From: Cirrosporium novae-zelandiae
Taxonomy: Eukaryota
Assembly: GCA_026023565.1 (NCBI GenBank)
Contig: JAPETS010000038.1
Location: forward strand, 1-64,000
Direction of reading: 5' to 3'
Length of the DNA stretch: 64,000 bases
The position numbers and the translations under genes are program-made. Positions 1 to 64,000 of this stretch are shown in pieces. The notes below the pieces were generated by a model, which did no database searches, had not been told where the DNA came from, and saw only the letters and a list, made by a program, of their open reading frames with translations. Each line of letters opens with the position of its first letter. Within the stretch, counting starts at the first letter, position 1.

Positions 1-1941
1 CTCTCACCCTAGTAGACATAGTGAGGTGAGAACTTAAGGAATGTAAAGCAAGTAACAAGAGGTTCTGGTGCGCGAAACAGGGGAATACGTGAAAGAAATG
101 GTTAAGCAAAGCCAGAAAGCATAAAATGAGGTATAAAAGGGAGAGTGGAGGTGGAAGAAGAAAACAAGTGCTGGTCATTCAAACACACCGAAATTTCTCT
201 TCGAGAGGAGTCAAGCTATCACCGCTTTCCATATTCTTTTATTATTGGCTCGTTTCAAACCTCCCACTGCTGCACTATAGCCGAAAATAATCGAAATAGG
301 CGTAGCTTGTTGAAAGCACAGACTACTCTAGAAACTGTCGTGGAGGTCGGAGATTGATATATGATGATGATGGAATTCATGGTGTATAACTGATGATAAT
401 CACACTGATTTGTATAGAAAAGTGAGGTCTACTATAGTATAAGTTTGGAGCAACGAGAGGCTTTTATAGACATCAGTGAGTGGTACTCTTCACCGAATGG
501 CGTTTTGCGCACTGACTCATAGCTGTAATGCATGAAGCTTTCTCCTGATCGATTAGGCCAAGTAGCCACGTAATCTTAGCTAATGTCTGCATGCGGCAGA
601 TATTAAACTTGTCGAAAGCTGAGATGCTTCGACTGCCTCATCTTGCCGCCCAATCTTGAAATTATACTAGCATATGAGTGTCCCTTGATGATTGACTGGT
701 TTACATCCCCGTCAAAACGATATTGAGAGGTTTCAGCTGATCTCGATTCTCTCCTTAACCCTGCAAAACAGAACTTCGAAGGATTCACCTAATGTCAGCG
801 CTTTCTGCTGTTCAGGGGTACAAATGATATGCTGTCGTATTCGGGCAATACCACCTCTCTAGTTTGGCGTGGCGACGTAAGAGGATGTTGGTACTCTCAC
901 CTCCGATGAGCTGATCTCGATACCGATGATGTTTCCTAGTTTCTTCTCCCTGTATGCCCGTTCACCCGATCGCCTGACACATGCTGGAGCTCCTTCGCGG
1001 CGCAGCAAACACGGCAGTATTCCTGATCTCTATCCTGAGGCATTTTTATGATTGGTCTTCTTGCACAGGAGATGGAGACAGCCTCTTTAGACCCTCATTA
1101 TCACGGCTTTCAGGGTTTTCTATTGGAGGTTTGGGAGAGAGCCTTGCGAGGATACCGGATGATAGGATCGAGACCTTGATTATTGGAGGCAGAAACAGGA
1201 TACCAGAAAAACAGGTAAACGATAAAGAAATTGTATGATACCTCATGAGGTCGTAAAGCAAGACTGAAGGAAAGATATAAGCCAAATATGAATTGAAAAA
1301 TAAACTAGAAAGACAGGTGCCAAATAGTGAGAATGTTCAATGTTTATATAGGAACAAGTAATCCTTCACGCAGACTTGCCTGTCCGCGTTGTTGTTGGTC
1401 TGGCCCAACGGATAGGCCAGTGAAGAAGGATTGTTAATTTCCTAAATATATGATGATGATACTATACGATAGCTAAGCGTAACGCAATGTGTGCCCTGCC
1501 AAGCAGTAAAGTGGAGCCAGGTGTTGAGGCCAGAACAAGGGGGAACTGAGAAATACTCTGCATCACCCTCGGCTCACTCCTCAACTCACCCACCATCGCG
1601 CGGTCGCGCGAGATCAGGGCGGCGAAACTCACCTACTAGAACGGGACAGGAAAAGACCAAATCGCCGTAAATATTTGTTCGGTAGGTATGCGAGAGCTAT
1701 CTAATGTCCTTTCATGCCCCATCCTAAAACTACCCAAAAAGGTATATTGCGTAACGTCTTCATGCCCGAGTTTGATCCAAACTCACATGTATATGCGTAG
1801 ATAACAAAAAGGAAATCATCACGAAGCACTTTTTGGGGATCCTTAAATCCTTTGCGGAATGGGAAGACACTCAGTTAGTTCTACCTAAATGAGAAAGCTT
1901 GTGTCTGTTGTTGGGCTGACCCCCATGAACGAAAGATTAAT

Positions 1942-2818
1942 TTAGACCTTCTCCTCCTTAAGACCATGCTTCCAGATAGTGAAATATGGGGTTACTCCGT
2001 CTTCGCGGTAGTTGAGGAGGACCAGCCTTTAAGAATAGATTGTTAGTAGTGAATGGAGATATTGGATATGAAGACCACAGAGCCTCAGAGAGTAGAGAAA
2101 ACATACATCCCATCAGGGTCCATGCTCTCACCGACGTAGAGCTCGTAATCTTTAAAGTTATTGAGGATCTTCGGCGCAAATTTGGAAGCCTTGGTTTGAA
2201 ATTCCTTAATGGTATCTGCGCTGGTACCATTTTCTTTCATCTTAGCGACGAGTGCCTTCATGTATGCTATATCGATAATTAGCAATCATCTCCCAGGTTT
2301 GAAAGATCGATGTCATCTACTCTTTAGAGAAGAACTATAGGTCTTCTTGTCAAAGCCAGACATCTCCTGTAAACGGAATGCATCCACAACGTCAAGGACC
2401 CATTCCTCTTGGGAATCGCCACCTTCCTCGTCATCACCACCCTCGGCACTAGGGTTGGCACCAATATCTAAAGTAGAAGGAGAATATATTAGTATTGTGG
2501 AGGTAATGGTATGGCCTTGAGATTGAGAGAAACCAGTGATATACCAAAGCTTTCAGTGCCGCTCTTCTTGACCTTTTTGGCGTCGATTTCGTATACGACA
2601 CCGTCTACCTCCTTCAAATTCCAGGTATCAGAGACGATTTCATCGTCAGTGAGGAGATCCTATGTTCCGAAGTTAGTACTGGCTTCAGTCACTCTAACAT
2701 TGAAAAAATATGCCAGGTGGTGAAGAAGTTTTTTTTCCCCACCAAGCACAAGGTAGGATTTGTGGGGGAAAAATTGAAAGCGGGGTAGGTTGGATTAGCT
2801 TACCTTGTAGATAATCAT
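1942..2818 (-). CDS. TMA19: Translationally controlled tumour protein (TCTP/Tma19), multi-exon
   Basis: The spliced reading gives [33 protein letters not shown]...[10 protein letters not shown]...FDKKTY...YMKALV...[10 protein letters not shown]...[24 protein letters not shown]. Introns are GT-AG. Confidence 0.95.
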
Positions 2819-3640
2819 TTTGAAGGGATTTAGAAAGTAAAAATAACCAAGTAAAACTAGATATATTCGAGGAGAGGAGGGCTTTGAAGGATCTCGAAGA
2901 CTAGAAGTTTGCGACTCGAAATGTCGAAGAAAAGGAAAGTGGGATGAGACTAGCGGGGCAGAGAGTAAGGAATCGTAGTGGGCAAGGGACCAAATGTGAG
3001 TGGCCGAGCGACATTTGATAAGGTTTCTCCTCAAGGATTCCGGACTTTTGATTCTCCGTAAAATCCGAGCTCCCCGATTTCCCTGTTCACGACCACACCA
3101 GCATAAGTTTGATAAATTTGATAACTTTTCGTACAAATGAATCAAACACGGCTAGATTGAAAGATTAGATAATAATTCCCAATCTTGCAATTGATTCTGA
3201 TTGATTGAATTCCTTCGGACTAATCGATTCAGGAGACATCCGAGAGGCAAACCCAAAAGCCAAAATCAGCCAGCTCAAAGCACCAAGGAACCATTAAGGC
3301 CGCAAACCATCGTTTGGATGAGAGCTTTTGGCTTGCTCTTACCAAGCATATAAAGGATTTAAATCGTATACTGCATCTACTGCATTCATCCTTACCGTTC
3401 CTCAACTCTACATCTTCTCTCTCTCTACTTTATCTCTAGGTCCCTGTCTCTTATCCTTTCTATCAAAGGCCCCACAGTCAATACCTTTGGAAGGTCGCGT
3501 GTTCGAGCTCCACAAGCTCCAGCGATTGTTTTGATTGCGACTTTGTGCTCGACCATCAAGGTCTTTATATTATATTTTCACCCCAAATCATAGCCTGAGC
3601 TATCGTCCAAGCCCCAATCTGATCTCGGGGCTCATCCAAA

Positions 3641-5122
3641 ATGTCGAACTCCACCTTCTCCTACGACGATCTCCCTCCTCTCCCTTCATATACTCTCAAA
3701 CCAATCCCACCGCTCCTTCCGTTCATATCCGATAAAAACCTGGCGTTGTTCGCCCCGATTATCGCATATTGGACCTTTTCCATGTTCTTTCACTTCATTG
3801 ATACCTTTAACTTTCTCCCCCAATACCGGTTACATACTCCTGCTGAAGTCTTGAAACGCAATCATGCGACGAGATATGAAGTCCTGCGGGACGTCATCTT
3901 CCAGCATATTATTCAAACGTTGAGTGGGATGCTTTTAAATATGACCGAACCGGATGATATGTACGGAAAAGAAGATTATGACGTTGCCGCTTGGGCTACA
4001 AGGATCCGCATGGCGCAAAGATGTCTACCAATGCTGCTTTCATTAATTGGTGTCGATGCTTCCACCCTGTCGAAAAATATAGCCTCATCGTATCCTATGA
4101 TTGCTGGAGTCTTTGCCGGTGGGCGATACCCTCAATTAACCCAGATTATGGTTTCGGAAACTGGCCTCGAGGTTGCTGCACCAGCATTCGCTGCCTGGGA
4201 GATGTTCCTTGCGAAGGCGCTCTACTGGTTTGTGATTCCGGCTTTACAATACTTCCTGGCCATTCTTGTGGTAGACACATGGCAATACATGTTGCATCGT
4301 TTCATGCACACATATCCGTGGTTTTATGGTATGCCTAGTCAGCATCTCTTTCATCGCCTTGACTAACTAATCCCGTAGCGACTTTCCACTCTCGCCATCA
4401 TCGCCTTTATGTTCCCTACGCATATGGTGCACTTTACAACCATCCTGTTGAAGGCTTTGCCCTGGATACCCTTGGTGCCGGCATTGGTTTCAAGCTTGCT
4501 GGGTTAAACACCCGCCAAGGAATGTGGTTCTTCACTGGTTCCACAATCAAAACTGTTGACGATCACTGTGGCTATGTCCTGCCTTGGGATCCTCTCCAGC
4601 GTCTTACCTCGAATAATGCCGGTTATCATGATATTCATCACCAAAGCTGGGGGATCAAGGTAAGGGAACTCAAAGCCCTATTTAGTGTTTAAGAAATCAC
4701 TGATTCTGGACTAGACAAATTATGCACAACCCTTTTTTACATTTTGGGACTCCCTTCTTGGTACTCAGTGGACCGGTGGTGACGTCTCCGCTCGTTACGC
4801 ACGTTCTCGTATTGCAGCTCAAAAGAGTGTCGCTCAAGACAAAGAATATGCTAACTCCGATGTTGAAATCAATGATAACCTTATTCCCGCTACACCTGCG
4901 GGCAAAGCTTCCAAGCAAGCTGCTGACTCTCGTGCTCAGGTTCTACAGACCCCGATCAACCAGGGTGGGGGTACACAGGTCCTCACGGAAGAGGCAGAGG
5001 AGGAAGCAGAAACCATTGGAATGGTTACACGGAGTGCAGCCAAAAAAGCCGAGGGTCTGAAGGGTCTTAAAGAGAGAGTTCCTTCCAATCCTCACGGTGG
5101 TTTACGACCATTTGCGAAATAG
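3641..5122 (+). CDS. SUR2: Sphinganine C4-hydroxylase (fatty acid hydroxylase superfamily), 3 exons
   Basis: His boxes HRFMH, HSRHHRLYVPYAYGALYNHP and HDIHHQSWGIK|TNYAQPFFTFWD are present. Introns lie at ~4329-4378 and ~4660-4714; stop TAG at 5120-5122. Confidence 0.93.
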
Positions 5123-6848
5123 TTGTTTGGATAAGATGTTGAAGGTATCATGCACAGGCGTTTGGAATGTCTTAGGTGCACGGAAATTGTACACAACCGA
5201 AGGGGACGGGTGGTATCTTACGTGGCCAATGTCGGCGTTTTGTTCGGTCTCACCCTCTCTGGGTGAGATTTCTTCTCGCTTTCGGGGAAATGGTCTTGGT
5301 TCTTGAAAGAAAGAAATGATAAAGCAATCAGGATCGAGATCTAATTACTAATGTCTAGAACAGTCTCGGTGGATTCAGGGAGAAAGACTTGAAAATGAAA
5401 AAAAAGACGAAAAAAATGGGATGTTCTATACGCCTGACGCAGGGAAGATGTTTATGGTGAGACTCACGACTCCTATCACCCACCCACTTCTTTAATAGCT
5501 GGACCCCCTACTCCGTTTGTTCCCACGAATCTCCTCCGCCATCCTTCTCACCTCAATCACTCTATCTTCGAGATACACTACACTCCTACGGACGCGTCAA
5601 ACGGAAACTCCATTCGATATCCATAATTTGGGTTCTGAAGGCCCAATATTCAACTCACTATACCTCCCGTGTCTTCACTCATGATAATTAGAATGTACCA
5701 GTTAGGGGACGGAGGGGGTTGATGAAGAGAGAAAAAAAGGCTAGGGAGAGCCTCTTCAATAGTATTCATTACTTCTTCATAACTGGGATGTTGATATCGA
5801 TGATCCTAGTGATTTTCGCGGGGCAGAACCTTCGTTTCTCCTGTGATGTATTGCCTCCTTCCCATGGAGATTTTTATGAACAATAGCTATTCAATTCAGG
5901 TGGTTAACTAATGAAAAAATTTCAAGTATCAACATCGTCTTATAGAGCTCCGGCCAATATCCTCATTGGCATAGAAAAGTCACCGCGTTCAAAGGGCAAG
6001 GTACGCAGAGTAAAAGAAAAGGGGCTATGAAATTCTATAATCAAGCGATCACCTGAATCCTATGAAAAAACTCTATTACATTTCTAGTTTCTAATTTCTC
6101 ACCGCTATCCTCTCTTGAATTTGCCAAGGCAAGAGGGTGCGCTATCTAATTTACCCCTGGGGGAATGGATCGACCCTCGCGAAATAGATATTAGGCACCC
6201 ATAATAGTTCTTGTCTTGTATGCATGTATATAGGGGTGAGGGTGTGAACCGGACCAGACTAGTCAGTACCTAGGACTGTTATGATGATGATGATGATGAC
6301 CGCTCAATTATATTCAGAGGAGAGAAGCCTTCTTCCTACATCACCTCAAAGGCGGCCCAACATCTTTGGTCACCCGATCCTGTTGTTGGACGGAAAAAAG
6401 CATCGACTTCATTTATGGATAGTTGATACTTTAGGTGGTATGTTCGTAATCTCGTATCATGAACCTGGGATGGATTCTGGGGGAGATGGTTAGAGCCATG
6501 TTGTGCTACGCTGTGTTGGCTATGGTTGAATCGAGTTCGAGGGCTCCAAAATCTGCGGTCAGGTTTCTAGGCTGTCTCTCATTCATTTAAACATTGTTCC
6601 TCTAATCCATACAATGTGATGATATGCAGTTTGGGACGGTTTGTAATGAATGCCGTAGTATGTGAGCAGCATAGGTAGACGTTTATCCCAAGGGTTATCT
6701 TGGGGGCGTAATTGGGGGTCCAGGTCGTTGAAGGATGAGAACGAGGATGTCAAGCGGGAGAGAGAGGGGCATTTGCGGAGGGTATATAAACCAACCCCGC
6801 ATGACCCAAGCCTAATTGCTCCTTCATGGTAAATGGGGACTCGTGACC

Positions 6849-7608
6849 TCACCGCATAACAGGGGGTCTGCTCTCCTTGTTCCACCTGACTCGAGAGCAC
6901 AACCACTCCACTGCCTCTTTAACTCCAGTCCCAGCCAAGGCGCTGACGGGTAACACACGGCTGTCCCTGACGCTGGCCCCCTTCTCCCCTTCAAAGACCT
7001 TTCTCACAAACCCCTCCTTGATGCGCACAACCTCGACACAGTCTTCTCGGTCCTGCTTGTTTGCCAGGACCAGGATGGGCACACCCTCAGTCTCCGCGCT
7101 CTGCAACACGGATTCCAAAACCATTCGGCATTCAGCTAGTCGGCCCGTCTCCGGCTCTGATGCCGCTGCTGCTGCCGTTGTAGCTGAAGGGATTCCCCCT
7201 TGCGCCGCGAGCCGCTCTATATCCGCATCCCCAACATCGGAACTGTCGATTATGAAAACGATCGCGTGGCAGCTCGAGTAATAGGACTGCCAGAGTTTGC
7301 GCAGGGTCATCTGGCCTCCGACGTCCCAGATCTTGAGGTACATGTCCTGCAGTGGAATGGTGGAGACATTCTGACCGACGGTGGGAACGGTTTTGTGAGA
7401 CGTGGATTGGGATTGAGAAGGGAGGTAAAGGCGTTTTACTTGTTCGAGGAAGGTGGTTTTGCCGGCGTTGTCGAGACCGAGGAGGAGGATGGAATATTCT
7501 GTAGGAAGAAGAATCAGTGTTAATGGTGTGAGGCAAGCTTTTGCGTGTAGTCTTCTTACCTTCTTTGCTGGTTGCGTAGAGATACATCCCTTTCACTAAA
7601 TGATACAT
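6849..7608 (-). CDS. ARL3: ARF-like small GTPase ARL3/ARFRP1, 2 exons
   Basis: MYHLVKGMYLYATSKE|EYSILLLGLDNAGKTT, with PTVGQN, WDVGGQ, ANKQD and VSAL motifs. Intron ~7500-7559. Confidence 0.93.
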
Positions 7609-8088
7609 TCTTGCTGATTGAGCACACTGTAGCAGTCACAAGCTTTGACTCGGATGAGAATGAGAAAGCTTCAGAATGTCAGAATGTCAAACAAGTTCTT
7701 ATTTCTTTCTTTCTTTATGTAACACCATTCATAGATATAATCACCTTAAAGTCAATTGCACTTGCTAATTCATTAATCAATTGATTCGGGTCGCGCGGAG
7801 GATTCCTAAATTTAGGCTTACTGGATGAGATAGGCACGCAAACCAATAAAGTCGACCCCGGAGTTTGAAGCTCTCAGCATTCCGATGGGTGTATTTCACA
7901 TATTTCATCTTGGTGCTATCTACCGACGTATAGTACTGTGGTACTTGTGGGATTATCAACAAATACCTCAAGGGACTTTGTAGCTTATAATTAACCTATG
8001 ACACTGAAGCTGTAATCTCCACCTCACCCAGGAATAATCAAGCTGAGATGCAGAATAGCTCTCAGCAAAGCCAGACTCAAGCTCAAAC

Positions 8089-9568
8089 ATGTGGAAACCA
8101 TCCCTAACTTCCGGCGCATCTAAATACCAATCAAATACCAAGGCTTTTCTCTCTATATTCTGTGTCGTTCTCTTCGAAATCACCGTCATCGCTCTAATAG
8201 TTCTAACAATAGCCCGACAAGCATTGCACTCGAAAGCAAAGCGATGGCGAACGCCACATAACAAAAAGCATATTCAAATTCTCTTGTTCTTGACTACCTT
8301 GAGCTTTGTTGTTCAGGTCTACTATGCCGTTCAGACGGAGGAATTTTCATACAAGATATGGGCACTGGAGAGAGGCATCACGATACCAAGTGGACTATTC
8401 GGACATGGTGGTGTCTTTGGGGGTATTAATAGCGTCAAGATTCATGTTCAGAGATGGCTGGACGAATCTATGTGGGCGGAAGATGCTCGTACTGTGGTTC
8501 TATCCCAGAGCAAGAGGTATTGGTGGACCCAGCAACATTATTTAGGGATGATAGCTTTCACGGTGCTGTTGAGCATAGAAGGTATGTATTGAAGAGTTCT
8601 TCGCTAGCCGGCTTTGTTAAATGTCCTAATTTATATCTCTAGGCCACCGTCATAATATACCCTATCTCTGGGCCTACTTGTTCATTGCTAGGACCACAAG
8701 CATCTCATTTGCTCAGAACCTCTTTTTTCTATACCTTCTAGTGACTCCAGCGCAGTCACGCTCCACCAGTTTACTAATCCCCAGTCCCCCTCCTTTCCTA
8801 CCACTTTCATGGAAAAGATATCTCGTGAAACCTCCCACCTGGACCCCGTATGCTTCTGCATATATCATCCCATTATCACTCATGTCCATTGGGGTTTTCC
8901 TTTTACCATTAGCAGTTCACACTCCCGAGCTAAACAAAATCGAGGGCACGATAGCATTATTGAACACGTCGATCCTATTCCTTCCCACGATCCTACCTCT
9001 TCGATTCGGCACCAAGTCTCCATCTGCCTACCACAAATCTAGTGGCACCGTCATCCGTAGTCTTTCAATTCTCAGCCTCTTCCTTCACCTAAAACAAACC
9101 TTTGTAGCTCTTGCAGACAACGACCCAGGCGCCCTTGTCCCTCACCACAGCATCTGGTTGGGGAACCGATCCCCTCTCGAGCACAGTTCCAGTGCACTTT
9201 CTCGAATCCTATTGGCACCTCGCGATCACCCTGCCCTCGTGGTCATCAGCTGGGACATCATACTCTCTACCATCAGCCTCTTTGTATGGGTCGTCATCAG
9301 AAATGTTGATGTCCAAAAAGTACTTATATGCGTGCCTGGCCTGGGACAGAATATCACAGTACCAGATGCAAACAAAACTTCACGCAAACCTGGTCGTCGT
9401 GGCACAGGGTCGAAGCGGAAATCCGATAGTAGTCAAGCCTCGCTAGTTGACGGGGATACAGAGAACGAGCTTGAGGTGGGGGCATTAGCCTTGGGGTTAG
9501 GATTTGCGGGCGGGTATGGGCTTATGGCAGCAGGGGTTTATGGAGGGGAGATTACTTCGAGGGGTTAA
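8089..9568 (+). CDS. Uncharacterised multi-pass membrane protein, 2 exons
   Basis: Two hydrophobic ORFs are joined by a GTATGT...CTAAT...TAG intron (~8582-8642). There are several predicted TM segments and a Gly-rich hydrophobic C-terminus. Confidence 0.75.
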
Positions 9569-9959
9569 AATGCGGGTGCTTAAGCTACTCACAATGATTT
9601 CTTGCTGATATTTCAAGGAATTCCAGTGTATATGCACTTAGTTGGTTTTTATCTGATTTCGGATTAGGGATGGGAAATGGGATTACGAGGATAAGAAATA
9701 ATGATGCTTCGGATGTCATGATGAAATAACAGTGACCTCACGATCAATAGCAAGCAAGGTGATGATGATAATGATGATGATGAACTAACAATCAAAAACC
9801 ACATACATTCCCTATCCCCTATTTCCTATTTCCTACTCCTTACTCCAGCAACAAACAAAACACAAAAACACAATATGATATCAAACCTATATCCCTACAT
9901 AACTCACATAAACTCTTGCTTAGCACGCACGACAAGTAGAGTAACCCAAATTCCAAATT

Positions 9960-11531
9960 CTAATAAAATAATTCATTCCTCGGAGAGAGAGAGAGAGGGA
10001 CAGCTTTCAGACAAAAGGAAAAGGGAAAAGAAACCGCAATACCTAATACCCAATCCCATCCCATGTTATCTCATCTCATGGCTCCGTTTGTTTGTTTTCG
10101 CTAGCACCCTACTCACTCATAAAAAGGTATATGTATGTATACATATGTATATATCTAGACACTCGCTCCCTCGCCTCACCTCACCTATAAGCTCCACAAA
10201 TATTATATGCTGGGACAACGTAGCAAGCGAAAGCAAAGTAAAGCAATGCAAATCTAGCCCCCCCCCCCCCCCTCTGACTCCTCACTCTCACTCCTTTTAC
10301 TCTTCTATACATATACATATGTCACATCTAATATTATACAGCCCAAAGGCCCAAACATCCATCCAAACATCCAAAACAATCTAAAATCTAAAATACTTAC
10401 CTTCTTCTTCTTTCTTGGTATTGTTTATAGGGTAGGTAGGCTTTATTTTACTACCGACTTATATATATGTATGTATGTATGTATATGTATATGGATAGGT
10501 AGTAACGGCTAAATCAAACCAATTGATCGATAAACCGACTGATAAAACGAGCTAATCAAATCAAATCAAATCAAAAACTCTACACAACTAACAAGTCCAC
10601 ACGTACGTAACCCTTCTCTTCCTCCTCCGTTCCCAACCAACGAACAGATAGGTAGGTTAGGCAGACATACATACATACATACATACATACATACATACAT
10701 ACATACATGCATGTATATCCCAATTGAATCAATACGAGGGCTTGGAAGTCGGAAGTGGAATCGGGAGCAGGAGGTTGGGGTCGGATGGGAAGGAGGGGGG
10801 TAGGAGAGGGTGTAAGAAGAGGTAGGAGATATGGAAGGGAGAAGGTGAACTGAGTGAGGTAGGTAAGTAGGTAGGTACTATAGGTGTGAATTATAAATTT
10901 ACAAATTTATGAATATATATCTATATCTATATCTATATCTATATCTATATCTCCATATAAGTATATATACTAAGCCAGCCGTAGATAGCTAGCTAGCATC
11001 TATCCTTCTATCTAGCCATCCAAGGTAATTAATTCTACTCTTTCTCTACTAGATAATTGGTTCTAATTATCGATTCATGTAGAAAGTAGAAAGGTGACAA
11101 AAGTACGGGGATTACTGTTTCTGCTTCTTTTCTTGATAATGCTGGCTGCGGGGGACTGATTGACCGATTTTAAGTTGAATGACTGACTTGATTGACTTGA
11201 GTGATAGTTAGTACTACTACTTAATACTTCCTTCTTCTCTCCCTTTTCTTTCCCTTCCCTCTCCTTCTTCTCTCCCTCTCTCCCTCTCTCCCTCTCTCCC
11301 TCGTACAAAAATCGGCAATCCCTTACCCCCCCCTTCCCCCCTCACTCCCCCCACCAAAGATTTTTTTTAATCGATAGGATACTATGTGGTAAGTAAAAGC
11401 CACAAGGAAATCTCGGTTAATTCCCTCCTGCTGTTGTCCCCTTTCTATGGATAAGTAGGTAAGTAGGTAGGTAGGTATAAGTAGGTACAAGTAGGGAGGT
11501 AGGTTAGATAGGGGCTCTGCCTATTCATTAC

Positions 11532-11564
<33 letters not shown>

Positions 11565-13400
11565 TTTCTCAGGATAGGGAGAAGGAGATAGGGGTTAGGA
11601 TAAGGATAGGGATAGGGATAATAGAGAAGGGAAAAGGGAGAGAGATGAAGAAAAAAAAAAATCAAGTTGGGACCGAAAATTGTGGTTGGTGGTTAACATG
11701 CAGGCAGGTTAGATATGCTACTACAGTACTTACTGCATTCCATTCCATTCGATGCAAGATGCAGAAGAAGTAAAAATGGGAGAAGTGGAAATGGAAGTGG
11801 AAGTGGAAGTAGAAGGAAAAGGGAGAAGGGGGAGGAGAAGGGGATGCAATGAGTAAGTTATACATTAGGTACCCACTGATACCATACCATACCATACCAT
11901 AACCATAACGGATCTCCATACCGATTAATTACCATTACTGTAATACATGACATACAAAAAACAACAACATCTATTAGATATATGTACCTAGGCACATGTA
12001 CATTACCCAAATCCACATACATACACATACACACACACGCTACAACACACGCTACATACATAAAAAACAAAAAAAAGAAATAATAAAGTCCTTGTTGTAT
12101 GTATATATGCATATGTGTTGTTGTTTTTTTCTTTCCATCTTCCCACCCCATCCCATGGCCGCTTTTAGCGTTTTTAAGATCTTTTTGTATCACGTGCGGG
12201 TTGTTGTTTTTTCGTTTGTTTGTTTTATTGTTGGTGGTTGTTGAACCAGTTAATTAATTTAAATTATTGGTACCCGAGTAGGGATCTGGAGGATATTGAT
12301 ATTTGGGGCATGGGCAAGGGATGGGAGGGATTAAGGATGAGGGAGCTCCGATTCAACTACCTAGGTAGGTAATGTAATGTATAAGTACTGCATATATAGT
12401 ACGTATGAAGGAGGTATGAAGGTCCATGATATGATGACTTGCATGTACTTGTACATACATACATACATACATACATACATAGGTAGTCTTAGCCCCCCCT
12501 TCCCAACCTCTCTCCCCCAACCCCCCCAACCCCGTTATTATATAGGTTACGTATTCACCCTCCGAATATAGGAGAAGAACATACATGGCACCACGACATT
12601 ATATCTCTATATCCCATATCCCTATCCATATATCCCCTATAAACCCCCACGCCTGTTGAACGAGGCATGTGCGTGCGTTGCTATTCAACCCGCCGATATT
12701 ATGAGCAAGCAAAAAGTACCGATAAATGCAAAAATGCATCATCTAATCCAGCAAGGAAGGAACAAGCATCGAGGGAGGGAACCTCAAGGGAAACCCAAGT
12801 TTGTTATTATCATCATCATCGTCATCATCATCATCATCATCATACTCATCATTCTTCATCACTATCAAAAAAGAAATAACTGAAAAAAGAAAAGAAAAAA
12901 ACCCGATGGAAAGGAAAGGGATTAATAACCGCCATCTTCTTTCTTTGATGATGAAACCTGTGAAATCAAGGCTGGCTGAAAAAAAATATGAATTTGAGTA
13001 AAGAAAGAAAAAAAGGAAGAAAATTGGTTGGTTTATGCGGTGAGATGTGTGGTCAGTGATGCGGCAGCAGCAGCAGCAGCATTAGATAGACATGGAAGTT
13101 CGGTTATCTCTTTACCACAGTCACACACACGCACACACGCACACATCAAAAGTCAAGAGAATGCAGAAGAAGAAGACTCGGAAAATAAGGTAATTGTCGG
13201 TCTGAGTTTTTTTTTTTTTTACAGGCATTAGAGAAGAAGCATGGAAAAGTAATGTGAGTGAGAGAGGGAAAGAAAGATACAAATACTCCCTAACTAAGAG
13301 TCTCCATTATCGGAAACAATACCAAACACCGGATATTTGGATCAAAGAAACTCGTAAATACATACATACATACATACATACATACATACAAAAGCGCTGT
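9960..13400. repeat. Microsatellite-dense intergenic tract: (TACA)n, (GTAG)n, (TATATC)n, (CATAC)n, (CAT)n, poly-A/C
   Basis: Direct runs occur at ~10665-10708, 10915-10950, 11537-11563, 12455-12480, 12809-12843 and 13358-13390. ORFs in the tract are only low-complexity translations. Confidence 0.85.
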
Positions 13401-14646
13401 AACATACATCTCCTCCCCGCTAAACTAGGTCTCCGTTTTTCTCTCTCTATCCGGATCGCCCCCGTCATTATACCAAAAGGTGGGGAACGTTAGTTAGAAC
13501 CGAATGGTTCCAAGTTGGAAAAAAAAAGTACATCCTTACCCTTATCATGTGTGCAATATAACAACAACGCACATGGGTCCAGGATGAATGAAGGAAAAGC
13601 TCGATATTCTGCGAAGGCGGTCAAGGCTGAGGAGAGCTCCAACAGCCTGGGTAGGAGTGCGTTGCAATGTTACACGCTCGGCTTTTTTCATTCCTGGATC
13701 ATGCGGAGACGACAGTCAAGGTAAATCCCATAGCACCAGCGGCACAATACTACGACCAAGATAACAATTAGTAGTGGGAATGTGACAATCAGGATCTTTA
13801 CTTTTGGTAGTGTTGTTTAATATATCGCAATGTAATAACACATAACGTATGCTGGCAAAAGCAATGGCGAAAGGACTCATTGTTTCTCAGGAACTCCCAT
13901 TTACATGAATCGAAAGTTGTCCCTTTTCCTTCAATTATGCATCTGACTCCTCATCTATCAAGGAAACGCAAATAGGCCTTCGCTATGACCCTGAACTGGA
14001 TATAGAACATAGTGAAAGAAAAGTGAGAGAAAGACTAGATAAACCTGCAGCGCTCCTCAACTTCCCGAACCCTCCATGGAGAGCAAGTACCATCAACTTT
14101 TCTTCCTGTTAACAAAGGAAAAAGAAATGTCGAAATGGAAAGAGAAGAGGAAGATAAGTGACATTTACAAAGTTGACCGACCACATACTAAACGAGAGAA
14201 AATTTGGACCCGATAGACCGCCACCAATATGTTGGAAAGCACACCATTCCTCCGATTTGATATAAAAAAAATGCCCACTCCCAACTGAGTTGAGTAAGTC
14301 TCCCGCAAGCAAGTCCCCACGTCATGGGGCTCGAGATGCCCAGGACGTAGATCTGAGTCCAGCCCAGCAGGCCTGAGTATCAGCAGAGTCGTTGCAGGCT
14401 CGGGCACTGGTTGGTAATGAAAGGGGAAAACCGAGGCTTAAGCAATTATTTGCGCCAAGGAGTCGTATTAAACGAGTATCACGGATTAGAAAACGCCATG
14501 AAAAAAACGCCGATGCTTATGTCTCGATACATTAATGGAAAAGAATCGAGATGTCGTAATCCACTAGACAGAAATATGCTGATCATGAACGCCAGATGAG
14601 GATGATGGTTCACCAGAGAATGCGCCGAATATGCCGGAGGGGGTCG

Positions 14647-17244
14647 TTAGAAGAAATGCGTATAGATTTTAGACTGCTCATGAACCTCCATTTCCTGTAA
14701 CAAGCATTAGTAACCATTGTGTGATCCTGATGCTCACAAACATACCATTTTGAGAGCATTAATCTCTTCTCTGATCTGTTGAGCAAGTAAAGGAGTCAAC
14801 CGATTGCAAGCAGCAATGTCTCCTCTTCTATCGTATTCTCCACTTGGCCAAGTATCATGGAACTGGATTCTAGGACTAAAGCTGATGTTTTTTGCCATTC
14901 CGCTGTGAGGTGTGCCGGGGGTGCTACTGCGGCGTTCGTCATTCCCGAGACGGGCAACAGACAAGAAATAGTCATCACCTTCGATGGCAACAGAGTCGGT
15001 GCGCCTATGGCCTGACCTAGGGGGTCGGTCATCGGAAGGCGTGCTGGGGGCACTAGAATTGGGTGTATCATTGACGTGGGGTATGTTAGGAAGATTCAGA
15101 TCCAGAGTTTTAAGTTCCAGGGGACGTGAGACTGGAGATGAGTTACCAGAATCTGTTCCATTGCCTGTTCCAGTTCCTTGTCCGTGGTTAGCTTCACGGT
15201 CAATAATACAAATGGGATGAACAGGCATACGTTTTAAAATCCCTTTCCTAACTGCTGCCAATACCTCAGCACGTTCCCTTTCTCCTCCAACAATACTCCT
15301 TCTAGTACTATCGCTAGCACTGACACTTGACGTCATGCTTGGAGTATCAATATTCGCCGAACCGGCGGCATCGAGAGAATTTCTTTCAAGTTTTGGGAAG
15401 CCAGTACCACCACCTATTTGAGAATGTGGGTCGTCGTTCACATTGACCTTCTCACGCTCAGCCTCAACATTCACTATCGAAACTTGGGCAAGACTAGGTT
15501 GAGGAACGGCTTTGTCTGCAGCTGGGACGCCAACAATTGACTTTGGTCGAAACAGTCCGACGATGGATCTGGTCCCCTTTTTCATGCCTTTCCCCATCTT
15601 CCGCAACATGACGGAAGCGGATGAAGCAGTAGATGAAATGGAGAGATTATCCGTTGAACCAGAAAAGAAGTGTCCTTGACCAGAGTATATACTTTCGCCT
15701 AGTCCTGCAGCTTCTTGCTTGCGAGCGATAGCCGCTTGTTCGGCATCTTCTTCGTCCATTTCTGGCTCTTGGTTCTTCCTCAGCTTTGTTCTTTCTGCGA
15801 TATGGTGTTCGTGACTGTTTTGAGCAGAAGCACGGCGTAACTCAGACGCACTACCAAAAGAGAATGCCCTTCTCAAGCGAGATTTTTTCTTTTCATCCTT
15901 CTTACTGACAGCAGCCAATTGCTGTACTGCAGGGCTTACGCTGGCTACCTTCGGAGCAGGGTGATTTTGACTTTGAACTTGTTGAGGAGTTTTGGCCTTC
16001 GGTGTTGGCGGGCTTGCTGTGACTGGATGTGAAAGTGGTGAGGGATTGACGACTCGTTTCTGTGGCTCTGGAGGTCCATGAGATACGCTTGTGGATTTAG
16101 GGTCTTGCTTAGAAGTTGGCATGGGCTGCGGAACAGACTGGCCAGCTGGATGAAGGACTACATTAGGTACCGATGAATCTCGCTTGGCCGAAGATGGACG
16201 TGAGCCACTTCTTGCAGAAGACATGCTTTCTGAGCTGCCATCACGACCATGCTGAGCAACCGGTCTAGATACTACGGCCGTGTTTGAGGATTCATTCTCC
16301 TTGGACTGTAATTTATTGTTGCTGCTGTTGGGTTGCCGAAAATCATTCACAGGGGCCACGAATGCATCAGTTGCAAAACCCCCAAGACTTCTTCGTCGAT
16401 AACGCACTGCTTGGTCAGAAGAATGACGATACAGAGGCATATCGTCCGTACTCGATAGGGGAGATCGCCGATAATTACCCGTATTCATGTTTTGAGATTG
16501 AGGAAGGTTAAGAGTAGGGGAGCTGTTGCCATAGCCAGAATTACCCATTAAATGACTAACTGTTGCCATCCCGGATCCCGAGGGCTGTACGGAATGTGCT
16601 TGCTGTATAGATTGTGACATTGGAGCCGCAGCTGCCGTCTCAGCTCTGCGGTGGGCTCGACGGTATCGATCCGGGGATGATTTTGAGGCAGGAGAATCGG
16701 ATATGTGAAAGCTTGGGATTACGAGGTCTGAAACCGATAGGGGGCGAACCAATCGATCCCTGGGTCTCTGTGAATTTGAAATAGTGGAATCATCTTTCGA
16801 TGTGTTATATGCATTAGAAGGTGATCCAGCGGATAACGAAGAGATGGACGAAGAGTTCGAAGACGCATAACGTGACCGATTATTTGATGATTCTGAATCA
16901 GAAAGCTGATGAGCAAGTGATACAGCCGGCGCAGAGCTGGTTCTGTTCTCTATCCTTAAATGTGGTGAAGGAACACCCTGTCGACTGGGATTTCCCCCTT
17001 GCCCAGGGTTCTGTGTATTTGTAAACCCATAAGGAGCAATCGTCGAAGGGGACCCCTGTCCTCTATAATTTCCATTCATGATATTATTATTTGAAGCATT
17101 TCGAGATGTCTGATTGCCTCTGGTCATTTGTTGTTGCTGTTGAACTTGTTGTGCTGAGTAAGTAGCTGAGGAGGATGAAGGACGTGTCTGTAGCATAGTG
17201 ATGGTTCCAGTCTGTGAAGGCAATGTTTGGACGAGCGCGGCCAT
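14647..17244 (-). CDS. BNI4: BNI4-like protein phosphatase 1 targeting protein
   Basis: The protein is long, Ser/Gln-rich and disordered, with a conserved C-terminus KNISFSPRIQFHDTWPSGEYDRRGDIAACNRLTPLLAQQIREEINALKM|EMEVHEQSKIYTHFF* that includes an RVxF-like motif. The last intron is ~14695-14745; a probable in-frame intron lies at 15177-15230. Confidence 0.8.
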
Positions 17245-19971
17245 TCTATATCGAAATACAGGGATGGTGTAAAGTCTGCAATATTATTGTCCAATGTAGC
17301 TGGTTCGATGTAAGGTAGAGGACGCGTATGGGGGTGATTATGATAAAGCGAAAGGAAATGGAAGAAGGTTGGCAAGACTATCCAAGAATACGCTGTTAGC
17401 AGGTAGATCAAGGTGAGCTGAATTGAATAAAGACGAAGATGTGTATGTGTGTTTGAGGGTTCTATGACCCTTCGGTTCCATTCCACCAAAGGAGTAAAAG
17501 TGGCAGGTTTCAGATTCTCGCGGTCAGGAACAGCCAACTCACCCTTCGGTTAGAAAAAGCCTGTAAGAGCGAGCGTGGACATCGATTACGATTTGTGACG
17601 ATGGTTGGATCAAAGTCTTAACCAGGAACTGAGAATTTCCAGTTGTGAGATCAAGATTCTCGAGAATGGGGTTGTGTTTTTTCGACGTTTCAAGCGTCAC
17701 TCCAAATAAGATTTATTTTACCTGAAAAGAACCTTCCACACAATCCGAGATAGAATGATCAAGCCCAAATGTCAATGAATACAAAAAAGGCACCGGATGA
17801 CTACGGCGTGGTGGGAGGATTGGTGGGAGGATTTGGATGTCGAGGTGGTGGTGGTTGATTGTAAAAGGGGAAAGGGTGGTGGTAGCGAGTGGATATGGGT
17901 TAGCCGCGTGAGGAATGCGTTGCTAGTTACCTGCCCTGTCCGACGGGCAAAAATGGGCCAAAGTAAGAGGACAATGCACGATGAAACAAACAGAAGCGGA
18001 TGAATTAAGGTAAAATGGTGCAAAGAGAGATACGATTGATGGGCGAAGAGAATGAGGGGGGGGGAAATGAAGATGGAGAAGAAGTGTAAGGGTGGGAAAA
18101 TAGAAAGTTTGGCTTGAACGAAGATTTAGGAGGGGATTGGATGAGAGGCGGGTGGTGTCGGCGTAGTGGGTAGTAGTAGGAGTAGTAGGAGTAAGTTAGA
18201 GTAGCGAGACAAGCCTTAAGCAGCCTCGGAATAATAACTACTACAACTACGTTAGATTTAGAGGAGAGTAGTAGAGGGGGAGAGAGATAGTAGTAGTAGT
18301 AGTAGGAGTAAGTCGTGGAGAGAGAGAGAGCAAGCAGTAGGAGGTAGTAGTAAGTAGGAGTAATAGTTAGTAATGGAGTAATAGTAGGAGTAGTAGCTGT
18401 AAGGTATTTTGGAGGTGAAATTGTACTGCGTAAGTAAAAAAAAATAAAATAAAAAAAACCAGCAGTTGAAAAGGGCCCTCTCTCTGTTCTCTCTGACAAA
18501 AGTGGTAGTCGTATTTAGTGAACAGTAGTCTCCAGTCCAAAGGGCCATTGAACCGGGCTCTCCACTCTCCACAGTTCGTTTGGTGACGATGATGCTACTG
18601 TCACCAAAAAATAAATCTACAGGGGTCGCAATTTAAGTACATTTTATGCTGCTTCTTTTACGGAGAACGGCCTGTCCGGAGCCTATAGGGCCTATCCAAC
18701 AACTACTTTGGAAATGCAGCCTGCAAGGCCAATACCAGTGGGTGAGCATGTCTACCAAGGTACATCTTTTTTTCCCATGTTTTTGTTGTTTTGCTACTTT
18801 CTCCAGGGTTTCCCTGACCCATACATGTGAGTAATATTGACTTTGAATAATCTTCATCCTCCAGGGAAACCAACTGGGGTTGAATTCAATCAATTGTTGT
18901 TGCGATGGTGGTCAAATATCTAATCCCGAGATACTTCTCCGCAGCCTGTTAGTTAGTCTAGTGAGAGAAGGCAAGAGAAGGAATAAGTTGAATGAACTAT
19001 CTAGGTAACCAAGGTAATTTAGAAGCAGCCAGAGAGCCACCCGAAGATGGTTAAGCAGGGGTTCACCAATTGCATTTGGAATTATGAAAAACGGTGCTAA
19101 GAACAGTTACCGTTTCGTTGTTTGTAGTTAAGCTGCCTTAGGTGCCTAGGTTGCCTAGGTTGCCTAGGAAGCCTTGCCTTGTTCTTGTTTGGTCTTGTCT
19201 TGTCTGGTCTTGGTGAAGGCGGTATTGTCACAGTGGTGTAATATAAATTTCAATATCTTTGTTTCAACTAAACTCTATTCCATTGCATTACGCCCGTTGC
19301 TGACTTCACGCTCCGTGCCAGCCCTATTGAAATCTCCTGGCCGCGCCTCTGTTTCGTATCGCCCCTCATGACTAGATCATCTTGCCGTGCCTGCTAAGAT
19401 TATAATCAGATCTTTAATTGAAATCATTGCTAGAAGGTTATGATTTGAAGCTAGAAGGTCAGCTTCAGCAAATATTGAAGAAATATATCTTTTCATTGAC
19501 ATGTCAAGGTAATTATGCCGACGAAGCATGTCATCAGTAAAGCGTGTATTGTACAATAACATCCAATGTAGATTAGCTTCTCTGCCGATAAACAATCCTG
19601 TAATTATTGTTGAAGTCATTTAAAAAAAAAGCATTAATTTTCCATGATTGTTACTTTATCATCAACTCATCTGGAGTATCTTAACTTAACCTGCTCTAGC
19701 ACCAGAACTACACTGAGCCGGCCTTGCTTGAACTGCTTAACTTGTCCTATCCACTAAGTAGTAACCGGACAAGTAGATAAATAATCATGTCTCTCCATTT
19801 TTTAGACTAACCAGTTACTAGTTAATCCTAATTGTGAATCCTTTGGTGCAATTCTCTTAACTTAAAGACAATCTGACTCAAACTCCGGCCTGAATATACT
19901 CGAGTAGTACTCTCTGACTGACACAAAGAAGGGTCAAGGTCGATCAACGTTGTCGATTGTTGATAACTGTT

Positions 19972-20004
<33 letters not shown>

Positions 20005-23000
20005 CAAAGATGTCTTCTCCTTCATTGAATGCCTGTATATTAAGGCTTAATTTGGTATAGGTCAGTTTAATTAACCGAACTAACTAACTGCATTCATTAA
20101 TTACGAAATCCCCCCCTCTTCCCCTCGCCCCTCACCCCTCGTCGTCTCTCTTGCATGTTACACAGTAAACAGGAATTCAAAGGTTCAAGGCTCAAGAGCT
20201 CACCGTCTTTGACCTTGAATTTACCAACTTACCAACTTACCAACTTACCGCCCCTCTTCATGATATGATATGCAAATATCAAGGGATCCTACTTGAAACG
20301 GTACCACTTTCTTCCACATCAGGCAAAGATTACTGAATGGTCGAAGCTCATTTCTTACATTCATTAACTCCGCACTCTCGATCTTCAGGGTCAGCTACTT
20401 CTCGGTTTAGACTGGTCAACTTGTTCGGAATCGATAAGATGGAGATCTACACGACACTGTAATAATCGCGAATTCGCAATCGTGGTTGACTAGTGGATAC
20501 TGTGCACTCCTATTAATACTTATACTTCAAAAGCCTACAGCCGCCATGGTATTAACAGCGAGCCACAGTTAATTCCTCGGCAGCAAAATTGAAACCAAGT
20601 TCACGCTATCAAAGTATATACATGGTACCAGCCAGCGGCGTTAACTAATAGTAAAATTATAAAATCGACCCATTCGAACCTGACATTCAATATGGGTAGA
20701 CTATGGTCCTTTGAAATTATAAAATAATAAAGTTATACGATTAGAAAGAAGTAAATATCGAGGTGTACATTAATACAGTTCAGTACTTGGTTTGAAAATG
20801 CGGGATTTCCACTTTTCGTATTTTCGTATCTGCAAAACATCTATTAAAGTTCAAACGAAGTTTTTTCTTCTTTCTTTCGAAATGCAAGATGCATCATGCC
20901 AGCTTGCAGCTTGCATTCGACCACCAACTGATCCGGACTCGTCCTCTCTAGCTCGCAAGTCTACGGTTTCTACCGTGCACCCTTTGCGATAAAGAAAGGA
21001 ATTTGTTATAACCGAATGGGGATGTTCCCCTTATTAAACCACAACATCAATTTTAGATATAAGGCCTTTCGGACAATTCCAACCCGAGGGTGCATCTCAG
21101 GGCTCATTGACAGGTGAAGGCTTAAGGGGATGAAAGCCAAAGAGTACTTAAAGCCTAAGGCCACCGAGATTTCATGGATTTCATGGATTACTCGGCTACC
21201 AACACCATTCACAGTTTGTATGAAGACTGTGCCACGCATCACATGGCCATTATTACTCTTTTACTTATCCAAAGCGTGGCAGACAATTATTTTCTTTTCG
21301 TCCCTTTCTTTTTTTCTTCCTCTTGTTCATGCCTTCAGATAGAGCCATTTGGGTTCATTTCGGTCAAAGTCGGCTAAACCGAAGTTTATTAGATTCGAGC
21401 AACCCCTTGTCTAGATCCAGCAAATTGATTTGCACGAGGCAGTTCCAGGGAGTTGTCGGATATCAACATAATAATTATTATATCATCCATCCTCTTGGAG
21501 GCTTTCAACAACCAGAGGAATCTTGAATCTTGAACCTTGTTATCCTCGTTTGGTATCTACCAACTTATTAGGAATCAGTTGGAAACAAAGCTACCGGACT
21601 CAAGTCTCAATTCCAAACACTTTAGACACCAGAATATTTTTATACGTTATCAACTTATGTGGTATGGAATAGTTATGTATCGAGTATCCATGGTCAGACT
21701 GGTCATCTAGACCGATTCGAAGGTCCAGCCACTAATTTTGTGTGGGGGTTGAGGTACTCGAGTAGAAAATTGACTAGAACGCCTCCTTGGCCCATCAACT
21801 TTGGGGGATTTTCACAGGGATCTGGTCTTAACATGGAGATATCATCGATTCATCATACATAGTACGTGGCTCCCTGCCCTTGAAACGCTGTTCTGCGAAT
21901 CTGTGGCTGTCTACAGAGTCCCACTTGACCATCTATAATGCAACAGGACAGGATGCTTCTGTTTCACCGTCTTTGGCTTGTTTCTTTGCCGCCCTCTGCT
22001 TGAGATGGGGATCTTTCCTTCCGCAGGTCTACACTATGTAAACCCAGTTAGAGAACCGTGTCTCAGATCAAAGATTGCGTTGGAATCCAGGTGATCGGGT
22101 CAGTGAAACGTCAAAAGATACCATGACCATCCTTTAGATGACCCTTGGAATTCGAATACTGCAAACTTTACGGCAATTCTAATGTTTTGGGTGATTTGTT
22201 CTTGTTCTTGGGATTCGACGTTCATTTTTACCACTGGAAGTATTTTTTACAACCGCCTAATTTATGTGTGGTAGCTTCGGTGGCCGACTACCGATGGAGA
22301 TACAAGGATATCGTATCTCCTACTAAACCCTCATTAGAAGTTTGCTAATGGGCTGGAACTGATGATATTCGCCACTTTGGTTTACAAGACCGTTACAATT
22401 GTTCGCGGAACCAATACCTGGTCCAGAAGCTTCCCTTATTCTTTTTTTTTTTTTGCCAACCTTTCCTTGGCTAACTACTTGTGGATGCAGAAGCGTAATA
22501 AATTACTTAAACCATTTCCTAATGCAAGAAAGCTCTAAGGCGCCGCTCCGGCTAGTCAATCCTCATCGGTCCAATGACTAGATCCAGATTATTCAGGGTC
22601 CTTTCCTCAAGCCATCACGGCAAAGAATTGCTACAGATCTCGCCATTCTGAGATTCGTCCATGCTCCTATGGAACGCCAGAGCCGTGATATGGTGATTGT
22701 ATTTGTCCAAGACCAACCAGATCTAGTCTGATCTGGTTTTCTAGAAGGTCTCCATTATGCGTTAATATATTGTTATCAAAGTCAATCTCCAATCAAAAAC
22801 AAAAGAATGTCTTCGCTCAAGGCAGATAGAGGGGGTTTTAAAAAGGTATTGATCAGTTTGATTGCCAATCCTGGCTTACTTGTGTTCTTTTAGGAATACT
22901 ATCACAGTAAGCCTCTCGCCCCCGATAACAGCCATGTCTCTATCAATTTTTTATTGGAATAGACATTTCTATAGTTCTAATGTCAAGCCCACGACTCCCA

Positions 23001-25069
23001 CGGTAGGTCCCCATTGTGGTATTTCATATTCCTCCACATCCTGAAACGGTTTAGGTGCATTTTTATGAGACTGAAATCAATTTTCAATTCAATCTGCTGG
23101 CGTCTATGTTTTTCTTCCGTGTAAACCTTGAACATCAACAGTTGACAGCTTTTGTATGATATCCACATCCTTTCCATGGGCTAGTCGCTGCTTTTTAAAA
23201 CTGGACCCACACTACTTCCAACCATGCTAGCAGCCATTCACATTCTTAGCATTGTAAAGGTCTGACCGTTAACCTGCGGGTTTGATGAAACCGAATATAT
23301 TTAATAGAATATCGGGCAGAGGGTGGAAATGGTAAACAGCCGAAGAGGGGTATGGGGGTTCGTGGGTAGGCCGGCCGATCCGTACAAGAAAATCATGAGA
23401 TTCCTACTTGTCTGTTTTGCCTTTGACTTATGACTCTTCCAGATGAGGCTTCCTCAAAGTACTTATAATAATATTTGAATCTTGGCAGTTAAGCAAAGGC
23501 TCTGAAGCCTGTTATGAGAAGAAATGCCATTCGTTGTGTTTATCTGCGTGCCTCATTAACAACATTGATAACAGCCCCCAAATTGACACGGCTGCTTTAC
23601 AATTTTGGAAGTCCTTGCTTAGATATCCTATATCCTATAATTAGGTTGATTACATCCAGGACCTAACCAATGCATGCCCTTCTCGTTAATCATATATGAC
23701 AAATATGTCTGATATCTCCTCCTGCCTCGACACAGTAACACTGAAATGGCGCAGATTCAACACACGTGCGAGTAACACGGAACCGAAACCCGACTTATGT
23801 CAAGCATCTCACCCCACAAGTCATGATATAGTCAAAGCCTCAGAGTCTGATATCTCGTGTTGAAGAGCGGCACAGGCGGAATATCCAAGCGAAAACGAGG
23901 ATGACAGACCAGGTGTTTGCTCCACACGTACCTTGTAGCCCTATAAAGCGAGTCATGGCGAAGACGAGAATGGTTGGATCTGCATAAGCTCACTGTTTCA
24001 AGACCAAAGTACCAGCAAGTCTTTCTCCTGTCATCACCGTGTTCGATCAAAGGAAGAAATCAGATTCGTCGGATCGGCGCTCGGTCATTGAGAATTAAAG
24101 TATCGGGCATTTAGTCTAAGGTGGCCGAAATGAGGAAACGAAGGATCATCAAGAGTGTTTTTGTTTTTTCTCTCGCAAAAGCGGAGCGGGTATGCGAGCA
24201 TAGGGCACAGTGGAAATCTGGTAGATGAGGGCAGAGAGCAGAGTGGTCAAAGTAGTCAAAGTAGTCAAAGTAATGCAAATGGTTACCAAATTTAGGTCCG
24301 AGGATAGTTAGAATTGGTTAGAATTGGTTAGAATAGGGTAGGATGAGGCTGAGCAGGTTGGGTAAATACGTCATTATTGGTGGGGTTCATTGGAGAGTTG
24401 ACCATCCTTAGCTGGCACGACTGGATGATTTATGGATGATTATGGATAACTGTGGGAGACTTTCCAACTACCTTGAGCTACCTTTGGTTACTTTATCTGC
24501 AGAGACTGCATACCGCATATACGGTAAAACTATGCTGTCCAAAGAGCTCACAACATCTCAATCCTGAACTGCCACGGCTGCTCACTCCCCCCCCATTCCC
24601 CATTCCCCCATTCAGGCTATGTCTCTCAAACACCGTGCAAGTCAGCAAGCCAGCAAGTCAGGATGTCAGGATGCCCAAGAAGTCAGCAAACCTGCCGTCA
24701 CAACATTTAGCGGGGCTGGGCCTGACTTACTGCTGAATGGCCTTGGCCGGTCCTTCAGGTTCAGCTTCCCCGATGATGGCTTGACTCTCTCTCTCTCTAT
24801 CTGTCCTGTCCTTTCTCTCTTTCTCTTTCTTTCCTAACTGTTGTTTGTATCAAGGAAACTGTGCTTTGTACGTGGTCGATTAATTCACGTCAATCAATTC
24901 ATTTGGGTGGCTGGGTTTAATTATCTATTCTAAGAGTGAATACAGTCATGAAGTGAAACGACACCTCAGGCAATTCAAGTTCATCTGCATAACCTTTCAG
25001 AAATCATCATCCTCTTTCACCTATACCATATCATATCATCGAGGCCTGCCCTCAAACAACATTGTTCAA

Positions 25070-26185
25070 ATGGCCGTTCTAGGTCGAGATATCTATCATA
25101 CAGATGATGGTCACCCTACCGACAATAAGGGTGCTGCTTTCCTTAGCTCCGCACATACAGATCTAGAAAACAATCCCGTCACAACAAGTACGTCGGCAGA
25201 AGCAACCTCCTCGGAAACCAATGCGTCTGCTACCACCAGTACCGGACTAGCTGCTGCCAGTACGGCTTCATCTACAACTTCGGATGCCTCTACTTCAACA
25301 TTCTTTCCTCCTGGAAGAAATCCTTTTGGAGTACCAGGGTTTGCAATATCATCTACTGGTTCTAATGGGGCACAATCCACTGCATCAAGTGCCTCCCTCA
25401 ACTCGGCCAGTGTCTCAAATAATGGATCTGGGCTTTCATTAACGACCACCATAGTTATTGCTATTTTGGTCCCAGTCGTTGTAATTGCATCAATTCTCGG
25501 GGCTCTTTGTTGTCTTCGTCGGCGGCGACAACGACGTACCGCCCAAATTGCAGCTGCTTCTTCGTCTCCTTCGGATGGGCAAATGCGTGATGTTCATGCT
25601 ACCACTGAGTTCCTCCCGGTATATACTCCTCGTCAACCCACGACAACCAATCCATTTGCCGATAGCGTAAATCCATCTTCCATGCCAATTCAAGAACCTG
25701 ATGTCATACCACGTCGCACTGCAACCATGCACTCGGGTTATTACACTGGTATCGATACCTCAGCGCTTGGTTCTATTTCTCCTCCACCGGGCATTCATCT
25801 AGCCGACCCAGACTGTGAAGATGATCCGCCACCTCCATATGCGCCAAAACGGTCAGGATCAAGAGCTACAAATGCAACAGCTACAGGATCCCGAAACGTA
25901 GAAGCTACAGGTCTAATGTCTGAAGGAACGGGGTTGCATAGCATTACACAAAATGAGGATCCGATCGGCGAATTTAGGACTGCTGGAGTGAGGTCACCTT
26001 TTGAGGATCCGGCCAACGTGGTAGACGATGATTCTATCTCTTTTATATCAGGTGATGATAGCAGACCAACAAGAAACAGAGATGCAGATGAAATCAGCTT
26101 CGTCTCTGCTTTAGAAGAAGGGTCAGGCAATCCGAGAAGGAGTGATGCGTTTTCAGGAAGAACTAATTCTGGGGTGCCGGTATGA
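25070..26185 (+). CDS. Single-pass membrane protein with Ser/Thr-rich ectodomain and cytosolic PY motifs
   Basis: A Ser/Thr-rich N-terminal half precedes the TM helix IVIAILVPVVVIASILGALCCL and the basic stretch RRRRQRR. LPVY and PPPPY motifs follow. ATG at 25070 has good context (TCAAAATGG). Confidence 0.75.
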   Translation: MAVLGRDIYHTDDGHPTDNKGAAFLSSAHTDLENNPVTTSTSAEATSSETNASATTSTGLAAASTASSTTSDASTSTFFPPGRNPFGVPGFAISSTGSNGAQSTASSASLNSASVSNNGSGLSLTTTIVIAILVPVVVIASILGALCCLRRRRQRRTAQIAAASSSPSDGQMRDVHATTEFLPVYTPRQPTTTNPFADSVNPSSMPIQEPDVIPRRTATMHSGYYTGIDTSALGSISPPPGIHLADPDCEDDPPPPYAPKRSGSRATNATATGSRNVEATGLMSEGTGLHSITQNEDPIGEFRTAGVRSPFEDPANVVDDDSISFISGDDSRPTRNRDADEISFVSALEEGSGNPRRSDAFSGRTNSGVPV

Positions 26186-26851
26186 TAAGCGTGAGAGGGG
26201 AAGGGAGATACGGAGACCAAAAAAATATATTCCTGTGCATGGGTTGACGTTATGAGGTATGAAGGCGATGTATTTGATGGGTTTTATAAATTTCACAAGG
26301 CGCTCGTTCAAGGCATTTTCGAGTATCGTTGAGCATGATTTCCACGGTGACTTTAATATTCCTGTCAGTAAATAATCTTTAGTATTATAGGTTTAGAAGC
26401 GTTCAATTCACCAACGCATTTAGCAATTAGTTGGGATATGATGATGACTACTAATAACTAATGTACCGCACAGTACCTTCTGTAGGTATATTAACACGTA
26501 GGGTAACCAGGTAGTTCTATAATTTTGATGATAGTCAAGATTCCAAAACATGAATAAATTAATAGAAAGGCCATATCTATTGTACTGTACGGTTTGGATT
26601 ATTGAAATAAAGTTGTGGAATTCTCTTTATAAACAACCTTATTCGTTTACAGTTGGCTGATCCGTTGCCCGTTCAAGCCTCTTCATCTTAGCGACTCGGG
26701 ACCTCTTCCTACAACTATTAACATCATTAACTAATCTGTCCAACTGATCTTCGTAACACCCCCCCCCTCCTCATATCATCGTCCTTACACTCATTCACAC
26801 TCGCTTTCCCACTTCCTCTTCTTCCTCTTCTTTTTCTCCTTCAACATCGTC

Positions 26852-28161
26852 ATGATGAAGCTCTCACAACATTCCAGCAGCAGTATTCTTCTATCCACCC
26901 TTCTCCTGATACCATCGGTCACCCTCGTCTCCGGCTACAATCTTGACTGCAAGAAGGTGCTGGTAGACAAAACAAATTGGGACTTTAGCAAGCTCGGGGG
27001 CCCGCACTCCGTATTATATTCACAACCGCATTGGCCAACAACAAAAAACACCACATTTACCCTTGATATATGTAACCCGTTGCAGCGGTCGAAGAATAAA
27101 GAGGAGAGAAAGAAAGAATGTGCTAGTGGGACGCATGGTAAGTTGTCTTCTGTCCTTCCTTTATGAAGCTTTGGAACCATACACCACTATACATATCCAT
27201 TCTATCATTTATCTACCTTTTTATTACTATCGTCAAGTCCAGGTCAACCTCTGACACCATATATAGTCTGCGCCATCGAACGCACCATCTACGAAGATGG
27301 AACCGAGAAGATCGACGGCATCATAAACATAGCTGGCAACTACGGCCTAACGCATGGCCATCCAACCCTCGAACCCTACTGGACGCGTTTAAAATCCTCA
27401 AACTCCCATGCCGACACAGACAAGGAAGGCGTCAGATTAGAATTACACGGAGGCCAATACCCGTTCGACGAACCAACCGCAGTGGAACAGAAGGCCGTGA
27501 TTGAATTTTTGTGCGATGAGTCGAGGACGGGGTTGGAAGATGAGGACAAAAAGGAAAAGAGGAGAGATGACAAAGAAGAAGATGGCGACGATGAGGATGG
27601 TGAGGGTGAGGGTGATGACGACGATGAAGACTCCGGCCCCAAAAACCCTCCCACATACGACGACGGCCGCAACCCCGACCGCTCTCTCCGATTCATCAGC
27701 TACCAACCCGAGGATAAAGCCGACGTATTACGTTTGGAATGGCGGACCAAGTACGCATGCGAGAGCGCCCTAGATAACGACCCTTCATCCGGAAACAACG
27801 ATGAAAGCCACTGGGGGGTCTTCACCTGGTTCATCATCGTGTATGTCACTCTTTTCTTCCCACCCTCCCTTCCTTCCCTTCCTTCCCCCACCCCCACTCT
27901 TGTCTCCCCGCATCACACCCACTCTCATCCTCACTCACACTTACTAATCCAACCCACAGAGTTTTCCTAACAACCGCCTCCTACCTAATCTTCTCTTCAT
28001 GGATAAACTACAACCGCTACGGCGCCCGCGGGTGGGACCTAGTCCCCCACTCGGACACCGTCCGCGACCTACCCTACCTACTCCGCGACTGGGGCCGTCG
28101 GGTTGTGGGTACCGTATCTGGAGATAGCGCCCGGAATCGGGGTGGATACAGTGCCGTTTAA
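26852..28161 (+). CDS. ATG27: Autophagy protein Atg27 (MRH domain type I membrane protein), 3 exons
   Basis: Signal peptide, WDFSKLGGPH, DICNPL, AVIEFLCD and VLRLEWRTKYACE are present, followed by a TM helix, YNRYGARGWDLVPH and the C-terminal GGYSAV* YxxPhi sorting motif. Confidence 0.92.
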
Positions 28162-29118
28162 AAAAAAAAATAAGAAAAAAAGAACTTATAAACTGGGCAC
28201 TTTGGGGCTATGTTATGCAAGAGAAGTGGATTCCGCTTTCGAAAGGGGTGCCTTCTTCTTCTATGATGACGTTTTGTGTGTTTGTGTGCTGTTGCGCGCG
28301 CTAGGTTGAATTTCGGAGCCCGAACTGAACTGAACTGACACTGGATTGGATTTGGAATCTAGGGGTGGTGGGACTTGGGTTGATTGATTTTCGAAGTAAT
28401 TAACTAAACAAACAACAGTACAAAGTATGGAAACCGGGCTGCAACTGCAAACAAAGAAACGGGTAGGGTTGGGGCTGGGAGGTGGGGGGCGCTCTGTTGC
28501 TGCTGGATGGTTTTTTGTGTGTATTATAGACTGTATGTATTTATTTATTTATGAGAGCGCGTGGGAAAATACTACTACATTCTGATCCTTGGAACTATTA
28601 TTTTTTTTGTCTACCTCTCTTCTCTCTCCCTCACACTCTCTCTGTAAATAAAACTAACAAACGTGTGTGATAAAAATGATTTTTGGATTGCCAATTACCT
28701 ACCTAACTTACTCTTTCAAATATAATCAGACAAACGGAGTCGTAGCTATGCCAACCGAAAAAAAAAAAAAAAACATCAAGTTATTTATCATTTGCATTCA
28801 GATTCATTAATCGCTCAGATATTGGGCAAAGCTTTTTCTTTTGATAATGACCCGAACCTTTGCATGAATAGATATATTGTCACAAAAAAATACAAAAAAC
28901 ATCAACCACAATGTTTCTGTTGACCATATTTTGGTTGTGTTGAAAAAGTGAAAAAGGAATAAAGCAACCCCCACCCACCCCTCCAAACGAAAAGAGTAAG
29001 CAGAGACGATTGTTTACCCCATAAAAGAAATGTTATTCATCATAACTTCATTTCTGAGTGAGTAGTTGCCCACACCCACCACACAATCCATTCCCATTCC
29101 CATCATCATCATCATCAT

Positions 29119-30923
29119 CTAATTCCCAACCGGCTTCAAAGCAAAACTCTTCAAATACTCATAGTCCTCTACATTCGCATCCACCGTTTCACGTATGACC
29201 TTGGCAGCCCCAACCCCATACTTAGCGGCCCATTCGGCATCATACTCGGCCTCAGTTTTGACCTTAGCCGCCTTTTTCACCTTGGGATGTCAGCATTTAT
29301 TTTACAAGTTCGTAAAAGTTGAGGGGACCTTGGGGCTCGAAGCGCATTGAAAGGGAGATATACACGACAGAAGAAGTGCAGATTTTTTTATGGCTGACTC
29401 TCTGGGGCACACACAACAAAACAAGGCTAAGAGAAACTACCAAGGGAGGAGGGTTCTGAGGAGCTCACCTGATCTCGGGGTTTGAGGGATTGGCTGTCGA
29501 TGGCGTCTTCATGGAAGCCCTTCCATTTCTCAAAAGCGTCTTTGGCGAATGAGTGGGCTTCCTTGGAGTTCCAGTTTAGCATTTCGTCCGAGTAGTCGAG
29601 GCCGACCGTCTTGCAGTAGGCTTTGATGATACCAGCGGGGTTGTCGAGGAGGTCATCTGCGTCCACGACACAGATTTCGACGTTGGTTTTGGCTTCTTCC
29701 TCTGGTGAGGCGGGCCTTCCGGCAATCTTGGGTCCGATGATCCCCACAGATCGGAGATAGTCGAAGATGCGGCGCGTCTCGTTGAGGCCGGTCTCATCTG
29801 GGCGGAAGTTGTAAAATCCCGTGACCTTATCAAGTGGAGGGATGGTGCAGCGGTAGTATGAGGGAACAGATGAGTGGGGATGGCGGATCAAGAAGGTGAA
29901 ATGGAAAGTTTCGAGAAGCGAAGTGGGAAGGACGGTTGGGTTATTTGGTTCCGAAGGAGTTGGATAGGGGTAATAGTTATCGCCGGATGTCATTGACGAA
30001 TAATTGGTGGCCGAGTCGTAGGTGGATGAATCTTCGCTCATATCGTCGTCGATGCCATCAGTAGATATACTGTCAATTCTGTCGGTCCCAACCCCACGCT
30101 TGACAGCGAGAAGAGAGGGTGCGATTGAGGATGGCTTGTTGTTGGCAGGTACCAGGTAGTGTGCTATGTCTTTAATGAAAAGGCGTTTGCCCTAGAGAAA
30201 CGTGAGTTTTCCAGACTACAGAAGTATTGACTGCATATGCGAGTAGTTCAATGAACCAAAGCTTATAAGTCGAACTAAAAAAGGACGAAAAGATATTTTG
30301 TAGGTAAAGAGAAGCTGAAGGGGCATGCAGAATGATGAAGCGTCGAGATATATATTCTGTAGGGGAGTTAATCGACCGATCGTCAGGTGTCGATGTGGTG
30401 TGGCCATCTGGAAAATATCCGGGCTATACGTAGTAATCAAGGATGATCAAGAGATTCTCCAAAGAGAAATTAGGAAACAAAAGGGTTGAAGAATGAAAGA
30501 GAGCGAAAATAGCTCAGGAAAGTCAGGTATATTGTCATCTAAATATTCAGGTACACAGCAAGGAAATAACAACAAAGAGGGCAAAACAGGATGCAAAGCA
30601 GCAGGAGGGCAGGATCGGACCTCAGAACCCTCTCTCTCGAATCTATCCATGATTGTCTTGTATGTCGAATTGATGAAGCCCGATTCGAGTCTCCCCTGCT
30701 GGTCGTTTTTGTATCTCTCGCCTAGTAGTTCTGGTCCAAAGTAGAAGGCATCGCCGAATGGTTCGTGGACAGTTTTAAGGACATCTTGTCGAGTCATGAA
30801 GACCTGTTTGTCTGTGAGTGAGTCTCTGACCTGCCTCAGCTTGGGGAAAGATGAAAATACCCGTTCAAATGCTGTGGAGCATGCTCTAGGATGAGTAGCA
30901 ACGAAAATAGGTTTGGTCGACAT
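29119..30923 (-). CDS. P-loop sulfotransferase-like protein (resembles the N-terminal domain of BCAT-like proteins), 4 exons
   Basis: Motifs THPRACSTAFER, VHEPF, FIKDIAHY, FTFLIRHP, VVDADDLL and WKGFHEDA are present. The last exon ends ...YEYLKSFALKPVGN*. One intron is long (~30192-30618). Confidence 0.8.
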
Positions 30924-32636
30924 CTTGAATTGCCGGTGCTTGCGCTCTCAAGCTATATTTCAAGTCCTGAGGTAGGCAGTGAAATCTATTGGGTAATGTA
31001 ATAATAACAATGTGGACTGTAGGTTGGATATAAAATCCACCGAAAGAATAGTCCAAATTTGGAGCTATCGTAAAAATGCCTGCTTTGAAGTAGACTTTTT
31101 GCCAGGAAATGGGCTCTTTGGAGAAGTGCTGATAACGGAAGAGAAACACATACACTTCGATGGGAAGCAGAGCTTTTTAGGGATTTTGAAAAAGAATATG
31201 GGAATGAGCGACAAGCCATGACAAGGCTTGGAAGGACGGCATCGTAAAGGCGCTGACAAGGAAGGTTTGATGGCGTCCATTGTTGAGTGGGATTGGAAGT
31301 GGATTTGGTCCTGTCGTGCAGGCATTATGAAAGGATACAAGGTACTAATGCACACCATATCTATCCGGTGAAATCAAGATCCCATCGGGTCAAGCATAGT
31401 AGCGAACGAGAGTGACGAGAATAAGTGGTGACGGGGGGGAGAGTAAGAGGACCTGTTGTGGAATGATAGCAAGGAGGAATGGATTTTTATTATCATTTGA
31501 TATGATCCAATGGTAGTTCGGGTTGAGATGAAGGAGCTTTCTCTTTTGTTCCTGTCCAAGTCCAATAACGTCGAAAATAGGCAGAGCTTCTGATTGTCCT
31601 GATTGCCTTGGTTGCCCTGATTGCCCCGCAACCAGTTCCTAATTTAGTCTCTTTCGGGTGCCCTCCAATGATAGCTAACCCTAATCCCCGTGCCACACAC
31701 CAACCAAGCCTCCCCAACCAAAAAACTCTCGAATCACTTTCTCCCAGGTGCTCCCGCCCTGTACATCATAGTCTCATAGATTGCTTTAGGGCCAAAGGGC
31801 CAAGGCCTCCAAGGACCTCTTCTGGGGTCCCTCAACGTCAGCGTGGGGACTTAATTGAACGGCACTGGGCGGGTTGATAATCTCTTGCAACGGACCGACT
31901 GTCCGTTCCGTCTTACTTCCAGAAAAATTCAAAAGCAAAAGCGACAGGGAAACCATATCCGACCTAAATGCAACAATACAAAACTTGACTGACAGAAGAA
32001 CGCATCATCGTCAGCTGTTGCTTGATGCAGTCGCAATGTAATAGAATATCATTTCTGAAAACTTTGCTGAATGAGTTAACTGCCGTTTCACCTTGAAATT
32101 TCGTGGCGTCAAAGCTAATCAATTATCAATCAACAGGCCAAGATACGGACTGCATGATAATGCAAGCCCTCTGATTTGAAGAGGATCAAAGTATTCGTTC
32201 GGCTGTCTTTTGCCTTGTGCGCGTCGTGGAACTTGAGATAAGAACGTCCTCGTGAGCATTTCTTAACCGCGGACATTGGTGCGCATAGGTGGTGGGTGAT
32301 ATTGGATGTTCGTGCATGTTAAGATGGGTAATTCGCTGACGAATAGCTAAGAGAATGCATTTGGTGGGGATTCACCAACTCCCAGAACCGCCATCTAGCG
32401 GGAGGAGGAATATTAATGTGCTAATAAAGGGTGTCTTATGCCGGGGAGGTGGGCTACTAAATATTTGAAAATTTCTTGAACATGAAAGTTGTTCTGTTGA
32501 GCGACTATAATTATGTCACTAAAAACCATTGCGCCATTCTTCGCTTTGATGAGCAACAACCTATGAGCTACGACAAAGTTCGCCAATTTTCATGTCAATA
32601 CCAATTCCTTTGGACGTGTTGGTGAAGTTAGGTCCC

Positions 32637-32973
32637 TTATCGATCCATTGCCTTTAACCGTTGCTCGGCCGATTCTTTGGCCTCATTGGACACATTGGGG
32701 TTGCTGATAGCACTGCTCATATATGAGCAAGTAAAGAAGCAGAAACATTGGAGGATGCCTCACGCTTTCAGACCACCAGCAACATTTACTGGATTCTTAT
32801 TATCCACGTGAATTCCGAATTCCTCATCAAGAACCTGACGAGAGTGGTCCTTGGCTTCCTTAGATGTATCTTGAACCTATTAGCTATTTGACATAACTAC
32901 GGCATGTGGAGAACTTACTTGGGTTGTGGATGCTAGCCTTGTAGCCACCGATAACGTTTCCTGGGTTCGACAT
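32637..32973 (-). CDS. con-6: Conidiation protein 6 (CON-6 family), 78 aa, 3 exons; absent from the ORF track
   Basis: Exons 32973-32919, 32869-32764 and 32712-32637 give MSNPGNVIGGYKASIHNPNTSKEAKDHSRQVLDEEFGIHVDNKNPVNVAGGLKAAISNPNVSNEAKESAEQRLKAMDR*. This contains two Con-6 repeats (NV.GG.KA.I.NP..S.EAK). Confidence 0.9.
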
Positions 32974-34355
32974 GCTGTTTGATTATGGAAATTATTGTTA
33001 TTTGGAGATTTAATGGAGGCAGATATATTAAAACTGATGTTTGGCTTTTCGGATGACGAGTAGAAAGACGAGAGGTATGGATGTTTTTATGTGCTTCAAC
33101 AACTACGCAACTTCAGCGGAGTGACGCAGAAATACTACCAATACTTTCTATTTGATCAGGCATTCTCCCTCCCCATGGAATATTGATTTCATTATTGCAA
33201 ATGTGAGGGGGATCACCAAACTTAAAAAGTGGTGACGTTGTTGAGCTTATGATGTCTGGGTAGAGGTACAGGTGGCGCTGTCTATCCATATCTGAGATCG
33301 GGTTCCTGAGAATTGGTTTTTGGGAACCTCTACAATTACTCTATCTTTGAAGCAGAATTGAGGAATGTCCCTAAAAGAAATACGGATGAGAACCAATTAA
33401 TGACTTAATCCATTGGGCACGACGAGGACCATGTGATCAGGTATGTTATCGAATCATCATAACTAAACCGAATACCTCTGCAATACTTTGAACCATGTCA
33501 ACAAGTAACCAAAAGCCATATTATGCGTACGGCTAGAGCGACGTTAGGGTTTGGAGAGATGGTGGTACAGTATGGAGGAAAGGTTCAGCTCGACACAACG
33601 GTGAGGTCCGCATGCAAGAAATTCGCCACATTGGTCTTATCATAAGTCAGTAAGAATGCAGACACGGCAGACAATCATTAGTCCATTTTGAGCACATTAA
33701 TGATAATGATAATAAGGAGCAAATAATAGATGTTATAGATGGTAGAATTTCCTCGAGCTTTCCCAAGGACCATTTTCGCTGCTTCAGTCTTTAAGTGAGA
33801 GATTGAATAATGAAAAATGGGTAGATATCAACTAGTCAAACTCTGCATCTGGCATCTGCGACATCTAGAATGCATTGTTTGATTCTGGGCTGGGCTAGAA
33901 AGGACGGTGAAGTCATGAAGTGCAGTAGAGTAGAATAATTGGAAGGTTAGAAGCCAAAGTTACATGTAACGAAAAAGGATCAAGTTAAGGCCGAAAGATA
34001 GGTCGAAATGCTTGACCTCCTTTTGTGTTGTTTGCTGTTTATGCAAAAGCCAAACAAACCAGGCGGTAGAAGAATGTTACAGCTCAGTCCTTCCCAGATT
34101 GAAATAGTTCCTCCGAGTCTTGTTACACCACGCGTGTCTGTTGAATGAATTGTCTCTCCGTTGTTTCGAGAAGATTTTCGCTCGACTCCATGGCGTGACT
34201 AACCACCCCTCGGTTATCAAATAATCAATGATGACGTCGCTACAAATATTATTAATCTTTTGTCCCGTGCGTTGGAGATTTTGATGTCGAGGAATATTTG
34301 AATAAGACAAGCTCGAACTCCTAAATGTGACTACAAGGGAAAAGTACTGCTAAAC

Positions 34356-35212
34356 ATGGCACAACCACGCGTTCTACTTTTGGGAGGACATGGAAAGGTC
34401 GCCTTGCTTATGACCCCTTTGTTTTTGGCACGGTCCTGGCATGTTATCAGTGTTATCCGTGACCCCGCACAGAAAGCAGAAATCTTACAAACCGGAGAGG
34501 GAAAGCCTGGAAAAGTTGAAGTGCTTGTGGAGAGTTTAGAAAACACAAAGAGCGAGAGGGATGCTCGGAGAGTCATTGATCAAGTCAAGCCGAATTACGT
34601 TGTCTGGTCTGCTGGTATGTCTGATCGCCTCAGCTCCGCTAGATTCGTTGTTATTCTCGCGCTCTAATATTAGTTATAGGGGCCGGAGGCAAAGGAGGCT
34701 CTGAAAGAACATATGCCATCGATCGTGATGCCGCGAAATATTACGTATCCAGCTCCATCGGTACCCCATCTGTTACAAAATTCCTGATGATCTCTTACCT
34801 CGGCAGCCGTAGGAATCGTCCTCCATGGTGGAACGGTGATGCCTGGACTCGCTGTCAACATGTAAATGAGAAAATTCTCCCCCATTACTTTAAGGCAAAG
34901 GTCGCTGCAGATGAACATTTGGCTTCGCTGGCAAATACGAGGAGTAGAGACGGAGATAATAAGTTCCAAGCCATCTGCTTAAGGCCTGGAACTTTAACAG
35001 ATAATGCTGCCACGGGAAAAGTCGCCCTCGGGAAAACAGGATATGGTTCTACGGATCGAGTTACAAGGGCTGATGTTGCCGATGTTGCAGTCCAACTTCT
35101 GGCGAGAGACGATACTCATGGATGGCTGGATTTGTTGAATGGTGATGAAGATATCCCGTCGGCCATTGAAAGGGTGGTGAGAGAAAAAATTGATTGTATC
35201 GAAGGAGAATAA
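34356..35212 (+). CDS. NAD(P)-binding Rossmann-fold protein (atypical SDR, YMR090W-like), 2 exons
   Basis: VLLLGGHGKVA, VVWSAG|AGGKGG, YFKAKVAADEHL, CLRPGTLTD and VTRADVA. Intron ~34615-34679. Confidence 0.88.
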
Positions 35213-36056
35213 CTGAATGCGAAATGTATAAGTTAGTCAAAAGCATAAGTCTTCTATTTGCGGGTTATGCTTGATATTTTTACCCAAAGCAGTCTTTTCA
35301 ATTACTTTCTGCAGACCGTTTTAGGACAACTAATAACGGGCCGAAGATCAAGGGAGGTAATAGTGGTAATAGTGGTAATAGTCTTCGATAGCTTCGATGC
35401 TCTCTTTCTCCGCGTTGCGAGGCGAGACGTCGGAATCATGTTTCAGCGCTAAATGAAGCCCGCCAACCGGAAAATATCTTCAGGAATCAGAAACAGAAAC
35501 AAGAAAGTCGAAGCAACGGCTAATTTGTTCAATACATGTTCCGTCTAATCAATGCCATCCCTTCATCTCTATCGTATAATATTTTGAGGTGATTGCGAAA
35601 AAAATAAATTGAAGTGGCAATAAGTTATGAAAAGGCCACGGGGGGATTTTGTTTTTGAGGATTAAAGCCATGTCGAAGCGTCGACTCCGTATCCGTGCAC
35701 CGGTGTTTCGTCCATCTTGATTTATTGATTCATCTGAAAACCATTTTAAATGAAAACAACTCACCAGGAGGGGATCAGATCAACTCCGCGCACGTTAATG
35801 AATCTGTCCAGAATGGATCAACTCCCAGTTGTCGTTTTCCGCCAATCGTGTTTCATATTTAACAATTGTTAGTATTGAGAAAATCAGTATAAATATATCC
35901 CCCATGTCTTCTCTGGTATTCCTTTTCTTCTCATCATCTCCTACCATTCCAAAGTCAATAATAATTTCTTCTTGAAGCCGGTCTTCATAAACCCTCACTA
36001 TCATTCTTTTGGTACTTTTTTGTCAATTCACTACCACTCGCAAATTTCTCGACAAG

Positions 36057-36922
36057 ATGAAGTTCTCAAGCACCCTTATTGCTCTTTCGGCTGCGGCTTT
36101 GGCCACTGCCACTCCGACTCAGACCCTCGAGAAGCGCGCCGAAATCTGCGGACAATGGGATAGCGTTGCTACTGGCAGCTATACCCTCTATCAAGATTTG
36201 TGGGGTGAGGACAATGCCTCGTCAGGCTCTCAATGCTCCGAGGTAGACTCATGCTGCACCGACGGAATCGCATGGCACACCTCCTGGACCTGGGCCGGAG
36301 GATCCTCTGATGTCAAGAGTTTCGCCAACGTTGTCACCACCATCACGGCAAAGAAAGTGAGCGCTGTTTCCAGCATTGAGTCCGAATGGGACTGGAGGTA
36401 TGTTCTCTCTCCCCGCTCTAGATCGGCATTAGATCCTAACATGGTATTACAGCTACACCGGTACCGACATTGTCGCAGATGTCGCCTATGATATCTTCAC
36501 CTCCTCCACTGCTAGTGGGGATGATGAGTACGAGATCATGATCTGGCTTGCCGCTCTTGGCGGCGCCGGCCCCATCTCAAGCACCGGCTCCACAGTAGCT
36601 ACTCCCACCATTGCCGGTGTCTCATGGGAGCTTTACAGCGGTTACAACGGCGACACTAGAGTTTTCAGCTTTGTTGCAAGCTCTAAGCAGACAAGCTTCA
36701 GCGGTGATTTGCTCGACTTCTTCACCTACCTTGAAAGCAAACAGAGTTACAGCTCCAGCCAATACATCACTAGCATTGGCGCCGGTACTGAGCCTTTCAC
36801 GTAAGCAACCCCCACCTCCTTCCCAACAAAAACCCCTTCCCCTTCGAGATATATACTAACAATTTACCAGTGGTACCGATGCCGTGTTCACCACCACCAA
36901 GTATTCTTGCGCCATGGTATAG
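36057..36922 (+). CDS. Secreted GH12 endoglucanase/xyloglucanase, 3 exons
   Basis: Signal peptide [18 protein letters not shown] and a KR cleavage site are followed by [26 protein letters not shown] and GTEPFT|GT, which include the catalytic glutamates. Confidence 0.93.
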
Positions 36923-38091
36923 AGCGACTTCAAGCTTCATTTTGGAAGTGAGGCGTAGAAGGATTATCAAAAAAATATTCATGTACATAGTGCTCGGCTC
37001 TTTTTTCAGCCAACCCTACTTAAATATTCAACAAAAAAAAGTGTTCCGCATTTATGTGAACTAATATCTGTTTCTCCTGCTATCCAATAATAGAACAGTA
37101 GATAATCTTCGTTTAGAAATCTTTCTTTTCTCCCTTCTCGAAAGCCATTAAGCTCCCGTGTAATGGCGGCGCCCCCCTCTAAGCTTTGCATTAACCGGAG
37201 TGAACCAAGCTAATTTACCAATTATGGTTGTTATATAAGCGCTAGCTACTGCATAGTCTAACCCGGCATAAAATGATCGTACTTGAGTAAAAAACTATTG
37301 ATTTTCGGCGAGGATTTAGAACCGCGGGGGGAGGCTTGGAGAACAGGAGGAAAATATCTGCTAACACTGCCCCCCAACTCCTCACAGCCTCATAGAAAAG
37401 AAAAATTATTCAATTGACTTGATATTATTAGTGGTAAGTTCTTTTTAAACTGCGTACAAAGTATTCATGCAACAAAGTACCTCGGTAGGTACCTAGGAGG
37501 GTTAACTATGCAATTCTCGAGAGGGCTCCGGACCCACAGCACGCACACATGACATAGCAAACTATTGTAACAACATCTCTTCCTCTTGACATATGCAGCC
37601 ACCCTAACATAAAGCTAGCGGTTTATTCTGCTGCTTACTATCAGATAATGCCGGATGTTTTTTTTATATTGAAATTGGGGCTGTGGAAACCTCGATTATC
37701 AGGCTGTAAAATGACTCCGCCCCCGTTTCTGCCTTGGGGATCATATTCCTGCAGCGGCCCCCCAACTATCCAAGTAGCCATGAACCACGACATCATAATA
37801 CTGGAACCATCTTCTCGATGTATTGTTTTAAAAGTGACACCCTGTCCCTCCGATCTCTGATGCGCCCTGTATTTCTCGCACGGTGGGTACTTCATTGTCC
37901 AAGCCTCTCTGCAAGCTATCGTTTTAGGAGCTTTGGGATTGACATTCACATAACATTCCACAAGGTGAACTTCTCATGTCTTGCTTCAAGATTAGGAAAA
38001 GCTTACTTTTATTATCAGGCAATAAACATTAGTTTTCAATCTGCGGATCATCATCTGTTTTCCTTCGATTGACCCTGAACTCCTAGTTAGG

Positions 38092-39306
38092 ATGACCAGC
38101 AATTGCATAGTAGAGAAATATCCAATTGACGTTGAAGATGAATCATCGATCGGAAAAAATGTGCCTTCAGCTTCTTCCCCTGTTCAGTCAATCAGCCCAT
38201 CCAGTACTTTCGAAGAACCCTTACACATTACTTGTCCAAAATGCAAACATTTCCACACTGGCATATTGATCAGGATATTCAAAAATCCAAAATACCATCA
38301 GCGAATACGTTGCGAGAGGTGTAGGCAAGATATGTTTGGCCTGGGCTCCAATTCCACACAAACGAGCCTTGCATCCGAAGAAACTCTTTCTCCAGTAAAC
38401 AGCTGGAAGATTGCATCCACCCAGGCACCAACTTGCTCCAGTAAAATCCCCAGTATCAGGATTGATACGTCAGGTGGCCCTTCCAAAGGTGGAAAATTAA
38501 CCCCGATCGTTGAACAAACACCTAGCCTGCGGAGCCATCAGAGTAGTGAATCGGATCTCAAATCCCGCCGGTCAGCTCTTCTTGCCCCTCCTGGTTCGCT
38601 AGGCCTTCGACCGAACGATGAAGCCGATATTCGAGCAAAGGCGGTTTCACGCGGTAGTCGAATCCAGTTATTGGTCAAGAAGGTCAAATCCAATGTTAAA
38701 TACCCTCTATCTCGCATGCTCAAGCCCAGGCACTGGATTCGTTTTCGATCACGTGCAAATTGCAAGGTTGTCGAGGGTCGATCAGAGACGCCGCCACGGG
38801 AACGAGCTAAACCTTCTCTCTCATCAGATAGAAGAACTATTGTTTCAGAAGTACTGGAAATTCACAAACCTCAAATTGAGCATGTACCCAAGAACTCTGA
38901 CAACACTGCCTATGAGCATGGTCGAGATCATAGCGAGAGAAATCAAGAAACAGACAAGCGACAAAAAATACATCGCATCCGCCGGGAGACTACACTGCAT
39001 CGTCAAGCACTGCGAAATTCCCAGTGCTTATGCACACAAACTTGCTATTGCATCCATGGAAGAGAGATGCCCATGAACTCCAATGTGGCACCCAGAATAT
39101 CTATGGATACGGATAGTATAATTGCGAGACCTCCTGGCTCAATCTCGGTCTCGAGTCTTTCTTCGCTGCCATCCACTGCCACGATGCCTTTGAACCAGAG
39201 CAACAACGAGGATTTATTTAGGAACATGGGAAACCAGTTTCCGCCTCAGTCTTTGCCCGAGCTTCCTTACCACCAAGTGCAGGCATTTCAATCTGTGTTT
39301 TTCTAA
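38092..39306 (+). CDS. Hypothetical protein with Cys-rich putative zinc-binding motifs (3' end uncertain)
   Basis: 404-aa ORF with CPKCKHFH...CERC near the N-terminus and CLCTQTCYC near the C-terminus. Confidence 0.65.
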   Translation: MTSNCIVEKYPIDVEDESSIGKNVPSASSPVQSISPSSTFEEPLHITCPKCKHFHTGILIRIFKNPKYHQRIRCERCRQDMFGLGSNSTQTSLASEETLSPVNSWKIASTQAPTCSSKIPSIRIDTSGGPSKGGKLTPIVEQTPSLRSHQSSESDLKSRRSALLAPPGSLGLRPNDEADIRAKAVSRGSRIQLLVKKVKSNVKYPLSRMLKPRHWIRFRSRANCKVVEGRSETPPRERAKPSLSSDRRTIVSEVLEIHKPQIEHVPKNSDNTAYEHGRDHSERNQETDKRQKIHRIRRETTLHRQALRNSQCLCTQTCYCIHGREMPMNSNVAPRISMDTDSIIARPPGSISVSSLSSLPSTATMPLNQSNNEDLFRNMGNQFPPQSLPELPYHQVQAFQSVFF

Positions 39307-40492
39307 ACTAGCGGTTAAGGGCTTGTTAGTGCACATCCAGACCCAGGATTTATCGGACAATATCTCAACAACTCTGCAACCAGGAGAGGCGGCCCATCTC
39401 GGCGTGAGGCAACTCAACCAGTAGGAAGGGCGAGTACCTATTTATAGGCCTATATCATGATTCGTTAATACCGGAGTCGAGGTGAAACAGAAATCCATTC
39501 ACTACTAAGGCAGCGGAAAAAGAAATCATGATAAACTAAACATTTTCATATACAAAAAGTGGTATTTTGTAATCTTTACTTTGCACGAAGTTGATGCTTT
39601 CTTGGGGGCTTTGATATGGATTTTGGCACTTGGCGTGTGGATGTTATGTGACATATTTTTGCATCATGGGAACGGAGCATAGAAGGATACATGAAGCTCT
39701 CGGAAAGAATTCTAGTAATGCCGCATGTTTTCGGTCTGCCGTTATCCCTTTATTGCAAAACGTCTCTTGGAGATATTGCACCATGACGGCGTTGCTCTTG
39801 GCATCTGTTTTGGAGGCTGGGACTCGGACTTTGGATCTTGATGCTTTAGTCGAGACATTGTGTTCAGGCGCTGGAGGAGTGTCTAGATACCCGTACAAAA
39901 ATTATTCCTTCGATTAATGGAAATAGTTCGTCCCTGCCATCAACACCCTTTGAACTTCGATCCTGCCCTATCCTGGGAATGTCTTCGCTCGTGATGTGGT
40001 GATGATTCGTACATGCTACAAGTAGTCTTCAACGAGTTGTCGTCGCTTCCTTACTCCAATGTGAAGGTCGTGAACAAAGTCATTGTTAACAACCGAAGAC
40101 TTGAGACGAGTCAAAAGGAAAGTGGTAGGGCTCTAATGATTCCAACTTTCTTTCTAAAGACTAGAGGCTATTGTTGGTTGATGGTCTGGAGAAGGTGCGT
40201 ACCTCTTTTCCTAGCTTGGCTCCTCTAACTATATAAATCGAGGTAAGACATGAAAAAAAACAAGTCTGACAAAGTTGTGTTAAGTTTCCTACTTATTCTT
40301 AGGAAAGAAAAGTATAACTTAGGGGGCAAAAAAAGGTAGTGACTGAAAAGCTGCGTTGAAGGCCGTGTCTTACCTTACTCCCAGCTGCCTTTAGAATTTC
40401 CAAAGCAAACAGTCCTGACCTTATAAGCACCTCATTACAACCCACCTTTTGATTTATTTTCTATCTTCACTTACTCTATCATCATCAAGAAG

Positions 40493-41745
40493 ATGACAAG
40501 CCTACCTAACACAAATATGCAAACGATGAATGGAAATCCAAAACGCATGGTACCACGGCCACCTCGACGGCCACATGCTCATGCACCTCTAACCCCCCCC
40601 CAAGTGGGATCTGAGGGCATATTCCATGTTGCTGGGTTGACAGTGGCGAGAGAAATTCAAGCAACACCAGACCAAGTATTCTAGATGTCTTCCCTTCCCC
40701 GTTATAGAAGTACCTGTCTCATAATTTGAATTACAGAATTGTTCATATCAACCCCGACTGGATGTCCAGGGGAGACCTCCGAGTTCACAAGAGTCTAATG
40801 AACAGCTGCAGCAAACAAATCGGCAAGATCGAAATCCCTTCACGTCTCAGCTGCCGGCGATAGATGGCACTGGCCAAAATGGACATCTTTCAACCCCCCC
40901 AAGCCATCCTACTTCCAATGGGACAATGCCAGTCAGGCGCAGTATGGCTTCACATCCCTTGGGGTTTATCCAAGTGGCAAACGAAGGCTCTCTCCCCGTC
41001 CATGAGGCCCGCACCCACAATCCAAATTATGATCCAGACTGGACTTCTCAGATGCTCGCTCGAACTGACTCCCTTAACGTCTCCTTTTCATCTCTTGAAG
41101 CGGTACATGAAACTCTCGAGTGGAAAGAGTTCTCAGAGACTTCGAAACGGACGGAGGAGAAAGTCTCATTCTTTTTTAAAAATATTAATCCAGTAGAGAT
41201 GGAGTACTATCGGGTGAAGCATCTCGAGGAGGAGGAGAATGAGAGACTTAAAATGGAAAAGGTGGAAACAAAATTTCACTTGGGACCAGCCACAAGATGG
41301 CAACCTGAAATGGAAGGGAAAGAAAGACGACGACGAGCTAGGTTTGCCGTAGCTGACAAGAATTTGGCTCACGAAAGCTCTGCTGGAAATGTTAAACCAG
41401 GTACCTACCTACTTGATAGTGAACCCTGTTAGCCAAAAGCACACATATGAACTATTTACAGGAAGAGGACCTCCCGCAAACATGCTACAGCTCGAGCAAG
41501 GAACAGCTTTGTATCCTAGGAACCCCTACGACCAACTTCATCTATGGACCGAGGACGGCCATGTAGCACAGTGTCCAGATGCTCTCACGGAGGATTGGCG
41601 AAACTTGGATCCGAAAACCCACTGGTCGGCTTGCAAGGTGTTCAATCTCCCCCCGGGCCCGATAATACCATCTGTTATTAGCAAGTTTGCACCTCATGAA
41701 AGGAAGAGAATGAAGAAAAAGGGGGAGGAGAAGAATAACTACTAG
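40493..41745 (+). CDS. Hypothetical protein, 3 exons
   Basis: The frame stays open across introns ~40676-40736 and ~41401-41461, joining ORFs 40493, 40926 and 41389. No recognisable family. Confidence 0.65.
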
Positions 41746-42285
41746 CCTTTGGGTTGTATAAGGTGGAACGAGAGAGAGAAGATGGGGGCGAATGAGAAGG
41801 AGTATTTGTTTATTTGTGGCGTTGTTGGTTCTTTCTACTGAGCTATACCCCCTTAAGGCCCTCTCTATACATACGGCTTTATTAAAAGGATGGATGGGTG
41901 GTTTTGAAGTAAAGATATCCACTATGAGTTATAGAAGCACAAGAAGAAATATCAAGAAGTATTTCTAAAAATTTAAATCTCTTTTTGGGCTAAAAAAGAA
42001 GGACGTGAAATACCGGCTGAGTTTAATAGCAAAATATGTTAATGATATTTGGCTATAGATATGGATATAGAGTAGACAGATGGATACTTAGGTAGATATG
42101 TTTGATATCTTCTTAGTCTGGTCTAGTCTAGTCTAGTTTAGTTTGGTTTGGTTTGGCTGTCCTTATCTACTTAAGTATCTATTTGTTCCTAGGTCTTTCT
42201 ATCTATCTATCCATCTATCGTCCGGAAATATAGGTATAGGTATATATAACGCTTAGATGGTGCAAAAACCAACCAAACCAAACCC

Positions 42286-44252
42286 TTAAAAATCCACAAC
42301 CCCCTCCCTGCCCCCGGCCCTCTCTCTACCTCCCTCCCTCCCACCAAACTCAGGCACAAACGTCCCATGAAACCCAAACGCAACAGCCCACTCGCACTCT
42401 GCCCTTCCCACCTCCCTCATAGTCTTGGCGTCCAAACATAACAGGTAACTTGTGCCCTTGTTTCCATCTAGGACTACGCTTAATAGGATTCCGTCGTCTT
42501 CTTCCGTTTCCATTTCCCCTTTCTTATCCTCACACTTCCCAGATCTGGGCCTCGGAATAAAAATCGCCTCACCGGGACTCTGAGCATGTTCTCGCCAGAT
42601 GAGCGGAGTCGGGTTTGTGGGATTGGTGGTGTCGAGTTTCACAAGCCCGTCTACGAAGGTGGAGTGTGTGAATTGGGTTATTCCGTAGATGTAGCGGTGG
42701 GGGCGGGTGAGATAGGTTGGGTTTATGATTGCGAGTTCGGGGGATTGGAGGGGTGTGGGGGTTGTGAAGTCGGTTGTTGTGGCTGTAGTGGTTATGATTA
42801 TGGGTATTGGTGTGGTGGTGGGGTTTTTGGTGGGGGATGGAAAGGGGATGTTTGGGAGACGGTAGCGGCGGATTTGGGCGGCCGTGTTGGGGTTTGGAGG
42901 GGAGGAGGGGATTGCCGCTGGAGAGTTGGAGAGGAGGTTTTCGTAGTACATGGAGGTGATTATTTCGGTGGTGTTGTAGGCGGTTACGTCCGCGACGATA
43001 TCAATTGAGGAGGAGGAAGGGGTTGAGGTATTATTGGGGTTGCGGTTGGGTTCTTCAAATGCGTTGATGCTGTGGAAGGCGAAGAAGGCGGGACTCTCGA
43101 ATTTTGATACTAGTCCGCAGCCTGATGGTGTGCGGTCTACCACGAACCATTCTGCCTTTGCTGTGGGGTCGAAGTCTGATATCGCGTCGATGATATTTCG
43201 GGTGTGGAGCATCTTGGCGCCGTTGAGGGCGAGGTGGGCCGGCCAGACGCATAGAATCACGTGGTTTGCGGTGAGGAATATGGAGTGGATGTATGCGGCG
43301 GGCGCGTGGAATGTTGCGAGGATGGAGGTAGTGCCTGTGGATGCCGAAACGTGAAAGAGGCGATATGTGGGGTTGGCGCCGAGGTCTAGATTGTAGTTGT
43401 AGACGTCGCCGGTGATGGGGTCAGATTTGGCGTGAGTGCCTGAGAGGGGACCTGTCAGGTCGGGGTGAAGAACTGATTGATCGCAGAGGCCCACGGGAGC
43501 GAGGGTTTCTGGATCGAGGAGCTGGAAGCCGTTGCGGTCTGTTTTGTTGCAGATGGTGCGGATAGGGGTGTTGTGGCGGACAGCCCCGTCCGCGTTAGAG
43601 GGTTTTAGGGTGTCTTTGAATTCTGGGAGACCGGGAAAGTTAACAGAGATAGTGACGCCCATGTTTCTGGAGTCGGGGGTTTGAATGTTGGAATCTGCGG
43701 GCTCGAAAGTAGACATGACTTTCTTGAAGAGATTTTGGCAGGGGTCGTATTTACGGCCAAAGGTAAAGCCGTCGAGTTTTCCAGTTTTACGAATCTTCTC
43801 GATCAAGCCGTCGCATGTCCGGCGAGAGTTGTAGAGGATACGAACTGGGGAATCCGCGTCGGGGGAGCCTGCAGGGAGGATCTGGAAACGGTGGACTTGG
43901 CTGAAGCCATCGAACCAGTGGCCGGACTTGTACGCTGTGCCTTGGTCGGTGGTGACGCTGCGGTGACCAGGGCCGGTGCGATAAAGGGTCCCGCAGGCCC
44001 ATTCTGGGATGTTTCCAGTCACTTTGAGTTCGACAGGATTGCGCTCTTCATGGAAAACATCAAACTATGGGGATAGGATCAATGTCGGATTACAGAGTTG
44101 ATAAAGCAGCTTGGACTTACGCCAGCATCATTGGGCCAATTGTTGAAGTGCTGATATTCAGTGCTGGCAGCTATTTCTGGCATTTCGGGGACAGAGGGGT
44201 ATGTGGACGATTCCTCAAGCTGGGGCTTGGGGGAAAGAGCAGTAGTGGCCAT
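42286..44252 (-). CDS. Carotenoid oxygenase / RPE65-family dioxygenase, 2 exons
   Basis: GTLYRTGPG and HWFDG are present, plus four Fe-ligand His (GTHAK, YIHSI, FHSIN, FGFHG) and EAIFIPR...EDDG. The first exon is MATTAL...WPNDAG, with an intron at ~44065-44120. Confidence 0.92.
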
Positions 44253-44953
44253 TGGATATATATAAGAACAACGATATCAATCACGTTAGGGGAATTGAAG
44301 CAGGAAAATATTTGTAGGCGAATTTCTTCTAAGACTTGATGAACAAATGTTGGATATCATAAAAAAGTATTGAACTAGGAAATAGATATTGAACAGATAT
44401 TTATATTCTTTCAAAAATATACGAGGAAAACAGCAAGATAAGTCCTTCGGATGTATATTTAATCCTTGATAATAAGACATGTGAGAGAAAGACGGAGAAG
44501 GGGGTAATCTATTAATATGACCCCTCTTTTCGATGTAATCCCAAGAGGTTAGAGGGATTTCCCCCTCGGACATTGGCTAGCCATGACTAGGAGGCCAGGA
44601 CGCGTGCGGCTGTTGTAGATGGAAGGAAGACAACGGTGATATGTTTAGGGTTTGGCAAATTCTGGAATCACTTGACCCTCGTCACCCTCGCTTATACCAA
44701 GTTTTAATTGGCTGAAATCTCTCGGTAAATCAGTTCCTTTGGTTCCTTTGGTTCCCCCTTGGATTTTAGCTTCATGTCCTTTCGGCTCTTAGAACTCACA
44801 CAAAACTTCCCACTTCTACCCTTCGTTCTTCCTATATTGATAATACATCAAAAAAACCATGAATAAACTAATTGCCCTCATGTTATTGATGGTGATAAAT
44901 CCAATCCTCAGCTCCATTGTTGCTATTAAAGTAAAGTGGATTCTAGAAACATA

Positions 44954-46114
44954 TCACTTCGCCAAAGAACACACCCACCCTTTCCCCTTGGCATTGATCG
45001 CCTGATACTCCTTCCAATCGTCAAGCTCATCAGACATTGGATGTCTCATTGCTTCCTTCATGCTTGGCTGACCTGGCTCTCTTTTTAATTCAAAAACATA
45101 CTCCATATTGTCTTCGTCTTGGTTTTCGTGGCAGCGAAGTTTCACACTATGTCCCGAAATTCGATATCTGTATAAGCTTTATTAGCAAGCAAATATATAA
45201 CCTTGTAGGCTTCTTCGATATTCTTACAGGCCATCATATCTGACTCCACAAGCTGGAGCAAACTTGGAGCCAAGTTTGGACGTTCGAAGGATGCGGACAC
45301 TCCGTCTGTTAACTAGATTATGCATCACGCGAAAGACCCCTTTGGTCTTATTCGAGCTGTGGTAATAGATGGTACCGCCGCCTTTATCGTCAATCTCGTT
45401 AAGTGTACCTTTCAGTACAATAGCATATGCATTTATGGAATCATGAGTGATGTCGTTAGTTGAGTTGTCGATAATTCCGTCACGGAAGGCAGCAGCTTGC
45501 TTGATCCACCATCTATTTAATCAGCGTCATGCTCGAGCCTCGCATATGAAACTATGGCTTGCTGCAAGCACTAGAAAAAACCAAACATTGAAAATAACTT
45601 ACTGTCCAACCTGAAACCCATTATGACCGAAGACATAAGCGTTCGTGGGGTCTGCAGACTTTACTATCCACCTTGAACTGCTTCTGTGCCTTGCTAATTG
45701 CCCTTCTTCTTTCTCTGCATTAGCACCGTCATATTTCTCAGTACTGGTTTTGCAACACCCTTCCATCCTCCCCCCCGGCTCCCATAGGTTGGATTGGATA
45801 AGAGATAGAGGGCCAAGATTTTCCTCCCACTCTGAAAGAATATGTTGTGCATTCTTGACAATCTCCAGACTCCAGTGCCGATGACTATTGCAGATTTCTT
45901 CTAATGCATTGTGGATCCGAGAATAACTGAGCATGTGCACGGTAACCTTTGATACCTCAAGCTTCTGTAAAAACTCAGATAGACGGTTAATGGAATGCCC
46001 ACTTAGGTAATTAAATCCGCCCTGTATGACCTGTGGAAGAATAACATCTCGAAGATAGCGAGTATTATAGCGTAATTCCTGCTTGCTAAAAGTGATTAGC
46101 TTGGTTTGAGACAT
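44954..46114 (-). CDS. SRA-YDG domain protein with N-terminal TFIIS-N-like helical region, at least 3 exons (start uncertain)
   Basis: The spliced reading is FGHNGFQVGQ|WWIKQAAAFRDG...AYAIVLKG...SVRILRTSKLGSKFAPACGVRYDGL|YRISG...VFELKREPGQP. The middle exon (~45229-45512) is not in the ORF track. Confidence 0.8.
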
Positions 46115-47412
46115 ATCGATGAATCCTCAATGAGCTGCAAGTTATCGCTGATAGTCTGATGTCTCAAGTTTAGTCAATGGAGTGGTTCAATTACATGAGA
46201 AACTAACTCCAAGTACTTGGACTAGATTTGCAAGGATAGTATTCTCTCGTTAAATAAAATCCAAAATATAAATTAGACAAGAGCGGATAGAGAACATCTT
46301 AACTCGACAACTGCGGCGATTGGGAAAGTGAATGTGGTTGGAACCAGCGATGTTCATTCACTTAAGCATGGGCAATTCACACCTATCGCTCGAAACAGGA
46401 AAATACTGACATAACACGATTCCATCCTTCCCATGGTTCAGCCAGAGTTATATTTGTGCAAATCGCCACATATCACATGGACGTGAATGGTTGGCGACAT
46501 TGATTGCGCTCCCCTTACTTGAGGCAACATGATGTTATTTACCACTTGAATATTGATAAACTCGTCGATTATTTGATGCGATCTATCCACGACTGATGTT
46601 TTAGAACCCTTACTCCTAATCCCCCAGATGAAAAACCATGGGAGAGCTCGGGGGCAACATTAGCCATTTATTCTCATCGATTCCGGTCGAACCTCTTAAT
46701 TTCTTATACCTTCGAATAGAATTTGGGCAACTCGAGGAATGAGAAGGAATAGGATTTGGCTTCGGCGATATCTATATAGCTTCGGCGACACAGTCATTAT
46801 TTTTGCTTTCATATATATTTTCTAGGCATCAATGGGAATTAATTGGCTAAATGGCAGGTGAGATGTGAAGCACCAACTCTTCCCCCACATTTCACGTCGG
46901 TCTGAAGTGAAGCATATGTTTGTTGCTTCGTGAAAAAATAAATAGACTGAAGCATGGGCCAGAACGCGTTCTCCTACTTTTAATACTTAACACGGGTAAA
47001 ACGGCATGAACGCGTCATGGGGTTTTTTTGGTTAAGCCATATCAAGATTAACTATTGGCTGAATAGGTCATGTACTTGGATAAACATACGTACTAACCAT
47101 TATTGAGATGGAAAAACGAGGATCCGAAGAGTAGAAACACGAATTGTATTCTCAATCAAAGTCCAAGAAAGTCAAGCTTTTTCATGCCGGAGAAGGAACT
47201 AATGCAGAGTCAACGGAGTTATATCCACGCTACTAGTTATAACCGAAACTACCCACTATCACCGCCACGCCAATGACTCTTTGCTTCAATTGCCTGTAGC
47301 AATGCATAGTACATAGATATCGCTAGACCTTAATCCTGACAATTCTTGAAGCTATATATTCTCACCATGATTTCCATTTCTCATCATAACCAACAAAGCT
47401 CATATCAACATC

Positions 47413-49174
47413 ATGTCATCTACTTACGAGATATCGGATAAGGCTGCCGAAGTAGATGCAGAGAAATTAGCCAGCAAGACGGACTCATCATCTCCTGCCA
47501 CAAATGCTGCTTTCAATGACGAAGGACAGGAGTATGCAAACGAAGAAGGGGAACGACCTGAACCCGAGCCCCTTACCAGTACAAATCCCGAACAACCTCT
47601 AGAGTATACTGCGTTTTCGAAGAATGAAGTGAGATTTATCGTCTTCATGTGCTCATGGGCAGGTTTCTTTTCTCCGGTATCTGCCAACATATACTTTCCT
47701 GCTCTTGAGACATTGGCCCAATTCCTCCATGTTTCAGACTCCTTGATTAATTTGACAATTACTTCCTACATGGTATGAAAACCCCACAATCACGTCAAGA
47801 AACATGTATTCTAACTGCTCCAAGATATTCCAAGGCTTAGCCCCGACAATTATTGGTAGTCTCTCAGATTCAAATGGCCGAAGACCTGCGTATATGATCT
47901 GTTTCACAATCTATATTGGTGCCAACATAGGGTTAGCCTTGCAGAGTAACTATGCGGCTTTGCTTGTGCTACGTATGGTCCAGAGCGCTGGCAGCAGTGG
48001 AACCGTTGCATTGGCAAGCGCTGTTGTCGCGGATGTCTCTACATCATCACAACGGGGCATGTATATGGGCCTTGCTACAGCTGGTGCTCTCCTAGGCCCA
48101 TCCATAGGTCCTATTGTTGGAGGCTTGCTTTGTGAATTTCTTGGATGGAGGTCTGTTTTTTGGTTTCTAACCATCTTCGCTGGTTGTTTCTTGGTACCAT
48201 TCATCTTATTCTACCCAGAGACAGGGCGCAGAGTTGTTGGAAATGGATCTATCCCTCCCCAAGGCTGGAACATGTCAGTTATGAACTATCTTAAAGTCCG
48301 GAAACAAACCCGAGAAGCGGGGAATGATCCAACTGTTCTATTTGCTAAACGACAAATGCTTGCACGCCAGCGCAGATTTCGTTTTCCAAATCCTTTCTTG
48401 GTACTTCGTATCGTTTTTGAGTTGGAGGTTGGTCTCGTCCTGCTTTTCAACGCCTTGTTATTTTGCGCAATGTACGATGTTACAAGTGGAATCCCATCTC
48501 AGTATGCCGAAATATATGGCTTCAATGACCTCCAGATCGGTCTATCGTATATACCACTTGGTGTTGGAGCATCTATTGCAGCGATTATCAATGGTAAGCT
48601 CGTTGATCGAAACTACCGAAGACTTGCTAAGAAACACGGGATGCCACTCATTCGAAATCGACACCAGGATCTTCGAAACTTCCCTATCGAGGCATGCCGT
48701 ATCCAAATAGTGTTTCCAATGCTTTTTCTTGGTAGTGCTGCATTGATCGCATATGGCTGGGTTCTGGATTATGAAACTTCTCTCGCAGGACCTTTGGTTC
48801 TTCTCTTCTTTCTCGGATACTGCCTCGCAGGGGCCTTCAATGTCCTAAGCACCCTGACGGTTGATCTTTATCCTCAGGCACCAGCCACAGTCACTGCTGC
48901 GAATAATCTAGTAAGATGTTTACTTGGAGCGGGTGCTACGGCATTGGTTCTTCCAATGATTCATGGGATGGGTAGAGGTTGGTGTTATACATTCCTAGGA
49001 TTGGCTCTGATTGGATTGAGTCCTATTCTGCTGGCAGTAATAAAATGGGGACCAAAGTGGCGCGAGGAGAAGAGAATAAAAGATGAAGAAAAGCAAGCCA
49101 AACGGGATGCACGCGACGAGGAGGCGAAAAGACGCGAGGTGGTAGAAAATGGGAGTGTGGAAGAAAAGAATTGA
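47413..49174 (+). CDS. MFS drug:H+ antiporter (DHA1, QDR-like), 2 exons
   Basis: FFSPVSANIYFPAL, motif A (GSLSDSNGRRP), GPSIGPIVGG, WRSVFW and PET; about 12 TM segments. Intron ~47773-47825. Confidence 0.92.
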
Positions 49175-49814
49175 TGACGGTCCTTGACGGTCACGTTTAT
49201 CTATTAAAACTTGTTGACTGTTTCTCGATTGTAAAGGTTATTGTATTATATATACCCATATATAGATTTAGGGCTTTGGAGAAGAGGCAATTAATTAATT
49301 AAAAACATTTTTAGGATATTGGTGGTTTCTCTGTGAATTAATTACTGACGTCATGGGGATTGAAGCGCCGGTGAGCGGGTCCAAGATCATCCAAGAATTA
49401 TCTCTCCGCGCTTCCTTAGCCACATCTTCCCGTCCTTCAAGTCTCAAGTTGCACTTTCCCATTGGTACAACAATATGGTTTCAACTTCAAATCCTGTTCC
49501 TGAAGTCTTTGGTCCCTGATCCCAAGGACAGCCCCAAGGCAATGCTCTCATTGCTGTCCTCTCATCTGACGTTAAGCCGTCACCTAGCTTGACATCTTTC
49601 TAGTCGCTTCAGTCTTTCCTTTCTTGGCGCTTCTGAGTCGCCATATTCTTCCATGCTACATATGATTGAGATGCTGGACACCTCTTTTTAATCCTCTGTG
49701 GGCAACTTACAAATTTACCCAGTATACACTTCGGTCCTTCTTTAGAGCTCCATATTCCTTCTCAGATTCAGAACCCTTGCGATAAACATCCTCCTCTAAA
49801 CCGTGCCCTTTATC

Positions 49815-51169
49815 ATGCCCCCTCCTATGACCTTATCAGATCGCCCACGATGGCGAAATCAGGTGTGCCTATACCTTTTGTCCTTCTTGTTATTGTCGAA
49901 CTGCTCTATAACCGATGCCTTACACCATATGAAACGAGACCGCGTTCACTGGGTCAATCGAAGAGCTAGCGACAAGCCATTGAACATAATAAACCAATGC
50001 AGAGAAACAATATATCCTGGTATCCTTACCAATTCAGGTACTGGGCCAGGTACCGGTGGTTTTAAACTTGAGGCAGGGGGCGTCAATAATTTATCTGTCA
50101 GTGCGGACTGGTCAGGCAGAGTTTGGGGTCGAACAAATTGCAGTTTCAATGCCAATGGGACTGGGGCTTCGAATAGTGGTCTGAATGGTGGAGGCCAAGC
50201 GTGTACGACTGGTGACTGTGGTGGTGTTGTAGATTGTCAAGGAACAGTTAGTCTTTATACGGTGGCAGATGTCTAATATTCAATCTGATTTTAGGGCAGG
50301 GGAATCTACCAACTACAATCGCCGAGTTTACACTCGAATCTGATACCGGACAAAGTTTTTATGATATATCGCTTGTTGATGGATACAATCTTCCCCTAGG
50401 AATCGTATCATTGCACACGGAATCTGGCAATTCGTCAATTACGGATATCCCACCCAATCTTACTAACCCAGTGTGCATTGCTACTGTTTCTCAACTTGAA
50501 CCTCAGGGGTCTGAGGAGGACGCTACTCTAGGAACGAACAGTTCTTATCCACTTCCCTTGGACCAAACAGTCACCTTTAGTACTGTGGAGAGTTGGTGCC
50601 CTTGGGATTTGCAATTAGACCCACCAGACAAGCCAGGAGATGGGGTTTACCCCTATCCAGATGATGATATTCAGAGACCACTGTTTGATCCGTGCTATTC
50701 GGCATGTGCATACTACAAGTCTGACGCAGACTGCTGTACTGGATCTCATAACTCCGCCAGTAAATGTTCACCTAGTGAATATAGCAAATCTGCCAAGAAC
50801 GTTTGTCCTGACTGCTACAGCTATGGTAATTTAACTCTCTCTAATAGCTTGCTAGCTGAGCTGATGTTTCGTGATATAGCATACGATGACCAAACATCCA
50901 CATTCATCATTCCCTCGGGAGGCGGGTTCGAAATCATATTTTGCGCTGAAGGCCGATCAACGAACATTCTTGCAACCTTTGGCGATGAGCTTCGAGCGAT
51001 TGCAGCCGGTGCAACAGTTTCCGCCCAATTAAGAAAAGAGTTGCAGAATGCCACCGTGATTGAACAAAATAATACTCGATCCTCGGCTGACGGAAGAGTG
51101 ATGTTGATGGGGAATAGTTGGATGGCAATGGCTGTTGCTATGGGAGTTGCGGTGGGAATGTCTGTGATG

Positions 51170-51175
<6 letters not shown>
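49815..51175 (+). CDS. Thaumatin-like protein, probably secreted and GPI-anchored, multi-exon
   Basis: WSGRVWGRTNC, CTTGDCGG, AEFTL, FYDISLVDGYNLP, CPDCYSY|AYDDQTSTF and a hydrophobic C-terminal tail. Confidence 0.92.
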
Positions 51176-51203
<28 letters not shown>

Positions 51204-51623
51204 AAAGTCTGGATTGGACTATATCGATCGGATTGGTCACGACGGAATGGAGTGACCTTGCATTGGATGTTGTCTAAATTCTTCGGTTTGGTCGACCCTT
51301 CTTTACACCCATTGCTACATCTATTTTGAGGGGAGGGGGAAGGGGTGGCTTGATTGAAGGAGGGTCATGATTATTAGTGGCCTACGATGGGATGGGGGCA
51401 TTTTGTTGAGATGGAGATACCCAGGCGCGCCGTGTAATGAGTTAATGACGTTTCTATTTTTATATTTTTTGGTTGGAGAGAAATCCCAATTCAGTATTAT
51501 GAACTTATGAGGCATTTATTCCATATATTAGCGAATAGAAAACCCGGAAGTTATATTTTTATAATATATGTGTGTAGATACATCACACAATACCTACCTA
51601 CCACCTACCACTTACACTTACAC

Positions 51624-53930
51624 TCACATCAAAGCCAACTCAACAAGCACGGTCCGTCCCATTTTTTCACCACCACCACCTCTACCCCCTACATCCCCAA
51701 GAAGAAATCTCGCTTTCCTCCCCTCCCAACATACCCGAAATGTCCGTTCGCATCCTGGTTCTAGATCCCGACAGTCGTTTACGCCATCGCCTAATAAGCC
51801 TCCTAATTCCCCTTCGTATCCGTATTGATCATCAGGGTCGTCATTGTTATTGGTTCTAACGTCTAGACTCTCCCTCCGCCGATCGAGCGCTCGAGCTTGG
51901 ACTGTGAAAATCCTGTTGGATGATGAAGTGGCGGTGGTGATGGGGGAGGGATAGGTACGAGGGTTAAAATCCGGATTTTTGTTATTCGAGGTTTGATCTT
52001 CGTCGTCCGATGAGGAGTACTCGACGGCGATGTCCAGAGAATTGTAGATGAATTTTGCGGCGGGATGCGTGGTTGAGACTGTTGCGGGGGCGGGGATTGA
52101 GAGGGTCGAGGAGAGGCTTAGGGTGCTGGTGGTGGCGATTGGGTGAGCATAGAAGAGGGAGGGGGATCGGCTTCGTGGGGTTGCGGTTGGGAGGGAGTAT
52201 ATTGAGGAGGAGGCTGTGGGGATTGGGAGGGTGGTTTTTGGTTGGGGTTGTTGTTGGGGGGGGGACTTTGGCGTTGGTTTTGGGAGTAAGGGCTCTTTTG
52301 AGAGGGATGAGAATGTGGCGTGTGAATGCCAGGGGTGGAGATTGTTGTTTTCGTTTTCATTTTCGTTTTCATTATCATTATCGAGTCGGCTGTAGTATCC
52401 CGAGTCGTGGCGGAGGGTTGTTGTTGGCGTAAGTGATTGAGATGAGGACGTGACGGAGGAGCGGTGGGAAAGCTTGAGGCTTGAGGGCCTTTGCCGTTGT
52501 CGTAGTCGTTGGATTCGCTGTGAGTTCTTGGATGAATGGGTTTGGGCTTGGTGGAGTGAAGGGATTTCGGCCAATGTGGATGCGGAGCCGGTCGTCACCA
52601 GGCTCTCCATCGAGTCGAAAACTTCACTTTCTTCCACCATCGGTCTGGGGGCGGAAAAGTCTTTTGATGGTGCGGAGGAAAGCCGATCGAGTTCTGTCCG
52701 CATGTCTAGTAGCACCCCTTGGATTTTGTCTCGAGTCTCGCTGTTGTATGGCACTTGCTCAATATCGGGGATGGACCAATTTTCCATCAATTTGCCGTTT
52801 GTGTTTGGGATGTAGTATTTCCGGTGTTGCTTGATGAATAAATCGCATAGGAAGCATGAGCTCTTGTTTATCCCGATGACTCTCGGTCGAGAACGCAGGA
52901 TATGCGTGCTCAGAAACGTTACCATGGTGATTTCGGGATGGACGTGGCGGTTCTGACCGGCTACCTGCATTGGCCCATAATTCGAAATTGGCGTGAACGC
53001 GAAATCTGTGAAGCTTGCCCGATAATGTCTGGCCAGTCGGCTCAGCGCCTTGCAAGCACCCCAATATCTGCTCAGCTTGTCAAGTTGCCGTATCGGCTTC
53101 ATGAATGCGGCAATATCGACATTGCGTTCCTTCAGGGCCGTTTCCAATGTTCTCCGTCTCATGAGTGTAGAAATGTTATACGCCTCTTTAGCTATCTGTC
53201 CCAGGATCTCTTGCTCTTCTTCCTCGCTCAATTTCGTAGATTCGAGGAAGATGTAGGATTCGTTGAGCCGACGGATCGCTTCGCCCAGCTGGAGTTGGCC
53301 GTTGCATGTTTTGCGGCCCAGGTCAGGTATTGGGGTGGATTCTATGAAAGTGAGCAGTTCGAAGAGGAGAGGCCGGTTTGGGCGATCCGGGTGGGGATGC
53401 TTTGAGGACTCGAGACGGGCATGGATGAGGGGAGCATGATAAGGGAGAATGAGGGAGAAAATTGCTGTGGCGGACTCGTTGCGGGAAATACTCTTGAGGG
53501 CACAAGATGAAAGAGTTTGAAGGATTGATTTGATCATGTCTTTCTGTTCCAAAGGGAAATCCTGCGTTTCAACTCCATAGAATAAAAGAGCATTCTGCTC
53601 CCTGGCTTCCTCAACCACAACTGCGTGGGTCGCACAATCCTCCCCCACTTCTCTCCCTGCCAAAAAGGCCAAGTCGCTAACCCAGGTTCGCTCATCTCCA
53701 AATTTCAAAATATTCTTGCCATCATGATTTCCACGCTCTTTCCACTGGTAATGGTGATATTTCGATTCTGATGCAGGGTAGAGGCCAGATTTAGCGGCAA
53801 TTAGCGAGATATCCCTGTAGAATTGGAGCTGGTCGATTCCCTGCCAAACGGGGGCGGTGGAAAACCAGTTGTTACGGAGGGCCTTGAAAGCACTGAGACG
53901 GGAGGTACTAGCGTGAGGTGTTCTAGACAT
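51624..53930 (-). CDS. OTT_1508-like nucleic acid/nucleotide deaminase, paralogue A
   Basis: 768-aa ORF with deaminase zinc motif RHVHPEI...RVIGINKSSCFLCDLFI...TNGKLMENWSIP and N-terminal DLAFLA...AVVVEE. Confidence 0.82.
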   Translation of the reverse strand: MSRTPHASTSRLSAFKALRNNWFSTAPVWQGIDQLQFYRDISLIAAKSGLYPASESKYHHYQWKERGNHDGKNILKFGDERTWVSDLAFLAGREVGEDCATHAVVVEEAREQNALLFYGVETQDFPLEQKDMIKSILQTLSSCALKSISRNESATAIFSLILPYHAPLIHARLESSKHPHPDRPNRPLLFELLTFIESTPIPDLGRKTCNGQLQLGEAIRRLNESYIFLESTKLSEEEEQEILGQIAKEAYNISTLMRRRTLETALKERNVDIAAFMKPIRQLDKLSRYWGACKALSRLARHYRASFTDFAFTPISNYGPMQVAGQNRHVHPEITMVTFLSTHILRSRPRVIGINKSSCFLCDLFIKQHRKYYIPNTNGKLMENWSIPDIEQVPYNSETRDKIQGVLLDMRTELDRLSSAPSKDFSAPRPMVEESEVFDSMESLVTTGSASTLAEIPSLHQAQTHSSKNSQRIQRLRQRQRPSSLKLSHRSSVTSSSQSLTPTTTLRHDSGYYSRLDNDNENENENENNNLHPWHSHATFSSLSKEPLLPKPTPKSPPQQQPQPKTTLPIPTASSSIYSLPTATPRSRSPSLFYAHPIATTSTLSLSSTLSIPAPATVSTTHPAAKFIYNSLDIAVEYSSSDDEDQTSNNKNPDFNPRTYPSPITTATSSSNRIFTVQARALDRRRESLDVRTNNNDDPDDQYGYEGELGGLLGDGVNDCRDLEPGCERTFRVCWEGRKARFLLGDVGGRGGGGEKMGRTVLVELALM

Positions 53931-56778
53931 ATTTGCGGGAGGTTGGGCATCTGAGACTTCGACATGACGAGCAGCTATATAGACCTACCTGATAACAAAT
54001 AAATAAGAGATATCTAATTCACGGTGACCGAAACATTGAAGCAAAGGTAAGGATGTGGGGGGTTGAGGAACGCCTCTGTGATGCTTAGATGCAGGTTTGG
54101 GTAACCAGCAACAAGAATTGAGGTCAAGGGGGGGCTGCATGACAACTATGAAAACTAGGTAAAAATGGCATGAATTGGAGTTGGCAACATTGGCAAGGTT
54201 GGCAACGATGTCAGGAATGGCAAAGATGGCAAAGGACGTATAATGTGTACAGCGTTAGGTTCATTGGTTTGGGAGGTTGGTGGAAGCTTTGTCGGAGTTT
54301 ATTTTGTATTGGTTCCTTGCCCCTCCTTCTGTGGCATCCACTACTACCTAGGTATTTTGCTTCAACCATTCGGAGACCGAAAACATATCTGAAGCTGACT
54401 ATTAACAGGTTAAGCTGAGCACTTATACCTTCGGGCTGAATCCTTGGCTAATGTCATAAATCCTCTATCCTGCACCTTTGTGGAGCTGAAGGTCACCAAG
54501 CTTGACCATGTGCACATGGAGTAGGAACAATTTTGCGAATCGCGATTTATTCACCAACAAGCTTGATTTCTAGAGCAATCGGAAAATACTTGTACAGCGT
54601 GAAGCTTAGAAACAAGTGTCAATGCAATCCTGAAAAACAATCCTGGTCTAGCAGGATTTTTATCTCCACTTATCGCCCCGTAAGCGTAACATGCGTTAGT
54701 CGGTACCGTTGCTCGTTGATCATAGGATCCTGAAATAGCTGACATGGCCAAGGTAATTCTTATATCCCACTCCCGATTGGTGTTCAAGGTCTGCCAAACG
54801 AAGTACTGTACAGAGAAAGAGGGAAAGCTTTACATCCTTAGCTAGTGTCTAGGCGTCGGCTCGAGTGGCTGAAGCTGTTCAACCCGTTGCAGCACAGATT
54901 CTACACTATTTCAGAATCTCATGGATATCGGTACTAAATTATGGTAAATATAGGACCTACCAATCGGAATACATCTAACCGTGAGTTACTTGAATATGAT
55001 AACAACTAAGGATGATGATAAAGGCATCGCAGAGAAAACAAGAGGCTTTCCAAACTCCAATTATACGCGAACGCGGGGATATGCCGTTAACTTCTACTAT
55101 AGATACCTAGGTACCTACCTTAATTTAACGACTAGATCTCCGCATAAACAAGCCGGGGCAATCAGTCAATAGTCTCGATCTCCAGGTATGCCGACGGTAT
55201 CTCTTCAAACTGGAATTTGGTGAACCTAGAAAACATTCCCGTCTGTTACCATTGCAACCAGGTCATGACTTGCACTTCAATATCATGCGAGTTTATCAAC
55301 TTGACGGATGGCTTTCTGAAAATTCTAAACTTGCTTTAGAATCCCTATTAGGATAACTAAGAAGTCTGCTCAAACTTGTTTATTAAAGCTTCTTCTAATG
55401 TGGAAGTCCGAAGAGCTGTTGATATATCATGCGACTTTCTTATAATGCATTGAAGGAGGGAGAATTTTACTTTCCTCCTCTACTTTAGCAGAAAGTATGT
55501 CAGTTCTACTACTTCCATAGTATTCACAGAGCCTTTTGAGCTTTGTGGCTGAATTGTGTTCAGATCACAGAAATCTACAAATTTTCGTATACGATAGCCG
55601 TAGATATATTTATTTAGATTGAAGGCGTGGAGATCCAAAGCGAGTGAATATAGGCGCTGTGCCATATTAGAAACGAGCTTTCCGAAGTACCGCTGTTATA
55701 AGTCTAATCCTGCGAGAATATCATCCAAATGATACAAGCAATTTACTATTATCAAAGAGTTTCCCTAGTACAGTACAGTACATTATAAAAAGAGCCAACA
55801 TCTACAAAACAAAATTACTACTAAACCCTTAAGTTAAAAAAGATCCAAAGTAAGAAGAGCAAGAGGAGGAGAAGTAAGATAAAGGATTATCTAGATTATT
55901 GCCACTTAATTTAATAAAAGTATACCCCCCCAGCTCCCACAAAACTAACCTTCACACATCCGCCATCATCTGTGGCGTTCACTATTTATCCCTTCCATCT
56001 GCCGTGGCGCAAACCACCACCACTACCAAGAGAAGAACAACTGACACCAGTATGATCAATCACTAATTAGCGCTCTTCATCTCAAAAAGAAAAGAAAAGA
56101 AAGAAAAAAGTATATCCCCACCATCTTGGTTCCCTTCTCCTTCCCCCCTCCCACCCATCCCATCCTATCCAGTCCAGCATAAACAATAACAACAACAACA
56201 ACGACAATGACAATAATTAAACCCTCCCCCCAAACTCAGAATCAAAATTTCCCTAGGAATAATAATAAAATCAAATAAATCAAATATGATTTCTTCAAGC
56301 CCGAGGCGTACGATCAAGAAAGAAAAAAAAAAGCGGGGGGAGGTTAATTAATACTTGGATGTGTGGGTGTGTATATGATAAAATCTCTCACAGGTCACAG
56401 GTGGAAGGAAGGAAGGAAAGAAGTTCTGTGTGTGCAAGTTGTATAGATGGATAGATAGATAGATATTATATTCTCGCATACGATAAGATACGTCCGTCTC
56501 TTTTTTTTTTTTAAACATGAGGATAAGAAAACTAGTTTTTGATGATGGACTATACGTAATGAATGAGATGATCTCATGTAATGGATTTATCTTTTTTTTT
56601 TTTTTCGATGGCTATCTCACCTTGAGCTAATTAAATGCAATTTGCTTTCAGACAATAATTCCACCACATATACCAAAAAACATTATGTCACGCTTGACGG
56701 GACGGCACTTGTAATACAATAATATGACTAAAATGAATAGTTAAGGTAAATGGCTTGAAGAAGCAATTTCAAGAAGGC

Positions 56779-57071
56779 TTGCAGTGAGTTATTGCAAGCT
56801 CGAAGAACTTCTAGCCGGCCGATATAGCTTTCCTAACCGAGTAACCATCGACACAAGCTGCGAAACTGTTATTTCAATGGCGAGTCTATTATTCGGTGAA
56901 GCTTTCTCACATAGTGCATCTAAAGTGTTCCCTTTCATCATGTAGGTGGGCCCTTTTTGATGGGTTTTCTTAGGAAATAACAGTTACATAGCCTGTCTCG
57001 GTGGCACATAGGAGCTGGAAAGCTATATCGGCTGGTTGGAGCTTTCATGGCCTGCAATAGCACTCTAGCAA
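56779..57071. repeat. Long imperfect inverted repeat (~97-bp arms, ~98-bp spacer)
   Basis: Perfect pairings: 56818-56833 with 57017-57032 (16 bp), 56864-56875 with 56974-56985 (12 bp) and 56790-56796 with 57053-57059. The sequence between them aligns collinearly. Confidence 0.88.
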
Positions 57072-57093
57072 AGTTAATGACGACATTACAAGG

Positions 57094-59128
57094 CTAATCT
57101 GCTCGGGATAGTTCCACGAACAAGTTATCCTTACTTCTGCCGACACAAATTAGGACCTTTCTACTACTTCCCTCCAGTAATGGAAAAGTCACGTCTTTTC
57201 CAACAGGCAAATCTCGATAGTCAACAATAGTATGATGGGCACTATCAGTCTTCATATTAGCTTGAGCTTCTTGATCAATTTGACGAATATGAACCGAAGT
57301 CTTCGAGGAACCTTTGTCCATTAACGGAGAAGGGCCTAAGGCATCCATTAGCTAACAATGCAACAACTCTTGCTGCTCTCAAAAGGAGCAAAAACCTTCA
57401 TGTTCAATATCCAAGTTTACAGTTTCTGAGTGCACCCTTCGAGACCTGTTTGGGGATATTTGCATGTGTAAATCAGGAATAGTGTTCGGGTGCAGTACCA
57501 GAGTGCTGGACGAGGTCGCCTCAGAATGGCCATTAAGTTGATTTGTATCATGATTGATGGATGCGTTTCTACCCATTGAAACCTCCTTCACTTTATCATT
57601 CGGCCCGCTCTGATCAAATTCTGGGGGTTTGGGAGTTTTACGACCCATCACGTGAACTGATGAACTTCGAAGGCTTTGTCTAGAATTTCTGGGAACAAGG
57701 TATAAATTTCCTTGGTTTGGCCCTCGAATTATATCATCGTTGACAATTGGCAAGTGCTCTTGGAGAGCCGCCAAGTCTGGAAGATCCTCTGGTACGCCGC
57801 ATCTCAAAGACTCCATCGAAGGGTCGACCACAAAACTCTCCATTCCAATATTACGCGGTACTTGAGGATCAAGTTCGACTAAAAGCAGATTCTGTAGCAT
57901 GCCCAATATCGACCCTAACGTATTTTTGAATCGCATTCGTGTGGCATTGCTATACGCTTCGAGATCGGGAATGGCCCATTGATGATACAACTTTCCATGA
58001 GTTGCAGATACGTAATACTGCTTATGGGCTGTAATGAATGCGTCACAAAGAAAGCAGGAAGCTTTATTGCAGCCGATGATTCTGGGGCGAGGATAGGAGG
58101 GGTGAAGTTCCATATAAGTAACTAACTGAATTTCAGCATGGACATGTCGTTTCTCGCCACTCAGTTTACAGGAGGTATAAGCGGCCATGGGAATGAATGA
58201 GAATTTTTTGAATCTAGACGTATTCTCAGCGGCAAAACTGCCGAACTCAATACATACTCGCCTATACCTGGCAAGCTTGTCAAGCTTGCGGACCGACTTT
58301 CTCACTTGGTCACTTGAATCATCTAGAATTTCGGAGAGAGAAGATTCCAAGGTTCTCCGACTAAGCATGATTGATATTTCATAGGCTTGATTTATGATCA
58401 TCGAAATAATCTCTATCTTGCGTTTATCTGATTCATCCCGAGAAAGCAATTGCGCCCGATGCATATCGTAGTTATCACTCAACTCCTGGGTACGTGTTTT
58501 AAGATTTTCGAAATAATCGGGGTTCTGAGAGTGGATGGAATCAATGGCATTTCGAAATTTGTCGATTAGGGGAGTTGTAGACGGAGGGTGTAGCCTTGTG
58601 AGTATTCGTTTCTGATGCGAAGTCACGACTTGCGTGAACATTATTTTAGTACAGGCCTCACGATCTGACGCTGTAACTGATTAGACGGGAATTATGTTGG
58701 CCAGAGTAGAAGTTACGTTTAGCCGCTATCATCTCAAATTGTCTCAGTATGGATTCTAGAAGTTCTCGAACGGGCTCTTTGATACCATCATTGGTAGCTG
58801 CCCTGATCCTGAGAGCTTTCGCTTTTACATCTTCTTCAATTATAGTCGCAGTTATATATTTGCCGTTCTGGAAGATGTGTCCTGCTCCCGGAGAAGAAAT
58901 GAAAGCCAGGTCGTCGGCTAGGAATCTTTCATCGTGGAATTGTAGAGATCGAGACCCATTGTGATTACCTCTTCGTTTCCAATCAGAATGGGTGTAAGTC
59001 GCTTCTCCTCTGAGCTGATCCTTATATTTTGCTTTGGTCTTTTGGATTTTATCATAGAACTGTTCTTGTCCAAGTTCTGCAAATATCGAATTCTGTTGGG
59101 TCGCAGTCAAGGTGGGAAGTTTGTCCAT
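57094..59128 (-). CDS. OTT_1508-like nucleic acid/nucleotide deaminase, paralogue B, 3 exons
   Basis: RHVHAEIQLV...RIIGCNKASCFLCDAFI...THGKLYHQWAIP. Introns 58671-58716 and 57336-57395 join ORFs 58658, 57379 and 57094 in frame. Confidence 0.85.
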
Positions 59129-59518
59129 AATTGAGAATTTGTTTTAAACGGCTGCACTTGGGCATTACTATTAACGTGAAGAAAGTGTGACGGAGGGGAC
59201 CACAAGAAAGAAGGGTGGAGTGGAGAAAACATCATCATGTAATTCATTGGTTACACATGCATGTACCATGTACTCGTAAATATGTATTTTGGAGGTGATA
59301 TCTCAAGAAACGACATGAATTACTGCAAGGTTGAGCAAACAAAGCAAATTTGCAATTAAGCCGGAGATGACTTCCGCTATGCGGCCCGTTATAGAATGTA
59401 ATAAGACCAAGAATTGCGTGCGTTAAATCACCCCACATCAACTTCCACTTTAATTTTTATTGACAAATCCCTCTCTAAAATGGAAATAATATTTCAAAAA
59501 CACTGAAATACTGACAAA

Positions 59519-60927
59519 ATGCCACAAAATATCAAGGTTGCGGTCTCACAATCTCGTACACTTTCCACCACTTCTGCAACTCTCCGTTCCCTCGAGGCTA
59601 CTACACGGAAAGCTGCCTCAGAGGGTGTCCATTTGATTCTTTTCCCTGAAGCCTACCTCGGTGGATACCCGCGTACTTGCACCTTTGGTTCTTCAGTAGG
59701 TGCCCGTGCCTCAGAAGGTCGAGAGCAATTCCTCCATTATCTTCATGACGCCGTGGACCTAGGTGACACACCAGCTGGTGCTGGTGATGACTGGGTGAAT
59801 AGAAAATTACCGATTGCCAAAGGAAAAGAATATAGAGGAGATGGCACGCGTGAGGAGCTTGAAAGAATAGCCAAGGAGACCGGTGTGTTTGTGGTGACGG
59901 GACTTGTAGAGCGTTGTGCTGGAAGTCTATACTGTGGTGCAGTTTATGTGTGTCCTAGGTTTGGAATTTTGGGTAAGAGAAGGAAGGTTATGCCTGTAAG
60001 TTCTTTCAATCGGTCATATCTTGACTGTTGTTAATGCTATACCAGACTGGTAGCGAGAGAATCGTATGGGCACAAGGATCGCCATCGACATTGAAGGCAA
60101 TCAGTACCGAAATCCAAGGTGTGAAGATAACACTCGCAGCAGCTATTTGCTGGGAAAACTACATGCCACTTTTAAGATTCAGCTTATATTCTCAAAATAT
60201 CAATCTTTATCTTGCGCCTACAGCGGATGCACGAGAAGCTTGGCTTCCACTGATGCAAACAATTGCATGTGAGAGCAGGGCTTATGTGTTAAGTGCTAAT
60301 CAATGTGTGAGAAGAAAACACTTGCCAACCTGGATCACAGGAGAGGCATCCAAGAAAAGTGACGAGCCTGGAGAGAGTGATTACGTTGTTAAAGGAGCCA
60401 AGCTACGTCGGACCTCCACTGTCACAATCCCCGAAGGTGGTCATGAAATTGTACTACAATCTCCAACACTAGACTCATCAAATCCATTTTTCGATGACTC
60501 TAATGCCTCACAGGGCCTAGCTTCTACTATTTCTGATGGAAGTGTCATTGAAAATCAGGACCATCCACCACCACTATCAAAAACAGGACGGAGAACATCT
60601 ATAATAACAAAGACTGAGGATAGCCATGAAATACTATGGCCCTGCTCAAAGACCACATCGAGTGCCGAACCAACGGAAAAAACGACTACGTCTGACCAGG
60701 CAGCGGACAACTTCGTCTGCCGTGGCGGTAGCTGCATAATTGGGCCATTAGGTCAAGTTTTAGCCGGTCCATTATGGGAAGTGGATGAAGGCGGTCTTCT
60801 CATTGCAAATATTGATTTCGAAGATTGCGAGAAGGGTAAAATGGACCTTGACGTTTCTGGTAGCTATTCCAGAAATGATGCATTCAAGCTTACTGTCACT
60901 GGCTTGGATCTCAATCCCCCGCCCTAG
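59519..60927 (+). CDS. Nitrilase (carbon-nitrogen hydrolase, Nit1-like), 2 exons
   Basis: Catalytic triad motifs [21 protein letters not shown] and ICWENYMP, plus C-terminal [10 protein letters not shown]. Intron ~59996-60045. Confidence 0.92.
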
Positions 60928-61871
60928 AAAATGTTGCCCCAGCAGACAGGTAGAGGACGGCGAATACGATTTGACTGCTATATTTGTCAACATGCCACTG
61001 TCGAATACAGACAGAGCTATCTAGGAAACGTGCATAGTAAAGAATACAAAGGTTATTAGTTCAAATCATGGGTTTCTACTCTCCTATCATGATTGAGCCC
61101 CTCATGTTTCATTGGCATGCAAGCCACATGTATCGTTTGATGCTGATGAAGCGCCTTAGGTCATCAAACTTTGCGAGGGATAGCTTTCAGCACCCCCACT
61201 TCCGCTAAGTATTTTTTGAACGATTCTGCATTTGGTGTTACAGATATGCCTAATCAATCCTAACAAGGAATTGGCAGTCGTTATTATCTAACTACTGGTA
61301 TTTGTTGCTCTGTTATAATTAGTGTGCCTTTCATTATTTGGCGAAAAAAGAGCATAGACTGCATGTGTTACAACTGATGGGAATTGAATTCACTAGAGCC
61401 ATGGTTTGTATCTCGGCGTTTTCTATTCGACGTCAAATTTCAGTAATCTGAGATCCCACATGAATTACCCCACATTGACTTGGAGCCAGAAGACCAAAGT
61501 ACCAGTTTTACCATCAACGTGCGTTAGAAGAAATGCGTGAAAGTACACGCAATAAATCCAATTGAGTTGCAGAATTTTCGAATACCGATTTTTGCTCAGA
61601 CTTTAGCCTTAAGAATGTCGTCACTATGAGTTTAACCCAGATTTTTACGTAGCATGTGGTGATTGTCTTATGTCTACTCGACTATTGTGGTAGCATGCAG
61701 ACTATCTCAGTCATTCTAGCTTCTAGCATTTGATAGGTTTCAAGTACATTACTCATAAATGGTCATTTCCTAAAGAGGGGAGTTTCACTCGCAATGGCAT
61801 CGTTGCTGGAAGCTTTTTATTTTCATACAATTTCATCCACTCTGTATTAAACCCCTACTATCATTGTCGAC

Positions 61872-63750
61872 ATGGGTGTTGCAGAAAATCCCTTCTTTGC
61901 TGAGGAGCTCGACGGTTGGCATGGCTATGTTGAATGGGAAAAATATCCAGAAAAGAGGAAGCAAGCAGAAAAAATATTGAAGCAGAACAAGTTTCCTCCT
62001 GTGTGCAACTTTAATATGTATGCAGGAACAGCAATCTGAATGTTTCTTAGGAACCCGAATTCCAATTTGTTCCCTTGCCTGATACAAACCCGATCCTTGA
62101 AGGCACGCGGTGGAAGCAATACCACGAAGTTCTTGGACCAACATTGAAAAATGTGCCTCAAGAGAGCTGGGACTATGTCCTGAAGGAAAAGGCCCCAGAC
62201 ATGACCCATGTGTTGCAATTTCCATACAACGGAGAACCACCAAAGGCATGAATCAAGCCAACCCTATCATCATATATACCTTTTCTCACAAGACTGCTAG
62301 AAACGCCTGGTGGGCAACGCCATAACCTCCAACCAAGACTTTTTTGTTCGCAACCATGGCGGAATTCCGACAATTGACGAAGACAAATATTTTGTAGAGA
62401 TTGGTGGTCTCGTCAATGAGCCGAAGAAGCTGACAATGGCCAATCTCAAGAACGAAACGCTCTTCCCACGCCAAAGCAACATTGTTAGTCTTCAATGTTC
62501 AGGAACGCGAAGGATTGAGCAGATTCATGAGTACCCTGGAGATGGAGATGAACTTATTAATGCCCCCGTATGCTTCAAGCCTCATCTTATCTACAAATAA
62601 TAGTTCTGACAATATCAGTGGGGAGAGGGTGCAATTGGTACAGCTAGGTGGACCGGCGTTAGCCTAAAGAGAGTGATCAAGTACTGCGGCGGGTTAAAAG
62701 ACGGCGCAAAGCACCTAGAGTTCGTCTCCGCAGACACCTACTTCAAGAAGGGGAAGATATACAATTACGCTGTCTCGGTTCCTTGGCGGAAGGTGAAAGC
62801 AAACGAGGTACTTTTAGCTTGGGAAATGAATGGCAAGCCATTGCCTCATATCCACGGCTTTCCTCTTAGGACTGTTGTGTTTGGCTACATCGGAGCTCGG
62901 TAAGCAATCTATCACAAAGAAGATCCCCCAGGAATACCATCTATCTAATATCAATGTTCTCAGGAGTGCGAAATGGCTTACCAGAATCAACGCCCTCCCT
63001 AAACCGAGTAAAGGCCCCGTCCAAATGAAGGAATATCTCTACTACACCCCACAAATCGGAAAACAAAACTCGGCATACAGTAACGGCCTCTCCATCCAAG
63101 ACATGCCAGTATCCTCTGCAATCATGACACCAAGCGATAAATCCCAAATCGTCCATGACGGCAAAATCCACCTAACAGGCTGGGCCTACAGCGGCGGAGG
63201 CCATTTTCCCACGCGGGTCGGTAAGGCAACCCCTATCCCCTCGCCATAAATCCTCTGAATTTCTAACACTATCCCATAATAATAACAGAAGTAAGCGGCG
63301 ACGGAGGTAATATCTGGTACGAGGTCCCCTACCACAACCTTAGCCAAAAATACTTCCACGCCTGGAGAACTTGGCATATGGACCTCCCCGTCGACGCCGA
63401 AGGCTGGCTCGAACTCGTCGTCCGCTGTTGGGACGACGCCCTCAACACCCAGCCAACCTACGTGCGAAGCGCTTGGAACTGGGACCTGCATGTTACGAGT
63501 AGCTGTCATCGAATCAAAGTCTATTCGATTAATCAGACTAAACCGGCAACGGGACAAAGGCTGGCGGAGTTAGCTAGAAGGGGGTTGTCCATTATGCCTA
63601 TTACGAAACCATTGCCATATGATTTGGAGTCTGAAGAGGGTAAGTTTTAATTTTTAGAGAGGGTAGGGGAGGTCATTTATTAATGCTGATTTTGTGATAG
63701 CTTATGACGCGGAAATGGAAAGGAGAGGGGGGCGGGACCCTGAAGAATAG
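61872..63750 (+). CDS. Sulfite oxidase-family molybdoprotein (no cytochrome b5 domain seen), multi-exon
   Basis: FFVRNHGGIP, LQCSGTRR (Mo-ligand Cys), WGEGAIGTARWTG, HGFPLRTVVFGYIGAR|SAKWL, GWAYSGGG and WNWDLH. Ends ...GGRDPEE* at 63750. Confidence 0.9.
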
Positions 63751-63785
63751 GTACTTTAAAATTCCTTGTAATCACATTCTCTAAC

Positions 63786-63904
63786 ACATACGACCATAGG
63801 CTCAAGAGAACTGGGCATCCCATCCGCTCTGCCAGACATAAACTTGAGACCGGTTGGTTAGTAGTTGGGTCGGTGACGACCAGCGAATACCAACTGTTGT
63901 ATGT
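63786..63904 (+). rRNA. Dispersed 5S rRNA gene (variant type)
   Basis: ACATACGACCATAGG...GTTAGTAGTTGGGTCGGTGACGACCAGCGAATACCAACTGTTGTATGT is 119 nt with complementary ends. A long poly-T Pol III terminator follows, and an AT-rich TTTAAA sits ~30 nt upstream. Confidence 0.95.
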
Positions 63905-64000
63905 TTTTTTTTTTTTGGTTCCTTTCAAGTATGTATATGTATGGGAGATATGCGAAGTAGACTCGCAAAACGATTTTCCTTGTATAGGAGTATGTGCAAA

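Follow-up and report, generated by a model that had tools for sequence, protein, structure and literature searches.

What does a fungal deaminase of the OTT_1508 family edit when the zinc-finger gene that serves as its target in Neurospora is not found beside it? Fungal OTT_1508 genes are divergent and multi-copy, and a role in defence was proposed for them earlier; in that study the clade was placed with AID/APOBEC, with cytosine deamination as the expected activity (PMC3239186). More recently, OLD-ZAO has been found as a third A-to-I mRNA editing system, and its generality has been called unknown (PMC13327615). The DNA analysed here (the window, a stretch of 64,000 nucleotides from Cirrosporium novae-zelandiae) carries a cluster of such genes, for which a special variant arrangement had been proposed in the original prediction.

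The deaminase cluster

The cluster consists of two intact genes, A and B, both on the minus strand, and one dead copy between them. The features of the region are as follows.

49860..51178, plus strand: thaumatin-family gene (PF00314), start approximate, convergent with gene A
53930-51624, minus strand: gene A, OTT_1508-like deaminase, 768 aa, single exon, one open frame
52764..52943, minus strand: PF14441 core of gene A (His331, Glu333, Cys359, Cys362)
~54900..55700, minus strand: dead OTT_1508-like copy between A and B (tblastn, PF14441), limits approximate
59128-57094, minus strand: gene B, OTT_1508-like deaminase, 642 aa (annotated product P0003), three exons
59128-58717, 58670-57396 and 57335-57094, minus strand: exons of gene B
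58671..58716, minus strand: intron 1 of gene B, 46 nt, phase 1
57964..58143, minus strand: PF14441 core of gene B (His315, Glu317, Cys343, Cys346)
57336..57395, minus strand: predicted intron 2 of gene B, 60 nt, in frame, containing TGA and TAG
59519..60927, plus strand: nitrilase-family gene (PF00795), divergent from gene B, starts ~390 nt apart

The original prediction had described two co-oriented, diverged paralogues ~3.2 kb apart, flanked by a thaumatin and a nitrilase gene. This description agrees with the coordinates (3,164 nt from the stop of B to the start of A), with the alignment of A and B (32.7% identity over 453 columns, E 2e-59) and with the PF00314 and PF00795 matches of the flanking genes; the degenerate third copy had been missed, and the supposed pair is a triplet. 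Both proteins exceed the curated cut-off of PF14441 (27 bits), A with 57.4 bits (E 1.4e-15) and B with 71.1 bits (E 7.6e-20 for exon 2). The only Rfam match within 44-64 kb is a 5S rRNA. An NB-ARC gene lies 8 kb past B, and its proximity is unsurprising because the genome holds 74 + 9 such matches; it was therefore discarded as a meaningful neighbour.

The N-terminal block, the HxE...IGxNKxSCFLC core and the SMESL motif that had been claimed as common to the two proteins are all found in both. The active-site motif reads HPE...GINK..CFLC in A and HAE...GCNK..CFLC in B, and the His, the Glu and both Cys, invariant in 81 aligned relatives, are present in the two of them. In the clade, the loop after strand 4 carries a polar residue, usually His, and an aromatic-x-x-Pro motif; A has Asn and B has His at this place, and both have the motif in the form W..P. 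In fact, all the clade features of Table 1 in PMC3239186 are found at the locus. The alignments thus show common descent of A and B, with the predicted zinc and catalytic residues intact.

The two proteins differ in other respects. Gene A is devoid of the intron present in B and in relatives, and contains a long low-complexity linker. Its HPE motif is the only one among the best 150 of the 1,850 family proteins (129 have HAE, 7 HGE, 2 another form and 11 no motif match), and A may therefore be weakened. The C-terminal domain, also claimed earlier as common, is clear in B (about residues 513-638, all-beta; 35 bits against 3.4 for the best of 100 shuffles) and weakly recognisable in A, where low-complexity insertions divide it: the whole-protein score is negative, and the scores of its two halves are reached by 34/300 and 3/300 shuffles.

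The predicted structure of B (pLDDT mostly >90) has strands at 93-100 and 105-112, helices at 118-286 and the HxE helix at 316-326, which fits the fungal form within the OTT_1508-like clade. Foldseek gave no match to this model at E 0.001 or better, the deaminase core being searched within the full model. In VIA the best Z was 9.4, and the best 50 rows are helical bundles aligned to the helical insert; comparison by sequence with solved deaminases gave no match. As for the unnamed C-terminal domain, no clear structural match appeared (none in Foldseek; best Z 3.8 in VIA), and these model-based comparisons do not establish a known fold, nor do they establish a new one.

The dead copy was recognised by tblastn (E 1e-10) and PF14441 (32.6 bits, with 2 TAG). 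It survives as colinear fragments (55467-55381, 55318-55250, 55161-55132 and 55082-54954), which are spread over three reading frames and carry stops, and it has Tyr in place of the zinc-binding His. RIP was considered as the cause of the decay and found no clear support: for the RIP-type signature, 17% of the stretches in the window reach a score as high as that of the copy. The decay of the middle copy, set beside the residues kept in A and B, indicates purifying selection on the latter two.

Relatives, their neighbourhoods and candidate targets

The family is large in Pezizomycotina, with 1,850 representatives at 50% clustering; for the best 150 of them, the best non-self identities are 25-38%. 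A, B, a paralogue on contig C72 and the protein P0005 form one clade (FastTree 0.996; IQ-TREE 96.6/98, the latter from a 24-sequence set), and the site of intron 1 in B recurs in the paralogue from C72 and in five relatives from metagenomes. Neurospora and Fusarium proteins were absent among the named matches; word-based homologue searches, which were insensitive (2, 6 and 28 matches), yielded no Neurospora sequence. Taken by itself, the locus is a case of ordinary expansion in a known family.

The original prediction had also claimed that no C2H2 gene accompanies the pair. This was borne out by a scan of the 64 kb and the next 10 kb, which returned nothing at 8 bits or more, while in the control 15/15 held-out loci scored 15-32 bits; contig C61 has no PF00096 match either. 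The special arrangement suggested on the basis of this absence is not supported, for a C2H2 neighbour is found at 0/3 of the other family loci of the genome and at 0/39 related metagenome loci (18 distinct, 13 having at least 10 kb). The absence is ordinary because every relative viewed in context is likewise free of C2H2 neighbours. Synteny was also compared: neither thaumatin, nitrilase nor any other window gene lies beside the 39 related loci, and the three other family loci of the genome do not have the thaumatin or nitrilase neighbours either. The relatives are single-copy at 39/39 metagenome loci, and the four long loci closest in score to A and B sit amid housekeeping genes (RasGAP, bystin, proteasome ATPase), the RasGAP neighbour being kept in two relatives. 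In a sister subfamily, one gene adjoins Dicer and Argonaute genes, and another adjoins an SF1 helicase gene, together with PigL_N and PNP_UDP genes. These defence-like settings are a point for the reading of A and B as inducible editors given below; that they surround genes of the sister subfamily, the loci closest to A and B having housekeeping neighbours, is a point against it. Taken together, the contexts suggest that many fungal OTT_1508 members have no zinc-finger neighbour, and therefore the question arises of what they edit. The value of the locus is comparative in this sense.

Candidate targets were sought in two further places. The four loci were examined with their surroundings, 133 kb in all, for stop-joined frame pairs of at least 70 codons; 7 were joined by TAG, 7 by TAA and 8 by TGA, and none appeared by eye to be coding on both sides; TAG is not in excess, and a neighbour gene was rejected as the editing target. 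For NLR genes as targets in trans, 8 of the 74 NPHP3_N matches were chosen, those whose sole listed inside stops are TAG. Their 10 TAGs are non-intronic in appearance, and 0 fall at a Trp column of the 8-row alignment, which led to their rejection. When two candidates were read further, the first contained a TAA and a frameshift besides TAG, and the second two exonic TAGs in ~940 codons with no other lesion seen. Plain pseudogenes explain such TAG-bearing matches, a reading not extended to the second candidate. A target different from zao is plausible for A and B; the three candidate targets examined failed.

Possible roles of the array

The best explanation, to which we give somewhat less than an even chance, is that the locus is a birth-and-death array of ZAO-independent OTT_1508-like zinc-dependent deaminases which, by analogy, would be inducible RNA editors acting in trans. 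An old duplication series would have left the working genes A and B, the dead copy between them and the fourth paralogue on contig C72. In each protein His, Cys and Cys would hold the zinc and Glu would drive hydrolytic deamination. By analogy with Neurospora OLD-1/2, the reaction would most likely convert adenosine to inosine, within hairpin loops and in a small number of mRNAs. Virus, dsRNA or stress might induce A and B. With the cis partner absent, the substrates of the two would be unlinked RNAs of the host or of viruses, reached in trans, for which there is precedent, since OLD-1 is reported to edit sites beyond zao (review PMC12754623); the choice of target or cofactor would likely fall to the helical insert and the C-terminal beta domain. 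If mRNA editing in trans were true, fungal antiviral editing would be widened past one gene pair and new candidate editors for tool building would be at hand, A and B being compact, divergent, single-chain putative deaminases. A wider extension, which we consider rather unlikely, is that ZAO-free deaminases are the ancestral and widespread form of an editing-based RNA defence in fungi and OLD-ZAO one late specialisation; unlinked targets of host or viral origin would be chosen via the C-terminal all-beta domain, possibly a new fold, the array would be an instance of the family diversifying its targets by duplication and loss, and A would possibly be a regulatory partner of B.

Alternatively, the deamination by A and B could be directed at cytosine or DNA, with mutation of selfish elements, viruses or non-self nuclei, or death of the cell, as the outcome. 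This was proposed in 2011 for the fungal OTT_1508 expansions in the study that also ties the clade to AID/APOBEC (PMC3239186), and fits the fast divergence and gene turnover; it is nevertheless distinctly unlikely, given that A-to-I editing of mRNA is what the review PMC12754623 describes for the only fungal members put to the test, and given the RIP result for the dead copy. Improbable, too, is a constitutive housekeeping role, for instance in modifying tRNA, some other structured RNA or a nucleotide, with the array as an accident of local duplication. The single-copy relatives, the retained RasGAP neighbour and a tree that broadly tracks fungal classes speak for it, but the distance among the best 150 representatives, the sheer number of clusters in the family and the dead copy would be unusual for housekeeping enzymes.

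Another alternative keeps the standard OLD-ZAO system and supposes that its zao target now sits at a different place in the genome. OLD-1 is described as acting in trans on one of the two zao loci that it edits (PMC12754623), and the genome has 57 PF00096 matches. On the other hand, the 47 stretches covering these matches contain no CHE1-like long frame followed by TAG and fingers (the longest frame before TAG is 42 codons, although introns could conceal a site), and in the same review the module is listed only for Eurotiomycetes, Sordariomycetes and one basidiomycete, which makes relocation quite improbable. More doubtful still is a Tad2/Tad3-like split, compatible with the trans-acting array, in which B would be catalytic and A a weakened partner or regulator. 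The HPE motif and long linker of A agree with it, as do the unknown cofactors that OLD is said to require (PMC12754623), but A keeps the catalytic Glu, which according to the same review is missing in Tad3, and a second copy is adjacent at 0/39 relative loci. Finally, self-control of gene B, in which intron 2 would stay unspliced and its in-frame stops be edited to give a full-length protein, has a next to negligible probability: the 60-nt stretch is in frame with a weak donor, and falsely predicted introns have hidden CHE1 stops (PMC11169179), but two stops need editing, one of them UGA, the branch site and acceptor are good, the spliced form, apart from a short insert, matches the domain model of the family, and the predicted folding of the RNA is not better than that of shuffled versions (z 0.03 and 1.06).

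Comparison with known systems

The trans-acting array that we favour can be set beside three known systems. With the Tad2-Tad3(-Ame1) mRNA editing of fungi, A and B share the predicted deaminase fold, the HxE...CxxC zinc site and a possible pairing of paralogues; they belong to another clade, and the catalytic Glu is present in both proteins. The second system is OLD-ZAO of Neurospora crassa (Honda et al., 2025, as described in the review PMC12754623), with which they have in common the Pfam domain, the HxE...CxxC centre and more than one paralogue per genome. In contrast to that system, A and B adjoin each other, whereas each OLD paralogue has its own target, and they have neither an adjacent C2H2 gene nor a neighbour bearing an editable UAG; the host belongs to Xylobotryomycetes, outside the OLD-ZAO groups listed there. 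The closest likeness is to the fungal OTT_1508-like deaminases of Iyer et al. (2011; PMC3239186), whose accessible part does not mention the C-terminal all-beta domain or a tandem array with a dead copy, both present here, but describes a core with HxE and GxxK-CxxC, an aromatic-x-x-Pro loop, a helical insert and an N-terminal alpha+beta part like those of A and B, together with lineage-specific copies and extreme divergence.

Intact genes, a relic and their descent

The locus described in the original prediction, with two co-oriented OTT_1508-like deaminase genes (A and B), is real and was correctly drawn. All the motifs quoted from it have been found in A and B, and the family call has been supported with the PF14441 profile, which both genes match above cut-off (57 bits in A and 71 bits in B).

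Features of the locus
53930-51624, minus strand: gene A, a single open frame of 768 aa
Start at 59128, minus strand: gene B, 642 aa (P0003 in the public annotation)
58716-58671, minus strand: first intron of gene B, 46 nt
57395-57336, minus strand: second intron of gene B, 60 nt, from the public annotation
57094-57590 (gene B) and L019:1063-1392 (a relative outside the window): predicted all-beta domain (~110 aa) at the C terminus, running through the family

The two genes share 32.7% identity over 453 columns. The His, Glu and both Cys do not vary across an alignment of 81 relatives; A is the sole protein among 150 to carry HPE, the form HAE being present in 129. In the predicted model of B (pLDDT 80.8, pTM 0.74), an N-terminal portion of mixed alpha and beta structure is followed by a helical insert (118-286) and then the core; a disordered linker leads on to a beta domain at the C terminus. 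This layout agrees with the fungal OTT_1508 form listed in Table 1 of PMC3239186. Judged from sequence, the C-terminal domain is a common trait of the family: a profile from 44 relatives scores 35 bits in B, at least 15 bits in 58 of 103 other relatives, and weakly in A. No Pfam family covers it. The model from L019 has eight strands (pLDDT 87.9), and its best structural match reaches Z 3.8 (rmsd 4.1, 90 aligned).

The two genes flank a dead paralogue, matched by B in tblastn at 55106-54960 (E 1e-10). The family profile detects three colinear fragments there, each in a different frame (44.5, 9.0, and 5.6 bits); the two weaker ones depend on their order and strand, since a low-complexity match on the opposite strand scored 7.0 bits. 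The relic has a Tyr in place of the zinc-binding His, with a stop after it, and its core scores 130 against B, 117 against a fourth paralogue on contig C72, and 97 against A.

Searching with a joint profile of the two genes and their C72 paralogue gives 1,850 matches among 1.84 billion representatives (E ≤0.001). When a tree was built from 148 cores, 8 of 156 having been left out because the motif was absent, these three and the relative P0005 formed one group (0.996). This group was recovered with IQ-TREE from 24 of those cores (96.6/98), with A closer to P0005 than to B (87/94), so the split between A and B is old. A phase-1 intron is shared at one site by B, the C72 gene, and five metagenome relatives; its absence from A means that A lost it or came via RNA. 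An organism name was available for 19 of the 30 proteins looked up, and 17 of these are from other fungi, including Pycnora, Vezdaea, Lecanora, Pyricularia, Phialocephala, and Venturia; none of the 19 is from Neurospora or Fusarium, in a set that represents part of the family only, selection having been based on similarity to A, B, and the C72 gene. Cirrosporium novae-zelandiae, a member of the Xylobotryomycetes, has at least five intact family genes and at least one relic. Its most distant member (L001, G000:C13:681608-684118) carries past the deaminase core a cysteine-rich stretch that, by eye, we take to resemble a MYND finger, although Pfam made no such call; a Zn2Cys6 transcription factor gene lies 4 kb downstream. 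Fungal expansions of up to 16 copies with extreme divergence are reported in the accessible part of PMC3239186, where a role against mycoviruses and non-self nuclei is also proposed.

Zinc-finger neighbours and candidate targets

The pair had been said to have no C2H2 gene in or beside it, and this is borne out. A C2H2 profile was made from the genome's own finger genes, half of them used for training; in a control, 15 of 15 held-out loci scored 15-32 bits, a result that is a little generous because a few overlap training loci. Built from all the fingers, the profile gave no score of 8 bits or more across the window and the 10 kb after it, 20 kb around each of the genome's three other family genes, or 39 metagenome loci (18 distinct groups, 13 of them at least 10 kb), and Pfam gave no C2H2 family on 176 neighbouring frames. 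The absence of a zinc-finger neighbour is therefore the usual state in the relatives seen, and the proposal of a special variant arrangement is not supported. The suggested comparison of synteny yielded nothing shared, as none of the 39 metagenome loci has a gene in common with the window, or a second family copy. Ten of 16 loci tried could be placed in the tree, none in the A/B clade, so the relatives compared are distant.

A and B are shown to be intact and long diverged; they have been retained although another copy between them decayed, and they have no target in cis. No excess of TAG was found in stop-joined frames around four loci (7 TAG, 7 TAA, 8 TGA). Editing of two in-frame stops in the second intron of B was considered, and splicing explains them better. 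NLR genes with lone TAGs were also weighed as targets, and they resemble pseudogenes. Two NLR-type NACHT genes carry in-frame TAG stops: L108 (G000:C71:16800-20400) has two exonic TAGs over ~940 codons and no further lesion seen, and L109 (G000:C40:291300-294700) is additionally frameshifted and contains a TAA.

Contigs C5, C90, C105, C125, and C126 carry near-identical C2H2 genes close to their starts, and C35 and C47 have the same matches at the same positions; the assembly may thus contain duplicated contigs. Other features nearby are a small gene (44998-46126, minus strand, 5.5 kb from A) with a weak SAD/SRA match (E 2e-5, below cut-off) and a TFIIS-like helical bundle, a single 5S rRNA gene (63786-63905, plus strand), and an NB-ARC plus DUF7779 gene (L013:3137-5002; G000:C61:67137-69002, minus strand) ~8 kb past B, of a kind common in the genome.

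Proposed mode of action and comparison with the OLD-ZAO module

By analogy with the only fungal members tested, we tentatively propose that A and B carry out zinc-dependent deamination, most likely A-to-I conversion in the loops of RNA hairpins, that they would act in trans, and that they may be induced by virus or stress. That they are cytosine or DNA mutators seems improbable; a RIP signature was looked for in the dead copy and was not clear. A housekeeping role, somewhat less probable still, would suit the four long loci scoring closest to A/B, which lie amid housekeeping genes; the sister subfamily, to which the genome's C13:615 kb gene belongs, has in single cases more defence-like surroundings than these nearest relatives. 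A zao target moved elsewhere is the least likely, the CHE1 pattern (long frame, TAG, then fingers; from the portion of PMC11169179 available) occurring in none of the genome's finger genes, where introns might mask one.

Several metagenome neighbourhoods deserve mention. At L026:404-11191, one of 13 long loci, a sister-subfamily gene lies ~2.3 kb downstream of Dicer, with a divergent Argonaute beyond and no C2H2 gene. L040, L045, L051, and L052 resemble defence or mobile islands, with SF1 helicase, PigL_N, PNP_UDP, HNH, fungal kinase, DUF7924, and transposase neighbours; the family gene, in both L040 and L045 a member of the sister subfamily, adjoins the SF1 helicase in L040, with PigL_N and PNP_UDP genes, and sits amid HNH, kinase, and transposase genes in L045. 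A RasGAP gene just upstream of both relatives in L018 and L020 marks a small kept neighbourhood in that branch.

In a literature coverage that leaves out most subscription journals, neither fungal members lacking ZAO nor the C-terminal domain were found to be the subject of any paper. How general the mechanism is, is called unknown in PMC13327615; virus-induced genes were taken from PMC7648066. The value of the locus lies in the targets of the ZAO-free members and in the role of the C-terminal domain. In the OLD-ZAO module of Neurospora (PMC12754623), an OLD deaminase adjoins the C2H2 gene zao, and OLD-1 edits further sites too; the present locus differs from it in having no adjacent zinc-finger partner, although the pair belongs to the OTT_1508-like clade.
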